A stretch of 64,000 nucleotides of DNA from assembly GCF_000807255.1 (NCBI RefSeq), contig NZ_CP009268.1:400384-464383 (forward strand). The letters run 5' to 3'. Under the pieces are notes generated by a model. The model did not search any database. It saw only the letters and a list, made by a program, of their open reading frames with translations, and was not told where the DNA came from. Position 1 is the stretch's first letter. Every line of letters begins with the position of its first letter. This DNA is from Clostridium pasteurianum DSM 525 = ATCC 6013. GTDB lineage: Bacteria; Bacillota; Clostridia; Clostridiales; Clostridiaceae. The position numbers and the translations under genes are program-made. Positions 1 through 64,000 of the stretch are shown one piece after another.

Positions 1-1
1 A

Positions 2-1000
2 GGATTGCCAGCAGCAGCTTCTTTCAAGCATGTAAGTCCAGCTGGTGCAGCAGTGGGGGTGCCTCTTAGTGATGAATTAAAAAAGGCATATTTTGTTGAG
101 GATATAGAACTATCACCTGTGGCTTGCGCTTATGCGAGAGCTAGAGGTGCAGACAGAGTTTCTTCCTATGGTGATTGGGCTGCTATAAGTGATATTGTAG
201 ATTTACCTACTGCAATAATTTTAAGTAAATCTGTTTCAGATGGAATAATTGCTCCTGGTTATACAGATGAAGCTTTAGATCTTTTAAAGAAAAAGAAAAA
301 GGGAAAATACTGTGTAATTAAGATGGATTCTGACTATGAGCCAAATATTATAGAAAGAAGACAGATATATGGCATGACCTTTGAACAGAAGAGAAATAAT
401 ATTAATATAAAAGAGGAAATGCTTGAAAATATAGTGACTAACAATAAAAATATTACAGATGAAGCCAAAAGAGATTTGCTTATTTCTATGATAACATTAA
501 AATATACTCAGTCTAATTCTGTTTGTTTTGCCTTAAATGGTCAAACTATTGGGGTTGGAGCTGGTCAGCAGTCAAGAATACATTGTACAAGACTTGCTTC
601 ATCAAAAGCGGATCTTTGGTATTTAAGACAGCATCCTGTTGTATTAAATTTACCTTTTAAAGAAGGTGTTTCAAGGGCAGAAAGAGATAATGTGATTGAT
701 CAATTTTTAAGAGATGACGTTACTACTATGGAGACTAAAGGCTGGAAGGATATACTTAAAGAGATTCCAGAAAGACTGACTAAGGAAGAAAAAACAGAGT
801 GGCTTTCTAGCCTAAAAGAAGTTGCTTTGGGATCAGATGCATTTTTCCCTTTTAGTGATAATATAGACAGAGCTTCACAAAGTGGAGTTAAATATATTGT
901 TCAGCCAGGTGGTTCCATAAGGGATGATATAGTTATAGAAGCATGTAATGAGTATGATATGGTGATGGCTTTTTCAAAGGTTAGATTATTTCATCATTAA
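2..1000 (+). CDS. purH: C-terminal portion (5'-truncated by the window edge) of PurH-like AICAR formyltransferase domain protein
   Basis: Motifs FKHVSPAGAAVG and GVKYIVQPGGSIRDD...RLFHH match the PurH AICARFT domain and its characteristic RHFRH-type C-terminus. Confidence 0.6.
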   Translation, partial: GLPAAASFKHVSPAGAAVGVPLSDELKKAYFVEDIELSPVACAYARARGADRVSSYGDWAAISDIVDLPTAIILSKSVSDGIIAPGYTDEALDLLKKKKKGKYCVIKMDSDYEPNIIERRQIYGMTFEQKRNNINIKEEMLENIVTNNKNITDEAKRDLLISMITLKYTQSNSVCFALNGQTIGVGAGQQSRIHCTRLASSKADLWYLRQHPVVLNLPFKEGVSRAERDNVIDQFLRDDVTTMETKGWKDILKEIPERLTKEEKTEWLSSLKEVALGSDAFFPFSDNIDRASQSGVKYIVQPGGSIRDDIVIEACNEYDMVMAFSKVRLFHH

Positions 1001-1020
1001 GATGTATTTTTTATTTTTAA

Positions 1021-1075
1021 TATCTAATAATCATATACCCTATAACTTAAGTTATAGGGTATATGATTATTATCT
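1021..1075 (+). terminator. Rho-independent terminator (20-bp perfect stem, TTAA loop)
   Basis: Sequence ataatcatataccctataac-ttaa-gttatagggtatatgattat is followed by a T-rich tail, directly after the purH-like stop codon. Confidence 0.6.
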
Positions 1076-1105
1076 TAAAATTTCTCAATTCAAAAGGAGA
1101 AGAGC

Positions 1106-1927
1106 ATGAATATAAATAAAAAAATAGTATATATTATTGCATTTGTACTAATGGGAGTTTGGGTAGGAAATATTATTTATTATGAAAAGCACGTCATTAA
1201 TGAACATTTGTTTATAAAACATTATTATGATGTATCAGAATCTATGGATAGTTTACGTTTATACTATGTTGAAAGTATAAATTCAAAGGATAATGTAACC
1301 AGTGTTATGTTTCCTGAAATAGGTCAAGAGTATGAAAATTTTATTGAGACTGATATCGGAAGCAGTAATAGTCCTTATTATAAATTAAAGACTATTACAG
1401 TAAATTTATATAGTGGTGGAATAAATACATTACCTGATAAATATAAAAATAAACTTATAACAACAGCTGAGGTCAGATTTTCAAGTGGTAAAATAATGAA
1501 TGTAAATGTAGGTAGACTATATTTTCACAGCTATGCAAATAAAAATTCAGATTTGAAACTTGAGAGACAATCATCAAGCAGTGATAATAATGGTGGTACT
1601 ACTCTATATACTGATAAGGATATTTATGTTACAAGTATAAGTAATAGATTTTATAATGAAATAAAGGACATTTTAAGAGTAAGTATTGATGGAAAACCTC
1701 TTTCCGATGTCAAATTTCCAATAAAATTAAAAGCAGGACAAACTATTGATATGACTTATCAATTTAAATTCAGTAATAAAAAAGATACAAGATTAAATAA
1801 TGCATATAATCTAGTCTTTGATATTTCAACGGAAGATCTTCAGGGGAATAGAGGAATTAGCAATTGCTATATAGATTTCTATCCGAATTCTGTAGACAAT
1901 ATAAATGTTGATATTTTGAAAAGATAA
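1106..1927 (+). CDS. Hypothetical membrane-anchored or secreted protein
   Basis: ORF with an RBS (AAAGGAGAAGAG) and an N-terminal hydrophobic helix; no recognisable catalytic motifs. Confidence 0.5.
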   Translation: MNINKKIVYIIAFVLMGVWVGNIIYYEKHVINEHLFIKHYYDVSESMDSLRLYYVESINSKDNVTSVMFPEIGQEYENFIETDIGSSNSPYYKLKTITVNLYSGGINTLPDKYKNKLITTAEVRFSSGKIMNVNVGRLYFHSYANKNSDLKLERQSSSSDNNGGTTLYTDKDIYVTSISNRFYNEIKDILRVSIDGKPLSDVKFPIKLKAGQTIDMTYQFKFSNKKDTRLNNAYNLVFDISTEDLQGNRGISNCYIDFYPNSVDNINVDILKR

Positions 1928-1943
1928 AAGGAGATGAAACAGT

Positions 1944-2504
1944 ATGTATGCTTCAGCTTATAACAAATTGTTTTGGGGAATGATAATACTTATTTTTCAT
2001 ATAAATTTAGGACCTATAAGTATATTGCCTAATTTTGTTGGATATATGCTTATTTATTCAGGATTAAATACTTTGTCATCACAAAATGAAATTTATAAGA
2101 GAGGAAAATTGCCAGCAGCTATACTTGTAGTACTTTCTTTAAAAGATATATGGAATAATAAGAACAGTAATGTTTTCACAGGGAATTTTTATAATATAAA
2201 TGTATTTATGATGATAATTGGGGGTATAGCAGTTATAATTGATATATATCTTATATATATAATATGCAGTGGTATATATGATTCTTCAAGAGAAAGAAAT
2301 TTAGAGTCACTTATGATAAATTCAGAGGATGCATGGAAATTTTATTTGGGTATTTCTTTAATATTTTTATTGTGCTTACCTTTTTCTATGAATTTACCTG
2401 TAAACTATAATATGGCTATAATTATTATTTCCATAATAAAAGGAATAGCAGCTATTTGCATTATAGTTATCCTAAGAAAGTGCAGGATGTATCTTGGTAC
2501 ATAG
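1944..2504 (+). CDS. Hypothetical polytopic membrane protein
   Basis: Multiple hydrophobic segments; RBS AAGGAGATG upstream. Confidence 0.45.
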   Translation: MYASAYNKLFWGMIILIFHINLGPISILPNFVGYMLIYSGLNTLSSQNEIYKRGKLPAAILVVLSLKDIWNNKNSNVFTGNFYNINVFMMIIGGIAVIIDIYLIYIICSGIYDSSRERNLESLMINSEDAWKFYLGISLIFLLCLPFSMNLPVNYNMAIIIISIIKGIAAICIIVILRKCRMYLGT

Positions 2505-2755
2505 GATATATGTATATTTATCACATTGTGCAATAAAGCTACAGCATGAAGCAATGAAACTATCAAAAAGAAAAAAATCAAAAGAAGAGAAAGAAAAAGA
2601 AGAAAAGAGAAAATTTTTATTAAGGCAAAAGAAAAAATTAATGAGGCATAAGGGACACTAATTGAATAATATGTGTACTTTTCAGCTATCCTGTTGGAAG
2701 TTTAAAGCGTTAATGTTATAATAAACTAAAATATTTAAAGAAGGGTGAGTATGCA

Positions 2756-3001
2756 TTGGATTCTAACTTAATGAGTATGATTCAATTTATGTTTTTTATA
2801 ATATGTTTTACTGGCATATTCTCCTATGTAGTATACAATTATAATAAGTTTAAACATAAATTTCAGAAAAGTATTATAAAGAAAATTTTACTTCAATGGA
2901 TTGATTTTGCAAAAACACTGCCACCTGAACAGTATATTATTTATCAAAAATATGGAATATGGCGATACGTGGAACGATTAAAAATGAAAATGATGTTTTA
3001 G
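2756..3001 (+). CDS. Small hypothetical membrane protein
   Basis: 81-aa ORF with one transmembrane segment. Confidence 0.3.
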   Translation: MDSNLMSMIQFMFFIICFTGIFSYVVYNYNKFKHKFQKSIIKKILLQWIDFAKTLPPEQYIIYQKYGIWRYVERLKMKMMF

Positions 3002-3034
3002 AGATAAATATTATAATTTCTAAGGAGAGATATA

Positions 3035-3676
3035 ATGAACATCATTTTTAATTTTTTAAGTAACCTATTAAGTAATATTTTCAATTTTACTGGAGATTGG
3101 GGATTAGCCATTGTTTTATTGACAGTGGTAGTGAGAATAGTACTTTCACCAATGTCTTTTAAGCAAAAGAAGTCTATGTATCAGCAGCAAAAGCTAAGTA
3201 TAAAAATGAAGGAAATTAATGAGAAGTATAAAAACGATAAAGTTAAGCTTGAAGAGGAACAGAAAAAGCATGCTGCGGAGAGTGCAAAAAGTATGTTTGG
3301 ATGTTTAGTTACATTTTTGCAGTTACCTATATTAATGACAATGTGGACTGTAATCAACAAACTACCTGTAAGTGCTGGAACTATGCTTATACCTTGGGTA
3401 TCTAGTATCAAATTATCTGATAGCTATTTTATTGTACCTCTGATATATATCCTTGCATCTTTAACTCCTAGTTTACTTTCCTATATAAGTTTTTTCAAAA
3501 TTGAAGGTCAGGCCAAGATAACCAAAGGAAATATTATAATAATGGCAGTGTTTGGGTTGATCGTTGCCAAAGCAGCGCCTATTGCAGTGGGAATATATCT
3601 TATAACCACCAGCTTATTTAATTTTATCGAAGAACTTGCATTTAGATTATATATGAGAAAAGTTAAAACTGTATAA
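3035..3676 (+). CDS. yidC: YidC/Oxa1-family membrane protein insertase (short SpoIIIJ/YqjG-type)
   Basis: GDWGLAIVLLTVVVRIVLSPM matches the conserved first-transmembrane motif of YidC; about 210 aa with 5 transmembrane segments. Confidence 0.6.
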   Translation: MNIIFNFLSNLLSNIFNFTGDWGLAIVLLTVVVRIVLSPMSFKQKKSMYQQQKLSIKMKEINEKYKNDKVKLEEEQKKHAAESAKSMFGCLVTFLQLPILMTMWTVINKLPVSAGTMLIPWVSSIKLSDSYFIVPLIYILASLTPSLLSYISFFKIEGQAKITKGNIIIMAVFGLIVAKAAPIAVGIYLITTSLFNFIEELAFRLYMRKVKTV

Positions 3677-3687
3677 TAAAAAATTAT

Positions 3688-3732
3688 GGAATCATGGCAC
3701 TAGTTTTTCTGTCATGATTCTTTTGTCATAGA
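3688..3732. terminator. Bidirectional hairpin terminator between convergent yidC and tetR
   Basis: Hairpin gaatcatg...catgattc with T-runs on both sides. Confidence 0.4.
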
Positions 3733-3778
3733 TTTTGATAGATAATAAAAGTAAAATATTTTAGTATTTGACTAAAAT

Positions 3779-4357
3779 TCATAAATTGAAAACTCCATTA
3801 AAGGATAACTTAGTTATAATTTCAGCAATTTTTTCAGGAGGCTCTTTCATTCCACAATTAAACCATTCAGAGATAATACCTAAATGAGCATAATAGAGAT
3901 ATGAAGACAAATATTCTCTAGATATAGGTAATTTATCTTTACCAGTTATCTTACAATAAAAGTTAAAGATATTATTCCCAAGATTGTTTTTTATCCATTC
4001 TTGAAGTTCTGAATTTCTATTTTCATCTAAAAGTGATTTTGCCAGCTTGTAATTATCTCTATAATAGCAAATGATTTTAGTAAAAAAATATTTAAAGTCC
4101 TCTTCACTAGGAGCATTTTCAAGTTTGTTCATATCATAAGATATCAGTTTTAATTCATTTAAAGCTGTATTTTCACAATGGGATAACAAATCATATTTAT
4201 CTTCATAATGAATATAAAAGGCTCCTCTGCTTATACCTGCATCCTTAGTTATATCTTTAACTGTTACTCTATCAAATCCCTTTTCATATACTAAATCGTA
4301 AAAAACCTTTAGAATCAATTCTTCTGTTTGAATATATCTTTTATCATTTTTATTCAT
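3779..4357 (-). CDS. TetR/AcrR family transcriptional regulator
   Basis: N-terminal HTH VTVKDITKDAGISRGAFYIHYEDKYDLL; divergent from the MFS efflux gene. Confidence 0.75.
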   Translation of the reverse strand: MNKNDKRYIQTEELILKVFYDLVYEKGFDRVTVKDITKDAGISRGAFYIHYEDKYDLLSHCENTALNELKLISYDMNKLENAPSEEDFKYFFTKIICYYRDNYKLAKSLLDENRNSELQEWIKNNLGNNIFNFYCKITGKDKLPISREYLSSYLYYAHLGIISEWFNCGMKEPPEKIAEIITKLSFNGVFNL

Positions 4358-4410
4358 GTTATCCTCCTGCTGAAAATCTTTAACTTTAATTCTGCAAATA
4401 ATCTAGTAAA

Positions 4411-4427
4411 GTATTCACAATACTTAA
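4411..4427. promoter_or_regulatory. Candidate TetR operator palindrome AAGTATT-CAC-AATACTT in the tetR/MFS divergent intergenic region
   Basis: Perfect 7-bp inverted repeat; an extra half-site AATACTT lies near 4472. Confidence 0.35.
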
Positions 4428-4614
4428 TTTTATTTATAAAAAAATTTTTACAAGTATGTCTAGTTATATGAATACTTAAGAAGATTATTTGATAAATATG
4501 GGTTTGATTAATGTACACTTTTGAGTTTTTTGTATATTGTTTATATATTCCTCTCTAAATTATAATGAACATAGTGTCAATTATCAATAGAGAAAAGTTA
4601 TCAGGAGGAATATT

Positions 4615-6249
4615 ATGAAGAAAAATAAAGTTATTTTAGGATTTACAGCTTTAATTATTGGTTGTTTTTTAAGTATTCTAGATAGTACTATAGTAAATAT
4701 AGCATTGCCAGATATAGCTAATTATTTTAATGAAAGTATCAATAATATAAGCTGGATTACTACTGGGTATCTACTTTCATTTTCTGTATTTCTTATTATA
4801 GGTTCTAAAATTGCAGATCAGTTTGGGAGAAAAAAAGTTTTTATAATTGGACTCATAGTTTTTGGAGGAGCTTCGGGTTTATGTGGATTTTCAAATTCAA
4901 TTCTATTTTTAATCATTATGAGATTTATTCAAGGTATTGGAGCTGCAATTCTTACTCCTGTAATAATACCACTGGGACTTGAGATTTTTGGAAAGGAAAA
5001 GAGAGGTTTTATAATAGGAGTTTCAGGAGCTATTTCAGCCTTAGCTGCAGCGTCAGGTCCACCACTTGGAGGAATAATGCTTGAATATTTAAATTGGAAA
5101 ACTATATTTTATGTAAATGTTCCTTTGTGTATGATAGCTGTATTTTTAGGCATAGTATTTCTAGATGAATCTTTTGACAATACAGTTTCAAAGAAAATAG
5201 ACATAGCAGGTATTATTTTATTAACTTTAAGTTTATTTTGTCTAACCTTTGCACTACTTAAAGGTGGAGATTATGGATGGAATTCTTCTACTATAGTAAC
5301 TCTTTTTATTACTTTTATTATATCAATGATTGTATTCTTAATTATTGAAAGTAGAATTTCTGAGCCCATGCTTCCATTAAATTTATTTAAAGAGAGTACC
5401 TTTACTAATTCATGCATTTGTTATACCATGGTGGGATTTGGCATAGCTGCACCTTTGCTTATATTGAATTTTTATTTGGAAAAGATATTGATGTATTCAG
5501 CATTAAAGTCTGGATTAATACTCATGACCCTTTCTTTAAGTGGAGTTGTAAGTGTTCCATTGGGGAGCTTTTTATCTTCAAAAATAGGATCACGAGTAAT
5601 AAATTTTTTAGGAATTATTTTTATGGCAATTGCAACTGTTGGTCTTTCATATATAGATAATAATACTGCAATTTTAAATATAAGACTGGTACTTGTTATT
5701 TTTGGATTTGGACTTGGATTTTCTGCTCAATCCATATCGTCAGCAATAAAATATTTACCTTTAGAAAAGAGTGGTATGGCTTCTGGGATAATTAATGCAG
5801 GGAGACAAATTGGTACGTGTATTGGAGTGGCAATACTTGTAAGTATATTAAATACTAATGTAAGTAATGCAATTGTTAATATTAAAACTAATGTGAAACA
5901 TGAAATAAATATGGATAAAACTTTGAATTCTGATATTAAAGAAAATATGGTGATAGAAGTAGATAATATAAAAAGTGATTCCAATTCTTTTTCAAAAGAA
6001 GATATAGAAAAAAACATTGATGAAGAAGGTAAAAAGGTACTTGCAAAAACTCCACAGGAAAAAAGGGTATTTGTACTAAGTAACTTAGAGCAGCAAAAGA
6101 GTAAGGTATTAAATATAATTGATTATAGTCAGGATATAAAAAATAAAGAAATTAGCAAAGCTTTTAATAATACATTTAGAGTATCCTATATTATACTATT
6201 TGTGTTTTCTATATTTGGATTGTTTACAGATAAAAAGATAAGGGAATAG
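4615..6249 (+). CDS. MFS transporter, DHA2 (EmrB/QacA-like) drug:H+ antiporter with a long low-complexity loop before the last transmembrane segment
   Basis: 14-transmembrane pattern; the GxxSDxxGRK-like motif (ADQFGRKK); the adjacent TetR is the typical partner. Confidence 0.75.
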   Translation: MKKNKVILGFTALIIGCFLSILDSTIVNIALPDIANYFNESINNISWITTGYLLSFSVFLIIGSKIADQFGRKKVFIIGLIVFGGASGLCGFSNSILFLIIMRFIQGIGAAILTPVIIPLGLEIFGKEKRGFIIGVSGAISALAAASGPPLGGIMLEYLNWKTIFYVNVPLCMIAVFLGIVFLDESFDNTVSKKIDIAGIILLTLSLFCLTFALLKGGDYGWNSSTIVTLFITFIISMIVFLIIESRISEPMLPLNLFKESTFTNSCICYTMVGFGIAAPLLILNFYLEKILMYSALKSGLILMTLSLSGVVSVPLGSFLSSKIGSRVINFLGIIFMAIATVGLSYIDNNTAILNIRLVLVIFGFGLGFSAQSISSAIKYLPLEKSGMASGIINAGRQIGTCIGVAILVSILNTNVSNAIVNIKTNVKHEINMDKTLNSDIKENMVIEVDNIKSDSNSFSKEDIEKNIDEEGKKVLAKTPQEKRVFVLSNLEQQKSKVLNIIDYSQDIKNKEISKAFNNTFRVSYIILFVFSIFGLFTDKKIRE

Positions 6250-6254
6250 GAATT

Positions 6255-6300
6255 GATTTATAGAATCATGACATAAAAATTAATGTCATGATTTTTTGTG
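6255..6300 (+). terminator. Rho-independent terminator
   Basis: aatcatgaca-taaaaattaa-tgtcatgatt followed by TTTTTTGTG. Confidence 0.6.
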
Positions 6301-6512
6301 TTTACAATATACATGATTTCATTATAGTATATATATATAAATTTTATATCATAACTATCTGCTGTAGTAATCAATACTTCTACAGATAGAGATAACAGCC
6401 ATATCTAAATTTAACAAGGCGTATAAACGATGTTAAGTGGGTTTTGTTAATATTGCTTATGCAGTTAATTAGTAGATATTTTATTTAAAATATGAGGAGG
6501 TAATGTTTTTTA

Positions 6513-7106
6513 ATGACAGAAAAAGAAAAAATGCTAAATGGGGAATTGTATGAAGCCTGCGGAGAAGAACTGGTAAGTGAACATCAACACGCAAAGGAAG
6601 TTATGTTTGATTATAACAATTTACGACCAAAGGAAATTGAAAAAAAGAGTGAGATTATAAGAAATCTATTTGGCAATACTGGTGATAAATTCTTTATAGA
6701 AGCTCCTTTTAGATGTGATTATGGACGTAATATATATATTGGTGAGAATTTTTACAGTAACTACAATTGTACTATTTTAGATTGTGCTAAGGTTACTATT
6801 GGAGATAATGTTTTATTTGCTCCTAATGTAAGTCTTTTTACAGCAGGGCATCCTATAGATTTTGAATGCCGAAATAAAGGCCTTGAGTATGCTTTTCCTA
6901 TTAAAATAGGGAATAACGTATGGGTAGGTGGTGGAGTTATTATAAATCCAGATGTTACAATTGGTGATAATGTAGTAATTGGTTCTGGCAGTGTAGTAAC
7001 AAAGGATATTCCTTCTAATTGCATAGCAGTGGGAAATCCCTGTAAGGTAATACGAGAAATTAATGAGGATGATAAAAAGTATTATTTTAAAAAACTTGAA
7101 GTGTAA
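6513..7106 (+). CDS. maa: Maltose/galactoside O-acetyltransferase (hexapeptide-repeat, Maa/LacA family)
   Basis: N-terminus MTEKEKMLNGELY and left-handed beta-helix hexapeptide repeats (IGDNVxIG). Confidence 0.75.
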   Translation: MTEKEKMLNGELYEACGEELVSEHQHAKEVMFDYNNLRPKEIEKKSEIIRNLFGNTGDKFFIEAPFRCDYGRNIYIGENFYSNYNCTILDCAKVTIGDNVLFAPNVSLFTAGHPIDFECRNKGLEYAFPIKIGNNVWVGGGVIINPDVTIGDNVVIGSGSVVTKDIPSNCIAVGNPCKVIREINEDDKKYYFKKLEV

Positions 7107-7365
7107 TAATGAACATAGAAAAATAGTTTCGATTGGTATTCCCAACTTATGTTATATATGGCGGTAAATTACTGACATGATTTTTTTATAAAATTTAAAT
7201 AACAATTTAACTATAATGGTATTCCAATTAACTTAAGCATATTTACTATTATAGGGTTGCTATGAAAAAGAATAAAATCAATAGGAAAGCTATGAAATAT
7301 ATAGTATAATACAAATAAAAAGTAATAAATAATTTAAGAGTATATGAAGATATGGGAGTGTTAGT

Positions 7366-7827
7366 ATGAGTGTAGAAAATGTAAGAAAATTTTTTATAGA
7401 CAGAGGAATTGAAGATCCTGTGTTTGAACTGCCGGAAAGTGGAGCAACAGTAGATCTTGCGTCAAAGACCATAGGAGTTGAACCGGAATTTATTGCAAAA
7501 ACTTTGGCTTTTAAGGTAAAGGAAAGAAATGTGCTTATAGTTACTAGAGGAGATGCTAAAGTAGATAATAAAAAATTTAAAAAGTATTTTAATACGAAAG
7601 CAAAAATGATTAAATCTGATGAAGTAGAAGATTTAACAGGGCACCCAGTAGGAGGAGTTTGCCCTTTTGGCGTTAAGGAAAATGTAGAGATATTTCTTGA
7701 TGAGTCCATAAGGGATTTTAAGTATGTTTATCCAGCAGCAGGCTCTAGGACTACAGCTTTAAAGATAGAACCAGATAAAATAGAAGAACTTACTGATGCA
7801 ATTTGGATAGATGTGTGTACATATTAG
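7366..7827 (+). CDS. ybaK: YbaK/EbsC-family aminoacyl-tRNA editing domain protein (Cys-tRNA(Pro) deacylase-like)
   Basis: About 150 aa with the GHPVGGVCPFG motif typical of the YbaK/ProX deacylase domain. Confidence 0.65.
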   Translation: MSVENVRKFFIDRGIEDPVFELPESGATVDLASKTIGVEPEFIAKTLAFKVKERNVLIVTRGDAKVDNKKFKKYFNTKAKMIKSDEVEDLTGHPVGGVCPFGVKENVEIFLDESIRDFKYVYPAAGSRTTALKIEPDKIEELTDAIWIDVCTY

Positions 7828-8061
7828 TTTTTCTTTTTAACCTTAATTGCTATTATGGGAAGTTTTGCTAAAGTATTTTTTCCAACATACATAATACAAA
7901 TTTTAAACATAGCAGTTGGAATTTTGTTGATATATTTTAGTATAAGGATGATTTTCAAAAAATAGTAGGGAATACAGAAATCAATATTAAATGAAAAAAA
8001 CACATTAGTTAAATATATAAAAATAATTCTAAAGAGCTAATAAAGAGAGGGGGGATTTAAA

Positions 8062-10107
8062 TTGGAAAATTCTAAATTCATAAAGAAGCTATTTGAGGAA
8101 GATGGATTTCATAGTTATATACCCAATTCCAAGGATGAAATAAATGAAAATCATGAAAGGATTGTTAGAACTTCAGGCTCTCACAATTGCGGCGGAAGAT
8201 GTGTTATAAAAGCTCATGTTAAAAATGAGCGAATTGTTAGAATTTCTACGGAGGATGATATAAAGGATACAAGGGAAAATCCACAGCTGAGAGGATGTCT
8301 TCGTTGTCGTTCTTATAGAAACCGTATGTATAATCATGATAGACTGAAATATCCCATGAAGAGAATTGGCAAAAGAGGTGAAGGCAAATTTAAGCGTATT
8401 AGCTGGGAAGAAGCTATAGACACCATTGCAGAAAATACTAAGAGAAGCATGAAAGAGTATGGACCTGATTCTATATATCTTCAATATGCTACTGGCAACG
8501 CAGGAAGGTTAGCGGAGAGAAACTGGATGAAAAGACTTATAGGAATGTATGGTGGTTATCTGGACTATTATGGCAGCTACAGTACAGCTTGTACTCAAAT
8601 TGCCACCCCCTATACCTTTGGAACCATCTATACCGGCAGCAGCAGGGATACCTGGCAAAATTCAAAATTGATTATTCTATTAGGGTTTAATCCTGCAGAA
8701 ACAATTCATGGTACTAATACTGCCTATTATTTAAAATTGGCAAAGGAAGCTGGAGCAAAAATTATAAGCATTGATCCAATATATTCAAATACAGCCATAG
8801 GACTTGCGGATAAATGGATACCAATTCGTCCCACTACGGATAGTGCTCTATTGGATGCTATGGCCTATGTTATAATTACAGAAAATCTACAGGATCAAGA
8901 TTTTCTTGATAAATATTGTTTAGGTTTTGATGAAGAGCATATGCCTTCAGGAATTCCAAAGGGAAACTCCTATAAAAGTTATATTTTGGGAGAAGGTGAA
9001 GATAAAATTCCAAAAACCCCAGCTTGGGCAGAAGCCATAACAGGTATACTGAGAGAGACAATTATTGAATTGGCAAGGGAGTATGCTGTAAATAGACCGG
9101 CTGCATTAATTGAAGGCTTTGGACCACAAAGACATGCCTATGGAGAACAATATACCAGAAGTGGTACTGTACTGGCCGCCATAACAGGTAATATAGGAAT
9201 TAATGGGGGATGGGCTTCTGGTACGGGGTATCCTGTCCGTCAGGAGTTTGTTGCATCCATTCCGTATTATAATCCAAATAAATCACAGATATCTGTATAC
9301 AGTTGGCCGGATGCCATTATAAGAGGAAAGGGAATGGGAGCAGATTTAAGTGTAAAGGGTGTAAAAAGGCTGTCTTCAAATATTAAGCTTATGTTTAATT
9401 TAGGTGGAAATACTCTTGTAAATCAGCATTCTGATTCTAATGGTACAGCTAAATTGTTAGAAGATGAAAGTTTAGTGGAATTTATAGTAGTCAGTGATCA
9501 CTTCTTGACTCCAAGTGCTAAATTTGCAGATATACTTTTGCCTGCGGACAATATGATGGAGAGGGAGGATATTGTAACTCCTTGGGGAATTGGAGACTAT
9601 GTAATATATATGAATAAAGCGGTGGACACGATTTTTGAGTGTCATAATGGGTATGATTGGATAAGAGATTTAGCGGATAAGCTTGGTCTTAAAGATGAAT
9701 TTACAGAGGGAAAATCCATAGAGCAGTGGATGGAATATTTGATTGGGGAAACTGCTAAAAGAAATAATGATTTTCCATCAATTAATGAATTTAAGGAAAA
9801 ATCCATATACAGATGGAACTATGATAAGTGCTCCATAGCCTTTGAAGATCAGATTGAAGACTTTGAAAATAATCCTTTTCCAACTCCATCAGGTAAAATA
9901 GAGATTTTTTCAAAGAGATTGTGGGGTATGAATAATCCTTTTGAAATTCCAGCAGTGCCTAAATACATATCGGCTTGGGAAGGACCGGAAGATCCTATAA
10001 AGACAATCTATCCTCTTCAATGTATAGGGCATCACTATAAACGACGTGTGCATTCTACCTTTGATAATACCAGCTGGATGGAAGAGGCAGGAAAACAGGA
10101 AATTTGA
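8062..10107 (+). CDS. Molybdopterin oxidoreductase catalytic subunit, DMSO-reductase family (DmsA-like), ending at an in-frame TGA
   Basis: N-terminal Fe-S motif HNCGGRC; MopB-like domain throughout; no twin-arginine signal; the same frame continues after the TGA at 10105-10107 into the MGD-binding C-terminal domain. Confidence 0.7.
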   Translation: MENSKFIKKLFEEDGFHSYIPNSKDEINENHERIVRTSGSHNCGGRCVIKAHVKNERIVRISTEDDIKDTRENPQLRGCLRCRSYRNRMYNHDRLKYPMKRIGKRGEGKFKRISWEEAIDTIAENTKRSMKEYGPDSIYLQYATGNAGRLAERNWMKRLIGMYGGYLDYYGSYSTACTQIATPYTFGTIYTGSSRDTWQNSKLIILLGFNPAETIHGTNTAYYLKLAKEAGAKIISIDPIYSNTAIGLADKWIPIRPTTDSALLDAMAYVIITENLQDQDFLDKYCLGFDEEHMPSGIPKGNSYKSYILGEGEDKIPKTPAWAEAITGILRETIIELAREYAVNRPAALIEGFGPQRHAYGEQYTRSGTVLAAITGNIGINGGWASGTGYPVRQEFVASIPYYNPNKSQISVYSWPDAIIRGKGMGADLSVKGVKRLSSNIKLMFNLGGNTLVNQHSDSNGTAKLLEDESLVEFIVVSDHFLTPSAKFADILLPADNMMEREDIVTPWGIGDYVIYMNKAVDTIFECHNGYDWIRDLADKLGLKDEFTEGKSIEQWMEYLIGETAKRNNDFPSINEFKEKSIYRWNYDKCSIAFEDQIEDFENNPFPTPSGKIEIFSKRLWGMNNPFEIPAVPKYISAWEGPEDPIKTIYPLQCIGHHYKRRVHSTFDNTSWMEEAGKQEI

Positions 10108-10377
10108 ATTAGCACCGTAGATGCAGAAAAAAGATATATAAAAAATGGAAATGGAGTGAAGGTGTTTAACAGTAGAGGTACAATAATTTTACCTGCAAAG
10201 GTTACACCAAGAATTATGCCGGGAGTTGTATCGGTGCCTCAAGGTGCATGGTGGACTCCTGATAAAGAGGGAATTGACAGGAGAGGATGTATTAATACTC
10301 TTACAAAATATCATCCCACTCCACTGGCTTTTGGAAATCCCTCTCATACTAACTTAGTTGAAGTAGTAAAGGCTTAA
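10108..10377 (+). pseudogene. C-terminal molybdopterin-dinucleotide-binding domain of the same DmsA-like enzyme, separated from it by an in-frame stop
   Basis: VFNSRGTIILPAKVTPRIMPGVVSVPQGAWW matches the DmsA C-terminal MGD-binding barrel; same reading frame as 8062..10107. Confidence 0.6.
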
Positions 10378-10413
10378 CATAATAAACTTAAAACTAGAAG
10401 GTGGTATATAAGT

Positions 10414-10989
10414 ATGAGCAGACAACTAGCATTTTATTTTCAGCAAAATTATTGTGTGGGATGTAATACCTGCCAAATAGCCTGCAAAGATAAAAATAAT
10501 CTCCCTGCAGGTCAGCAGTTTAGAAAAGTTTATGAAGTGTCTGGTGGAGATTTTATAGAGAAGGGAAAGGTAGTTATACCTAATGTATATGCCTTTTGGA
10601 TTTCTATGAGTTGTAATCACTGTGAAAATCCAATATGCTTAAAGGTCTGTCCTGCAGGAGCCATTAGTAAAAAAGAAGAGAACGGAATTGTATATATAGA
10701 TAAAGAAAAATGCATAGGATGTAAAAGTTGCATAAAAGCATGTCCTTATAAAGCACCTCAATATGATAAGGTATCTAAAAAGGTTAACAAATGTGATTTT
10801 TGCACGGATTTATTGGAACAGGGAAAAGATCCTGTCTGCGTTTCATCTTGTCCCATGAGGGCATTGGACTATGGTGTACTGGAGGAGCTGCGTGAAAAGT
10901 TTGGATGTATTGCTGAAACAGAAGGTATGCCAGAAGCAAGTATAACTAATCCTGCCTTAGTAATTACACCACATAAAGGGAAGTCTTAG
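10414..10989 (+). CDS. DmsB-like 4Fe-4S ferredoxin-type iron-sulfur subunit
   Basis: Four Cys clusters, including CNHCENPICLKVCPAGAI and CIGCKSCIKACPY. Confidence 0.75.
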   Translation: MSRQLAFYFQQNYCVGCNTCQIACKDKNNLPAGQQFRKVYEVSGGDFIEKGKVVIPNVYAFWISMSCNHCENPICLKVCPAGAISKKEENGIVYIDKEKCIGCKSCIKACPYKAPQYDKVSKKVNKCDFCTDLLEQGKDPVCVSSCPMRALDYGVLEELREKFGCIAETEGMPEASITNPALVITPHKGKS

Positions 10990-11228
10990 ACTCAGTGAAT
11001 ATGATTTTTACTAATAAAATTAGAAACGGATTATAGATGATATGAAAGGTGAAAGTTAAAATATATAAGCTATGTTTTTAATTATGGTGAATACACTTAG
11101 CATAGTAGATAGGAAGGGAGAGTAGGTTTTTAGCAGGAAATTTATAAGTAATATAAGCAAAGAAATTAGTTTAAAATAATAGTGTAGTGTTAATAAATTG
11201 TTATTTCTTGCTAAAGACAAATAAAATT

Positions 11229-11840
11229 ATGGATACTGTAAAAGATTTTATGACAAAAAGACAAGCTATCTATGCACTGTTATCTGCACTTTATCGTGGA
11301 GATTTGAACAAGGTACTGGAAGTTTCTAAGGAAGTTCCAGTATTTAAAGATTTTTTAATTGAAAAAGGTTATGGCAGAGATATTACAGAAGAAATTAAAA
11401 ATAGTAGAAAGTCATTTATAGAGGATTATGAAAGTTTATTTTTGGGACCATCACACATACTAGCTCCACCTTGGGAGTCTGTCTATGAAAACAATGATAG
11501 GTTGTTATTTGGAAAATCGGAATTGCAGGTTCGCAGATTCTATAGAAAGTTTGGATTAGATGTAAGTGTAAGGGTAGCTGCAGATCATTTAGCTTTTGAA
11601 CTAGCTTTTATATCAAGATTATGTTCTGTTGTAGATTATGAAGATTTAAAAACTGTTAAGAAAAATGTTAGAGCCCAGATAGACTTTATAACTAAGCATT
11701 TATTATCTTGGACACCAAAGTGGAATCAGGACGTATCTGAAAATTCAAGCACTGGATTTTGGAGGGATATTTCTGAAATTATGGTGAAATCATTTAAGGA
11801 AGATTTAGTTGAACTTAAAGCTAGAAGCAAATGTCTTTAA
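11229..11840 (+). CDS. TorD/DmsD-family molybdoenzyme maturation chaperone
   Basis: About 200 aa; the ESLFLGPSHILAPPWESVYE and AADHLAFELAFISRL motifs are TorD-like; start chosen at the MDTVKDF methionine. Confidence 0.6.
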   Translation: MDTVKDFMTKRQAIYALLSALYRGDLNKVLEVSKEVPVFKDFLIEKGYGRDITEEIKNSRKSFIEDYESLFLGPSHILAPPWESVYENNDRLLFGKSELQVRRFYRKFGLDVSVRVAADHLAFELAFISRLCSVVDYEDLKTVKKNVRAQIDFITKHLLSWTPKWNQDVSENSSTGFWRDISEIMVKSFKEDLVELKARSKCL

Positions 11841-11892
11841 ATTTAAGTTTATCAATAATTTTTAATGGCAGAATAACTAAAAAATCACTACA

Positions 11893-11929
11893 GAGATAAA
11901 CTCAATGTAGTGACTTCTTATAGAACTTA
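11893..11929. terminator. Bidirectional hairpin between convergent torD-like and hcp
   Basis: tcactaca ... tgtagtga 8-bp stem. Confidence 0.4.
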
Positions 11930-11949
11930 GGTAAGTTTAAATTATAAAA

Positions 11950-13611
11950 TTAATTTGTCATTTCAACTTGATTAAGTGAATTTTTCAAATCATCCTCAGC
12001 GTTGCTGATTGGTTTTATATTAAAGGTATCTACTAAATATTGAAGCACATTGGGAGATATAAATGCTGGTAAACTTGGTCCTAAATACATGCCTCTTATT
12101 CCAAGGGATAAGAGTGCCAGTAAATCTGCTACTGCTTTTTGTTCATACCAAGATAGTACAATTGTTAGTGGCAGGGAGTTTACGTTTGTATCAAAGGCAT
12201 CTGCTAGAGATGTAGCTATTCTAACGGCTGAATAGGCATCATTACATTGACCAATATCCAGTAGTCTTGGAAGACCTGCAACTGTTCCAAAATCTAATTT
12301 GTTAAACCTATATTTACCACAGGCTAAGGTTAATATCACACAATCTTTTGGTACTTTTTGTGCAAACTCTGTATAATAATTTCTGCCAGGCCTAGCTCCA
12401 TCACAACCACCTATTAAGAAGAAACGTCTTATTTTGCCATTTTTAACTGCATTAACTATTTCATCAGCATGAGAAAGTGTTTCATTGTGTCCAAATCCTA
12501 CTAGAATTTCCTTGGATTCTTCATCTTCTTCAAAGCCTCCAAGATCTAAAGCTTTATTTATTATTTCACTAAAATCTTTTACTCCATTTTCATCTGCATC
12601 TATGTGTTTTACTCCATCCCAGCCTACAACACTGGTAGTAAATATCCTATCTTTATAGGTTTCTCTAGGTCTCATTAAACAGTTGGTTGTCATTAGAATA
12701 CATCCAGGTATTCCGTCAAATTCTTTTTGTTGATTTTGCCAGGCTGAACCATAATTTCCTACTAAATGTTTATATTTTTTTAGTGATGGATATCCATGAG
12801 ATGGAAGCATTTCTCCATGGGTATATATATTGATTCCCTTGCCTTCTGTTTGTTGAAGAAGCATTTCTAAATCTCTTAAATCATGACCAGATACAATTAT
12901 AAATGGTCCCTTTTTTATGTTTATATTAACTTTATGCATAGAAGGATTATTATATCTAGATGTGTTAGCAGCATCTAATGTTTTCATAACTTCTACACTC
13001 ATATCTCCAGTTTTCATTGTAATATTTATCATGTCTTCTAAAGTTAAATTGTCATTAGTAGTGGATTCTAAGCCTAAGAAATAAAATTTATCTACCTGCT
13101 CACTATTATAGCCTATAAATCTTGCCTGATGACCATATGCACTTATACCTTTTAGTCCATACAATACTGTAGAACGCAGAGATCTAATATCTGCGTCAAG
13201 ACTTTCATCATACATAATTCCAGCTTTAACTGAATCTTTTAGCATTTCTTCTTTTGTATCACTTAAGTTATATGTAGCAGAATCTGGATATTCTCCTTCA
13301 GGAGCACTATCTCTTAAAAATTCTTTTATTTTCTGAGATTCCTTTAACAGCTTAATATGAGCTCCTGGATCAAAATTTACATTGGTTAAGGTTGTAAATA
13401 ATGAGTTTTCTACAAATTTCACTATATCCTCATCAATAACTTTTCCACTTTCGATGAGCGGCTTTGCGTAGCAGGAAATTCCCTTTAATTGGTATATCAG
13501 TAAATCTTGCAGATTTGCAATTTCTGGTGTTTTACCGCATACGCCGCTTTTTGTACAACCTTTTCCGCCAAAAGTTTGTTCACATTGATAACAAAACATT
13601 GAGTTTTCCAT
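11950..13611 (-). CDS. hcp: Hydroxylamine reductase / hybrid-cluster protein
   Basis: N-terminus MFCYQCEQTFGGKGCTKSGVCGK is the Hcp cubane-cluster Cys motif; about 550 aa. Confidence 0.85.
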   Translation of the reverse strand: MENSMFCYQCEQTFGGKGCTKSGVCGKTPEIANLQDLLIYQLKGISCYAKPLIESGKVIDEDIVKFVENSLFTTLTNVNFDPGAHIKLLKESQKIKEFLRDSAPEGEYPDSATYNLSDTKEEMLKDSVKAGIMYDESLDADIRSLRSTVLYGLKGISAYGHQARFIGYNSEQVDKFYFLGLESTTNDNLTLEDMINITMKTGDMSVEVMKTLDAANTSRYNNPSMHKVNINIKKGPFIIVSGHDLRDLEMLLQQTEGKGINIYTHGEMLPSHGYPSLKKYKHLVGNYGSAWQNQQKEFDGIPGCILMTTNCLMRPRETYKDRIFTTSVVGWDGVKHIDADENGVKDFSEIINKALDLGGFEEDEESKEILVGFGHNETLSHADEIVNAVKNGKIRRFFLIGGCDGARPGRNYYTEFAQKVPKDCVILTLACGKYRFNKLDFGTVAGLPRLLDIGQCNDAYSAVRIATSLADAFDTNVNSLPLTIVLSWYEQKAVADLLALLSLGIRGMYLGPSLPAFISPNVLQYLVDTFNIKPISNAEDDLKNSLNQVEMTN

Positions 13612-13745
13612 TGTTTAATATATCCTCCTATAGTTAACAATTATTTTTGTATATTTAAATGCTTTACAATATGTGGTTTTTTCAATTATATAATGTCATA
13701 TTATAGATAAAATTATTCAGATATGATTAAAGTTTTTAATTATAA

Positions 13746-14132
13746 ATTTCTATAGAAATAATTTGCTTATCTAACATTCGGAATAACCATTTACACCAAG
13801 CAACTACTAAGATAGTGAAAACCAAGCCATCAAGAGTAGTTATGGAAACACTTAATATTAAAGGTATGATTAAGAATAAGCATTTATCCAAAGCTATAGC
13901 ACAGCAAGGGTTATATGAGTTTAAAAGACAGCTTCAATACAAATGTGAATTTTATGGAATTAAATTTATTGAAGCTGATAAATGGTATCCATCATCAAAG
14001 ACTTGTAGTGAGTGTGGACATAAAAAGACTAAATTATCACTATCAGAAAGAACTTATATCTGTGAAGAATGTGGAGCAGTAATTGATAGAGATTTAAATG
14101 CTTCAATTAATTTAAGCAGATATTCAGCATAA
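13746..14132 (+). pseudogene. tnpB: 5'-truncated IS200/IS605-family TnpB (OrfB) remnant, C-terminal RuvC-II/zinc-finger/RuvC-III region only
   Basis: VVMETLNIKGM plus CSECGHKK...CEECGAVIDRDLNASINL equals the TnpB C-terminus; there is no upstream TnpB body and a stop in frame at 13743. Confidence 0.7.
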
Positions 14133-14240
14133 CTACATGAACAGTTATGTTTGAGGTGTAGGATTCGTTGTATCCGAAGTTAAGCCCTTGGAGTGTCATA
14201 TCAAACGAAAGTAGTGTATTCTTTTAGAATTACAAAATCG
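14133..14240 (+). mobile_element. Probable IS605-family right-end (RE) segment downstream of the tnpB remnant
   Basis: By position only; contains short hairpins (ttcg..cgaa) but I could not resolve the RE stem-loop. Confidence 0.3.
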
Positions 14241-14656
14241 GACACATTGAACGGGGAATTAAACAAGCTTTATGGAGTTCTATAAAGTTTTGGCAACGGT
14301 ATAGTACTATTCTTTTGGTTGTTAGGATTTATATTTAGATTTGGAGGATTTTTAATTCATATGCTGCTTATAGTAGCAGTGTTAGTATTTATAGTGAATG
14401 TAATTACAGGAAGAAAAAATAAGGGATAATTATGTATAATAATATTTTTTAATAATCTATGTGGATTTCTATAATGAAATTTACATAGGTTATTTTTGTT
14501 TATATTATATAGATATCCAATTTGGTTATTAAATATTAATAAGCATAAATAATCTGAATAGTCTAGCCTAAAAAATTAAAGCTTACTTATAGTTGACAAA
14601 TCAACTTATAGTTGTATAGTATTACTTATAGTGAATTTTAAGTGGGAGAATTGTAT

Positions 14657-16084
14657 ATGGAAGAAAAAAATTATAAAAATAGATGGAAAATTCTAGCCGT
14701 AGTTTTGCTATCTCCTTTTATGGGTAATCTGGATAGCAGTATTGTAAACATAGCACTGCCGATGATATCAAAACATCTATCTGTAGAGATAAATAGTATA
14801 CAGTGGGTAGTAACCAGTTATTTAATAGTAATATCGGCTTTTGTGCTTATATTTGGAAAATTATCAGATAAATTTGGAAGAAATATCATCTTTAATTATG
14901 GATTTCTTATATTTGGTCTTGGATCTTTTTTATGTGCTATTTCTAACACTCTGAGTTTTTTGGTTTTTTCAAGAGTAGTTCAGGCTTTGGGAGCAGCTAT
15001 GTTTATGTCTGCAAATCAATCTATATTGGCAATTACCTTTCCAAAGAATGAAAGGGGAAGAGCTTTTGGACTACTTGGAAGTACTGTAGCTATAGGAACT
15101 ATGCTTGGACCTCCTATTGGCGGCTTAATGGTTCAGTTTTTTAATTGGCAGTCTATATTTTTAATAAATATACCCATCTCTATTTTGGCTTTTGTTTCAG
15201 GGAAAATAATACTTCCTAAGGAAGAGATAAGTAGAGATATTTCAAAATTTGATTTAAAAGGAGCTATTTTACTTATAGTTTTTATAGTATCTCTTTTCTG
15301 GTCACTTTTAAAAGGAGAAGATTTAGGGTGGAGCAATGAAAGAATACTTATAAGTTTTGTAATAGCCATTTTGTGTGGAATAGGTTTTTATTTTATAGAG
15401 AAAAAAGCAGAAGATCCTATAATAGATCTATCTATGTTTAAAAATAAATTATTTGATATAAGTATATTATGCGCGTTTATATCCTTTGTAGTTTTGTTTT
15501 GCGTAAATATAATTCAACCTTTTTATCTTCAGGATGCCATAAAAATATCTCCAGCAACTTCAGGGATTTTAATGATGGCTATTCCAGTGAGTATCGCTTT
15601 GATTGCCCCTTTAAGCGGATATTTATCAGATAGATTAAGCGGAGAAATTTTAACGATTTTTGGATTGCTTATTATGTCCATTGGACTATTTAGCATGTCT
15701 TTTTTAAATGCCACCTCCAGTTATATACATATAGCTATAAGCATTGCCATAATAGGTATAGGAAATGGATTGTTTCAAGCCCCTAATAATGCTATTGTAA
15801 TGTCCTTAGTTTCGAAAGACAAATTGGGAGTAGTGGGCAGTATAAATGCTCTAGTAAGGAATGTGGGCATGGTTTCAGGAATAACATTTTCTGTTGCACT
15901 TTTGTACAATAGAATGAGCAGCAAAATAGGTCATAGAGTTACGGGCTACGTAAGCGGAAGACCGGAAATCTTCTTATATGCAATGAGGATAGTATATATG
16001 AGTACGGCAGTCATATGTATTTTGGGGATGCTGCTTACTATAATCAGAATTTTAAAGGAAAGACAAACAAGAAGATCCATATAA
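14657..16084 (+). CDS. MFS transporter (DHA2-like drug:H+ antiporter)
   Basis: 14-transmembrane pattern; motif SDKFGRN; RBS GGGAGAA 6 nt before the ATG at 14657. Confidence 0.75.
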   Translation: MEEKNYKNRWKILAVVLLSPFMGNLDSSIVNIALPMISKHLSVEINSIQWVVTSYLIVISAFVLIFGKLSDKFGRNIIFNYGFLIFGLGSFLCAISNTLSFLVFSRVVQALGAAMFMSANQSILAITFPKNERGRAFGLLGSTVAIGTMLGPPIGGLMVQFFNWQSIFLINIPISILAFVSGKIILPKEEISRDISKFDLKGAILLIVFIVSLFWSLLKGEDLGWSNERILISFVIAILCGIGFYFIEKKAEDPIIDLSMFKNKLFDISILCAFISFVVLFCVNIIQPFYLQDAIKISPATSGILMMAIPVSIALIAPLSGYLSDRLSGEILTIFGLLIMSIGLFSMSFLNATSSYIHIAISIAIIGIGNGLFQAPNNAIVMSLVSKDKLGVVGSINALVRNVGMVSGITFSVALLYNRMSSKIGHRVTGYVSGRPEIFLYAMRIVYMSTAVICILGMLLTIIRILKERQTRRSI

Positions 16085-16177
16085 ATATATTAAATTATAA
16101 ATAAATACAATTTTATAAATAGAGTTAAGAGTATTATAAGAAAATAGTCTTAATTAATAAAAATATATTAAAAAAAT

Positions 16178-16210
16178 GTCTGCTTAGCGCAGATGTTTTT
16201 TATATTATCA
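16178..16210 (+). terminator. Rho-independent terminator
   Basis: tctgc-ttagc-gcaga followed by TGTTTTTT. Confidence 0.45.
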
Positions 16211-16423
16211 TAAAATAGATAAATTTAATAACAATATGAAATAAAAGTCATAAATTTAATATTAATAGAATAATTTTAATGAAAAGTTTAATTTACCTCA
16301 AAAAAATATTAAAACTAGCGTATGTATATAGTGTCTTCAAAAGACGATCTGTTATAAATATGGCAATAGCAACATTAAAGTATATATTTATAATAAAAAA
16401 TTATTTTAGGGGGAAAATAATTT

Positions 16424-17920
16424 ATGATTAAATCAAAAATTATGAAATTTATTCTAGGAACTACTTTTGCTGCAACGTTGCTTGTAGCCGTACCGGGAGG
16501 AAAGTTGGCCTTTGCTAGTAATGCTGATTATAACAATGATTATGGCTTTTCTCACATAACTCGATTTGATATGAATAAAATTCCAGCACAACATGGAAAT
16601 GCACAGTTCGAAGTGCCTAAATTTGATGCATCAACTATTAAAAATATTCCGTCAGCAAAGGGATATGATAAAAATGGTAATTTAATTGATCTAGATGTAT
16701 GGGATAGTTGGCCGCTTCAAAATTCTGATGGAACAGTAGCAAACTATAAGGGATATAATATTGTCTTTGCACTAGCTGGAGATCCTAAAAATGGAAATGA
16801 TACTTCTATATATTTATTCTATCAAAAAATAGGACAAACTTCTATTGACAGCTGGAAAAATGCTGGAAGAGTATTTAAGGATAGTGATAAATTTGCTAAT
16901 CCAAATGATCCGCATCTTAAATATCAAACTCAAGAATGGTCAGGTTCTGCTACATTAACTTCTGATGGTAAAATTAGACTATTCTATACTGATTTTTCTG
17001 GTGCACCTGAAGATGGTGGAACTGGTGATGGAAATCAGGTTATAACAACTGCTCAAGTTAATATGTCTAAAGTAGATAGAGATACACTTAAAGTAGATGG
17101 TGTAGAAGATCATAAATCTATTTTTGATGGTGGAGATGGTAAATTATATCAAAATGTTCAACAGTTCAGAGATGCAGGAATGTATCTTTCACCGGACAAT
17201 CATACACTAAGAGATCCACACTATGTAGAAGATAAAGGACATAAATATCTTGTTTTTGAAGCTAACACAGGAAGTGATGACGGTTATCAAGGTGAAAACT
17301 CTTTATACAACAGAGCTTATTATGGCGGCAGTAAGGCTTTCTTCCAGTCAGATAAAAATGCATTATTAAATAGTGATAAAAAAGAAACTGCTTCTTATGC
17401 TAACGGTGCGCTAGGTATTATTGAATTAAATGATAATTATACATTAAAAAAAGTTATGAAACCATTAATTGCATCAAATACAGTAACAGATGAAATTGAA
17501 CGTGCTAACATATTTAAACTTAATGGCAAGTGGTATTTATTCACAGATAGCAGAGGATCTAAAATGACTATCAATGGTATAGGAAATAAAGATGTATACA
17601 TGTTGGGTTATGTTTCTAATTCTATAAATGGACCTTTTAAACCACTAAATGACAGTGGACTTGTATTACATATGGATCTTGATCCTGCTGATCTGACATT
17701 TACTTATTCACATTTCGCTATACCTCAGACTAAGGGTAATAATGTTGTAATTACAAGTTATATGACTAACAGAGGTTTTTATGCAGATCACAAAGCTACT
17801 TTTGCTCCAAGTTTCTTACTTAATATTAAGGGAGATAAGACATCAGTTGTACCAAACAGTATTCTTGAACAAGGTCAGCTTACAATTGATAATGTGAAAA
17901 AACATAATGATAAAAGATAG
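16424..17920 (+). CDS. sacB: Levansucrase (glycoside hydrolase family 68), secreted
   Basis: Signal peptide, then the DVWDSWPLQNSDGTVA catalytic-nucleophile motif and the rest of the GH68 signature (RDPH, DEIER). Confidence 0.9.
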   Translation: MIKSKIMKFILGTTFAATLLVAVPGGKLAFASNADYNNDYGFSHITRFDMNKIPAQHGNAQFEVPKFDASTIKNIPSAKGYDKNGNLIDLDVWDSWPLQNSDGTVANYKGYNIVFALAGDPKNGNDTSIYLFYQKIGQTSIDSWKNAGRVFKDSDKFANPNDPHLKYQTQEWSGSATLTSDGKIRLFYTDFSGAPEDGGTGDGNQVITTAQVNMSKVDRDTLKVDGVEDHKSIFDGGDGKLYQNVQQFRDAGMYLSPDNHTLRDPHYVEDKGHKYLVFEANTGSDDGYQGENSLYNRAYYGGSKAFFQSDKNALLNSDKKETASYANGALGIIELNDNYTLKKVMKPLIASNTVTDEIERANIFKLNGKWYLFTDSRGSKMTINGIGNKDVYMLGYVSNSINGPFKPLNDSGLVLHMDLDPADLTFTYSHFAIPQTKGNNVVITSYMTNRGFYADHKATFAPSFLLNIKGDKTSVVPNSILEQGQLTIDNVKKHNDKR

Positions 17921-18363
17921 TAGTCAAAATATTATAAAGAGATAATTGACAATTAATTAGTATTAAAAAATTTATAAAGAGGTTCTTTGAAATGTGTTAA
18001 TATACATTAAAAGCACCTCTTTTTTTCTTTTTTTAAGAATATTATATAATTTATATTATAGATAAGTATATAGATATCCAAATTCATAATTAAATGTTGA
18101 TACTCATAAATAGCCTGAGTAACTTAATATAAAAAATCTAAATTTATATTTCAGGTTGTATATCTATAGATAAATTTTTATTATACAATCTATAGAAAAT
18201 TTATTATATGTCTACTCATCAGAGTCAAAATAAATGTATAATTTCATATTACAGAAAGAGAATATAAATGAATAATTTCACTTGAAGTTTTATACTTATA
18301 CTAAGTTTGAATGGATTGTTTAAAGAATAGTCAGTGAATGAAGACATAGAGTGGAGGGATTAT

Positions 18364-19926
18364 ATGACAAAAAGAAAAATTGTACTATTATGTATTTTTA
18401 TTAGTATTTTTTTTGCAATAATAATTGGATTTTTATTTTTTTATAGTAATACAGATAAAGAACCAAAGAAAAAAGTAATTGATGAAAAACCAAACTATAG
18501 AGCTGTATATCATTTTACAACTCCTGACAAGTGGAAAAATGATCCCCAAAAGCCCATATTTTTTGATGGGAAATATCATTACTATTATCTCTATAATGGT
18601 GAATATCCAAAGGGCAATGGTACAGAGTGGCGTCATGCTACATCAGAAGATTTAGTGCATTGGAGTGATGAAGGCGTAGCAATTCCTAAATTTACTAATA
18701 ATAATGGAGATGTGTGGTCAGGATCAGTGGTAGTGGATAGTGAAAATACAGCGGGTTTTGGAAAAGATGCTGTGGTGGCTATTTTAACTCAGCCTTCTGG
18801 AAAGGATGGTGCTCAACAGCAGCATCTATGGTACAGTACTGATAAGGGAAAGACCTTTAAGTCCTATAGTGATAATCCAGTTATGCCAAATCCAGGAGTA
18901 AAGGACTTTAGAGATCCTAAAATTATCTGGAACTCTAAAAGTAATAAGTGGACTATACTATTAGCAGAAGGTAACAAGATAGGTTTTTATGAATCGGATA
19001 ATCTTAAAGATTGGCAATATACTGGAGGATTTTTTACAAAAGATATAGGTATTGTAGAATGTCCAGATCTATTTATGATGAAGGCTGAGGATGGAGCTTA
19101 TAAATGGGTTATGGGAGCAAGTGCCAATGGAAAAAGTGTAGGAAAACCGAATACCTATGCCTATTGGACCGGTGATTTCAATGGAAAAGAGTTTATACCA
19201 GATGAAAGTGAACCTCAATGGCTGGACTATGGATTTGATTGGTATGCAGGTGTAACTTTTGAAAGCGGCAATATCAGTGAGAGTTTTATAAAACGTTATG
19301 CATTAGCTTGGATGAATAACTGGGATTATGCTAATAATACTCCTACTACTAAAGAGAACTTTAATGGCATAGATTCAATTGTAAGAGAGATAAGTCTTAA
19401 AAAACAAGATGATAGGTACAGTCTTTTTTCGCAGCCTGTTGAAACTTTGAATGATATTGTAAAATCCACTGAACATTTAAATAGGGTTGAAGTTACGGGA
19501 ACAAAGACATTAGAATTCACGGGAGAATCCTATGAGCTTGATGCAGATATAAGCTGGGAGGATGCTGAAAATGTAGGATTGAGGCTTAGAGAATCGGAGG
19601 ATAAAAGCCGTCATATTGATGTGGGAATTTTTGTTGATGGTAAATATTCTTATGTGAACAGAGGATTTACATCACATCCAGATGCTGCTAATAAATATAT
19701 TGAAAGCAGAGCACCATTTGACACCAGTAAAAAGAAAGTCCATCTTAAAATTATTGTGGATAAAACCAGCATAGAAGTATTTGTAGATGATGGAAAGGTC
19801 ACTTATTCCAATGAGGCATTTCCTGATTTAAAGGATAAGGGTATAAGTCTTTATTCTATTGGGGGAAAAGCTGTTTTTGAAAATATTCAAATTAAACATT
19901 TTGATTCAATTAATGAGAAAGATTAG
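18364..19926 (+). CDS. Glycoside hydrolase family 32 (levanase / endolevanase, LevB-like) with an N-terminal membrane anchor
   Basis: GH32 motifs WKNDPQKP (WMNDPNG-like), FRDPK and ECPDLF; RBS GGAGGGA before the ATG at 18364. Confidence 0.85.
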   Translation: MTKRKIVLLCIFISIFFAIIIGFLFFYSNTDKEPKKKVIDEKPNYRAVYHFTTPDKWKNDPQKPIFFDGKYHYYYLYNGEYPKGNGTEWRHATSEDLVHWSDEGVAIPKFTNNNGDVWSGSVVVDSENTAGFGKDAVVAILTQPSGKDGAQQQHLWYSTDKGKTFKSYSDNPVMPNPGVKDFRDPKIIWNSKSNKWTILLAEGNKIGFYESDNLKDWQYTGGFFTKDIGIVECPDLFMMKAEDGAYKWVMGASANGKSVGKPNTYAYWTGDFNGKEFIPDESEPQWLDYGFDWYAGVTFESGNISESFIKRYALAWMNNWDYANNTPTTKENFNGIDSIVREISLKKQDDRYSLFSQPVETLNDIVKSTEHLNRVEVTGTKTLEFTGESYELDADISWEDAENVGLRLRESEDKSRHIDVGIFVDGKYSYVNRGFTSHPDAANKYIESRAPFDTSKKKVHLKIIVDKTSIEVFVDDGKVTYSNEAFPDLKDKGISLYSIGGKAVFENIQIKHFDSINEKD

Positions 19927-19944
19927 AAATAATATTTAGTAAAA

Positions 19945-19980
19945 GAGAGATAAATTCATTTCAGTTTATCTCTTTTTCGC
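19945..19980 (+). terminator. Rho-independent terminator after the GH32 gene
   Basis: agagataaa-ttcatttcag-tttatctct followed by TTTTCGC. Confidence 0.5.
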
Positions 19981-20097
19981 TATAAAGTAATTATGATTTA
20001 GATAATAAAATGGATTTTCAATAAAAACTAAATATATATTTTATTTAATATAATTTTTATAGTGTAAAATATTAGCTAAATAATGTGTAATGTACAC

Positions 20098-20126
20098 TTG
20101 ACATGACTTCAAAGCATTGATATATT
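20098..20126 (+). promoter_or_regulatory. Sigma-A-type promoter (TTGACA-17-TATATT) flanked by the TGTAATGT/ACATTACA inverted repeat
   Basis: Canonical -35/-10 hexamers with 17-bp spacing, upstream of the XRE gene. Confidence 0.5.
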
Positions 20127-20163
20127 AATACATGTAAGGTAAACATTACAGAGGTGATGAGTT

Positions 20164-20400
20164 TTGAAGAATAGATTAAGAGAATTTAGGGAAGCCTTTG
20201 GTCTAACCCAAGAACAATTAGGAAAACTTATAGGAGCATCAAGACAGGCAATTAACTCTATAGAAACGGAAAAGTATGAACCTTCCATATGGCTGGCCTA
20301 TGATATATCTAAAATTTTTCATAAAACCATAGAAGATATTTTTCTCTTTGAGGAAAGTGAAAGAAAATCAAGAGCACAGCAGAGTAGAGGAGTGGTTTAG
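20164..20400 (+). CDS. XRE-family (Cro/CI-type) HTH transcriptional regulator
   Basis: The LTQEQLGKLIGASRQAINSIE helix-turn-helix. Confidence 0.75.
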   Translation: MKNRLREFREAFGLTQEQLGKLIGASRQAINSIETEKYEPSIWLAYDISKIFHKTIEDIFLFEESERKSRAQQSRGVV

Positions 20401-20859
20401 ATGGCATTAAGACAGATTAGAATTTTTGGAGATGAAATACTTAGAAAAAAGAGCAGAAAAGTTGAAGTGCTAGATGATAAGATAAGACAGATTTTAGATG
20501 ATATGACTGATACTCTTCACAATTCAGAAAATGGAGCAGCAATAGCAGCACCACAGGTTGGAATATTAAAGAGATTAGTTGTAATAGATATGGGACAAGG
20601 ACTTATGAAATTAGTTAATCCGAAGATAATAGATAAGGAAGGTCAGCAGGAAGTTATAGAGGGATGTCTTAGTATCCCGAATAAATGGGGAAAACTTATG
20701 AGACCTGCAAAGGTAACAGTACAAGCTCTAAATGAAAATGGAGATAAGATTACACTAACAGGTACAGGTGATATGGCAAAATGTTTCTGCCATGAAATAG
20801 ATCATCTGGATGGCAAATTGTTTACGGATTTTGTTACTGAGTATATAGATGTGGAATGA
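20401..20859 (+). CDS. def: Peptide deformylase
   Basis: Def motifs GAAIAAPQVG, EGCLSIP and HEIDHLDG; the start ATG abuts the XRE stop codon (TAGATG). Confidence 0.85.
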   Translation: MALRQIRIFGDEILRKKSRKVEVLDDKIRQILDDMTDTLHNSENGAAIAAPQVGILKRLVVIDMGQGLMKLVNPKIIDKEGQQEVIEGCLSIPNKWGKLMRPAKVTVQALNENGDKITLTGTGDMAKCFCHEIDHLDGKLFTDFVTEYIDVE

Positions 20860-20911
20860 TATAAACAGAGTGTGATGGGAGTATTACGGCTGGTAGTCAT
20901 CAGATAAAGAT

Positions 20912-20957
20912 GAGGAACGTGTATAGATTTATTTAAATGAATCTATACACGTTCCTT
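20912..20957 (+). terminator. Rho-independent terminator (16-bp stem)
   Basis: ggaacgtgtatagatt-tatttaaatg-aatctatacacgttcc followed by TTTTTAG. Confidence 0.6.
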
Positions 20958-20959
20958 TT

Positions 20960-21195
20960 TAGTAAATGTAAGTTGTTTTTCACCTGCCTAACTTGGCGTA
21001 AGTCTCCAACGCACTCTGCTTGCACTCTGTACAGCCCTCACATAAAATCAAAAATAAGATTTTAGTTCTCTGCTTTTCTTCAAGTGGGAGTTCGACGCCA
21101 AGTAAGGCATGCATTTGCAGTTCTAAAATTCAGATGGGGTAAAAGAATCCCCATCTGAATTTTAGAACTTGCTTCAATGTTTTATTATTATTATG
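20960..21195 (+). repeat. GC-rich structured intergenic repeat, copy 1 (about 235 bp; imperfect terminal inverted repeats; 3' 20-bp hairpin)
   Basis: About 85-90% identical to 47045..47288; terminal IR CTAACTTGGCGTAAGTCTCC / GGGAGTTCGACGCCAAGTAAG; internal hairpin gttctaaaattcagatgggg-taaaagaa-tccccatctgaattttagaac. Confidence 0.7.
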
Positions 21196-21289
21196 ACATT
21201 TGTCATAGTTAAATTATTCCTCTTGTTACTACTATATATTGTTTATTTATCTTATTATATAAATATAAGTAAAAACAGGGGGAATTAAG

Positions 21290-22222
21290 ATGATACTTGA
21301 AGTAAAAAAGCTTGTTAAGAGATATGATGATTTTATAGCTGTAGATAATATAAATCTGTCTATTGAAGAAGGTGAAATATTTGGATTACTGGGACCTAAT
21401 GGTGCAGGTAAAACTACAACCATTAATACACTCATTGGTATGACAAAAATTGATAGTGGAGAAATTCAAATATTTGGTATGGATATGAAAAAATATGAAA
21501 GAGACATTAAAAAGTTTATTGGAATTGTACCTCAGGATATAGCTGTTTATGAAGATTTAACTGCCTACGAAAATCTTTGCTATTTTGGAAGGCTCTATGG
21601 TTTAAGAGGAAAGGAATTACAGTATAGAGTTGATAGAGCACTTGAATTTACGGGACTGCTGGATAGAAAAAAGGATTATCCTAAAAAGTTTTCTGGGGGA
21701 ATGAAGAGGAGGTTAAATATTGCCTGTGCTATAGTGCATCATCCAAAGCTTATTATTATGGATGAACCCACCGTTGGAATAGATCCTCAGTCAAGAAATC
21801 ATATACTTCAGTCTATCAAAAAACTTAATGAAATGGGGGCAACAATAATATATACTTCACACTACATGGAGGAAGTTGAAGAACTATGTACAAAAATAGT
21901 TATAATTGATAAAGGCAGAGTAATAGCAAAAGGTACTAAAGAGGAACTGAAGGATCTTGTAGAAATTAATGAAAAAATAGATATGGAGCTTTCATCTGTT
22001 AATTATACTATAGTTGATAATATAAAAAATCTGCATGAAGTAACGGATTGCAGTATAAATGGAAATAGATTAACAGTTATATCTAAAAAACAAAGTAACA
22101 TCGTTGGGAAAATAATAAATATAGTTTTAGCTGCAAATTCAGAAATAATATCATTAAATGTAAATAAACCTACTCTTGAAAGTGTATTTTTAACTCTAAC
22201 TGGCAGAAAGCTTAGGGAATGA
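21290..22222 (+). CDS. ABC transporter ATP-binding protein (ABC-2 exporter type)
   Basis: Walker A GPNGAGKTT, signature FSGGMKRRL, Walker B IIMDEPT. Confidence 0.85.
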   Translation: MILEVKKLVKRYDDFIAVDNINLSIEEGEIFGLLGPNGAGKTTTINTLIGMTKIDSGEIQIFGMDMKKYERDIKKFIGIVPQDIAVYEDLTAYENLCYFGRLYGLRGKELQYRVDRALEFTGLLDRKKDYPKKFSGGMKRRLNIACAIVHHPKLIIMDEPTVGIDPQSRNHILQSIKKLNEMGATIIYTSHYMEEVEELCTKIVIIDKGRVIAKGTKEELKDLVEINEKIDMELSSVNYTIVDNIKNLHEVTDCSINGNRLTVISKKQSNIVGKIINIVLAANSEIISLNVNKPTLESVFLTLTGRKLRE

Positions 22223-22251
22223 TAATTAATAGATAGATAGGAGATAAGAAG

Positions 22252-23091
22252 ATGAATATATTAACTATAGCTTACTATACGGTAAAGAGGTATTCAAGAA
22301 ATATAATAGCCATTTTTGCATTTATATTAGCACCTATATTAATTATAAGTATTTTAACAGGATCTACAGAATATAAATCCTATGAAAATATAAATGTACA
22401 AGAAATACAAAGTGAGATTTCAAATATCCACATAGATAAAAAGGATAATAATAAAAGCAATTTAAAGGCATTCCTTATAGATATCAATAAGGGAACAATC
22501 AATAAAAATCTTAAGATTTCTATAGCATGTACACTTTTTTTTCTCTTTTATGGAGGATTATTAATGAGTTATTCAATAATAGATGACCTTAAGAGTAATG
22601 TTCATATAAGGATAAAGTCCTCATCAGTAAGTTTTATAGAAAACTTTATGGGAAAATTTTTAGGTAACATATTAATTTTAATTATCTGTGCATTTATTGA
22701 TGTGTTAATAATAAAATATGGTCTTAATATAAATTGGAATGGTAATTATTTTATAATATTTTTGTCATTAATACTATTTTTAATTATAGTAAATAGTATT
22801 GGAATAATAATTACAGTATTCTTTAAAAATATCTATATCTGTGCATTGATTTTTTTTGCTTTTAACTATTTTATGTTTTTTCCAATAATGGTTAATGCTT
22901 TTAATCCTAACAAGAGTGAAATTATTGATATAATGATCAACTTATCTTTTCACAACTATGTGTATAAATCTATTTTAGCAGATATAAGCAATAATATTAT
23001 TTTATTGCAAAATTCAATGACTATATTGATTGTTATTACCATAATTTTATTTTCAGTGTCATTAATAGCAGGGAGGAGAATTTTAAGATGA
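22252..23091 (+). CDS. ABC-2 family transporter permease
   Basis: 6-transmembrane hydrophobic profile; translationally coupled to the ATPase. Confidence 0.6.
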   Translation: MNILTIAYYTVKRYSRNIIAIFAFILAPILIISILTGSTEYKSYENINVQEIQSEISNIHIDKKDNNKSNLKAFLIDINKGTINKNLKISIACTLFFLFYGGLLMSYSIIDDLKSNVHIRIKSSSVSFIENFMGKFLGNILILIICAFIDVLIIKYGLNINWNGNYFIIFLSLILFLIIVNSIGIIITVFFKNIYICALIFFAFNYFMFFPIMVNAFNPNKSEIIDIMINLSFHNYVYKSILADISNNIILLQNSMTILIVITIILFSVSLIAGRRILR

Positions 23092-24188
23092 CTATATTTT
23101 TTAACAATATAAAGAGAATACTAAAAAGTAAAATCCAGCTTATAGTACTTTTTATATTACCGTTATTACCTTTAGTTCCTATATGTCTTGATAATTCTGT
23201 TTCTATGAATACAATAAAGATTGGTATTGTAGATAATGATAAAACAGAGCTTACATCGACTTTACAATACATTTTAAAGTCACAATTGAAAATTATAGAT
23301 ATTCAGCAAAAAGATATTAACAGCAGTATAAATGAAGCAAAAGCAGATTTTGTTATTAGTATACCAAAAGGCTATACTGATAAAATAATAAATCTTCAAG
23401 ATATACAAATACAAGGCTATGCAAATAAGGATAAAAATATAACTCCTTTTATGCAGAGATTTATTGATGGGTTTATAAATCCAGTAAAAAATATAGCGAA
23501 AGTTTCAAATAAAAATAGTAATATATTTTATGAAGGATTAAAATCTTTTAGGAAAACTGTTATAGAAGAGAGGCAAAAAGCAAAAGCAAAGCCCGTTAAA
23601 AAGAATTCAAATACAGCATGGGGAATGATAATTCAATTCTGTATGTTTTCATCTATATTTGCATCTACAACTATAATTACAGATAAGGAAAACAAGACCT
23701 TTTTCAGAACATTAAGTTCCCCTGTATCCCTTAGAAATTATATGTTTGAAACTATTTTAAGTTTTTATTTTATAGCTTTACTTCAATTAATAATATTTTC
23801 TTCTGTAGTAGTCTTTGGCTTTGGAATAGAAGCAGGGACCTCTTTAATTAACGTAATGTTGGTACTTTTAGTGATAGCTTTGGTAAGTGTTTCTTTTGGG
23901 ATTGCAGTAAGTTCTATCAGCAGAAATGTGACTAAGGCCACTATGATTGGTATCAGTTTAATAACGGTAATGTGTATGATTGGCGGTGCCTGGGGTATGA
24001 AATCCTCGTCAAAAGTTATTCAAAATATTTCCAAGTTAATTCCTGTGACCTGGGCTATGGAGGCAATAGAAAAGCTTATTGATAATAAAGCATTAGGCAG
24101 TATGATGCAGGACATAAGTATATTGCTTATTTTTGCAGTTGTGTTTTTCTTTTTAGGAACCTGGAAAAAAGCTGATATTGTAAAATAA
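23088..24188 (+). CDS. ABC-2 family transporter permease with a large extracytoplasmic loop
   Basis: N-terminal transmembrane segment, about 170-aa loop, then 5 C-terminal transmembrane segments; overlaps the previous stop (ATGA). Confidence 0.6.
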   Translation: MTIFFNNIKRILKSKIQLIVLFILPLLPLVPICLDNSVSMNTIKIGIVDNDKTELTSTLQYILKSQLKIIDIQQKDINSSINEAKADFVISIPKGYTDKIINLQDIQIQGYANKDKNITPFMQRFIDGFINPVKNIAKVSNKNSNIFYEGLKSFRKTVIEERQKAKAKPVKKNSNTAWGMIIQFCMFSSIFASTTIITDKENKTFFRTLSSPVSLRNYMFETILSFYFIALLQLIIFSSVVVFGFGIEAGTSLINVMLVLLVIALVSVSFGIAVSSISRNVTKATMIGISLITVMCMIGGAWGMKSSSKVIQNISKLIPVTWAMEAIEKLIDNKALGSMMQDISILLIFAVVFFFLGTWKKADIVK

Positions 24189-24259
24189 TATACTTAGTTG
24201 CTTCACCTGATTTTTGGTATAATAAAAGTAATTTATTGAAGGATTTGTGAGGTTGTTTT

Positions 24260-25369
24260 ATGAAGCGGGTGAAATATGTTTTCAAACTTATCTTTTTAGT
24301 GTATGCAGCTTATAAATTAGGCTTTGAAAATATGTTATCTTTTGAAGAGGTTATCATACTTATTTCTCTTATAGGAATAAATATTTTTAAAGAAAAATAT
24401 ATTGATACCAGTTATTTAATATTTACAAGTTTATTTGTTATAATACTTGGAATAAATTTTAATAATAATTTTGGAATTTTATTAGCTCTAACAGCCTTTG
24501 ATTTTATATGTAAAGCTAATTATGTAGGTGTATTAATTGTACTAGCTCTTGAAGTTTATTTCTTCAATAATACACAGGATTTTATAATGCTATTAATGAC
24601 AACTTGTATTTCAAGTTTATTTGCTTATGTGCTTAGAATGTGGGAATTGAAAGAAAAAAATTATAGGAAATTACTTGATGAGGAAAGAGGATTAAGATAT
24701 GAGCTTGAACAGTATAAGATGCGATTATTAAAATCCTCTAAAGAAGCTGCTCATCTTGCTGAAGTACGGGAAAGAAACAGAATTGCAAGGGAGATACATG
24801 ATAGCATAGGACATAGTACTACAGCCATTCTTATTCAATTACAAGCAGCTTATAAATTATTTGAAAGAGATGATAAAAAGGCTAAAAGTATAGTGAATAT
24901 ATGCATACATGCACTTTCAGATACTGTTACTCTTCTTAGAGATACTGTTCATAATATTAAACCTGTTGAAAAATTAGGAGTAGAGTATATACAAAATATA
25001 ATAAAAGATTTCAGTTTTTGCCCTGTAAATTTTAAATTTACAGGTGATTTTAATTCCTTATCTACAAACAATCTTGAAATAACTGCAGCTAATATTAAAG
25101 AAGCATTGACCAATGCAGCAAGGCATTCCAGAGCAACAGAAATACAGATATCCATTGATATTAATGAATTATACACAAGGCTTTATATAAAGGATAACGG
25201 TGTGGGATGCAGCAATATAAAAGAAGGTTTAGGGATAACTGGTATGCGAGAGAGAATACAGAATATAGGTGGAAATATATCTATTAGTTCTGACAGTGGA
25301 TTTATAATAGTTTGTATTATTCCAAGGACAAGGGAGGATAATATAGGTGAAAATTTTAATTGTAGATGA
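24260..25369 (+). CDS. Sensor histidine kinase, HisKA_3 family (DesK/LiaS/YvfT-like)
   Basis: Transmembrane segments at the N-terminus, H-box HDSIGHSTTAI, HATPase_c G-boxes. Confidence 0.75.
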   Translation: MKRVKYVFKLIFLVYAAYKLGFENMLSFEEVIILISLIGINIFKEKYIDTSYLIFTSLFVIILGINFNNNFGILLALTAFDFICKANYVGVLIVLALEVYFFNNTQDFIMLLMTTCISSLFAYVLRMWELKEKNYRKLLDEERGLRYELEQYKMRLLKSSKEAAHLAEVRERNRIAREIHDSIGHSTTAILIQLQAAYKLFERDDKKAKSIVNICIHALSDTVTLLRDTVHNIKPVEKLGVEYIQNIIKDFSFCPVNFKFTGDFNSLSTNNLEITAANIKEALTNAARHSRATEIQISIDINELYTRLYIKDNGVGCSNIKEGLGITGMRERIQNIGGNISISSDSGFIIVCIIPRTREDNIGENFNCR

Positions 25370-25970
25370 TGATACTCTGGTGAGAGAGGGCTTAAAGTTA
25401 ATATTTGAAATTGAAGATGACTTTGAAGTAGTAGGCTTAGCTGCTAATGGACAGGAAGCTTATGAATTATGCAATAAACTACAGCCGGATATTATTCTCA
25501 TGGATGTAAGAATGCCTGTAATGGATGGAGTATTGGGAACAAAACTTATAAAAAGCAGTTATAAGAACATAAAGATAGTCATATTAACTACTTTTAGGGA
25601 CGATGAATACATAAAAGAAGCTATAAAAAGTGGTGCTGAGGGATATATTCTTAAAAATCAGCCGGCAGACACCATGATTGAAAGTTTAAGAACTGTAGCT
25701 AAGGGGAATTATGTTTTTGAAAAAGAAGTAGCAAATTCAATATCTTCAATGCTTAAGAATCATAATAAAATAGATATTTCTCAGCTTAAAATTTCTACAA
25801 GAGAGCTCCAAATACTTCAGCTGGTAGTTGAAGGATTATCAAATAAAGAGATAGCAGAAAAATTATTTATCAGTGATGGTACTGTAAGAAATTATGTTAC
25901 AGGTCTTCTAGAAAAATTGAATTTCAGGGATAGAACACAACTGGCTATATTTTATGTTAAGAATTTTTGA
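25347..25970 (+). CDS. Response regulator, NarL/LuxR family (DesR/YvfU-like)
   Basis: The REC domain DDDTLVREGL...DVRMP; C-terminal LuxR HTH. Confidence 0.8.
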   Translation: MKILIVDDDTLVREGLKLIFEIEDDFEVVGLAANGQEAYELCNKLQPDIILMDVRMPVMDGVLGTKLIKSSYKNIKIVILTTFRDDEYIKEAIKSGAEGYILKNQPADTMIESLRTVAKGNYVFEKEVANSISSMLKNHNKIDISQLKISTRELQILQLVVEGLSNKEIAEKLFISDGTVRNYVTGLLEKLNFRDRTQLAIFYVKNF

Positions 25971-26593
25971 CTATAATACATATAAGTTATTTATTGCCTT
26001 CTCAATATATCTTTGGCTTTCCACATATTATGGGAGGGGGCATAGATGAAACGGGTATTTACTGTAGTATATTTGGAAATAAAAAAGCTCCTACTATGCT
26101 TGGGGGAAAGGATGGAAAAATAACATCACGTATAAAACGTATAGCGAAAACAATGGAGCAGGCTAATTTAAATCCACAAATATCAACACAAATATTACCT
26201 TGGATATTAACTCATTATGCTGAAGCAGCTGGCTTGCTAGGTGGGGTGATGAAAGCTGACTCTGGAAAAGCTTTTGGGGAAGGTACTGAAGTTATGAAGT
26301 ACACGCTTCTTGCAATTAGGGAAGGACTAGACGTTTGTAAAGCTCGTGGAATAAATGTAGGTAGTATAAAACCACAAAATTTATACTATCTACCTAAATT
26401 CATTATTTATAGTCTCACTATATGGATATGCGTCAATAACAGATTGAAAATCTGTGGTATTTCAGTAGCACCTATTAACTTTAAGCCAATAGAAGAAGCA
26501 TTTCTCTCAATTATAGAGGGATGTCCTACCGGACTCCGTGTTGACGCATTAAAACCAAATTCTCTTGGATCTTTATTAATAAGAGCATCTTGA
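25967..26593 (+). CDS. Hypothetical ORF overlapping the IS630 remnant; possibly spurious or a gene fragment
   Basis: No RBS-quality start and no recognised motifs; overlaps the antisense transposase fragment. Confidence 0.2.
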   Translation: MTIIHISYLLPSQYIFGFPHIMGGGIDETGIYCSIFGNKKAPTMLGGKDGKITSRIKRIAKTMEQANLNPQISTQILPWILTHYAEAAGLLGGVMKADSGKAFGEGTEVMKYTLLAIREGLDVCKARGINVGSIKPQNLYYLPKFIIYSLTIWICVNNRLKICGISVAPINFKPIEEAFLSIIEGCPTGLRVDALKPNSLGSLLIRAS

Positions 26594-26910
26594 ATATAAT
26601 AAAGCATTTCATCAGTGAAGGGACTAACAGAACCTCCACGTTGATCATTAATTGCTTTAAGACCAAATTCGTCCCATTTGTGTATATAGCTCAAAACAGA
26701 AGCCCTAGAGACCCCTACAATTTCCTCTATTTTAGAGATATGTACACCTAAATAGCTCATAATAATTGTTTTTAAAAAGTTTTGCGAATACTTATTTGTT
26801 GAGTTTTTTTCAAAAGTTCTTAATTGATCCAGTGAAATATCTTTTAAATTGGTAACTTTTGTAGCCGTTCTTCCCATAATAATTTTCTCCTTAAGTTTTG
26901 CTATCTTCAT
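26407..26910 (-). pseudogene. IS630-family transposase N-terminal (HTH) fragment, truncated
   Basis: An HTH_Tnp_IS630-like N-terminal region (LDQLRTFEKNS..., VSRASVLSYIHKWDEFGLKAINDQRGG, FGFNASTRS), then loss of frame before the DDE domain. Confidence 0.6.
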
Positions 26911-26993
26911 ATTTATTATGGCAAATTATATTGTTTTTAATTCTTTTAGTTTGGGACTGGTTTCACTATATATATATCAATACAATATAAATT

Positions 26994-27033
26994 TGTTTAA
27001 TTGAGTAGATAAATATTTATCTACTCAATTAAT
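26994..27033. repeat. 19-bp perfect palindrome ttaattgagtagataaata|tatttatctactcaattaa
   Basis: Read directly; lies between the hypothetical gene at 27076 and the IS630 remnant. Confidence 0.5.
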
Positions 27034-27075
27034 ATAAAATTTTATCTTAATTGAAATTAAGACTGTACTAAAATA

Positions 27076-27543
27076 TTATTTATATATTTTAGGTACTTGA
27101 TTTTCATTTTCATATTCTTGAATTTTTTCAATATACAGATGGTCTTTATTTTGAGTAACAGTATATACAAGTGGGGTATCTAAAGCTGCAGATACTAACT
27201 TTTTTTTAGAATCATATATGCGGATGTCATATATCATATATATATATTTTTTCCCATTAATCTCATGCCTTTTAATTTTATTTGATTCCACTGAAACTTT
27301 TAGAGGTTTTTTTATATCTGGATTATTATTAAAAATAGATACAGGAGAATTTAAAGCTTCAAAGGCTTGTTTTGATACAAAATTTTTAATATAAGAATCA
27401 TATCCATTTTTATAAATAACAACTTCATTTATTAAATTCTTTATATCATTATTTGATTTGTTTAATCTGTATCTGTAGTATGTACTACAAGTGCTAAAAA
27501 TAGCAATAATTAGTATTATAATTATTAATAGTTTCTTTTTCAT
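27076..27543 (-). CDS. Hypothetical secreted protein or lipoprotein
   Basis: N-terminal hydrophobic segment and Cys (IFSTCSTYY). Confidence 0.45.
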   Translation of the reverse strand: MKKKLLIIIILIIAIFSTCSTYYRYRLNKSNNDIKNLINEVVIYKNGYDSYIKNFVSKQAFEALNSPVSIFNNNPDIKKPLKVSVESNKIKRHEINGKKYIYMIYDIRIYDSKKKLVSAALDTPLVYTVTQNKDHLYIEKIQEYENENQVPKIYK

Positions 27544-27918
27544 AATTATTTATGATTCCTTTCTATACATGATTTTTATTATTAAAATTTACAATTATAG
27601 ATTATATTATCATATAACCTATTTATAATACAAATTATATATAATATTGACAAATTAATTACATTTATGTATAATATGTAAATTTTACTAAAAATAATAA
27701 AAGGAGATGAATAATTTGAAAAAATTATTAAAAGATTTGGATTAATTTTAATATCATCTTTAATAATATTTTCGCCGATTACTAAAGTTCATGCGGAAGA
27801 AAATATTGATGATGTAAATCAAGTTAAGGAGGTTATTAATAAATATTTTAATGATGAATATGAATCTATAAAAATTGGACAAGCAATTAATGAAGATAAT
27901 ACTATTTATGATGATAAG

Positions 27919-28923
27919 TTGAAAGAATTTACAGATTTAAAATATTCTAGAGAAGCATTATGGTATAAAAAACTTGGTAATAAGCTTATAAAATATTCTA
28001 TTAATATAAATTATATTTCTATAGAATTTAACAAAGATAGTAGTACCATTAATTTATCTAAAGATACTGAATTTTCATTTAGTAATGCTCCAGATGTAGT
28101 TTCTAAAGAATTTGATGACAGGCATACAATTGCATTAAAAAAAATAAATAATAAATGGCTTATAGATAAAGATATAGCTAAAAGTGAACTTGATAGTTCA
28201 AATAGTAATATTAATATGAAAATTAGCGTTACTAACGCTGTAAATGAATCTAATGCTCTTGATCAAAAAATATCTTCTTTGAAATCACGAAATATTGATA
28301 ATGATATAAATGAATACAAAGAAATTGAAGGTAAAGTTAAAGTTAAGCAGTCTGAAGAGAAGAAGAATAACAATAATCTAATTAAAACATCAAGTCTTAT
28401 AACACCAATGGGTTCATATGGAGGACATACATGGCAAGTTGACTATAATCGTATGGCAGCAGTTAATTATGCTCATAAATGGGCAAATTCATATAATCCT
28501 CTGTATGTTCACTATGACAGCGATTGTACTAATTTTGTTTCTCAATGTATTTATGCAGGGGCTCCCAAAATGAATCGAAGTGCTGGATGGTATTATTTAA
28601 CTCCTAGTATAGGAGGGCCTGCTTGGATTAATGTAAAAAATCTTTGGAATTTCTTGATAAATAATAATGGTACAGGACCTATATCAATGGATAATACTCA
28701 TTATTTAGATATGGATTATGGTGATCCTATCGAATTCTGGAGTTACTATGAAGGAGATTATAGTCATGCTGTTATTGTAACAAAGATAGATGATTATGGT
28801 GGTATCTATTATTCTGGTCATTCAAATTTTAGATATGATTATTCATTGTCTTCAGCATATGCGACTGGAGCTTATAATACTTCTAAAACGAGAACAGCTC
28901 ACATATTTGGATATAATAATTAA
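27919..28923 (+). CDS. Putative secreted amidase-domain protein (Cys/His papain-like amidase_5/CHAP-like C-terminal domain); the true N-terminus is probably upstream and carries a frameshift
   Basis: The C-terminal block DSDCTNFVSQCIYAGAPKM ... HAVIV is typical of the clostridial putative amidase domain; the reading frame stays open back to 27715 and encodes a signal peptide (see findings). Confidence 0.55.
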   Translation: MKEFTDLKYSREALWYKKLGNKLIKYSININYISIEFNKDSSTINLSKDTEFSFSNAPDVVSKEFDDRHTIALKKINNKWLIDKDIAKSELDSSNSNINMKISVTNAVNESNALDQKISSLKSRNIDNDINEYKEIEGKVKVKQSEEKKNNNNLIKTSSLITPMGSYGGHTWQVDYNRMAAVNYAHKWANSYNPLYVHYDSDCTNFVSQCIYAGAPKMNRSAGWYYLTPSIGGPAWINVKNLWNFLINNNGTGPISMDNTHYLDMDYGDPIEFWSYYEGDYSHAVIVTKIDDYGGIYYSGHSNFRYDYSLSSAYATGAYNTSKTRTAHIFGYNN

Positions 28924-29039
28924 GAATGTTAATTATACACAATGCTACTATGTGTAATTGGATAAATAAGAGCAAAGTCTTTAATAAGCTTTGTTCTTAT
29001 TTTCTCTTCAGGATTGTTCATTTTTGTTTTCAATTGAGT

Positions 29040-29212
29040 TTTTGGTACCAATTCTAATAAATCTAAATTTAGTGGCAGTGCGACCAATGGGTGTAGCTAT
29101 GCCATTTTTTAGTTATAGTGGAACATCTACAATAATTAATTCAGATTTGGTAGGGGTTATATGCAGTATCTATGGAAGGAAAAATTTAAGTAAATCTTTA
29201 GTAGAGAATTAA
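29040..29212 (+). pseudogene. C-terminal fragment of an FtsW/RodA/SpoVE-family gene
   Basis: The conserved RodA/FtsW C-terminal motif reads MGVAMPFFSYSGTSTI...GVICSIYGRK (normally LPFISYGGSS...), with no upstream body. Confidence 0.55.
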
Positions 29213-29545
29213 AAATATTAATCTCAATTTGTGTATTATTAAATTAAGTGATAATAGACAGTAAAATATGGATAAATAGAGAAGGAAAATCTTTGGTTAA
29301 AGTAGAGTCTCCTTCTATTAGTTTATTAAGCTTTAATATATAATTTATATCTGATTAACCCCTCTTGTGTCAGTTCAGCAAAAAGGTCAGGATTGGTAAG
29401 TAAATGCGTAAATTTATATATGGAAAAAAAGACTTAAAAGTACAAGCTTTAATTTTTTATGATTATAGCAATATAATTTTATTTGGCAACTCTATTAATT
29501 TCAAAAATAAAACCATTTTGAGTATTGAAAGTATGTATCGTCAAG

Positions 29546-31204
29546 CTAAAATACTCTCAATATAGCTTCTATTTGAACTCTATTACTACTATTTAATTTA
29601 TTATCTACCTCCATATATAATTTCCTAATATTATCAATTTGATCTTTTTTAAGAGAAATGAAACTCCCATTAAACTTATTGATCCATGATTCTATTTCAT
29701 CATTAATTATTTGAACATAAGTATTACTTGATATTTTTAACATTTTTAATAACTGCATTATTGAAATCCATTTAGGATAGTAATTTATTACTTTTATTAG
29801 ATTTATATAAACATGAGTTTCATATACTTCAGACTCAAACAATTGAAATATCATATTTTCATCAAAGGATAGAATATCATTCTCTAAACATTTTGTTGCA
29901 TTATTTGATTCACTTATATTATCTGAGATTAGCTTATCAAGAACATATTGTGTTCCTTCTTTCGGATTCAACATATATATAGTAATTAATGCTATTTTTC
30001 TAACCTTAACATTTTCGTCATTAAGATATTTGAAAATATACTTGACATCCTCCTGTGCTCCCGTTTCTCTAATTCCAAATAGTACTCCATATAAATTATA
30101 ATTACTCTTATCTATTTCTCTTAAATACATTTCTCTAAAGTCCGCAATCCCCTTTTTCTTAAGTTTATATCTGGCATAATCTCTCACGGTATACGATTTA
30201 TCATATAAAAATGGTATAAGTGCTTTATGAAGATCTAGAACATTGATTTTTTCTAATATATCAATTGCTGCTACTCTGCATATTACATTTTTATTTTGTC
30301 TCAATACTTTAAAAATGACCCATGAATTATATCTATTCATAATTTCTTCAATTTTTTCAATTGCAGTTCTAAGGATAATAATATCTTTACTTTTTAGTCC
30401 CATATTAATAACTAAATTATCTGTTGTATTAATTCTTAGCAAATATTTAAAAAGCTTTCTTTTAACTAATATTTCTTCACTATTTTTATAAATATTAAGC
30501 AGTAAATCATAATTTCTCTGATCAATAATAAAATCTTCTAGTTTAAATAATATACCTGAATAATCGCTACGCCCCCAACTATTCATCCTATCTATAATTG
30601 GTAAACATTCGATAATATCTTTTAAATAATCATCTCTTATATACTTAATTAATTCTTTGTTAGCAAGATTTCTAACCTCTTTAACCCAATCATTAACCCT
30701 TATCATTATAAATTTGATTTTAAAACCATCTTCAAATTCTGATAATTTCTTTAATGCATCTTCTCGTACATACCCGTTTGGATGCAAAGTTAAAACTGAT
30801 AATATATAAATTGCTTCTTTTCCAAAACAATTTGTTAAATCAAATCTATACTTATTGGCTTCTCTATAATTTTTTTCAATTTCACAATCAATAGAATAAT
30901 AATAGTAACTACTTCTAAAATGTTCTGCAAAGAACAACAATTCCTTAATGGTCAAATCATCTATTATTCTCTTTAAGTGCTTTAATGCCTTTGAAGCAAC
31001 AACAAAATCTTTATCAAAACATAAAACAAGTAAATATTTCATAAGTCTAATATTATCAACATCTTGAATTTTGTCTAACTCTTCAACAAATATATTTCTT
31101 CTCTTTCTAGATAGTAGTATCAATCTTTTTTTATCATAATTTAATAATTTTTTTAGGGACTCATATGTCTTTGAATCCATATCTTTATAAGGTTCCTTAT
31201 TCAT
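29546..31204 (-). CDS. HEAT / PBS-lyase-repeat protein of unknown function (about 550 aa)
   Basis: At least 5 repeats of the xxxVRxxAxxxL type (HPNGYVREDALKKL, DWVKEVRNLANKEL, NKNVICRVAAIDIL, DKSYTVRDYARYKL, DENVKVRKIALITI); RBS AAGGAGG before the second ATG. Confidence 0.6.
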   Translation of the reverse strand: MNKEPYKDMDSKTYESLKKLLNYDKKRLILLSRKRRNIFVEELDKIQDVDNIRLMKYLLVLCFDKDFVVASKALKHLKRIIDDLTIKELLFFAEHFRSSYYYYSIDCEIEKNYREANKYRFDLTNCFGKEAIYILSVLTLHPNGYVREDALKKLSEFEDGFKIKFIMIRVNDWVKEVRNLANKELIKYIRDDYLKDIIECLPIIDRMNSWGRSDYSGILFKLEDFIIDQRNYDLLLNIYKNSEEILVKRKLFKYLLRINTTDNLVINMGLKSKDIIILRTAIEKIEEIMNRYNSWVIFKVLRQNKNVICRVAAIDILEKINVLDLHKALIPFLYDKSYTVRDYARYKLKKKGIADFREMYLREIDKSNYNLYGVLFGIRETGAQEDVKYIFKYLNDENVKVRKIALITIYMLNPKEGTQYVLDKLISDNISESNNATKCLENDILSFDENMIFQLFESEVYETHVYINLIKVINYYPKWISIMQLLKMLKISSNTYVQIINDEIESWINKFNGSFISLKKDQIDNIRKLYMEVDNKLNSSNRVQIEAILRVF

Positions 31205-31447
31205 ATTTACCTCCTTACCAGCTAAAATTTCCATATATAAGAATAACTAATAAATAATTTACTCTCTTGTTTATTAACATTTTTTCTAATCTAACTTTTG
31301 TATTTCATTGCTGTACAGAGTATAAGTAGAGAAGTAAAATCTTGGCTTTGTGTAAATTGCTATACATAGTACTATGTGAGTATTAGCGAATAATCATAGG
31401 GGAAAGAAATTTATAGATAGAAAATAAAGACTTATGATTTTAAGCCT

Positions 31448-32554
31448 TTACTTCTGGCACAACAGCTCATTTAATTGTCCTAAAAGATTACTCCCACCTG
31501 AAATTGATATATTGCCAACCTTATCACATATCTTTTCCAAGTACTCCATTTCTTTAAGTTTGTAAAGTGTTTCATTTTCATCCAAAAGTTTTGCCGTATT
31601 TAATAGGCTTCTTGTAGATGCAACCTCTTCACGCCTTGATATCACATTGGCTTGTGCTTTCTTTTCTGCAATTAAAACAGTATTCATTATATCTCTGATT
31701 TCTCCAGGCAATATGATATCCTTTATACCGGCATCAATAAATTCAACATAATATTCCCCTTGCTTTTCTTTAAGCTTTGAGAGTATAAAACCTGCAATCT
31801 CATCTTTTTGGTTTAAAAGTTCATCAAACTTAAATCTTCCAACATACTCACGAAGAACCATTTGAGAAAAAATATAAATTTGTGTTTTATAATCTTTGAT
31901 TTCAGATATAAGCTTAACAGCATCTATTATTTTAAAACTGCATACAAAATTGATACGTAAAGAAACTCTATCTGTAGTTAGAATTTCTTGACCTGAAATA
32001 TCCAGTTGTTGAATTCTTACGTCAATAAGTTCAAAGGTCACTTTAATTTTGCTATTCCAAAAGAAATAAATACCACTTGAAAGTTCTCTTTGAAATTTGC
32101 TATCAAAGTATACAACTGCTTTTTCGCCTTCAGAAACCTCAATTTTAATATAGAGCTTTTCAGTAATATATTTAAATATATTTTTATCAATCTCCTTCTT
32201 AACTTCTGGATTTGATATATCAATAACATCAAAGGTATGCTTCTTTAAAATATTCCAAAAAGCATATTCGCCACTTGTAAGAGTGTCTGTTATTCTTCCA
32301 TCTATATAATGTATGGCTACTTTATTGTCAGGTACATTTATAACTGTTACACTTTTCTCAAAATTTTCATCCTTTGTAAGCACATTAATATCAATTCCTG
32401 CTGTATTAACAACCTGACTGCTGTCTATACTTACTTTTGCTATTGTATAACCCATCCATGATAAATAGGAGTGCTTACCTGAATTCAACATTTTTATAAA
32501 TTTACCATACTTAAATAAGTATCCTCTTTCGTTTTCATTAATAATAATCTTCAT
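31448..32554 (-). CDS. SPFH/band-7 (stomatin/HflC-like) domain protein lacking an obvious transmembrane anchor
   Basis: The C-terminal half matches the SPFH core (TTDRVSLRINFVCSFKIID..., LREYVGRFKFDELL, IKDIILPGEIRDIMN, AEKKAQANVI); RBS AAAGAGGT before MKIIINE. Confidence 0.6.
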   Translation of the reverse strand: MKIIINENERGYLFKYGKFIKMLNSGKHSYLSWMGYTIAKVSIDSSQVVNTAGIDINVLTKDENFEKSVTVINVPDNKVAIHYIDGRITDTLTSGEYAFWNILKKHTFDVIDISNPEVKKEIDKNIFKYITEKLYIKIEVSEGEKAVVYFDSKFQRELSSGIYFFWNSKIKVTFELIDVRIQQLDISGQEILTTDRVSLRINFVCSFKIIDAVKLISEIKDYKTQIYIFSQMVLREYVGRFKFDELLNQKDEIAGFILSKLKEKQGEYYVEFIDAGIKDIILPGEIRDIMNTVLIAEKKAQANVISRREEVASTRSLLNTAKLLDENETLYKLKEMEYLEKICDKVGNISISGGSNLLGQLNELLCQK

Positions 32555-32921
32555 AATATTAACCTCTTTTACTAATAAAATTTTGATATAAGCTGTAATG
32601 CTCACATAATCTCTGCGGAATTTTAGTTAAATCATATAAAAAATATCAAGTCAAAGCTGCTGACCATATTTTTTATATGCCTAGCTCATATTAATTTACC
32701 TCGGCTCCTTCACATTTCAGTAAAGTCATGGAAATAAAAAATACAAAGCGGTATCCCTAAAATTTCAAGGCATTAATTACATCATTATAGTAGTGAATTC
32801 TTATGTCTACCTTTAATGTATACTATAATTGAGCACTACAGCTTAACACCATTTAATCTAAGACTTGGAAGGTCTTATTTTGAGAAGGTTTTAAACCTAA
32901 ACATAAAACATCGTCTGATTA

Positions 32922-32971
32922 CTCTACCAACTGAGATAACTGTATAGTCACAGTAGGGGATTCGAACCCCT
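32922..32971 (-). ncRNA. Permuted tRNA-like element (T-arm, closed acceptor-like hairpin, D-arm); candidate Y-RNA (YrlA-like) tRNA-mimic module or tRNA remnant
   Basis: The minus strand reads AGGGG-TTCGAAT-CCCCT a CTGTGACTATACAG tTATCTCAGTTGGTAGAG: a canonical T-loop and D-loop with an intervening 5-bp hairpin, but no anticodon arm in tRNA order. Confidence 0.45.
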
Positions 32972-33105
32972 GACACATCAGGTAATGACAATTATTTCGG
33001 AATACTAAGAAGTTAATACCTCTAGCACCGTAAAGCCTTAAAAAGCTTTTACATAGAAATAATATGCCAAATATATAAAAAGCTTTCGCCTATATATTTT
33101 AATAA

Positions 33106-34338
33106 CTATCCTTTAACAACGCCAACTGTTTTGAGTTTTTTTAATGGATCAACTAAATCAGTTTGATTAAGCATAACTTCATCTATGTTCTTATATGCAA
33201 AACGGCTTTCCTCAGCCACGTCATTTTTTTTATTTTTACCTAATATTATTCCTGATTTTTTAAGATCATTCATAACTTCTTCTGTAGTAAAATTTTTCAT
33301 TGCAGCCTTTCTTGAATATCTTCTTCCTGCACCATGAGAGGAGGAACAAAAGCTTTCTTTATTTCCCTTTCCCTGTACAATATAACTGTAGGAGCCCATA
33401 GCTCCAGGAATAACAGCTAGTTCACCCTGTTTTGCTCTTGTTGCACCCTTTCTATGAACCCAAACATTTTTGCAATAATGATTTTCAAGACTTGCATAAT
33501 TATGATGACAGTTAATTTCCAATGTATATTCAATATTAAGATCAGTATATTTCTCCAGCCATTTTTCTATAATAATTGTAACGGCTGTTATCATTTTTTC
33601 CCTGTTTTCATAAGCAAAATCAAGAGCTAAATTCATCCAATCTATATATCTTTTACCTTCATCAGTATCTACAGGCAAAAAAGCCAATCTGTATTCCAAT
33701 GGTACAGCTGAATGCCATTTTTCATTGAGTTCTCTTGCCATTTTATTAAAATGATCACATACTCTTCTCCCAAAATTACGACTTCCTGAATGAAGCATTA
33801 TACCTAAATTTCCTTCTTCATCTTCTTGAAGTTCAATAAAGTGATTTCCACCTCCAAGAGTTCCTATTTGAAAGTATCCATCTTCAATCTGATCCAAAAG
33901 TTCAACATCCTTTTCATATTTATTCATTTCATTTTTGGCTTTATCAAGTGTATAGGAGCTTTGTATTGTCTTGTGATGTTTAAAGGAAACAGGTATATTT
34001 CTTAATATGTCTCCAATAATTCCCTGAATCAATGATCCATTTGGAGTTTTAATATCTTTTATATACTGTACCTTTATATTAGTTCCTACAAAAGCCATGC
34101 CACAACCTATATCTACACCAACAGCATTTGGAATAATAACTCCTTCAGCTGCAATGACTCCACCTATGGGCATTCCCTTTCCAGTATGTGTATCCGGCAT
34201 AAGTGATACCCACTTATGTATAAAGGGAAGTTGAGATAGATTGTATGCTTGTTCAAGGCAGCTTTCCTCTATACTAGTCTCACCTTGAAGCCATATTTTA
34301 ATTGGATGTTTTGTTTTTTTACTGCAAATGACAAACAT
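33106..34338 (-). CDS. rtcB: RtcB-family RNA 3'-phosphate/2',3'-cyclic-phosphate ligase
   Basis: Motifs MPDTHTGKG, AVGVDIGCGMAF, GGGNHFIEL, HSGSRNFG, CHHNYA, HRKGATRA, PGAMGSYSY and SSSHGAGR; RBS AAGGAG 8 nt before the ATG at 34338. Confidence 0.9.
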   Translation of the reverse strand: MFVICSKKTKHPIKIWLQGETSIEESCLEQAYNLSQLPFIHKWVSLMPDTHTGKGMPIGGVIAAEGVIIPNAVGVDIGCGMAFVGTNIKVQYIKDIKTPNGSLIQGIIGDILRNIPVSFKHHKTIQSSYTLDKAKNEMNKYEKDVELLDQIEDGYFQIGTLGGGNHFIELQEDEEGNLGIMLHSGSRNFGRRVCDHFNKMARELNEKWHSAVPLEYRLAFLPVDTDEGKRYIDWMNLALDFAYENREKMITAVTIIIEKWLEKYTDLNIEYTLEINCHHNYASLENHYCKNVWVHRKGATRAKQGELAVIPGAMGSYSYIVQGKGNKESFCSSSHGAGRRYSRKAAMKNFTTEEVMNDLKKSGIILGKNKKNDVAEESRFAYKNIDEVMLNQTDLVDPLKKLKTVGVVKG

Positions 34339-34668
34339 ATAGGTCACTCCTTGTTTATAATCTAAGATAAGCTATATAAATAGAGTTTTAATATCCTTTT
34401 GTGATACTTAACATCGTTATCCATGAACATAATCTCTCTTTATCCCCACAAATATGGGAGTATTAGATATGGTAGTCATCGGATAAAATTATTAATTGTT
34501 GAAGTTGAAGTGGCTTATCTATGTTTTAATATTAACATCACAAATAATAGTTTCCATTTAAAAAAAGTTGCGAACTTACTTTATTAATTGATTTTAAATT
34601 TATAAATTGATAGAATAAAATTTAATTGAGTATAATATCTTATACCTAAACACAGGAAGGTCAATTAT

Positions 34669-35910
34669 ATGAAGAATTTTTCAGAACTAATTAAAAACTT
34701 TGATAAAATTAGAGATTATATGAGAGATTTTTTTGTATATGGCTTTAAATCCAGAAGTAATTTTACTCAAAAAAGTCTCCGCACCTATGATAATGAGAAA
34801 AGAAGAATTGAAAGTTATCTAGGTGATTGCATAAAATATAACAATATGAATGGAGAAAAAAATACTTTTATCTCCTTAGACAGCTCCAGTGTAACTGAAA
34901 ATCCCCTTTATTCTGTTTGGAAGGCAAAGAGTTTCACAAACAATGATATAATGCTTCATTTCTATTTACTGGATATATTAACATATGAATCTTTACTTGA
35001 TATAGAACAATTGTCAGATAAAATTTGTGAGAGATATAGTACATGCTTTGACACTCAAACAGTAAGAAATAAAGTTAAAGAATCTGTAAAAGAGGGAATT
35101 TTAAACTCCTGCAAGCAGGGGAGAAAATTATACTATTCTCTATCAAGGGATTTTCTTAAAACATTAGTGAATAACTATGATGATATAATAGATGCTTTAA
35201 AATACTATCAGGCAATAGCACCTTTTGGTGTTATAGGCAGCTATATTCTTGACAATGAAGAAAATAAAAATGATATTTTCCACTTTAAACATCATTTTGT
35301 TGTCCATACACTAGAAGATAAAGTTCTACTTGAGATTTTAAAAGCCATAAATGAAAAAAGAGAGATAAATTTTATTAATAAAAGTCCACGTAGTGAATAT
35401 ATACTAAAAGTTTCTGGTGTACCCCTTAAAATATTTGTAAGTAATCAAACTGGCAGGCGTTACGTTAATATATACAATAAGAAAAGAAAGCGTTTTGTAA
35501 ATTACAGATTGGATTACATAAAGTCCGTTAATATATTGGATATATGTATAGAGTATGATTTTTTTAAGCAGAAACTGGAGAAAAATTTGGATAAATGCTG
35601 GGGAGTATCCTTTGGCAATAGCATTAGAGGTAAGACATTTTATGCTAAGTTTTATGTTGATGAGGAAAGGGAACTGTATATACTTGATCGCATAAAGAAA
35701 GAAGGTCGAAAGGGTACACTTAAAAAAGTTGATAAAAATATCTATATTTATTCAAAGGAAATCTTTGATACAAATGAAATAATGTCCTGGATAAAGAGTT
35801 TTACGGGAAGAATTATATCTATTGAAAGCGGAGACAAATTTGTAGATGAAAGATTTTATAGCGATATGAAAAAGATGAAAGAAATGTATTTAGGTGGTGA
35901 TACTGACTGA
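34669..35910 (+). CDS. WYL-domain transcriptional regulator (PafB/PafC-like; N-terminal wHTH, WYL, WCX)
   Basis: WYL-like block PLKIFVSNQTGRRYVNIYNKKRKRFVNYRLDYIKSV and a C-terminal WCX-like block. Confidence 0.6.
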   Translation: MKNFSELIKNFDKIRDYMRDFFVYGFKSRSNFTQKSLRTYDNEKRRIESYLGDCIKYNNMNGEKNTFISLDSSSVTENPLYSVWKAKSFTNNDIMLHFYLLDILTYESLLDIEQLSDKICERYSTCFDTQTVRNKVKESVKEGILNSCKQGRKLYYSLSRDFLKTLVNNYDDIIDALKYYQAIAPFGVIGSYILDNEENKNDIFHFKHHFVVHTLEDKVLLEILKAINEKREINFINKSPRSEYILKVSGVPLKIFVSNQTGRRYVNIYNKKRKRFVNYRLDYIKSVNILDICIEYDFFKQKLEKNLDKCWGVSFGNSIRGKTFYAKFYVDEERELYILDRIKKEGRKGTLKKVDKNIYIYSKEIFDTNEIMSWIKSFTGRIISIESGDKFVDERFYSDMKKMKEMYLGGDTD

Positions 35911-36884
35911 TGGAACTATTTTCTGAAATTTACAATTGTTATTATAATGTAATAACAAAAATTTTAAATACCTGTAGTAACACTCCTATTTCCAAAGAGG
36001 ATATAAGCAAAATTATTAAGGATAATGCTTTCTGTGAAAGTGCTTTTTATATATTTCCAAAACTTATAGATGGGGATTGGAATTTGATTACACAGGATAA
36101 AGAAAAATTTGTATCAAAATTAAAGGGAACCATTAAAAGGCCTGTAACACTTTTGGAAAAAGCCTGGTTAAAATCACTAATTCAAGATAAAAGAATATCA
36201 TTATTTTTAAAGGATGAGCAAATTAGAGTTTTAGATGAATATCTATCTGAAATTGAACCTCTGTTTAATGTAAATGACTTTTACAACTACGATACTTTTT
36301 CAGATGGTGATGATTATGAGAATCCTGAATATATACGTAATTTTCGATCCATATTATCCGCTTTTAAAAGTAAACAAGCTGTAACAATATCCTTTGAAAG
36401 CAGTAAGGGTAATCGTATCACAGGAAATTATATCCCTGTAAAAATAGAGTATTCAAATAAAAATGATAAATTTAGAGTTCACACTTTTAGAATATACCAT
36501 GGGAAAATTAGAAATACTGAAATAATAAATATAGGAAGAGTTAAAAGTGTACAGGCCTCTAAGGAAAGTTTTAATTTTAGTCTAAATATTGATATTTATG
36601 AAAAAATCAATAAATGCAAAGAACCTGTTGTAATAGAAATATCTGATGAACGTAATGCATTGGAGAGGTGTATGCTAAATTTTGCAAGTTTTCAAAAACA
36701 TACAGAATACCATAAAGATACTCAAAAGTATATAACTTATATTTATTATGATATGAAGGATGAAACTGAACTATTAATACGGATACTTTCCTTTGGTCCT
36801 GTAATAAAAGTGTTAGGTCCTGATAGATTTTTAAATATTTTAAAGAAGAGAATAAAAAGACAGGTAGAGTTGATGGAAATTTAG
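35910..36884 (+). CDS. WYL-domain protein, a tandem paralog of the upstream regulator (PafC-like)
   Basis: WYL-like block AVTISFESSKGNRITGNYIPVKIEYSNKNDKFRVHTFRIYHGKIRNTEIINIGRVKSV; WCX-like C-terminus LIRILSFGPVIKVLGPDRF; ATG overlaps the previous TGA. Confidence 0.55.
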   Translation: MELFSEIYNCYYNVITKILNTCSNTPISKEDISKIIKDNAFCESAFYIFPKLIDGDWNLITQDKEKFVSKLKGTIKRPVTLLEKAWLKSLIQDKRISLFLKDEQIRVLDEYLSEIEPLFNVNDFYNYDTFSDGDDYENPEYIRNFRSILSAFKSKQAVTISFESSKGNRITGNYIPVKIEYSNKNDKFRVHTFRIYHGKIRNTEIINIGRVKSVQASKESFNFSLNIDIYEKINKCKEPVVIEISDERNALERCMLNFASFQKHTEYHKDTQKYITYIYYDMKDETELLIRILSFGPVIKVLGPDRFLNILKKRIKRQVELMEI

Positions 36885-36951
36885 TGAGAATAAAATAGAA
36901 TATAATTATATGCTTTTCAAATATATTTCTAAAAAAGAAAGATGATTATAT

Positions 36952-37368
36952 ATGAAAAAATTTATAGTATTGATTTTATCAATGACTATGTTTATGATGT
37001 TGTTATCAGCTTGTGGATTCAAACAGAATCTATCAAAAAGTGGAGAGTTTAAAGCTGATGAATTTATACAGATGATAAAAAGTGATAAAATTGAAATTAA
37101 GTCAATTGATAGTTCTTCTGTTATTTCTACAGTAACGGATCAAAAGTATATAGATCAATTTGTAAAAAACTTAAAGATTCAGCAGTGGCAAATGACAAGT
37201 CTGCCAGATAATTCAGAAGTTCAATATGAATATGTTTTAAATAATGGCAAAGCCAATATTATAACTTTTAAGGATATACCTTATGTACAATTAGAGATTA
37301 AAGGATTTAACTTTACTTTTAAAGTGCCGGAAGATGTGGCAAATTATTTGAATGCTGTAAAGAAATAA
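36952..37368 (+). CDS. Hypothetical lipoprotein
   Basis: Signal peptide with lipobox LLSAC. Confidence 0.5.
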   Translation: MKKFIVLILSMTMFMMLLSACGFKQNLSKSGEFKADEFIQMIKSDKIEIKSIDSSSVISTVTDQKYIDQFVKNLKIQQWQMTSLPDNSEVQYEYVLNNGKANIITFKDIPYVQLEIKGFNFTFKVPEDVANYLNAVKK

Positions 37369-37442
37369 AATAATTTTATTTTTAAGTATAATATACCAAA
37401 AAAGATAAATACTATAGTATTATTTTCAGTGAGGTGTGTAAA

Positions 37443-37703
37443 ATGAAAAGAAGATCTATAGTATTGTGGAAAAGAATTGTTTTAATGTTATCTGCAGCTG
37501 GTTTGTGCATTACAGGGGTATGGTTTAACATAATGATAATCACACTATTCGGCTTAATTCTATGGATAATTAGTACAGTTGTAAATGTTATATATAGCAA
37601 TAAAGATTATAATTCACTTATAGAAGAGTCTGGTTCAAAAAAAGCTGATAATAAGGTAAAGTTTACAGTTATAAAAGGAAGTAAAGAGAAGAAAGAAGTT
37701 TAA
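37443..37703 (+). CDS. Small hypothetical membrane protein
   Basis: Two transmembrane segments; RBS GAGGTG before the ATG. Confidence 0.35.
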   Translation: MKRRSIVLWKRIVLMLSAAGLCITGVWFNIMIITLFGLILWIISTVVNVIYSNKDYNSLIEESGSKKADNKVKFTVIKGSKEKKEV

Positions 37704-37796
37704 AGTTAAATTAGATAATCTTTACATTTCAATGTATATTTGTTTATAGGTAAAATAAATGTAGCAATTATAGAAGTAAGCTAGAGAGATATTTAT

Positions 37797-38771
37797 CTAG
37801 CTTATTTCTATTTTTTGAAAAACTTCCTTGTATTTTGGACAGCCAAAATGTTTTGCAAACCAGTGTACAATGAGAGGACATATAATTGAAGATAGTACTA
37901 CAGCACAGGATATTTGTACAGTAGCTAAGTTTACATAATCTCTAAATGCTGGTACAAATTGTCCTATCATTGCAGGAACTGCGATGGTATTGCCTGCTAC
38001 AGATACAGTTGCCATACCGCCATAGCCAGGTCTTTTTAATAAAATTCTGTCTACAAACAGTGCTACAGGACCAGTTATAATGAGTACCAAAATAAAAAGA
38101 AAAACTCCTCCAAAGCCAGAGACTATAATTTTAGAAAGATCAATGCCTGATCCTAAAATAAATCCCATTACAGGTAGTATTAGTGTAATTCCATTTTTAG
38201 TTGCAGTTTTAATTTTTTCATCAATAGCAGATAATATTATTCCAATAAGCAGAGGAATTAAAACGGTTACGTATTCTTCCCAGCTTACCGCATTTCCTCC
38301 AGAAACTCCAATGGTAAGCAGGGTTAACATTGGTCCAGAATTAAAGTTAAATATTGGTCTTGCTGCAAGATCTGCATGATCACCGTAGTTTTGTACTAAT
38401 CCCATATACAGGCTGCTGTTGTTATTAGTCAAAGCACATAAGATTGCCAAAGTACAGGTACCGAATATTCCGTTATATCCAAAAAATTTCAATATGATAA
38501 AATAGGCCAAAGCACCCGCAAGATATTTAAAGAATACATGACTGCCACCCCGTTTTAAAGCTTCTGGTATGTCTTTTATTTTTATTTGTGTTCCAGTAAA
38601 TAGTAAAGTTAAAAACATCATTACATTTATTCCATCATTGGAAATTAAAGATTGACTATAGCTTCCTATTCTTAAAATTGAAGGACAAAAGGTATTTAGA
38701 ACAGCTGCTGTAAATAATGGAACAAGCATAGTTCCAGCTGGAATTTTATTTACTCTCTTTAATAAATCCAT
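37797..38771 (-). CDS. kdgT: 2-keto-3-deoxygluconate permease (KdgT family)
   Basis: The N-terminus KIPAGTMLVPLFTAAVLNTFCP matches the KdgT N-terminal signature; about 320 aa polytopic. Confidence 0.7.
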   Translation of the reverse strand: MDLLKRVNKIPAGTMLVPLFTAAVLNTFCPSILRIGSYSQSLISNDGINVMMFLTLLFTGTQIKIKDIPEALKRGGSHVFFKYLAGALAYFIILKFFGYNGIFGTCTLAILCALTNNNSSLYMGLVQNYGDHADLAARPIFNFNSGPMLTLLTIGVSGGNAVSWEEYVTVLIPLLIGIILSAIDEKIKTATKNGITLILPVMGFILGSGIDLSKIIVSGFGGVFLFILVLIITGPVALFVDRILLKRPGYGGMATVSVAGNTIAVPAMIGQFVPAFRDYVNLATVQISCAVVLSSIICPLIVHWFAKHFGCPKYKEVFQKIEIS

Positions 38772-39108
38772 TTTTTCTACCTCTGTTATATTTAAATTAT
38801 ATTTTTATAATATCATATGCGGATATAATAATCTAACAAAAATAGATTAAAGATGTATTTTATAATAAATCTTAATCACTCTTAAATGTAAAAGTACTAT
38901 TATATGTAAATAAGTTAAGATAAAAATTTAACAATATTAAAAATTTTATTTATACACTACTATTTTTATCTTAAATGTATTATAATAAAAGATTTATATT
39001 GATTTATTTATAAAATTAATATAATATAATCTTAAAAATTATTAAAGATAGAAGTTTAATATAAAATAGATTAATTACATAATAAGTAACAAAAATGGAG
39101 GGATAAAA

Positions 39109-39816
39109 GTGGGACATGCAATATTTGAGCAGCGTTCTGGTATTTTAGGTGTAGCAGTGGCTAGTGCCTGCGGTGTTGTTTCATCAGATCAATTAATTGG
39201 AATGGGAGAAATAGCAAAGAAAATACAGGTACATGGAATCAAAATGACATCTAGGTCAACTATTGTTTTCTTGATAAATAGTGAGGATTTAGAGCAATTC
39301 AAAATTGAAATTGAAAAAGTTGGGCTTAGTTTAGGGGTTTTTGGAAACGTTGTAAGAAATGTAAAGGGTTGTGCAGGAAGTGATGCTCTATGTATGCGTG
39401 CTTTAGGAGATGCCTATGGACTTGGTGTAGAAATTCAAAATAAATTTATGAATCAGCCTGTTCCAAAGGATTTTAAGATATCAACTGCTGGCTGCATTAG
39501 AGCATGTACAGATCCTTATTGTGCAGATTTTGGAGTTATTGCTACAGCTAAGGATACCTTTAGTATTTATATAGGGGGAAGAGGAGGCAGTAAAAAGCCA
39601 ATCCACGGTAAACTTATTTTTCAAGAAGTATCCTCAGAGGGAGTTATAGAAGTTTTGGAATATGTATTAAAAAGATATAGTGAATTGGGTGAACCAGGAG
39701 AACGTCTGTGTAAAACTATAGAACGCTGTGGAGTTGATAAAATTATTCCTTCAGAGGATAGTGTGAAAAAGTCTTCTTTAGAAGAATTGAATGATTTTCT
39801 GGATTTTATGAATTAA
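39109..39816 (+). CDS. Small nitrite/sulfite-reductase-like (siroheme/4Fe-4S ferredoxin-like half-domain) protein
   Basis: Cys motif CAGSDALC ... CIRACTDPYC resembling the Cys ligand pattern of the NiR/SiR 4Fe-4S domain; 235 aa. Confidence 0.5.
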   Translation: MGHAIFEQRSGILGVAVASACGVVSSDQLIGMGEIAKKIQVHGIKMTSRSTIVFLINSEDLEQFKIEIEKVGLSLGVFGNVVRNVKGCAGSDALCMRALGDAYGLGVEIQNKFMNQPVPKDFKISTAGCIRACTDPYCADFGVIATAKDTFSIYIGGRGGSKKPIHGKLIFQEVSSEGVIEVLEYVLKRYSELGEPGERLCKTIERCGVDKIIPSEDSVKKSSLEELNDFLDFMN

Positions 39817-40058
39817 AGCTTAACTAGACAAAGAATTTGTAATACTCATTACTAACTGATAATATCAATGAATCTTACTTGATGGAAATTTGTTACATCA
39901 CTAAGTTTAGATGAGCTTTATATAGAGCAGGGAACCAAAGGTTTTAATTTTGTATGAGGCTTATATAGAGTGCAATAGAGTATTATAGCCATTAGTTGAG
40001 GAATGAATAATTAGCTTTTTATAAATCCAAAATTTTTAATATAAAGAAGGAGATAGTT

Positions 40059-40508
40059 ATGCAAGTTGGTGAAACCATAAATTTACCGTATATAAAAGAG
40101 ACTATAGAAAAGTGTTGTCGTTCTAAAGATGGATGTGAACCTTGTGCTGGTAAAGCTTGCCTTATAGGATTTGCTAAAATAGTTTCTCTCTATGCAGAGG
40201 AAAAAAAAGCTTTGGCAATACCTGGTGGATTAAAGCTTATACCTAAGCAGGACTTTAAGGTTTATGATGTAGATGAAGTTGCTCATGCTTTGGCTGTTAT
40301 AAATTTAGAGTGTAAGAATTGCAGTGATAATCATGATGATAATTGTATTATTAATATAATGCGTTCTTCCCTTGAAATTGCTCTTATGGGAGAAAATGTA
40401 CAGTTTACAGGTTCACCATTAGCTTACGTAATGAGCCTTGGCAAAATAAATGCTGAGTTGGGTAATAAAGTAATGGTGTATTATAATGAACTTAAAAATA
40501 GGAAATAG
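40059..40508 (+). CDS. Hypothetical Cys-rich protein
   Basis: Motifs CCRSKDGCEPCAGKAC and CKNCSDNHDDNC; unknown family. Confidence 0.4.
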   Translation: MQVGETINLPYIKETIEKCCRSKDGCEPCAGKACLIGFAKIVSLYAEEKKALAIPGGLKLIPKQDFKVYDVDEVAHALAVINLECKNCSDNHDDNCIINIMRSSLEIALMGENVQFTGSPLAYVMSLGKINAELGNKVMVYYNELKNRK

Positions 40509-40728
40509 GTTATTTTTATCATAAAAATATTTCCATAATATTTTTAAGTATATGTTGTTTTTTAGAATAAATTTATTTATACTTATATAGGCTTTTGATT
40601 AAAAGTATAAGAAGTTTACATGGGTCTATATGAATTTGTAAATATATTAAATAATTTATAAAAAGGTTCAAAAAAACTTGAACCTTTTTAGGCTTAGATT
40701 TTTTTTATATATAACATTAGTGAAGAGA

Positions 40729-41316
40729 TTATTTTAAAAGTATTTTGTCTATTATTCCATATTTTGCAGCTTCCTCAGCAGACATGAAATAATCTCTTTC
40801 CATATCCCTTTCTATTTTTTCAAGGAGATTGCTTGTCTTTTCACTGTATATTTTATTTATTTTATGTTTAGTCTTTAAAAGCCAATCCGAATGGATTTTT
40901 ATATCTGTAGCCTGCCCTTGAAAACCACCCTGTACTGAGGGCTGATGTATTAAAATTTCACTATTTGGAAGGGCATATCTTTTACCAGCAGCTCCCGATG
41001 TCAATAAAAATGATCCCATGCTTGCAGCGAAGCCAACACATATTGTGGATACATCTGATTTTATATACTGAATTGTATCATATATCGCCATTCCAGCGGT
41101 TACAGAACCTCCAGGGCTGTTTATATAGAAATGAATATCAGCATCAGGATTATCAGATTCAAGAAATAGCAGTTGAGATATAATTATACTTGCACTTGCA
41201 TCCGTTACTTCACCAGATAACATAATTATTCTATCTTTAAGTAATCTTGAATATATATCGTAGGAACGTTCGCCTGAATTTGTCTGTTCGATAACTATAG
41301 GTACATAACTCATCAT
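40729..41316 (-). CDS. clpP: ATP-dependent Clp protease proteolytic subunit
   Basis: [27 protein letters not shown] (catalytic Ser) and LIHQPS. Confidence 0.9.
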
Positions 41317-41418
41317 ATATCACCTCGTATAATATATTTGATATAACAAGAAATTTGTCATGGTTTATATATAGGCTACATTAAGCAATGTAGTTTAAAG
41401 TTAATTATTTAAGCTAAT

Positions 41419-41847
41419 TTAAGCTGCTATGGAAAGCATATTTGTGATTTTATTTTTTGAACTTATTGGAGTTATATTAATTTTGTTCTTTCTAAATTCT
41501 CTTGGAGGTATTCCATAAAGTTTTTTAAAAGCTTTTGTAAAGGATTCCTGGGAACTAAACTGATATTTTAAAGCTATATTCACAATTTTATCATCTGTAT
41601 TTACTAGTTCACTAGCGGCCTCTGAAAGTCTTCTCTTTCTAACATATTCACCGACAGGTTCTCCAACTATAGCATGAAAAACTCTGTGAAAATGATATTT
41701 TGATAAAAAGGCTTTTTCTGCAAGGCCTTCAAGTTCTATTTTCTTATTCAGATTGCGCTCAATATATTCAATAGATTTTTCAATACAAGTATCATAATTC
41801 ATATTAAAATTGCTTCCTCCTTCAATCTTTTTTTCAGTATAACTCAT
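41419..41847 (-). CDS. AraC-family HTH transcriptional regulator (short, HTH domain only)
   Basis: The AraC HTH signature (LSKYHFHRVFHAIVGEPVGEYV, FSSQESFTKAFKKLYGIPPREF). Confidence 0.7.
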   Translation of the reverse strand: MSYTEKKIEGGSNFNMNYDTCIEKSIEYIERNLNKKIELEGLAEKAFLSKYHFHRVFHAIVGEPVGEYVRKRRLSEAASELVNTDDKIVNIALKYQFSSQESFTKAFKKLYGIPPREFRKNKINITPISSKNKITNMLSIAA

Positions 41848-42352
41848 GCTTTAATATAAATCCTGTCTTTTTTTGCTTATATTTTAATCATAAAACTTTA
41901 AAATATAAGATAGTTGACATATGTAAATGTTTACAATATAATAAAAATAAATTAAGTAAACTTAAATTGTTATGTACTTAACAAAAATCCTATATAGAAT
42001 TAAGACATTTCCAAATTAATATTTTTAACTCCAATAATAAACTATTTAATGGTGTTTATATATGCTTACTGGAAATAAATAATTAAAAAAACAGTATAAT
42101 ATACCCATTAATATTTAGGTTTACCCATATATCATATCAGTTAAATATAATCAGAAAAATTTTATTCCTTCTATTGAAATTTAGACAATTTATCACATAA
42201 CTAGTGCTTGGAACACTCTACCGCATATAAGGTGGAGATAACAGCTGCAGGTTCATGGATAATCCATTTAAACTTAGTTAGAGTACAAACTTCAGCTAAG
42301 TAAGATTCATTGATAAATTTAAAATTAAAAAATATAGAAAGGAAGTTTGCCA

Positions 42353-43912
42353 ATGGAAAGAAAAGTTAAGAAAAATATACAATTAATAAACTTAATTATT
42401 ACTTATTTATTATTACCAATATTAGTTGCTTTTTTATTATGCACAGCAGAATCAAGAGGAGTATATGCAGCTACAGAGGCAGATCCCTATAGACCGCTAT
42501 ATCATGTTACACCACAATCAGGATGGATGGGTGATGTACAAAGGCCACTCTACATAAATGGAACACATCAGCTCTATTATTTAAATAATTTAGATTATTC
42601 TTGGGGAGGCAATGGAACAGCATGGGCACATGCAGATTCAACAGATTTAGTAAATTGGAATAGAAAACCAATAGCTATACAGAAGTATCAAACTCCCTAT
42701 GGAGACCCTTGGACAGGTAGTTTAGTAGTAGATAAAAATAATACTGCAGGCTTTGGCACAAATGCTGTAATTGCTTTGGTAACAATGCCTTATGAACATC
42801 AATCTACTCATCTGTGGTATAGTACAGATGATGGAAATTCATTTCAATATTATGGCATTGTACAGCATAATCCAACAGGAAGTTCAGATTTCAGAGACCC
42901 AAAAGTTGTTTGGAATGAGGATACAGGAAAATGGGTTATGACACTGGCTGAAAATAATAAGATTGGATTTTATACATCATCTAATTTAAAAAGCTGGCAG
43001 TATGTTTCATCATTTATAAGACAAGATATAGGTATTATAGAATGCCCGGATTTATTTCAAATTAACGTAGATGGAAATAGTAATAATAAAAAATGGGTAT
43101 TAGCAATGGGCGGCAATGGTTTTAACTACGGATTGACAACAGGGACCTGTTATTTTGTAGGGAACTTTGATGGTGAAGTATTTACTAAAGACCCAGGCTC
43201 AGATCTAAATTGGTTAGAAGAAGGTGCAGATTCTTATACAGGGGTAACTTGGGATGCACCTTATACTGATGGTAATTACAGATATTTTATATCATGGATG
43301 AATAATTGGAATTATGCATTTCAGCTTCCATGGCAAAATTATTCAGGAAATACAAGTATCGTTAGAGAGATAAGGCTAAATACAACTAGTAATGGATTAA
43401 AATTACAGCAAGTGCCAGTTTGGAATTTACTTAGTAATTTTAATGAAGTAATGAATGTAGAAAATCAAACGGTGTACAATAATCAACAAAATATTCTTGA
43501 CAATTATAAGGGGTTATCTTATAGTATTGAAACCCAGATAGATGTATCAGATTTAACAAATGGTAAATTTGGATTCTCTGTTAGAAACGGATTAAATGAA
43601 CATACAGATATAACTTATGATAAGAGTATAAATCAATTATCTTTTGACAGGAGCAATTCGGGTATAGTTGTTAATGTAAACGAATCCATAAATCTGCAGA
43701 GAATTACAGTTAACCCTGTAAACGGTAAAATAAAATTAACTATATTAGTAGATGTAAGTACAGTTGAGATATTTGTTAATGATGGACAACATACATTAAG
43801 CAATATAATTTTTCCCTCATTAACATCAGATGGGGTAAGACTATGGACTGATGGTCATGTTCATTTAGATTATTTAAAGATAAGAAATAACAACAACAAT
43901 ATGATAAATTAG
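42353..43912 (+). CDS. Secreted glycoside hydrolase family 32 (beta-fructofuranosidase/levanase-type), a paralog of 18364..19926
   Basis: Signal peptide; motifs YHVTPQSGWMGD, FRDPKV and ECPDLF; C-terminal beta-sandwich. Confidence 0.85.
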   Translation: MERKVKKNIQLINLIITYLLLPILVAFLLCTAESRGVYAATEADPYRPLYHVTPQSGWMGDVQRPLYINGTHQLYYLNNLDYSWGGNGTAWAHADSTDLVNWNRKPIAIQKYQTPYGDPWTGSLVVDKNNTAGFGTNAVIALVTMPYEHQSTHLWYSTDDGNSFQYYGIVQHNPTGSSDFRDPKVVWNEDTGKWVMTLAENNKIGFYTSSNLKSWQYVSSFIRQDIGIIECPDLFQINVDGNSNNKKWVLAMGGNGFNYGLTTGTCYFVGNFDGEVFTKDPGSDLNWLEEGADSYTGVTWDAPYTDGNYRYFISWMNNWNYAFQLPWQNYSGNTSIVREIRLNTTSNGLKLQQVPVWNLLSNFNEVMNVENQTVYNNQQNILDNYKGLSYSIETQIDVSDLTNGKFGFSVRNGLNEHTDITYDKSINQLSFDRSNSGIVVNVNESINLQRITVNPVNGKIKLTILVDVSTVEIFVNDGQHTLSNIIFPSLTSDGVRLWTDGHVHLDYLKIRNNNNNMIN

Positions 43913-44037
43913 TATATCTTTAAAGGTATATTATAATATGTTTAAATTGGTATACTGTACCGTTTTAAAATTCGTATATTTTTAAAGTGTAACCATACTC
44001 AAATTATTTTAATATATTAAATTTGAGGTGAGTTAAA

Positions 44038-44280
44038 ATGTCACTTTTTGATTCATTGACTCCTAAAGAACTGAATATTTTGGTAAATATAGTTGCAGTT
44101 GCACTTACAGAAGGAAATTCAGCCGATGATAATAACGTATTGGGTAACTTCTTAACGGCCGTTTCAGCTAATATACTTGTTATTGCGGCACAACAGCAAA
44201 CTCTTAGTTCTTTAGAAGATAAGCAAAAACAAATTAAAGATCTTAAAAAACAAATTAAAAAACTTGAAAATGATTTATGA
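44038..44280 (+). CDS. Small hypothetical protein with a C-terminal coiled-coil (QIKDLKKQIKKLENDL)
   Basis: ORF with RBS GAGGTGAG; no recognised family. Confidence 0.4.
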   Translation: MSLFDSLTPKELNILVNIVAVALTEGNSADDNNVLGNFLTAVSANILVIAAQQQTLSSLEDKQKQIKDLKKQIKKLENDL

Positions 44281-44373
44281 CACATAGTTGATAAATTTTT
44301 CTATGTGTTTTTTATTGTTACTATTATTGTAGTAATATAATTACTTTATAAATTAAATCAGCAAACATTATGC

Positions 44374-44976
44374 CTATAAGCTTTCTAAAATTTTACCAAT
44401 ATATTTTTCACCTTTTTTAACAATGTCAAATTCTCCATTTGAAAAGCACCATGAAGCCATAAGTCCTCTTACAAAACTTTCTAGATATAAAAATACTTCT
44501 TCCACTGTTTGATTTGTGTTAAATACCTTGTGATCAATACCTTGTAAAATTAATATCTTTAATTCTTTAGTAAATTCTCGCCTTTCAAAATGTTTGCTGT
44601 TTTCCAATATGCACTCTGTTAAATTAGTAACATAAGCACGGCAGGTCATGGCATAACCAACATGATTGCTAAACATAAGTTCTGATAAAAGAAATTTTTC
44701 TATTTTATTTTTAATACTCATTCTTTTATCTTGTGAAATTAAATTGTTATATTGCTTTAAAACAAACTGACTCATATCTGAATAGTAACTTTCTTTTATA
44801 ATATCTTCTTTAGCTTTATAATGAACATAAAAGGTACCCTTTGCAACGCCAGCTTTTTCGCATATTTCACTTATGGTAACATTGTCATAGCCCTTTTCTT
44901 TAATTAATTCAATAGCAGTTTCGAATAATTTATTTTTAGTGAGAATAGATTTTTCTTTTCTTAACAAAGTTATCAC
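44374..44976 (-). CDS. TetR/AcrR family transcriptional regulator
   Basis: N-terminal HTH VTISEICEKAGVAKGTFYVHYKAKEDI. Confidence 0.75.
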   Translation of the reverse strand: MITLLRKEKSILTKNKLFETAIELIKEKGYDNVTISEICEKAGVAKGTFYVHYKAKEDIIKESYYSDMSQFVLKQYNNLISQDKRMSIKNKIEKFLLSELMFSNHVGYAMTCRAYVTNLTECILENSKHFERREFTKELKILILQGIDHKVFNTNQTVEEVFLYLESFVRGLMASWCFSNGEFDIVKKGEKYIGKILESL

Positions 44977-45017
44977 CTTCTTGATTTTTTTTAATTATAA
45001 ATGTATAATAATGACCG

Positions 45018-45050
45018 TAGTCAGTGACTAAAGTCATTATTATAATAAGC
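45018..45050. promoter_or_regulatory. Nested palindrome ATAATGAC-cg-TAGTCAgTGACTA-aa-GTCATTAT, a candidate TetR operator
   Basis: Read directly in the tetR / yciI-like divergent intergenic region. Confidence 0.4.
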
Positions 45051-45071
45051 TATTTAAAGGAGAATTTCAAC

Positions 45072-45359
45072 ATGTTTATATTAAGCCTTAATTATATCAA
45101 GCCTATGGATGAAGTAGAAGAATACTTATCCAGTCATATATTATTTCTAGATAAATATTATAGCAGCAAAAATTTTATTTGTTCTGGAAGGAAAAATCCA
45201 CGTACAGGTGGAATTATTCTTTGTAATGCTGAAAACATTGATGAAGTTAATGCCATAATAAGTGAAGATCCATTTTATAAAGAAAAAATTGCTGCCTATG
45301 AAATTACGGAATTTTTTCCTACTAAATATGCCGATAGTTTCAAATCTTTTATTCAATAA
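45072..45359 (+). CDS. YciI-like (Dabb-fold) small protein
   Basis: About 95 aa; LSLNYIKPMDEVEEYLSSHILFLDKYY pattern; RBS AAAGGAGA before the ATG at 45072. Confidence 0.5.
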   Translation: MFILSLNYIKPMDEVEEYLSSHILFLDKYYSSKNFICSGRKNPRTGGIILCNAENIDEVNAIISEDPFYKEKIAAYEITEFFPTKYADSFKSFIQ

Positions 45360-45565
45360 TAAAAAATTAACGTTTTTACTATTAATATAGCGTGGATTTT
45401 TACAAATAGCCTTAAGTTAGTAAAAATAAATATATCTATATGTGTATTTATATAATTACTTTGATTAATCTTTTTCTAATAGTTACATTTCTCTTAAGCC
45501 CCGAAATAATCTTGGACAATTGCCTATACATTTAATATAATGTAGAAAGTGATTGGAGGAAAGTT

Positions 45566-45895
45566 ATGAAAGGCAAAAGTTATACAAAAGAATTAAAAGA
45601 AGAAATATTGAGAGAAGTAAAGGATGTAGGAAATGTTTCTTTAGTATCAAGAAGACATGGTATATCAAAATCAACCATATTTACTTGGATAAAGAAATCT
45701 GAGAATAAGGATGAGATTAAGGTTAAGCCAGGAAGAAAGGCTTTAGTTGAGGGACAAAAAGAGTTTGAAAGTGAAATTACAGAAGTAACAAAAGAGAATG
45801 ATCATCTTAAAAAGATTTTAGGTGAAAAAGATTTAGAAATAGCTATCCTTAAAGATTTAATAAAAAAAGCAAACCCTCAATTAAAGATAAAGTAG
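45566..45895 (+). CDS. IS3-family transposase OrfA (HTH, leucine zipper)
   Basis: Motif VSRRHGISKSTIFTWIKK; ends just after the A7G slippery site. Confidence 0.8.
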   Translation: MKGKSYTKELKEEILREVKDVGNVSLVSRRHGISKSTIFTWIKKSENKDEIKVKPGRKALVEGQKEFESEITEVTKENDHLKKILGEKDLEIAILKDLIKKANPQLKIK

Positions 45896-46821
45896 CAATA
45901 GCTAAAAAATATATACATCAAGGATATAACGCAGTTTTTGTGCTTAAAACAGTTAGGCTTCTTAGATCAACATATTACTATAATTTAAGTGTTGAAGGCA
46001 AACAAAAATCAAAACCTAAAGGCGGTAAGCCTAGAGGATACAGCCTAAATAAAAAGAATCAAAAGGTATGTGATGACCTTATTAAAGAGTTTATTATTGA
46101 GTCAATTGATGGTGATGCCATTAATTATGGTTATAGAAAAATAACTTATCATCTGCGAAAATATTATAATCTTATAATTAATCCTAAGAAGGTTTACAGG
46201 CTTTGCAAGGAGCTTGGCATACTTAAAGATCAAAGAGTTATCAAACCTAAAGTGAAAAAAACTATTGCAGCTAACAGAATTATAACAGGTTCCAATCAGC
46301 TTTGGGAAATGGATATAAAGTATGGTTATATTCATGGTCAAGATAAATTCTTCTACTTGTTAAACCTAATTGATATTTTTGATAGAAGTATTATTGATTA
46401 TCACATGGGATTTCACTGTGAAGCTAAAGATGCGTCAGCATTATTAAGAAAATGTTTAATAAGAAGAAATCTATTTGAGGAAGGAGTTAACAAGCCTGTA
46501 ATAAGAACAGATAACGGACCACAGTTTGTAAGTTATAAATTTAGTGAATGCTGTGAGGAAATCAAGGTAGAACACGAGAGAATACCAGTAAAAACACCAA
46601 ATAAAAATGCTCATATAGAATCATTTCACCGAATACTTGAGGATGAATGTTTTAAAAATAATGAATTTGAAACTTATGCACAAGCCTATGAGGCAGTAAA
46701 CGATTTTATGGTTCGATATAATGACAGAAGAATACATTCAAGCTTAGGTTTTATGTCACCAAATGAATTTTATACCCTTCATTTTAGAGAAAATCTAACT
46801 GGTATTGAAATAAGGGTCTAA
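45859..46821 (+). CDS. IS3-family transposase OrfB (rve integrase core; made as an OrfAB fusion by -1 frameshift)
   Basis: WEMDIKYGYI, IRTDNGPQF and the ..E.. of the DDE triad; the -1 frame is open from the slippery site (45862-45869) to the listed GTG at 45940. Confidence 0.8.
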   Translation, partial: NKKSKPSIKDKVAIAKKYIHQGYNAVFVLKTVRLLRSTYYYNLSVEGKQKSKPKGGKPRGYSLNKKNQKVCDDLIKEFIIESIDGDAINYGYRKITYHLRKYYNLIINPKKVYRLCKELGILKDQRVIKPKVKKTIAANRIITGSNQLWEMDIKYGYIHGQDKFFYLLNLIDIFDRSIIDYHMGFHCEAKDASALLRKCLIRRNLFEEGVNKPVIRTDNGPQFVSYKFSECCEEIKVEHERIPVKTPNKNAHIESFHRILEDECFKNNEFETYAQAYEAVNDFMVRYNDRRIHSSLGFMSPNEFYTLHFRENLTGIEIRV

Positions 46822-47044
46822 TTCTAAGAAAATCAAAGAATTTATTATGTTTTGTCCAAAATGAAGGGGTTAATCCGATTTGCTATACTTAAATGTATTA
46901 CATATATTTAATAAGTATTTATGAAAAATGAATCTTTCAATATTAAAATAGTGTTTGTGTAAATAATTGCTATCATATAACATATACATTTAATAAAGAT
47001 TATCAAGGAATTTTAGTCAATATCTGATTAATTCTAGATGAAAT

Positions 47045-47288
47045 TTATTTCACCTGACTAACTTGGCGTAAGACTCCCACGCACTCTGTACAGCCCTCAC
47101 ACAAAATCGAAAAGAAGATTTTGGTTTTCTGCTTGCACTCTGTGAAAGCGATTCGCACCAAATTAAAATTTGGGCTCTCTGCTTTTCTTCAAGTGGGAGT
47201 TCGACGCCAAGTAAGCCATGCATTTGCAGTTCTAAAATTCAGATGGGGTAAAAGAATCTCCACCTGAATTAAGAACTTGCTTCAATGG
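47045..47288 (+). repeat. GC-rich structured intergenic repeat, copy 2 (contains an about 50-bp internal expansion relative to copy 1)
   Basis: Aligned by eye to 20960..21195; same terminal IRs and 3' hairpin; ends 10 nt before the NlpC/P60 ATG and supplies its GGAGA RBS. Confidence 0.7.
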
Positions 47289-47297
47289 AGACAATAT

Positions 47298-47750
47298 ATG
47301 AAAAATAAAAAGGTAATTATATTTGCACTGTCATTAATATTTATATTTATTATGGTGAGTACTTTTATTTCTAGCAATAAAGAGCTGAAAAATGGAGAAG
47401 CTGTTGTAAACTATGCTGAAAAATTTAAAGCTGTTAAGTATGTTTGGGGAGGGGAAAGCCCCAGCGGATTTGATTGCTCGGGATTTACCAAGTATGTATA
47501 TGCACATTTTGGAGTGAATCTTCCCCATAATGCTGCACAGCAATATAAGTATGGTAAAAAGATAAGCAAAAATAGCCTTAAGCCTGGAGATTTAGTTTTC
47601 TTTGGGAAAAAGTCTAACAGCATATATCATGTTGGGATATACATTGGCAATGGTAACTTTATAAATGCACCTAAAGCAGGAGAAAATGTAAAGATAACAG
47701 CACTATGTTATATGCCTGATTATTATGGCGCTAAGAGAATTAAAATTTAG
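47298..47750 (+). CDS. NlpC/P60-family cell-wall peptidase (secreted)
   Basis: Signal peptide; the catalytic Cys motif DCSGFTKYVYAHFG; YHVGIYIG His region. Confidence 0.8.
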   Translation: MKNKKVIIFALSLIFIFIMVSTFISSNKELKNGEAVVNYAEKFKAVKYVWGGESPSGFDCSGFTKYVYAHFGVNLPHNAAQQYKYGKKISKNSLKPGDLVFFGKKSNSIYHVGIYIGNGNFINAPKAGENVKITALCYMPDYYGAKRIKI

Positions 47751-47992
47751 AATTGACTGTCCCAGAAAATTAGGAACTAGGCATTCTTTTTTAATAGAAT
47801 GTGAGTTGTTAGAATGTATAGTTATCCTATAAACAGAGTTCTTAGTGTGTGGCTGCTGTACAGAGTGTTACAGGTGACAGCTATCATATGTATATGTTAT
47901 TAATTAGAGAAGTTAATGTTGTAAATATGGCAGTTTACTGAGGAAAAGAAACAGAAAGCCCCATCCCTTTAGGGGTAGGGCAAGCTTCCACA

Positions 47993-48976
47993 TTATTTAT
48001 TATCTGCTGCAAATACAATTCCAGCATCTTTTCTTGCCAGTACTGCAGTTTCCATGACCTTTAGGGAGTGATCCAATAGTTTATAAGATTCTTCTAAATC
48101 ATTGTTATTGTATATATTCTCAAAGTCTATTAACTCATAAACCATTCTATTTGAAAAACTCTGCTCATTATAAGTTTCAATTTTATCATCAATTACAATT
48201 TCAAGAGAAGGACATCGATTTACAGCACCATTTAATTTTATATATCCTTTTGTTCCTTGAATAATGGCAAAATTTGGACCCTCAGAATCTTTAGCACCGG
48301 TACATTCACATATAAAATTATCATATTTTAAAAGGGCAATTCCAGAAGTATCAATTCCATTTTCAGCAATATTAGCAATGTATTTTACCTCTTTAGCTTT
48401 TCCAAATAGTCTTGTTACAAAGTGCAAATTATAGATATTAATATCTGCTAGAGAACCACCAGAAAAGGCTGGATTAAATATATTTGTAACTTCTCCCGCT
48501 AAAAATTTATCATATCTGCTTGAGTATTGAGAGTAGTTGCACTGAACTAATTTCAGTTCACCAAGAGAATTTAGTTTTTCTTTGATCTTATTGTAATTTG
48601 GTAAATGTAAGGTGGTGATTGCCTCAAATAGCAATAGTTTTTTATCCCTTGCCAAATTTATTAAAGTTTTTGTTTCTTCTACTGTGGAGGTAAAGGGCTT
48701 TTCACAAATTACATTTTTACCATTTTGTAGAGCCTTTAGAGCATAGTCATAATGAAGACTATTTGGTGAAGCTATATAAATAAAGTTTACGTTTTCATCA
48801 CTGAGAAGCAAATTAAAGTCTGTATATACCTGCTTTATATCATATTTATCTGCAAGAGTTTCACCTGTTTCTATTCTTCTGGAAAAAACCGCTGTACATT
48901 CAACATTTTCTATCTGCTGAACAGCATCTAAAAAAGTTTCTACAATTGATCCCGTACCTATAGTGCCTATTTTCAT
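47993..48976 (-). CDS. Gfo/Idh/MocA-family NAD(P)-dependent oxidoreductase
   Basis: N-terminal Rossmann MKIGTIGTGSI; the EKP motif (ICEKPF). Confidence 0.75.
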   Translation of the reverse strand: MKIGTIGTGSIVETFLDAVQQIENVECTAVFSRRIETGETLADKYDIKQVYTDFNLLLSDENVNFIYIASPNSLHYDYALKALQNGKNVICEKPFTSTVEETKTLINLARDKKLLLFEAITTLHLPNYNKIKEKLNSLGELKLVQCNYSQYSSRYDKFLAGEVTNIFNPAFSGGSLADINIYNLHFVTRLFGKAKEVKYIANIAENGIDTSGIALLKYDNFICECTGAKDSEGPNFAIIQGTKGYIKLNGAVNRCPSLEIVIDDKIETYNEQSFSNRMVYELIDFENIYNNNDLEESYKLLDHSLKVMETAVLARKDAGIVFAADNK

Positions 48977-49127
48977 AATATCATCTCCCTTTTTATGATA
49001 AGTTCATTAACTAGTTTTCAATTAATATTCATGTTTATATTGTATAGTAATATTTGTAGTAATGTAAATAGAAAACAATTACATAGTTTAAAGTATTGAT
49101 ATATTATAGCAAATAGCTTATAATAAA

Positions 49128-49150
49128 ACATGTACCAAACATGTTTGAAA
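49128..49150. promoter_or_regulatory. Inverted repeat AAACATGT-acca-AACATGTTT immediately upstream of tetR, a candidate autoregulatory operator
   Basis: Read directly. Confidence 0.35.
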
Positions 49151-49163
49151 ATGAGGTGGTAAA

Positions 49164-49727
49164 TTGGATAAATCAGATAATACTAAAAATCAATTAATAG
49201 AAGCAGTAATAGGACTATTGCAAGAGTGTAATGATGTTTCAGAAATAACATCAAGGAAGATAACAGAAAGAGCAAAAATAAATTTATCAACAATAAATTA
49301 TCATTTTGCTTCTAAAGATGAACTAATAAATATTGCAGTAAATAAATTAATAGGAGATGCTGCGGATGCTTATTTTCAGGATATGAAAAATAATATGAAA
49401 TCACCAAAAGATAAACTTAGAGATTTTTTAGTTGGTATTAGTGATATAGCTGTTGATTATAAAAAATATATAAGAGAAATGATACCTTATATTTTATTAA
49501 AAGGAGAATTTACTCAAACTATTGAAATACTTCCTTTAGTTAAAGAATGCTTTCAAGAAAGTAAAAATGATGAAGAATGTAAAATTATTTCATATCAATT
49601 AATTTCATTCATGCAATTAGTATTCTATAGAGCAGATGAATTTAAGTCTTTTAGTAAGATTGATATTATGAATAAGCAGGAAAGAGATAGGCTTGTTGAT
49701 ATTCAACTAGATTTGTTTATCAAATAA
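49164..49727 (+). CDS. TetR/AcrR family transcriptional regulator
   Basis: HTH ITSRKITERAKINLSTINYHFASKDELI. Confidence 0.7.
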   Translation: MDKSDNTKNQLIEAVIGLLQECNDVSEITSRKITERAKINLSTINYHFASKDELINIAVNKLIGDAADAYFQDMKNNMKSPKDKLRDFLVGISDIAVDYKKYIREMIPYILLKGEFTQTIEILPLVKECFQESKNDEECKIISYQLISFMQLVFYRADEFKSFSKIDIMNKQERDRLVDIQLDLFIK

Positions 49728-49748
49728 AGATTTGGGAGGATATAAAAT

Positions 49749-50840
49749 ATGAGTAAAGCATTTAATTTATCTGAATATATGAGTGAGAGTATTGAAAATA
49801 TAGTAAAGAATATTTTAAAAGCATCTATAAGGAATCCCAAGGAAACTGAATTTATAATAAAATATATGCTATCAGTTAAGCAGGCAAAGAATAAGAGAGA
49901 TATGCTGGAAAGTAAAGGAGAGCATATCCCGCCTTTTTTCATGGGAAGTATTGCGTCTAATTGTAATTTACATTGTAAGGGCTGCTATGCAAGAGCTAAT
50001 AAATCCTGTGGAGATAAGCCAAAAAGTAGTGAGATATCAGAAGAAAGATGGGGACAGATATTTAATGAAGCAAGGGAGCTTGGAATTTCATTTGCACTAT
50101 TGTTAGGAGGAGAACCCTTAATGAGAAGAGGGGTTATTGAAAAAGCTTCCTCTGTTAAAGAAATAGTTTTTCCAGTCTTTACTAATGGCACTATGTTTGA
50201 TAAAAGTTATATGGATTTATTTGATAAAAATAGAAATCTTGTACCAATAATAAGTATTGAAGGTGATAAGGATCAAACTGATGCTAGAAGGGGAATTGGC
50301 ATTTATAATTTAATAATGACTGCAATGGATAATTTAAACGACAAAGGAATTCTGTTTGGAGGTTCTATAACTGTAACAACTGAAAATATAATGACTGTTA
50401 CAGGTAAAGAGTTTGTACAGGAACTTTACAATAAAGGAGCAAGAGTATTGTTATTTGTGGAGTATGCTCCAGTAGCTAAATCTACTAGAAATCTTGCACC
50501 TACAGATAAAGAACGTTTAATATTAGAAGAGAAGATAGAAGAATTAAGAAAAACATTTGAAAATATGGTGTTTTTATCATTCCCTGGTGATGAGAAATAT
50601 TCAGGGGGATGTTTAGCAGCTGGAAGAGGATTTTTCCATATAAATGTAAGTGGTGGGGCAGAACCATGTCCACTTTCTCCTTATTCAGATGTTAATTTAA
50701 AAGAATCTAGTCTAAGAGAAGCTTTAAAATCACCACTATTTAAGAAACTAAAAGACAATGAAATGTTACTTGGAGACCATGTAGGTGGATGTCTATTATT
50801 TGAAAAAGAGGAGGATGTTAAAGGGTTATTAGGATTGTAA
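49749..50840 (+). CDS. Radical SAM protein with a C-terminal SPASM/twitch-like Cys cluster
   Basis: CNLHCKGC (Cx3Cx2C) and the GGEPL motif; C-terminal Cys residues GGCLAAGRGFF...AEPCPLS and GGCLLF. Confidence 0.7.
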   Translation: MSKAFNLSEYMSESIENIVKNILKASIRNPKETEFIIKYMLSVKQAKNKRDMLESKGEHIPPFFMGSIASNCNLHCKGCYARANKSCGDKPKSSEISEERWGQIFNEARELGISFALLLGGEPLMRRGVIEKASSVKEIVFPVFTNGTMFDKSYMDLFDKNRNLVPIISIEGDKDQTDARRGIGIYNLIMTAMDNLNDKGILFGGSITVTTENIMTVTGKEFVQELYNKGARVLLFVEYAPVAKSTRNLAPTDKERLILEEKIEELRKTFENMVFLSFPGDEKYSGGCLAAGRGFFHINVSGGAEPCPLSPYSDVNLKESSLREALKSPLFKKLKDNEMLLGDHVGGCLLFEKEEDVKGLLGL

Positions 50841-51005
50841 TAAACGTCATTTATATGTTTTCTAAGCTCAAATTGTCACATTGCCTTTCATTGATAAGAA
50901 AGATAATATATATTTTTAAATACAAAACTTTATAAAAACTTTATAATCTCCTGATAAATTGTTAACTGTAAGAAACATTAATAATTTATGGGGGGATAAA
51001 ACATA

Positions 51006-51704
51006 ATGAATGATTTAATATTGGAAACTAAAGGTGTTAAAAAATATTTTGGGAAGCAGCTGGCTGTAAATGATGTTTCAATTCACATTAAAAGAAACTG
51101 TATATATGGACTTTTAGGACCTAATGGAGCAGGAAAATCTACTATTTTAAAAATGGTTACAGGTTTATTGCATCCCAGTGAAGGGGAAATAATTGTGTTT
51201 GATGAACCTTGGAGAAGAGAAGCTCTTGCTGAAATAGGTGCCCTCATTGAATCGCCTGCTCTATATGGTAATCTTACAGCAGTTGAAAATTTAACAGTTT
51301 TTACAAAAATGATGGGAATTTCAAAAAATAGAATTGATGAAGTACTTGAGATAGTAGATCTCAAAAATACCGGTAAGAAGCTGGCATCACAGTTTTCTAT
51401 GGGAATGAAACAGAGGCTTGGAATAGCAATAGCTCTGCTGAATAATCCAAAGCTGTTAATTCTTGATGAACCTACTAACGGACTTGATCCTATAGGAATT
51501 GAAGAACTTAGAGAGCTTATATGTTCTTTCCCAAAGCAGGGCATAACAGTTATACTATCAAGTCATATTTTGACAGAGGTTTCTCAGATTGTTGATTATG
51601 TTGGCATTATAAATAATGGTGAAGTAAAATATGAGAATAGAGTAAGCCACAATGAAAATATTGAAGAATTATTTATGAATACTGTAAGGGGGAAGATAGT
51701 ATGA
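51006..51704 (+). CDS. ABC transporter ATP-binding protein (LanF/CprA-like lantibiotic-protection type)
   Basis: Walker A GPNGAGKST, signature FSMGMKQRL, Walker B LILDEPT. Confidence 0.85.
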   Translation: MNDLILETKGVKKYFGKQLAVNDVSIHIKRNCIYGLLGPNGAGKSTILKMVTGLLHPSEGEIIVFDEPWRREALAEIGALIESPALYGNLTAVENLTVFTKMMGISKNRIDEVLEIVDLKNTGKKLASQFSMGMKQRLGIAIALLNNPKLLILDEPTNGLDPIGIEELRELICSFPKQGITVILSSHILTEVSQIVDYVGIINNGEVKYENRVSHNENIEELFMNTVRGKIV

Positions 51705-52459
51705 TCGGCATAATCCAAGCTGAATATCTTAAATACAAGAGAACATTTATGAAGTGGCTTATAATATTAGTGCCATTGTTTTTTGTAATACTTTCAGTAT
51801 TCCCTAAAATAATTATTCCTGATGGATATTTAAGGCCTTGGGATCTTATTATTGACCTTGTGTACAATTGGTGGTCTTTTATATTTATTCCCATAGGTTT
51901 TGCATTGTTTGCTGTATTAGTTAATTCACAGGAAAAAAGAGCTGGTAATTATAGAACTGTTAAGTCTTGCAAGGTATCACCAATATCTATATGGATAGGG
52001 AAGATCATTGTTATGGCAATACACTCTTTATTTGCAACTTTTGTACTTATAGTTGCTGTTCTAATTTCAGGAATGATATTAGCTTCAGGAAATGTACCTT
52101 GGTTGAAAATAGTTATTGGTGCTTTTACAATTTGGCTTACATCTCTTGCAATAATACCAATACAGTTATTTATAGCTTCATGGAGTGGTATATTTGGAAG
52201 TATGATAATGGGTATATTAGGATTTCTTATAGGAGTTGCTGAGGCTCCTACTAAGTATTGGATATATATACCCTGGAGCTGGCCAATCAGACTTATGTGT
52301 CCAATACTAGGAATACATCCTAATGGGATTTCTTTAGAGAATAATAGTCCTTTGTTGAGTTCTTCAGTAATACCAATAGGAATAATTGTATCAGTAGCAG
52401 CTGTTATTGTTTTTACTTTTCTAACAGCTAAATGGTTTGAGAGGAGAGAAGTCCGATGA
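51701..52459 (+). CDS. ABC-2 permease (LanE/MutE-like immunity permease)
   Basis: About 250 aa, 6 transmembrane segments, overlapping start and stop (ATGA). Confidence 0.65.
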   Translation: MIGIIQAEYLKYKRTFMKWLIILVPLFFVILSVFPKIIIPDGYLRPWDLIIDLVYNWWSFIFIPIGFALFAVLVNSQEKRAGNYRTVKSCKVSPISIWIGKIIVMAIHSLFATFVLIVAVLISGMILASGNVPWLKIVIGAFTIWLTSLAIIPIQLFIASWSGIFGSMIMGILGFLIGVAEAPTKYWIYIPWSWPIRLMCPILGIHPNGISLENNSPLLSSSVIPIGIIVSVAAVIVFTFLTAKWFERREVR

Positions 52460-53223
52460 TAAAAATATTATCAGCTGAATGGATTAAAACAAAACGTACA
52501 CCGATAAAATGGGTTGTGTTTTTAACTCCAATTTTATATTCACTAGTAATCACATGGTATTATTCATCAAAAACCATAGATTTAAGTACGGAAATCTCAG
52601 TATTTCAGATCTTCTTTGAGGTATGGACAATTATATTTATACCAATAGGGGCAGGTTTGTTTTCAGGATTTATGATATATCAGGAAGAGCTTGCAGGGAA
52701 GTTTAATGGACTGTTAATAAGTAAATTGCCTCGTTTGAAACTGTATTTAGGAAAATTGATAATTCTTATTTTCCTTACAACATTAAGTATATTCATTGGA
52801 ACCTTTATTCTCATTATTGGATTAAATTATGTAATACATGTACCTGTTTCTATTTCCATTTTTATTATGGCAGCAATAGTAACAGCACTAAGTACAATAC
52901 CACTATTAGCCTTTCATCTATGGATAAGCCTTGCCTGGGGGATGGGAGCTTCCATTGGAGTTGGAGGAGGGGGACTTCTTATAGCTGCATTAATGGGTAC
53001 AAATCTTGGAAATATGGTATGGAAATATATACCTTGGGCATGGCCTGTTAGAATATCTACTCTTCCAGCGATATATCTTCTTAATTTATCAGAGAAAGAG
53101 ATTGGTTATGCTGTTCAACAGAATGCCGCAGGTGCAGTATGTGCATTAGTTTTTCTTATAATTATGTTAGCGGGAGGCATAAAATGGTTTGAAAAATGGG
53201 AAGGAAGAAAAGTGTATAATTGA
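52456..53223 (+). CDS. ABC-2 permease (LanG/MutG-like immunity permease)
   Basis: About 255 aa, 6 transmembrane segments, a paralog of the previous permease. Confidence 0.65.
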   Translation: MIKILSAEWIKTKRTPIKWVVFLTPILYSLVITWYYSSKTIDLSTEISVFQIFFEVWTIIFIPIGAGLFSGFMIYQEELAGKFNGLLISKLPRLKLYLGKLIILIFLTTLSIFIGTFILIIGLNYVIHVPVSISIFIMAAIVTALSTIPLLAFHLWISLAWGMGASIGVGGGGLLIAALMGTNLGNMVWKYIPWAWPVRISTLPAIYLLNLSEKEIGYAVQQNAAGAVCALVFLIIMLAGGIKWFEKWEGRKVYN

Positions 53224-53251
53224 TATATAAAATTTGAAAAGGTGATATAAA

Positions 53252-53947
53252 ATGAGTAAAATTCTTATAATAGATGATGAGGAGGATCTTGTAACACTTT
53301 TAAAAGATTCTTTGGAAAACAGAGGACATACTGTTTTTACTGCCTATAACGGGCTAGGGGGGATAGAAAAGTCAGAAGAACAACCAGAAATTATAGTACT
53401 TGATATAATGATGCCGGATATGGATGGGTATGAGGTGTGTAGGAATATAAGAGACAGGGTGCAATGTCCCATAATATTTTTAAGTGCAAAACAATCAGAA
53501 ATGGATAAAATTAAAGGTTTTGCATTAGGCGGAGATGATTATATAATAAAGCCCTTTAGTATTAAGGAGTTAATGGCAAGAATTGATGCACACTTAAGGA
53601 GAGAGAAAAGAGCTATTTTCCTTAATGAGGCGGGGAAAAGAGTCTTGCTTAATTTTAAAAACCTCACAATAGATTTAAAAGCTCGTGAAGTTCATATTAA
53701 CAATATAGCTGTAATTCTTACAAAAAAGGAATTTAACATAATTCAATTATTGTCATTACATCCAGGACAGATATTTTCTAAAGAACAGATTTATGAAAAA
53801 ATTTGGGGATATGATGCAGAAGGAGATTCTTCAACAGTAACAGAACATGTTAAGAAAATTAGGGCAAAGTTTAGTGAAATTGATTCAGGTACTCAGTATA
53901 TATCTACAGCATGGGGTATAGGATACCGCTGGGAAAAAATTAAATAA
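53252..53947 (+). CDS. Response regulator, OmpR/PhoB family (SpaR/NisR/CprR-like)
   Basis: REC domain (DDEEDL...DIMMPDMDG) plus a winged-helix C-terminus. Confidence 0.85.
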   Translation: MSKILIIDDEEDLVTLLKDSLENRGHTVFTAYNGLGGIEKSEEQPEIIVLDIMMPDMDGYEVCRNIRDRVQCPIIFLSAKQSEMDKIKGFALGGDDYIIKPFSIKELMARIDAHLRREKRAIFLNEAGKRVLLNFKNLTIDLKAREVHINNIAVILTKKEFNIIQLLSLHPGQIFSKEQIYEKIWGYDAEGDSSTVTEHVKKIRAKFSEIDSGTQYISTAWGIGYRWEKIK

Positions 53948-53989
53948 GGCTTTTTGCAGTGTGAAGTATTTCAGGAGGAGTTTAATTTA

Positions 53990-55429
53990 ATGTTAGAGAA
54001 AAAATCTTTGAAAGCACAATTTGTAATGAGTTTTATATTGGTTATTATATTTAGCATTATTCCGACAATTATAACTTATTTTATTGGTTATAATATTTAT
54101 ATAGCTGTTGAATATAAAAATATATATCCAGCTAATTATTATGAAAGAAAAGCTTCTGATATTGGAGATTATCTCAAGGAAAAAGGTATAGAAACTTTAG
54201 ATATTAGAGAGAAACAAGCTCTTGATAAGCTTATTCCAGCAGAGGGAATTAAATATCAGGTTATAAATGAAAATGCAAAAGTCATATATGGAACTGATAG
54301 GGAAAAAATAATAGCTGATAGTGCTGACTTATACAAAAAAGTTAACACTCGTATAGGGCTTAAAGGGAGATATGTTAACATTATTCCTATATTAGATACT
54401 AAGGGCAAAATGGCAGGAGTGGTATCTTTATCCTATATGCTGAAGCCCTATTATGTAAATTCAGCAGATAAAATATGGATGATACCGTTATCTATTATAA
54501 TTATTTTTTCTCCATTTATCTATATAATATTTTTTACTATCATTTTTTCCAGTAAATTTCAACATAGTATAGGCAAACCCTTAAATATGCTTATACAAGC
54601 AGCTAAAGAGGTTAAGAGGAAAAATCTTGATTTTAGTGTAGATTATACTGCTGATAATGAGATTGGCAAATTGTGTGAGGCCTTTAATGAAATGAAATCT
54701 GAACTTAAGATATCATTGATATCCCAGTGGAAAATAGAACAGGAAAGGCATGAAATGGTAGAGACTTTGGCCCATGATTTAAAAACGCCCCTTTCCATTA
54801 TCAAAGGATATACTGAATCGCTTTTGGACGGGAATTATAGGGATAATGAAAAATCAATTAGATACTTGAATGTAATAAGAGAAAATACAGATAAAGGATC
54901 CAACCTTATAAAAGAAATGCTTTATGCTGCTGAAATAGAGAATACCAACATGGAAATTAATAGTAGCTCAGTAGATATAGAGGCTTTCATGAAGATAAAA
55001 GAAGAAAGCTATGAGATGATTTGTAAAGATAAAAAAATAAAAATTAAAGTAAATATAGATTATAAAAATAATTATAAAATATCCTGCTCTATTGATATAT
55101 TAAAGCTTGAACGAATATTGGATAATATTGTGTTAAACAGCATTTATTATACACCTGAAGAGGGAAAAATAAATATTAATGTATATGTTGAGGATAAAAA
55201 TATGAAGTTTACAGTACAGGATACGGGTAAGGGATTCAGCAGTAAAGATTTATCCAATATTTTCTACAAATTTTATAGAGGAGATAAAGCCCGCAGTTCG
55301 AAAAATGGTAATGCAGGACTTGGACTTTATATTGCAAAAAAACTGGTAGAGATATATGGTGGTAGTATAAAGGCTTTTAATTCAGAAAGTGGCGGAGCAT
55401 GTGTAGAGTTTATTTTGAAAATGATTTGA
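53990..55429 (+). CDS. Sensor histidine kinase (HisKA + HATPase_c; SpaK/NisK/CprK-like)
   Basis: Two transmembrane segments; HAMP-like linker; H-box LAHDLKTPLS; G-boxes GLGLYIAKK. Confidence 0.8.
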   Translation: MLEKKSLKAQFVMSFILVIIFSIIPTIITYFIGYNIYIAVEYKNIYPANYYERKASDIGDYLKEKGIETLDIREKQALDKLIPAEGIKYQVINENAKVIYGTDREKIIADSADLYKKVNTRIGLKGRYVNIIPILDTKGKMAGVVSLSYMLKPYYVNSADKIWMIPLSIIIIFSPFIYIIFFTIIFSSKFQHSIGKPLNMLIQAAKEVKRKNLDFSVDYTADNEIGKLCEAFNEMKSELKISLISQWKIEQERHEMVETLAHDLKTPLSIIKGYTESLLDGNYRDNEKSIRYLNVIRENTDKGSNLIKEMLYAAEIENTNMEINSSSVDIEAFMKIKEESYEMICKDKKIKIKVNIDYKNNYKISCSIDILKLERILDNIVLNSIYYTPEEGKININVYVEDKNMKFTVQDTGKGFSSKDLSNIFYKFYRGDKARSSKNGNAGLGLYIAKKLVEIYGGSIKAFNSESGGACVEFILKMI

Positions 55430-55478
55430 ATATATAATCATCTTAAGTATTATAGAAAATTGAATATAATTGCTTATT

Positions 55479-56039
55479 TCAATTATATTCAATTTTCTCA
55501 GATACCTGCTTAGCTATAGTTTCATCAAATATTTCTTTTAACACATATAGACCTAAATCTATACCAGAAGATACTCCTGCACTTGTAATGATTTTACCAT
55601 CTTTTACTACTTTAGACTTTTTCACAATTACACCCATTTGAGAAAGTTCATCAAAAGCAGTATGATAGGTAGTAGCTGATTTATCTTTCAAAAGACCTGC
55701 ACTGGCAATTATAAAAGCACCTGTACATACAGAACATAAATATTTCAATTGAATATATCTATTTTTTATAAAATTAAGTATATTTTCATTTTTCATTGCT
55801 GATTTTCTACCTTGTCCACCTGGAATTACCAATACATCTAAATGTGGGCAATTATTAATAGTATAATCTGCAAAAAATCTTAATCCATTAAATCCTTGAA
55901 TTATTTGTTCATGATCACTTACGAACCAAACATTAGTACTTTCAGGTTTTATTTTATTTATATAAGATAGAACTTCAAAGGGTCCAATAAAATCTAATTC
56001 TTCAACTTCTTCAAAAATTAATATACCAATATTAATCAT
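55479..56039 (-). CDS. DJ-1/PfpI-family protein (class I glutamine amidotransferase-like)
   Basis: The nucleophile-elbow Cys motif CSVCTGAFIIASAGLL. Confidence 0.75.
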   Translation of the reverse strand: MINIGILIFEEVEELDFIGPFEVLSYINKIKPESTNVWFVSDHEQIIQGFNGLRFFADYTINNCPHLDVLVIPGGQGRKSAMKNENILNFIKNRYIQLKYLCSVCTGAFIIASAGLLKDKSATTYHTAFDELSQMGVIVKKSKVVKDGKIITSAGVSSGIDLGLYVLKEIFDETIAKQVSEKIEYN

Positions 56040-56199
56040 GTAGATCACTTCCTGTATTATATTTTATTTGAAAATCTAATAATCTTTTTTATATAAACAA
56101 TATAATATACATTAAAAATTATCAACTAACAATTAGAATATTGTGTAAATATATCTACTGTATATAAAGTGTTTAATACAAAGAGCAAAAGGGAATTTT

Positions 56200-56425
56200 T
56201 CAATGTATTTGAAATGCATTTTATTGAGCTATGAAAATGACTTAAAAGCTATGAGGCATTACAAAGCTGGACTTAAAACAGCTGAGAGAAAAGGAAGAAA
56301 AGAAGGCATTAGACAGTTAAGTTAATATTAAAGCAATATAAAAATGGGCTTTCTATTGAATATATAGCAGATATAAATGATATTGATATAGAATATGTAA
56401 AGGAAATAGTAGAAGATAAGTAAAA
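56200..56425 (+). pseudogene. C-terminal remnant of an Rpn/YhgA-like (Transposase_31, PD-(D/E)XK) family gene, frameshifted
   Basis: Encodes ...LKTAERKGRKEGIRQLS and, in the next frame, KQYKNGLSIEYIADINDIDIEYVKEIVEDK; both match the C-terminal tails typical of this family. Confidence 0.45.
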
Positions 56426-56603
56426 AGAACAGCAAATCTAATATTAAACAACGGTACATACTTACGGTGTATCGTTTTTTTGTTGCAAAAATTCATCTGA
56501 TAAAATAGAAATAATTTATAATTAGCCTAAGAGAAAATACTTTTATATGCGTTATATATAGTGTAAAAGCTTTTACGGAAACTATCAGATAGGAGAAAAT
56601 TTC

Positions 56604-57164
56604 ATGAGGAGTAATGAAATAAATTATGTTAAGAGGCTGAAAAAGGGAAAAGAAGATGCTTTGGAGTTCATAGTAGATAAATATCTGCCTTTAGTTAAAT
56701 CTGCTGTATACAAGGTGTTATCACCACTAAAAAAGGATGGGATTATAGAAGAATGCATAAATGATGTATTTCTTTCTGTGTGGAATAACTCAAGTAAATT
56801 TAAGGGTGAAGAATCACAATTTAAGAGTTGGATATATAAAATAGCTAAATTTAAAGCTATAGATTATTACAGGAAAGAAATTAAAAATTTAGAGGTTAAT
56901 TTAGAAGATGAACATATAATCGAGAACAAATCCTTGGAAGAAGAAATTATTATGAAGGAAGATATAAAAGAATTAATAAAACTTATAAACACTTTTGAAG
57001 CTACAGATAGAAATATATTCATTATGAAATTTTTTCTTGGAATGAAGTCTGAGGATATTGCTAAAAAATTTGATATTACCAGGTCTGCTGTAGATAACAG
57101 AATCTACAGGGGAAAGAAAAAGCTTAATAAACAGGTTAATAATCCAAGTATGGAGGTAATTTAA
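56604..57164 (+). CDS. ECF-type RNA polymerase sigma-70 factor
   Basis: Region 2 (FLSVWNNSSKFKGEESQFKSWIYKIAKFKAIDYYRK) and region 4 HTH (SEDIAKKFDITRSAVDNRIYRGKKKL). Confidence 0.8.
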   Translation: MRSNEINYVKRLKKGKEDALEFIVDKYLPLVKSAVYKVLSPLKKDGIIEECINDVFLSVWNNSSKFKGEESQFKSWIYKIAKFKAIDYYRKEIKNLEVNLEDEHIIENKSLEEEIIMKEDIKELIKLINTFEATDRNIFIMKFFLGMKSEDIAKKFDITRSAVDNRIYRGKKKLNKQVNNPSMEVI

Positions 57165-57165
57165 T

Positions 57166-58275
57166 ATGAAGGATATTTATGAAATATTAAATGATGTAGA
57201 TATAGATGAAAGTGAAATGGATAGCGTTGAAGTATCGGACATTGAAAAGGCAAAGGTGAAAAGAACTTTAAAAAAAGCGATAAAGAAAAATAAAATTTGG
57301 AGAAAAAGTATAATTGCAGCATCAGTTTGTTTTGTAATGATTGGAGTTATGGCAATAGTTGGAATAGCCAGTCCGGCCAGTGCTGCAGATATTCCTGTAG
57401 TAGGGGATATATTCAGGTTTATGGATAATGGTAGAACGGGAATGTACGATAAATATAAGGAAAATGCAAATGAAATTAATGTTACTAAAAAAAGTAATGG
57501 TATTTCAGTTACTATAAAGGATGCCATATTTGATGGAAAGACGTTATCCTACACTTATGAAATAAAAAGTGATAGAGATTTAGGCGAAACAATTATTCTA
57601 GGAGGTATGGGATCATCCGGTGTTAATATAAAAGGGTACAAAGGATCTATGGCGGGTACTTCTGGAGCAAAAAAAGTTAATGATAACACTTATGTAGGTC
57701 AAGATAATTACAGTATAGATGAGGAAAGAAAGCAGATAAGTGTTAAAATGAATTTTAAAAGTATAGGGAACCTTAGTGATGCTAAATATAAAAATGTAAA
57801 GGGCAATTGGAATTTTGACATTAACTTAAAAGCATTAGAAAGTGCTAAACAACAGGTTAATAAATCCATTGAAAAATATGGTATAAAGCTAGATGTAAAT
57901 AATATTTCTAAAACAACTATGTCCTTTACTATAAATTACACTGTAAGTATTACTAAGAGTGTAAAAGAAAAATGGTTCAGTGTAAGTTTATATGATTTTG
58001 ACATCAAAGATGATTTGGGTAATGTTTATAAAGGTCAAGGAAATGGAGAACAGGGTAACTTATATAAAATGAAAGGAAGTATGACCTTTGGTAAACTTAA
58101 TGATAATGCTAACAAACTAATAATAACTCCAAAGATTCATATGTCTAACACAGGAGGTGGAGTTTCTTTTGATAAAAATGGAAAGAAAACTGAAGTTAAG
58201 CCAAAAATAGATGCAAACCATCCTGAAAATAGTGATATTGTATTAGAGGATATTGTTGTTGATTTAGAGAAATAA
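57166..58275 (+). CDS. Anti-sigma factor-like membrane protein (DUF4179-type)
   Basis: Overlaps the sigma gene stop codon; short cytoplasmic N-terminus, one transmembrane segment (IIAASVCFVMIGVMAIVGIA), large extracytoplasmic beta-rich domain. Confidence 0.6.
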   Translation: MKDIYEILNDVDIDESEMDSVEVSDIEKAKVKRTLKKAIKKNKIWRKSIIAASVCFVMIGVMAIVGIASPASAADIPVVGDIFRFMDNGRTGMYDKYKENANEINVTKKSNGISVTIKDAIFDGKTLSYTYEIKSDRDLGETIILGGMGSSGVNIKGYKGSMAGTSGAKKVNDNTYVGQDNYSIDEERKQISVKMNFKSIGNLSDAKYKNVKGNWNFDINLKALESAKQQVNKSIEKYGIKLDVNNISKTTMSFTINYTVSITKSVKEKWFSVSLYDFDIKDDLGNVYKGQGNGEQGNLYKMKGSMTFGKLNDNANKLIITPKIHMSNTGGGVSFDKNGKKTEVKPKIDANHPENSDIVLEDIVVDLEK

Positions 58276-58561
58276 ATGCAGAATATAATAATAATTTAAT
58301 GTAAAGACATCAGACATCACTGTTGAAAAATGATGTCTTTTAATATATTATATAATTTATAAAGGATTAGATAATGTTGTTAAAACAGAGATAATAGAAG
58401 TATGTCCTATAATTTATTTAAGATACTTCAAAGTAAATTACTGTTTAATATAGTATTATATTTTTGCCTTGCTATCTATTTTTACATACTAAAATTCAAA
58501 GAAAAAACAAATTCTTAATTAATTAAGAGGTCATTAGGACTTAATAAGGAGAGAGTATTCT

Positions 58562-59248
58562 ATGACAAAAAAAAGAAAAAGTTTATCAGAAAATGTGGCA
58601 GATGACATTCTTGCCATGATTACCATAGATAAAAAATTTGTACTTGGAGATAAGCTGCCTAATGAAAATCAGCTTTCTACAGAATTGAAAGTCAGTCGTA
58701 CTACTTTAAGAGAAGCAATTCGTATTTTAGTAGCTCATGACGTATTGGAAATTAAAAGGGGAAAGGGAACCTACGTTAAAAATAATGGTGAGTTAAATGA
58801 AAAATTCAATTTAAATGAACTTTCAACTTTAAAATTGGATGTAAAGGACTTATATGAAATACGTCTGATCTTTGAACCTGAAATTGCTTACTATGCCTCA
58901 AAACGTGCTACTGATAAGGAAATGGAACGAATTTTACACTATGGAAAATTAGAAGAAGAACAAATTTTGAAGAAGGAAGACAGAACAGAAGTGGAGCAGG
59001 CTTTTCACAAATCTATAGCAAAGGCAAGTCATAATGAGTTTATGAATAAGCTGATACCTATTCTATACAAGGCTATTGATAAGGGTGTTATTTTATCAGA
59101 TGCAAATGAAGAAATGTTAAAGAATACATTAAATGATCATAGAATGATTATGGAATTTCTATCAAAACGAGATGCTGAAGGAGCAAGGACAGCAATGAAA
59201 CTGCATATTATTCATGCAATGAGAGGATTTGGAATTACAGAAGAATAA
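58562..59248 (+). CDS. GntR-family transcriptional regulator (FadR/FCD subfamily)
   Basis: wHTH LPNENQLSTELKVSRTTLREAIRIL plus an FCD-like C-terminal helical domain. Confidence 0.8.
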   Translation: MTKKRKSLSENVADDILAMITIDKKFVLGDKLPNENQLSTELKVSRTTLREAIRILVAHDVLEIKRGKGTYVKNNGELNEKFNLNELSTLKLDVKDLYEIRLIFEPEIAYYASKRATDKEMERILHYGKLEEEQILKKEDRTEVEQAFHKSIAKASHNEFMNKLIPILYKAIDKGVILSDANEEMLKNTLNDHRMIMEFLSKRDAEGARTAMKLHIIHAMRGFGITEE

Positions 59249-59338
59249 AATTCATTCATATAGAGATATAGTTATGTTGTTGACATTAGACATCATACAA
59301 CACATAATAAATTTATACAACTAAAATATATTATAGAG

Positions 59339-61009
59339 GTGTTTATAATGAATAGTGATGCAGTAACTAAAAGCGCACCTAAACGTGCATTATTTCATGC
59401 ACTTGGTTTAACAAATGAAGAAATGAAAAAACCTTTAATAGGTATTGTAAGTTCTAAAAATGATATAGTTCCAGGACACATGAATTTGGACAAAGTGGTA
59501 GATGCGGTAAAACTTGGGGTGGCAATGGCAGGGGGATCACCTTTTATTTTCCCAGCTATTGCAGTATGTGATGGCTTGGCAATGGGACATCAGGGAATGA
59601 AATATTCTCTTGCTACAAGGGAATTAATTGCAGATTCTACAGAAGCTATGACATTAGCTCATGCTTTTGATGCTCTAGTTATGGTTCCAAACTGTGATAA
59701 AAATGTTCCAGGATTATTGATGGCAGCAGCCAGACTAAATATTCCAACTATATTTGTAAGCGGTGGACCAATGCTTGCAGGAAAAGTGGATGGTGAGAAA
59801 GTTAGTTTTTCCAGTGTATCTGAAGCAGATGGTGCATTTAATGCAGGAAAAATTACAGCGGAGAAATTAGAGGAATTTGAAAATAAAGCCTGTCCTACTT
59901 GCGGCTCTTGTTCTGGTATGTATACGGCTAACAGTATGAATTGCCTTACCGAAGTGCTTGGAATGGGATTGAAGGGGAATGGAACTGTCCCAGCGGTTTA
60001 TTCAGAACGTATTCAATTAGCAAAGCGTGCTGGAATGCAAATAATGGAGCTACTTAAAAAGAATATTAAGCCAAGAGATATTATGACTAAAGATGCTTTT
60101 ATAAATGCTTTGACTATGGATATGGCTTTAGGATGTAGTACAAATAGTATGCTTCATCTCCCTGCTATTGCCCATGAATGTGGTATTGAACTAAATGTGG
60201 ATATTGCAAATGAAATCAGTGAGAAAACACCTAATCTTTGTCATCTTGCACCGGCAGGGCACAATTACATTGAAGAGCTCAATGAAGCTGGCGGAATTTA
60301 TGCCGTTATGAATGAAATAAATAAATTAAGTTTACTTAAAACAGATTTGATTACATGCACAGGTAAAACTGTAGCAGAAAATATTAAAGGCTGTACTAAT
60401 AAGAATACTAAAATAATAAGACCTGTAGAAGATCCTTATAGTACAACTGGTGGAATTGCTGTATTAAAAGGTAATTTAGCACCGGATTCCTGTGTTGTAA
60501 AACGTTCTGCAGTTTCACAAGAAATGCTTAAACATGAAGGCCCCGCAAGAGTATTTGATTGTGAAGAAGATGCTATGGATGCAATAAACTTTGGTAAAAT
60601 TAAAGCTGGAGATGTAGTTGTTATTCGCTATGAAGGTCCAAAAGGAGGACCGGGCATGAGAGAAATGCTGAATCCTACTTCTGCAATTATGGGATGTGGA
60701 TTTGGTGATAGTGTGGCACTGATTACCGATGGTCGTTTTAGTGGAGCTACAAGAGGCGCAGCAATTGGACATGTATCTCCTGAAGCTGCAGTAGGAGGAA
60801 ATATTGCTTTAATAGAGGAAGGAGATATTATTCGTATTGATATTATAGCAAATAAAATAGATTTTGTAGTTAGTGATGAGGAATTGAAAAAGCGTAGAGC
60901 AAATTGGAAGCCTAGAAAACCAAAAATTACAGAAGGATATCTTTCAAGATATGCAGCTTTAGTTACATCAGGAAATAGAGGAGCGATTTTAGAAACTTTT
61001 AAATTTTAA
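59339..61009 (+). CDS. ilvD: IlvD/Edd-family dehydratase (dihydroxy-acid dehydratase-like)
   Basis: Motifs [16 protein letters not shown] (the Fe-S Cys), PNCDKNVPG and SGGPM; 556 aa. Confidence 0.8.
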
Positions 61010-61040
61010 TTATATATTTCAAGAGTTTAAGTTATTTTAA

Positions 61041-61100
61041 AAGAGTGCCTTACAGTGTATAAAATATATTGTAAGACACTCTTTTAATTTTTCTGATATT
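61041..61100 (+). terminator. Rho-independent terminator
   Basis: aaaagagtg-c-cttaca...tgtaag-a-cactctttt followed by a T-rich tail. Confidence 0.5.
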
Positions 61101-61455
61101 AAAAATAATTTTTAAAACTTTGTTTTTAATAAATCGATAAAGAATTTGTAATCTTAATGAATATTTATCCTGTACTAGAGAAGGGTTATTGTTAAATTAA
61201 ACTTATAGTTAAAGGATATTGTAATAAAAATTTTTTTAATCTCTATTTTTGTATTGACATCAGCTATAATTGTATTATAATAAATACCATAGTAATCTTA
61301 TAAGTTTTATATGTAATAGGAATTATATGTTTGGGGGTAATAAATTATGAAGGAGTTATGTATTAAGTCAGAATGCTTACAGGTTAGCATTTTGACGAAA
61401 GCAAAATCAAAGTAATTGTATAATTATTTTTAAATGAAAATTAGGGGGACTCTTC

Positions 61456-62514
61456 ATGAAAAAAATTAAATTCGGTATTTTAATCTCATTAATCAGTGTA
61501 CTAACATTGTCAACTTTTGCCGCATGTGGTAATAAGAATTCTGAAAACGGAACAGCAGCAAAAAATGATAATAAAAAAGCAGTAAGTCTTTTAAACGTTT
61601 CTTATGATCCAACAAGAGAATTATATGAGGAATATAATAAGGCTTTTGCAAAGCACTGGAAAGAAAAAACTGGTCAGGATGTTACTATAAAGCAATCTCA
61701 TGGTGGTTCCGGTTCACAGGGAAGGTCTATAATTCAAGGACAGGATGCAGATGTTGCCACTTTGGCTTTAGCCTATGACATAGATGCAATTCAGCAGGCT
61801 GGGTTAATAAAAGAAGGATGGCAGAAAAAACTTCCAGATAATAGTGCACCGTATACATCAACTATAGTATTTCTTGTAAGAAAGGGAAATCCTAAGAACA
61901 TAAAAGATTGGAATGATTTAACTAAACCAGGTGTTTCAATTGTAACTCCAAATCCTAAGACTTCTGGTGGAGCTAGATGGAATTATCTTGCTGCTTGGGG
62001 ATATGCCTTAAAGAAAAATAACAATGATGAAAATAAGGCTAAAGATTTCGTTAAACAGGTTTATGCAAATGTATCAGTATTGGATTCAGGAGCAAGAGGA
62101 GCTACTACAACTTTCGTTGAAAGAGGAGTAGGCGATGTGCTTATAGCTTGGGAAAATGAGGCATATCTATCTGTAAAGGAATTAGGTGCAGACAAATTTG
62201 ATATAGTTGTACCATCTATAAGTATACTTGCAGAACCACCAGTAGCTGTAGTTGATAAAGTAGTTGACAAAAAAGGTACAAGAGAAGTTTCAGAGGAATA
62301 TTTGAAATATTTATATTCTAAAGAAGGACAGGAAATAGCTGCAAAGAACTACTATCGTCCAAGAGATAAGGAAATAGCTGAAAAATATAAAGATAATTTT
62401 GCTAAAGTAGATTTATTTACAATAGATGATGTATTTGGTGGATGGACTAAGGCTCAGAAAACTCACTTTGCTGATGGCGGTACTTTTGATCAGATATATC
62501 AGCCTAAAAAATAA
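61456..62514 (+). CDS. sbp: Sulfate/thiosulfate ABC transporter substrate-binding lipoprotein
   Basis: Lipobox LSTFAACG; [15 protein letters not shown]...GGSGSQGRS is the Sbp/CysP signature. Confidence 0.85.
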
Positions 62515-62529
62515 TTAGATTAATAGATA

Positions 62530-62575
62530 GAATTCTTAGATTTAGTAATTGATTTTACTAAATCTAAGAATTCAT
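62530..62575 (+). terminator. Rho-independent terminator (19-bp perfect stem) / attenuator between sbp and cysT
   Basis: gaattcttagatttagtaa-ttgatt-ttactaaatctaagaattc. Confidence 0.55.
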
Positions 62576-62923
62576 TGTATAATTTCTAAAAGTTTTATTA
62601 TATAATTATAGAAATTATATAAGATATGAATTTATAAGATTAAATACACACTATTATAGTATGCATATATCTTTAATTTATGGGTTTATTAGTTATAACT
62701 TATTTATACATTTTTATTGGGTTTATTTTATGGGAGAGATTTAAATATAAATTTATTTTAAGAATTCATTAGAAATTCTACAGTTATTGAGTATTATATA
62801 AATTATTATAGAGAGTGCTGTAGTGAATATTTTACCTTTTGGATTTTGGAAGTAAAATACTTAAGCGGCTGTTTGGGGAGTAAATATAAGATATAAGGCA
62901 AAAAAGATAGGGGGGTACAATAA

Positions 62924-63742
62924 GTGGCTAAGAAGACAAAGGTTATTCCTGGGTTTGGTATATCCATGGGTTTAGCTATTTTATATTTGAGTTTAATAGT
63001 TTTAATTCCACTTAGTACGGTAGTAATTCAAACCACTGAAATGGGTTTTGGAGAATTCCTTAAAGTGGTGACAAATCCAAGGACAATAGCATCCTATAAG
63101 GTCAGTTTTGGTTGCGCACTGTTAGCAGCTGCCATAGATTCAGTATTTGGGTTAATTATTGCTTGGGTTCTAGTAAGATATAAGTTTCCATTTAAGAGAC
63201 TTTTAGATGGATGTATAGATTTACCTTTTGCATTGCCTACTGCAGTTGCAGGTATTTCACTTACAACACTTTATTCAACAAAGGGATGGCTTGGGTCTAT
63301 ATTAGCTAAGTTTGGTATACAGGGCTCTTTTTCAACCTTTGGAATTACTATAGCATTGATGTTTATAGGTATACCTTTTATTGTACGTACGGTGCAGCCG
63401 GTTTTAGAAGATTTAGATGAAAGTATAGAAGAAGCAGCTTCTATTTTAGGGGCTTCCAGAATTCAGACCTTTATTAAAGTAATATTTCCTCAGCTTATTG
63501 CACCTCTATTGACAGGATTTTCACTTGCATTTGCAAGGGGGATAGGTGAGTATGGATCTGTAGTGTTTATTGCAGGAAATAAGCCTATGAAAACAGAAAT
63601 AGCACCACTTTTAATAATGACCAAGCTTGAACAGTTTGACTATCCAGGGGCTACATCCATAGCATTAGTAATGCTTATATTTTCATTTTTCATGTTGTTT
63701 GTTATAAATTTAATTCAATGGAGAGCCAATAAGTATAGATAG
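62924..63742 (+). CDS. cysT: Sulfate ABC transporter permease CysT
   Basis: 6 transmembrane segments; the EAA-like motif region of a type I importer permease. Confidence 0.8.
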   Translation: MAKKTKVIPGFGISMGLAILYLSLIVLIPLSTVVIQTTEMGFGEFLKVVTNPRTIASYKVSFGCALLAAAIDSVFGLIIAWVLVRYKFPFKRLLDGCIDLPFALPTAVAGISLTTLYSTKGWLGSILAKFGIQGSFSTFGITIALMFIGIPFIVRTVQPVLEDLDESIEEAASILGASRIQTFIKVIFPQLIAPLLTGFSLAFARGIGEYGSVVFIAGNKPMKTEIAPLLIMTKLEQFDYPGATSIALVMLIFSFFMLFVINLIQWRANKYR

Positions 63743-63754
63743 GGAGTGATAAAA

Positions 63755-64000
63755 TTGGAAAAAGAATATTATACAAAATCCAAAGTGATTAAGTTTTTAC
63801 TTATAGGTATAACTGTATTATTTCTATTTATAATGCTTGGAATGCCATTGATATTAATATTTACCGAGGCCTTTAGAAAAGGTAAAGAGGCTTACATAGC
63901 TGCTATTACAGATCCAAACACTCTTGCTGCTGTAAAACTTACATTAATAGCTTCTGGAGTAGCTGTTGTTTTAAATACTATATTTGGAACTATAACTGCT
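63755..64000 (+). CDS. cysW: Sulfate ABC transporter permease CysW (3'-truncated by the window edge)
   Basis: Position after cysT; hydrophobic N-terminus; TTG start after the RBS GGGAGTG. Confidence 0.55.
   Translation, partial: MEKEYYTKSKVIKFLLIGITVLFLFIMLGMPLILIFTEAFRKGKEAYIAAITDPNTLAAVKLTLIASGVAVVLNTIFGTITA

What the first reader, a model, noticed from the sequence alone, without database searches (positions are those of the whole stretch)
33106..36884. rtcB transcribed divergently from two tandem WYL-domain (PafB/PafC-like) regulators
A full-length RtcB ligase, with every catalytic motif present, shares a roughly 320-bp divergent promoter region with two adjacent paralogous WYL-domain proteins of 413 and 324 aa. 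WYL domains are ligand-sensing modules. In the PafBC pair they work as heterodimeric stress/DNA-damage activators, and comparative genomics has linked WYL regulators with RNA-repair and defence loci. The canonical rtcB regulator, the sigma54-dependent RtcR, is absent, as is rtcA. This looks like an alternative regulatory solution for an RtcB RNA-repair module that is largely undescribed in Firmicutes.
Basis: partly seen in the sequence, partly recalled or inferred. Interest (0 to 1): 0.7.

Follow-up and report, generated by a model that had tools for sequence, protein, structure and literature searches.

The report
WYL regulator pair controlling RtcB repair operon
In this Clostridium pasteurianum locus, two adjacent sensor-type transcription factors sit back-to-back with an RNA-repair operon (RtcB ligase, a tRNA-like RNA and an SPFH protein) and share with it a highly conserved promoter element, so they very probably replace the RtcR regulator known from E. 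coli and Salmonella.

Summary
rtcB (33106-34338, -) is full length with all catalytic residues. It lies about 330 bp from two translationally coupled genes of 413 and 324 aa. Both fold as HTH-WYL-WCX regulators, with DriD and PafBC as the closest structures. They are only distantly related to each other, not close paralogs.

The linkage is conserved. wylB follows wylA in 80 of 80 genomes examined, and 54 of 80 have rtcB adjacent and divergent.

- The operon continues with a covariation-supported tRNA-like (YrlA-like) RNA and an SPFH/Band-7 gene. This is the RtcB-Band-7-tRNA-like repair system predicted by Burroughs and Aravind in 2016.
- A 22-bp asymmetric motif (34553-34574) sits at a fixed 18 nt from an extended -10 element facing rtcB. 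It is centred near -41.5, with no -35 consensus. It occurs once per locus in 76 of 80 genomes and stays with rtcB when rtcB is moved away from the regulators.
- In other genomes the same regulators and motif drive SPFH-only operons or operons encoding a Ro-like (DUF2828/vWA) protein.
- Natural WylA-WylB fusion proteins exist.

Best reading: a PafBC-like heteromeric WYL regulator, probably an activator, of an RNA-damage operon. The ligand, the sign of regulation and the heterodimer are all inferred. This is a new variant of known kinds.

The parts
33106..34338 (-). rtcB, a 3'-phosphate/5'-OH RNA ligase of 410 aa counted from the ATG at 34338. The longest ORF starts at the GTG at 34347.
   Evidence: Pfam RtcB E 3e-113 over the whole model. 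Aligns to P. horikoshii RtcB (1UC2/4DWQ) at E 2e-46 with D49, H51, D76, C79, N165, H166, H183, H279 and H335 conserved. Public gene call of 410 aa.
34529..34537 (-). Predicted extended -10 element (TGTTAATAT) of the rtcB promoter. The predicted transcription start is near 34522, which gives a 5' UTR of about 184 nt.
   Evidence: In 107 unique sequences anchored on the motif, TGnTAnnAT lies at a fixed 18 nt from the motif and is followed by CA 6-7 nt later. The window sequence fits this exactly. No -35 consensus is present, and the sigma70 scan reports no promoter here.
34553..34574 (-). Conserved asymmetric 22-bp element. On the rtcB-sense strand it reads TTCGCAACTTTTTTTAAATGGA; the consensus is TTCGCAAnnTTTTTTAAATGAT. 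It is the presumed WylAB operator, centred about -41.5 from the predicted rtcB start.
   Evidence: Present in 54 of 54 divergent rtcB-wylA intergenic regions. A PWM scan gives exactly one hit per locus in 76 of 80 genome loci and one hit in the whole 64-kb window. It stays next to rtcB in the rearranged loci L049, L057 and L065. Of 80 metagenome loci found through the motif alone, 57 carry module genes beside it.
34607..34636 (+). Sigma70-like promoter of wylAB (TTGATA, 18-nt spacer, TATAAT; 11 of 12 matches).
   Evidence: Best promoter-like site in the region. It lies 33 nt before the wylA ATG and downstream of the conserved motif.
34669..35910 (+). wylA, 413 aa. It has a family-specific N-terminal domain (residues 1-95), then a winged HTH (about 91-158), a WYL domain (219-292) and a WCX domain (296-408).
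   Evidence: Pfam WYL 23.5 bits against a gathering score of 21.8. PADLOC WYL E 3e-10. AlphaFold model with pLDDT 75. Foldseek hits: PafBC-RNAP 9fnd at 1e-10, DriD 8tp8 at 3e-10, plus BrxR, CapW and WYL1. The N-terminal domain is found in 635 representative proteins; among the hits listed it sits at or near the N-terminus of proteins up to about 410 aa (shorter ones are probably fragments) or of fusions.
35910..36884 (+). wylB, 324 aa. It has a winged HTH (residues 1-70), a WYL domain (139-216) and a WCX domain (228-321). Its start overlaps the wylA stop codon (TGATG).
   Evidence: AlphaFold model with pLDDT 87.5. Foldseek hits: DriD at 3e-10, PafBC at 8e-10, plus CapW and BrxR. PADLOC WYL E 2.8e-6. 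Among orthologs, 10 of 22 match Pfam WYL and 5 of 22 match Pfam WCX. Overlap with wylA shown. Found directly after wylA in 80 of 80 genome loci.
32912..32982 (-). tRNA-like non-coding RNA module of the YrlA (Y RNA-like) type. In order: closing stem, T-arm (GGGGTTCGAATCCCC), acceptor-like hairpin, D-arm.
   Evidence: Rfam YrlA 32.2 bits, E 3.4e-5, covering model positions 23-86; this is below the gathering score of 69. ARAGORN finds no tRNA. On 48 homologous elements, 19 pairs are 92% paired, with a covariation score of 0.656 against 0.19 for shuffled and at most 0.19 for slid controls. Every locus with SPFH has 1-4 such T-loop elements upstream of SPFH, and of the 19 loci without a full-length SPFH match that could be scanned, only three (L004, L007, L060, each with a partial SPFH match) have one.
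32860..32898 (-). Second, degenerate RNA element: a decayed T-arm (aggtttaaaacct) followed by a conserved hairpin (aagaccttccaagtctt).
   Evidence: In relatives the corresponding region has an intact second T-arm followed by AGACCTnnCAAGTCT. Read directly from the window sequence. Its structure was not tested.
31448..32554 (-). SPFH/Band-7 protein, 368 aa from the ATG at 32554. It is the last conserved gene of the operon.
   Evidence: Pfam Band_7 E 1e-29. Public gene call of 368 aa. A homolog lies downstream of rtcB or the RNA in 47 of the 80 genome loci. No terminator-like site was found between rtcB and SPFH.

Best explanation
WylA and WylB form a heteromeric HTH-WYL-WCX transcription factor. 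It resembles PafBC in organisation but is not a PafBC ortholog. It is the dedicated local regulator of a Clostridial RNA-damage operon made of rtcB, a tRNA-like RNA and an SPFH/Band-7 gene.

The complex binds one asymmetric 22-bp site (34553-34574). The site is centred about 41.5 bp upstream of the rtcB transcription start, in a promoter that has an extended -10 element but no -35 consensus.

The most likely mode is activation, as for the WYL activators PafBC and DriD. The WYL domains would bind a single-stranded nucleic-acid signal of damage; for an RNA-repair operon, cleaved RNA or tRNA fragments are the obvious candidate. The bound complex would then recruit or adapt the sigmaA RNA polymerase. 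This would switch on the ligase, its RNA cofactor and the SPFH scaffold. In this reading the pair is the functional counterpart of the CARF/sigma54 activator RtcR of Proteobacteria.

Shown here: the fold and domain order of both proteins, the conserved synteny, the conserved cis-element and its geometry, the structured RNA, and the natural fusions.

Inferred: binding of WylAB to the element, the heteromer, activation rather than repression, and the ligand.
For: Fold. Both proteins match full-length DriD and PafBC, and also BrxR, CapW and WYL1.

Pairing. There is a 1-nt stop/start overlap. wylB follows wylA in 80 of 80 genomes. Three divergent natural fusions, P0245, P0260 and P0276, carry WylA at the N-terminus and a full-length WylB at the C-terminus. 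A. aurescens PafBC (6SJ9) is likewise a single polypeptide.

Linkage. rtcB is adjacent and divergent in 54 of 80 species-level genomes, at 45-66% WylA identity, across several families. 75 of 80 carry RtcB, SPFH or a Ro-like DUF2828/vWA gene.

Cis-element. It is present in 54 of 54 divergent intergenic regions. It occurs once per 21-kb locus in 76 of 80 loci and once in the 64-kb window. It moves with rtcB when rtcB is separated from wylAB (L049, L057, L065). Of 80 metagenome loci retrieved by the motif alone, 57 hold module genes next to it.

Geometry. The spacing to TGnTAnnAT is a fixed 18 nt, followed by a CA start, with no -35 consensus. The sigma70 scan finds no promoter on the rtcB side but a strong one for wylA.

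Asymmetry. The two conserved blocks of the site are different, which fits two different DNA-binding subunits. The most conserved part of WylA is its N-terminal helix KSxRTYDNEKRRIESY.

Literature. The Aravind group states that CARF and WYL transcription factors may sense RNAs with cyclic-phosphate ends and regulate RNA-repair pathways (PMC9503650). RtcR senses tRNA fragments (PMC7790460; PMC10159003).
Against: There is no experimental or expression data, so binding of WylAB to the motif is inferred from co-occurrence only. All genome loci were selected through wylA, so the association in that set is partly built in. The reciprocal motif search offsets this only in part: 23 of 80 motif hits had no module gene nearby. 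Some metagenome loci have rtcB plus the motif without wylAB on the DNA available (L091, L105, L116, L128).

The known ligands of the closest structural relatives (PafBC, DriD, CapW) are single-stranded DNA, not RNA. Other WYL regulators (BrxR, CapW) are repressors, and a site overlapping the -35 region also fits repression.

The two proteins could act as separate homodimers. No multimer prediction could be run. The WylA N-terminal domain is modelled with low confidence.
Confidence: 0.65

Rival explanations
1. The components and the site are the same, but WylAB is a ligand-released repressor like BrxR or CapW. It would occupy the -31 to -52 region and block RNA polymerase at an extended -10 promoter that does not need a -35 element. 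A damage signal would release it.
For: BrxR and CapW are WYL repressors and are also structural matches. Extended -10 (TGn) promoters can work without a -35 element, so an activator is not strictly required. In the shortest intergenic regions the site lies 13 nt before the wylA start codon, which suggests at least autorepression of wylAB.
Against: The top structural matches for both proteins are the activators PafBC and DriD, including their RNA polymerase complexes. The fixed spacing and the -41.5 centre are the classic activator geometry. Repressor operators usually tolerate variable positions, whereas this spacing stays at 18 nt across the 107 unique sequences.
Confidence: 0.22
2. The conserved 22-bp element is not a WylAB site. 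It could be a promoter feature, such as a UP-like A/T tract plus a weak -35, or the target of another factor. WylAB would then regulate only themselves or unlinked genes, and their adjacency to rtcB would reflect shared mobility.
For: The T6-A3 tract resembles a UP element, and ATGAT shares TGA with the TTGACA consensus at a 17-nt spacing. Some loci have rtcB plus the motif without wylAB on the contig.
Against: The GC-containing block TTCGCAA is invariant across families whose proteins are only 45% identical. That is not expected of a generic UP element. The motif occurs once per locus and only beside this module. The cargo changes between rtcB, SPFH and DUF2828 while the motif and wylAB stay constant. 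No mobile-element genes flank the module in the window.
Confidence: 0.08
3. WylAB is part of an anti-phage defence island. It would be a BrxR- or CapW-type regulator of a defence system, with rtcB merely a neighbour.
For: WYL regulators are common next to defence systems. The PADLOC WYL models that hit both proteins come from CRISPR-associated contexts.
Against: None of RtcB, SPFH or the HEAT-repeat protein matches a PADLOC defence-protein model convincingly. The neighbours within 10 kb are housekeeping or metabolic genes. The conserved partners in other genomes are all RNA-repair or RNA-quality-control components.
Confidence: 0.05

Closest known systems
PafBC (mycobacterial and actinobacterial DNA-damage activator; PDB 6SJ9, 7P5X, 9FND)
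   Same: Two tandem genes each encode an HTH-WYL-WCX protein. Natural single-chain fusions exist in some species. PafBC is the top structural match for WylA. The target promoter has a -10 element plus a conserved upstream element instead of a -35. That PafBC works by 'sigma adaptation' is from my own knowledge.
   Different: There is no sequence-level orthology: profile E-values against PDB PafBC are 0.08-0.6. WylA has an extra conserved N-terminal domain of about 95 aa. The host is Clostridia rather than Actinobacteria. There is no pafA or proteasome context. The DNA motif is different, and the regulon appears to be a single RNA-repair operon rather than a DNA-damage regulon.
DriD (Caulobacter WYL activator; PDB 8TP8, 9PFQ)
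   Same: It has the best full-length structural similarity to WylB (E 3e-10, TM 0.52). It is an activator whose WYL domain binds a single-stranded nucleic acid.
   Different: DriD is a homodimer encoded by one gene. It senses ssDNA and controls SOS-independent DNA-damage genes. Sequence identity is about 11%.
RtcR-RtcBA system of E. coli and Salmonella
   Same: A divergently encoded, ligand-sensing transcription factor controls an operon that contains RtcB and, in Salmonella, tRNA-like Y RNAs (PMC7790460; 10.1101/312249).
   Different: RtcR combines a CARF domain, a sigma54-type AAA+ domain and an HTH. Here the sensor is a WYL pair acting at a sigmaA-type promoter. No RtcA, Ro/Rsr or sigma54-activator motif is present in the window.
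RtcB-Band-7-tRNA-like RNA repair system predicted by Burroughs and Aravind (2016), as summarised in bioRxiv 10.1101/312249
   Same: It has RtcB, an SPFH/Band-7 protein and a tRNA-like RNA encoded next to them. The occasional pairing of a YrlA-type RNA with Band-7 is also mentioned there. The window matches this description.
   Different: The original paper could not be read. Later papers from the same group cite it for WYL transcription factors, so the general link may already be noted. No held paper describes the tandem pair, its operator or promoter geometry, or the fusions.
YrlA (Rfam RF02553, Y RNA-like)
   Same: It shares the permuted tRNA-like core: T-arm, acceptor-like hairpin, D-arm and closing stem.
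   Different: The score is 32 bits against a gathering score of 69. Only model positions 23-86 match. The Ro-binding stem was not detected, and no Ro/Rsr gene is present.

Membership tests
HTH-WYL-WCX transcription factors | WYL (Sm-like beta-barrel) domain | tested here: met
   WylA: Pfam PF13280 at 23.5 bits, above the gathering score of 21.8. WylB: no Pfam hit of its own, but PADLOC WYL E 2.8e-6, 10 of 22 orthologs match PF13280, and Foldseek matches WYL proteins.
HTH-WYL-WCX transcription factors | N-terminal winged helix-turn-helix | tested here: met
   The AlphaFold models show three helices followed by a beta hairpin at WylB residues 1-70 and WylA residues 91-158. The full-length Foldseek alignments include the HTH of DriD and PafBC. 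No Pfam HTH_11 hit.
HTH-WYL-WCX transcription factors | C-terminal WCX dimerisation domain | tested here: met
   5 of 22 WylB orthologs match Pfam WCX. The C-terminal domains of both models align with the DriD C-domain structures 7TZV and 9CU3.
HTH-WYL-WCX transcription factors | Ligand (single-stranded nucleic acid) binding by the WYL domain, and sequence-specific DNA binding | not testable with these tools
   Only conserved basic residues can be reported: GRR at 262-264 and R275, R280 in WylA; K187, R189 and R210 in WylB.
PafBC | Two tandem genes whose products form a heterodimer | tested here: inconclusive
   Tandem arrangement with a 1-nt overlap, co-occurrence in 80 of 80 loci and natural fusions all support a heteromer. 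No multimer prediction or biochemistry was possible.
PafBC | Sequence orthology to PafB and PafC | tested here: not met
   Profile searches against PDB give only E 0.08-0.6 to PafBC chains, over single domains.
PafBC | Actinobacterial pafA/proteasome context and the RecA-NDp target motif | tested here: not met
   The organism is Clostridium pasteurianum. The neighbours are rtcB and SPFH. The conserved motif, TTCGCAAnnTTTTTTAAATGAT, is unrelated.
Rtc system (RtcR-RtcA-RtcB) | RtcB ligase with catalytic residues | tested here: met
Rtc system (RtcR-RtcA-RtcB) | RtcR (CARF plus sigma54 AAA+ activator) and the RtcA cyclase in the locus | tested here: not met
   Neither is among the Pfam-annotated genes within 10 kb either side. 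The window's six frames contain no GAFTGA or GESGTGKE motif, and none of the RtcA motif GGGQxxR, which I recalled from memory. The rest of the genome was not seen.
RtcB-Band-7-tRNA-like RNA system (Burroughs and Aravind 2016) | RtcB next to an SPFH/Band-7 protein | tested here: met
   Pfam Band_7 E 1e-29, 550 bp downstream on the same strand. Conserved in 36 of the 54 loci where rtcB is adjacent and divergent.
RtcB-Band-7-tRNA-like RNA system (Burroughs and Aravind 2016) | Associated tRNA-like non-coding RNA | tested here: met
   Rfam YrlA partial hit. Covariation across four helices on 48 sequences. Strict co-occurrence with SPFH. Expression was not tested.
YrlA (Rfam RF02553) | Score at or above the gathering threshold, including the Ro-binding stem | tested here: not met
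   32.2 bits against 69; only model positions 23-86 of 114 match.

The most novel reading that the evidence does not exclude
WylAB would be the WYL-domain counterpart of RtcR. In this reading it is a heteromeric sensor whose WYL domains bind cleaved RNA or tRNA ends, for example those with 2',3'-cyclic phosphate. It would then activate a promoter lacking a -35 element by a PafBC-like adaptation of sigmaA. It would thereby define a modular 'RNA-damage regulon' in Clostridia, in which the same regulator and operator drive interchangeable cargo: the RtcB ligase, SPFH with tRNA-like RNAs, or a Ro-like DUF2828/vWA protein with Y-like RNAs.
Probability: 0.35. Interest if true: 0.8.

Novelty: new variant of a known kind. 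Interest (0 to 1): 0.62.

Why it matters
How bacteria outside the Proteobacteria sense RNA damage and switch on RtcB is unknown. What WYL domains sense in vivo is also known for only a few cases, all involving DNA damage or phage.

This locus offers a compact, testable system. It has two small proteins and one operator of near-invariant sequence with defined promoter geometry. Its operon contains a ligase, a tRNA-like RNA and an SPFH scaffold whose functions are themselves unresolved.

The family is present in at least 473 species-level genomes, including many human-gut Lachnospiraceae and Oscillospiraceae. If the WYL pair binds damaged RNA, that would extend WYL signalling from DNA damage to RNA damage. 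It would also show convergent solutions, CARF/sigma54 and WYL/sigmaA, to the same regulatory problem.

Tried and rejected
- BLASTP between WylA and WylB found no significant similarity, so 'recent paralogs' was rejected.
- Profile searches of both families against PDB sequences gave only weak hits (E at least 0.06), so fold comparison was needed.
- ARAGORN on the window and on 66 intergenic regions found essentially no canonical tRNA (3 marginal calls), so the RNA is not an ordinary tRNA gene.
- I considered a sigma54 promoter or RtcR. The motif has no GG-N10-GC pattern and the window has no enhancer-binding-protein motif.
- I considered the TTGCGA in the motif as the -35 of wylA. This was rejected because its distance to downstream TATAAT-like hexamers ranges from 6 to 26 nt and because the motif follows rtcB in rearranged loci.
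- I considered the HEAT-repeat protein (29546-31234) as a Ro-like partner. It has no homolog in any of the 80 loci and matches only generic HEAT repeats.
- Burroughs and Aravind 2016 and the 2020 Ro60/Y RNA review could not be opened.
- One literature search (DUF2828/TROVE) was wasted on the common word 'trove'.

Full report
OBSERVATION. Public gene calls for identical DNA in Clostridium pasteurianum genomes start rtcB at the ATG at 34338, giving 410 aa. The organism follows from 97-100% identical proteins on 4.3-4.5 Mb C. pasteurianum contigs. RtcB matches Pfam PF01139 end to end (E 3e-113). Aligned to P. horikoshii RtcB, it keeps D49, H51, D76, C79, N165, H166, H183, H279 and the guanylylated histidine H335. 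The intergenic region is 321-330 bp.

ARE BOTH NEIGHBOURS WYL REGULATORS? WylA passes the Pfam WYL gathering score narrowly (23.5 against 21.8 bits) and hits a PADLOC WYL model (E 3e-10). WylB has no Pfam hit of its own, but it matches the same PADLOC model (E 2.8e-6). Among its orthologs, 10 of 22 match Pfam WYL and 5 of 22 match Pfam WCX.

AlphaFold models were built on alignments of 101 and 105 sequences. WylA reached pLDDT 75, with residues 1-100 poorly modelled, and WylB reached 87.5. Both show a winged HTH, a linker, a WYL barrel and a WCX domain. Foldseek against the PDB returns only WYL regulators at the top for both. These are DriD bound to DNA and ssDNA, PafBC bound to RNA polymerase, A. 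aurescens PafBC, BrxR, CapW and WYL1, at E 1e-10 to 1e-4.

The two proteins are not close paralogs. BLASTP between them is not significant, and a profile-profile comparison aligns only the WYL domains (E 0.006). WylA also carries an N-terminal domain of about 95 aa, which is the most conserved part of the protein. This domain is found in 635 representative proteins. Among the 150 best hits listed it sits at or near the N-terminus of proteins up to about 410 aa, the shorter ones probably fragments, or of longer fusions.

DO THE TWO PROTEINS ACT AS A PAIR? The wylA stop codon and the wylB start codon overlap (TGATG). wylB directly follows wylA in 80 of 80 genome loci. Three divergent database proteins of 728, 796 and 855 aa carry the WylA N-terminal domain at their start and align with full-length WylB over their C-terminal halves at 36-38% identity. 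Such natural fusions are the classic indication of a physical complex, and some actinobacterial PafBC proteins (6SJ9) are fused in the same way. A heterodimer is therefore likely but not shown.

IS THE LINK TO rtcB CONSERVED? A scan of one genome per species found relatives of WylA in 473 genomes. The best 80 loci come from Clostridiaceae, Lachnospiraceae, Oscillospiraceae, Anaerocolumna, Enterocloster, Blautia and others, at 42-66% WylA identity. Their contexts are as follows:
- 54 have a full-length rtcB adjacent and divergent.
- 5 have rtcB fragments, either cut by a contig end or pseudogene remnants.
- 2 have rtcB within a few kb but not adjacent.
- 8 have an SPFH/Band-7 gene in that position and no rtcB.
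- 6 have a DUF2828 plus DUF7788/vWA (Ro/TROVE-like) gene in that position.
- 2 have none of these despite adequate flanks, and 3 have too little flanking DNA to judge.

THE UNIT IS LARGER THAN REPORTED. Downstream of rtcB, on the same strand, lies an SPFH/Band-7 gene (31448-32554; Pfam E 1e-29). It is conserved in 36 of the 54 loci where rtcB is adjacent and divergent. The 550-bp gap between the two genes has no plausible ORF. It does contain a match to the tRNA-like core of Rfam YrlA (32916-32979, 32.2 bits, E 3.4e-5; below the gathering score of 69). The elements in order are a T-arm (GGGGTTCGAATCCCC), an acceptor-like hairpin and a D-arm, enclosed by a closing stem.

Every locus with SPFH has one to four such T-loop elements upstream of SPFH. 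Of the 19 loci without a full-length SPFH match that could be scanned, 16 have none; the three that do (L004, L007, L060) each have a partial SPFH match, cut off by the contig end in L007 and L060. On 48 aligned elements the four-helix structure is 92% paired. Changes on both sides occur in 16 of 19 pairs. The covariation score is 0.656, against 0.19 for shuffled and at most 0.19 for slid controls. No terminator-like site separates rtcB, the RNA and SPFH.

This is the system summarised in bioRxiv 10.1101/312249 from Burroughs and Aravind 2016. There, RtcB is found next to a Band-7 protein and a tRNA-like RNA ('b7a-tRNA'), with YrlA occasionally adjacent to Band-7.

In the DUF2828 loci, the region between the regulators and the Ro-like gene also holds tRNA-like or Y-like RNAs. 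Three reach the Rfam tRNA gathering score with a large insertion.

A CONSERVED CIS-ELEMENT. All 54 divergent intergenic regions contain ATCATTTAAAAAAnnnTGCGAA in the wylA sense. In the window this is 34553-34574. A PWM built from these sites gives exactly one hit per 21-kb locus in 76 of 80 loci, and a single hit in the whole 64-kb window.

In the three loci where rtcB has been moved away from wylAB (L049, L057, L065), the element lies next to rtcB and not next to wylA. It therefore belongs to the rtcB-side promoter.

As a reciprocal test, I searched metagenome contigs for the bare motif. Of 80 loci returned, 57 carry wylA, wylB, rtcB or SPFH next to it, and 46 of those carry wylA.

I anchored 107 unique sequences on the motif and read them in the rtcB sense. 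The logo is TTCGCAAnnTTTTTTAAATGAT, then exactly 18 nt, then TGnTAnnAT (an extended -10 element), then CA six to seven nt later. The site is thus centred at about -41.5. The position where a -35 hexamer would lie reads ATGATn.

In the window the -10 element is at 34534-34529 with TG at 34537-34536. The predicted start is near 34522, giving an unusually long 5' UTR of about 184 nt. The consensus scan finds no sigma70-type promoter on the rtcB side. It does find a strong one for wylA (TTGATA, 18-nt spacer, TATAAT at 34607-34636).

MECHANISM. The pair is the only regulator-like component that stays constant while the cargo changes between rtcB, RNA plus SPFH, and RNA plus Ro-like protein. The asymmetric element is equally constant. 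The simplest reading is that a WylA-WylB heteromer binds this element and controls the operon.

The geometry consists of fixed spacing, a -41.5 centre and no -35 consensus. The closest structures are the activators PafBC and DriD, including their RNA polymerase complexes. Both points favour activation. A ligand-released repressor of the BrxR/CapW type is the main alternative, because extended -10 promoters can work without a -35 element.

By analogy with RtcR, which senses tRNA fragments (PMC7790460, PMC10159003), and with WYL domains that bind single-stranded nucleic acids, the signal is probably a nucleic-acid product of damage. The Aravind group has explicitly suggested that CARF and WYL transcription factors sense RNAs with cyclic-phosphate ends and regulate RNA-repair pathways (PMC9503650; PMC7824862).

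Binding, the heteromer, the sign of regulation and the ligand are all inferences.

COMPARISON AND NOVELTY. The locus works like RtcR-RtcBA, but it fails membership of that system. No RtcR, RtcA or sigma54-activator motif is present within 10 kb or anywhere in the window's six frames.

It resembles PafBC in gene organisation, fold, fusions and promoter logic. It is not a PafBC ortholog, and it differs in host, motif and regulon.

The repair module itself belongs to the RtcB-Band-7-tRNA-like RNA class that has been predicted but not experimentally characterised. I could not open the 2016 paper. Later papers from the same group cite it for WYL transcription factors, so a general link between WYL and RNA repair may already be in print.

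Among 52 held papers that mention both RtcB and WYL, none of the 20 top-ranked listed, nor those I opened, describes this pair, its operator or its promoter. I therefore class the finding as a new variant of known kinds. It is well supported by comparative evidence and readily testable.

LIMITS.
- The genome loci were selected through wylA, and only the best 80 of 473 were inspected.
- 23 of the 80 motif-only metagenome hits had no module gene nearby. These may be chance matches or short contigs.
- There are no expression or binding data.
- The N-terminal domain of WylA is poorly modelled.
- The second RNA element (32860-32898) and the long rtcB 5' UTR were not analysed.

Noticed in passing
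window 32912-32982 (-): A structured tRNA-like (YrlA-like, permuted T-arm / acceptor hairpin / D-arm) RNA is encoded between rtcB and the SPFH gene. It scores below the Rfam gathering threshold but has strong covariation support across 48 homologs.
   Followed up: yes
window 32860-32898 (-): A second RNA element: a decayed T-arm (aggtttaaaacct) and a conserved hairpin (AGACCTnnCAAGTCT), followed by a conserved TGTAGTGCTCA. In relatives the second T-arm is intact. It is not resolved whether the two modules form one RNA, or whether this is the published 'b7a-tRNA'.
   Followed up: partly
window 31448-32554 (-): The SPFH/Band-7 protein has no obvious N-terminal membrane segment by eye. It is conserved as the last gene of the operon in 47 of the 80 genome loci. 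Its role next to an RNA ligase is unknown.
   Followed up: partly
L012 7951-9432, L021 7634-9148, L025, L045, L061, L072 (all on the - strand): In six genomes the same WylAB pair and operator face a DUF2828 plus DUF7788/vWA (Ro/TROVE-like) gene instead of rtcB/SPFH. That gene is preceded by tRNA-like or Y-like RNAs. L028 and L036 have both rtcB and DUF2828.
   Followed up: partly
P0245, P0260, P0276 (metagenome proteins of 728, 796 and 855 aa): These are natural single-chain WylA-WylB fusions with linkers of different length. Their genomic contexts were not examined.
   Followed up: partly
window 34339-34522 (-): The predicted rtcB 5' UTR is about 184 nt here, against roughly 20-60 nt in the compact loci. 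The extra sequence was not examined for a leader structure or a small ORF.
   Followed up: no
L002 7881-9524 (-): In Clostridium muellerianum the gene facing wylAB is a 547-aa ORF. Its first 26 or so residues look like the RtcB N-terminus (KKTKKPIKIWL), but the rest has no Pfam match and no RtcB similarity. The motif is still present upstream.
   Followed up: no
window 29546-31234 (-): A 562-aa HEAT-repeat protein lies directly downstream of SPFH on the same strand. It has no homolog in any of the 80 related loci, so it is probably not part of the module.
   Followed up: partly
L001 9646-9828 and L010 9694-9880: Short rtcB remnants lie between the operator and the RNA/SPFH genes. This shows that the SPFH-only arrangement can arise by decay of rtcB.
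   Followed up: no
L071 7431-8624 (-): In the one Lachnospiraceae locus inspected (L071), which lacks SPFH, a 397-aa ORF of unknown function abuts the end of rtcB.
   Followed up: no
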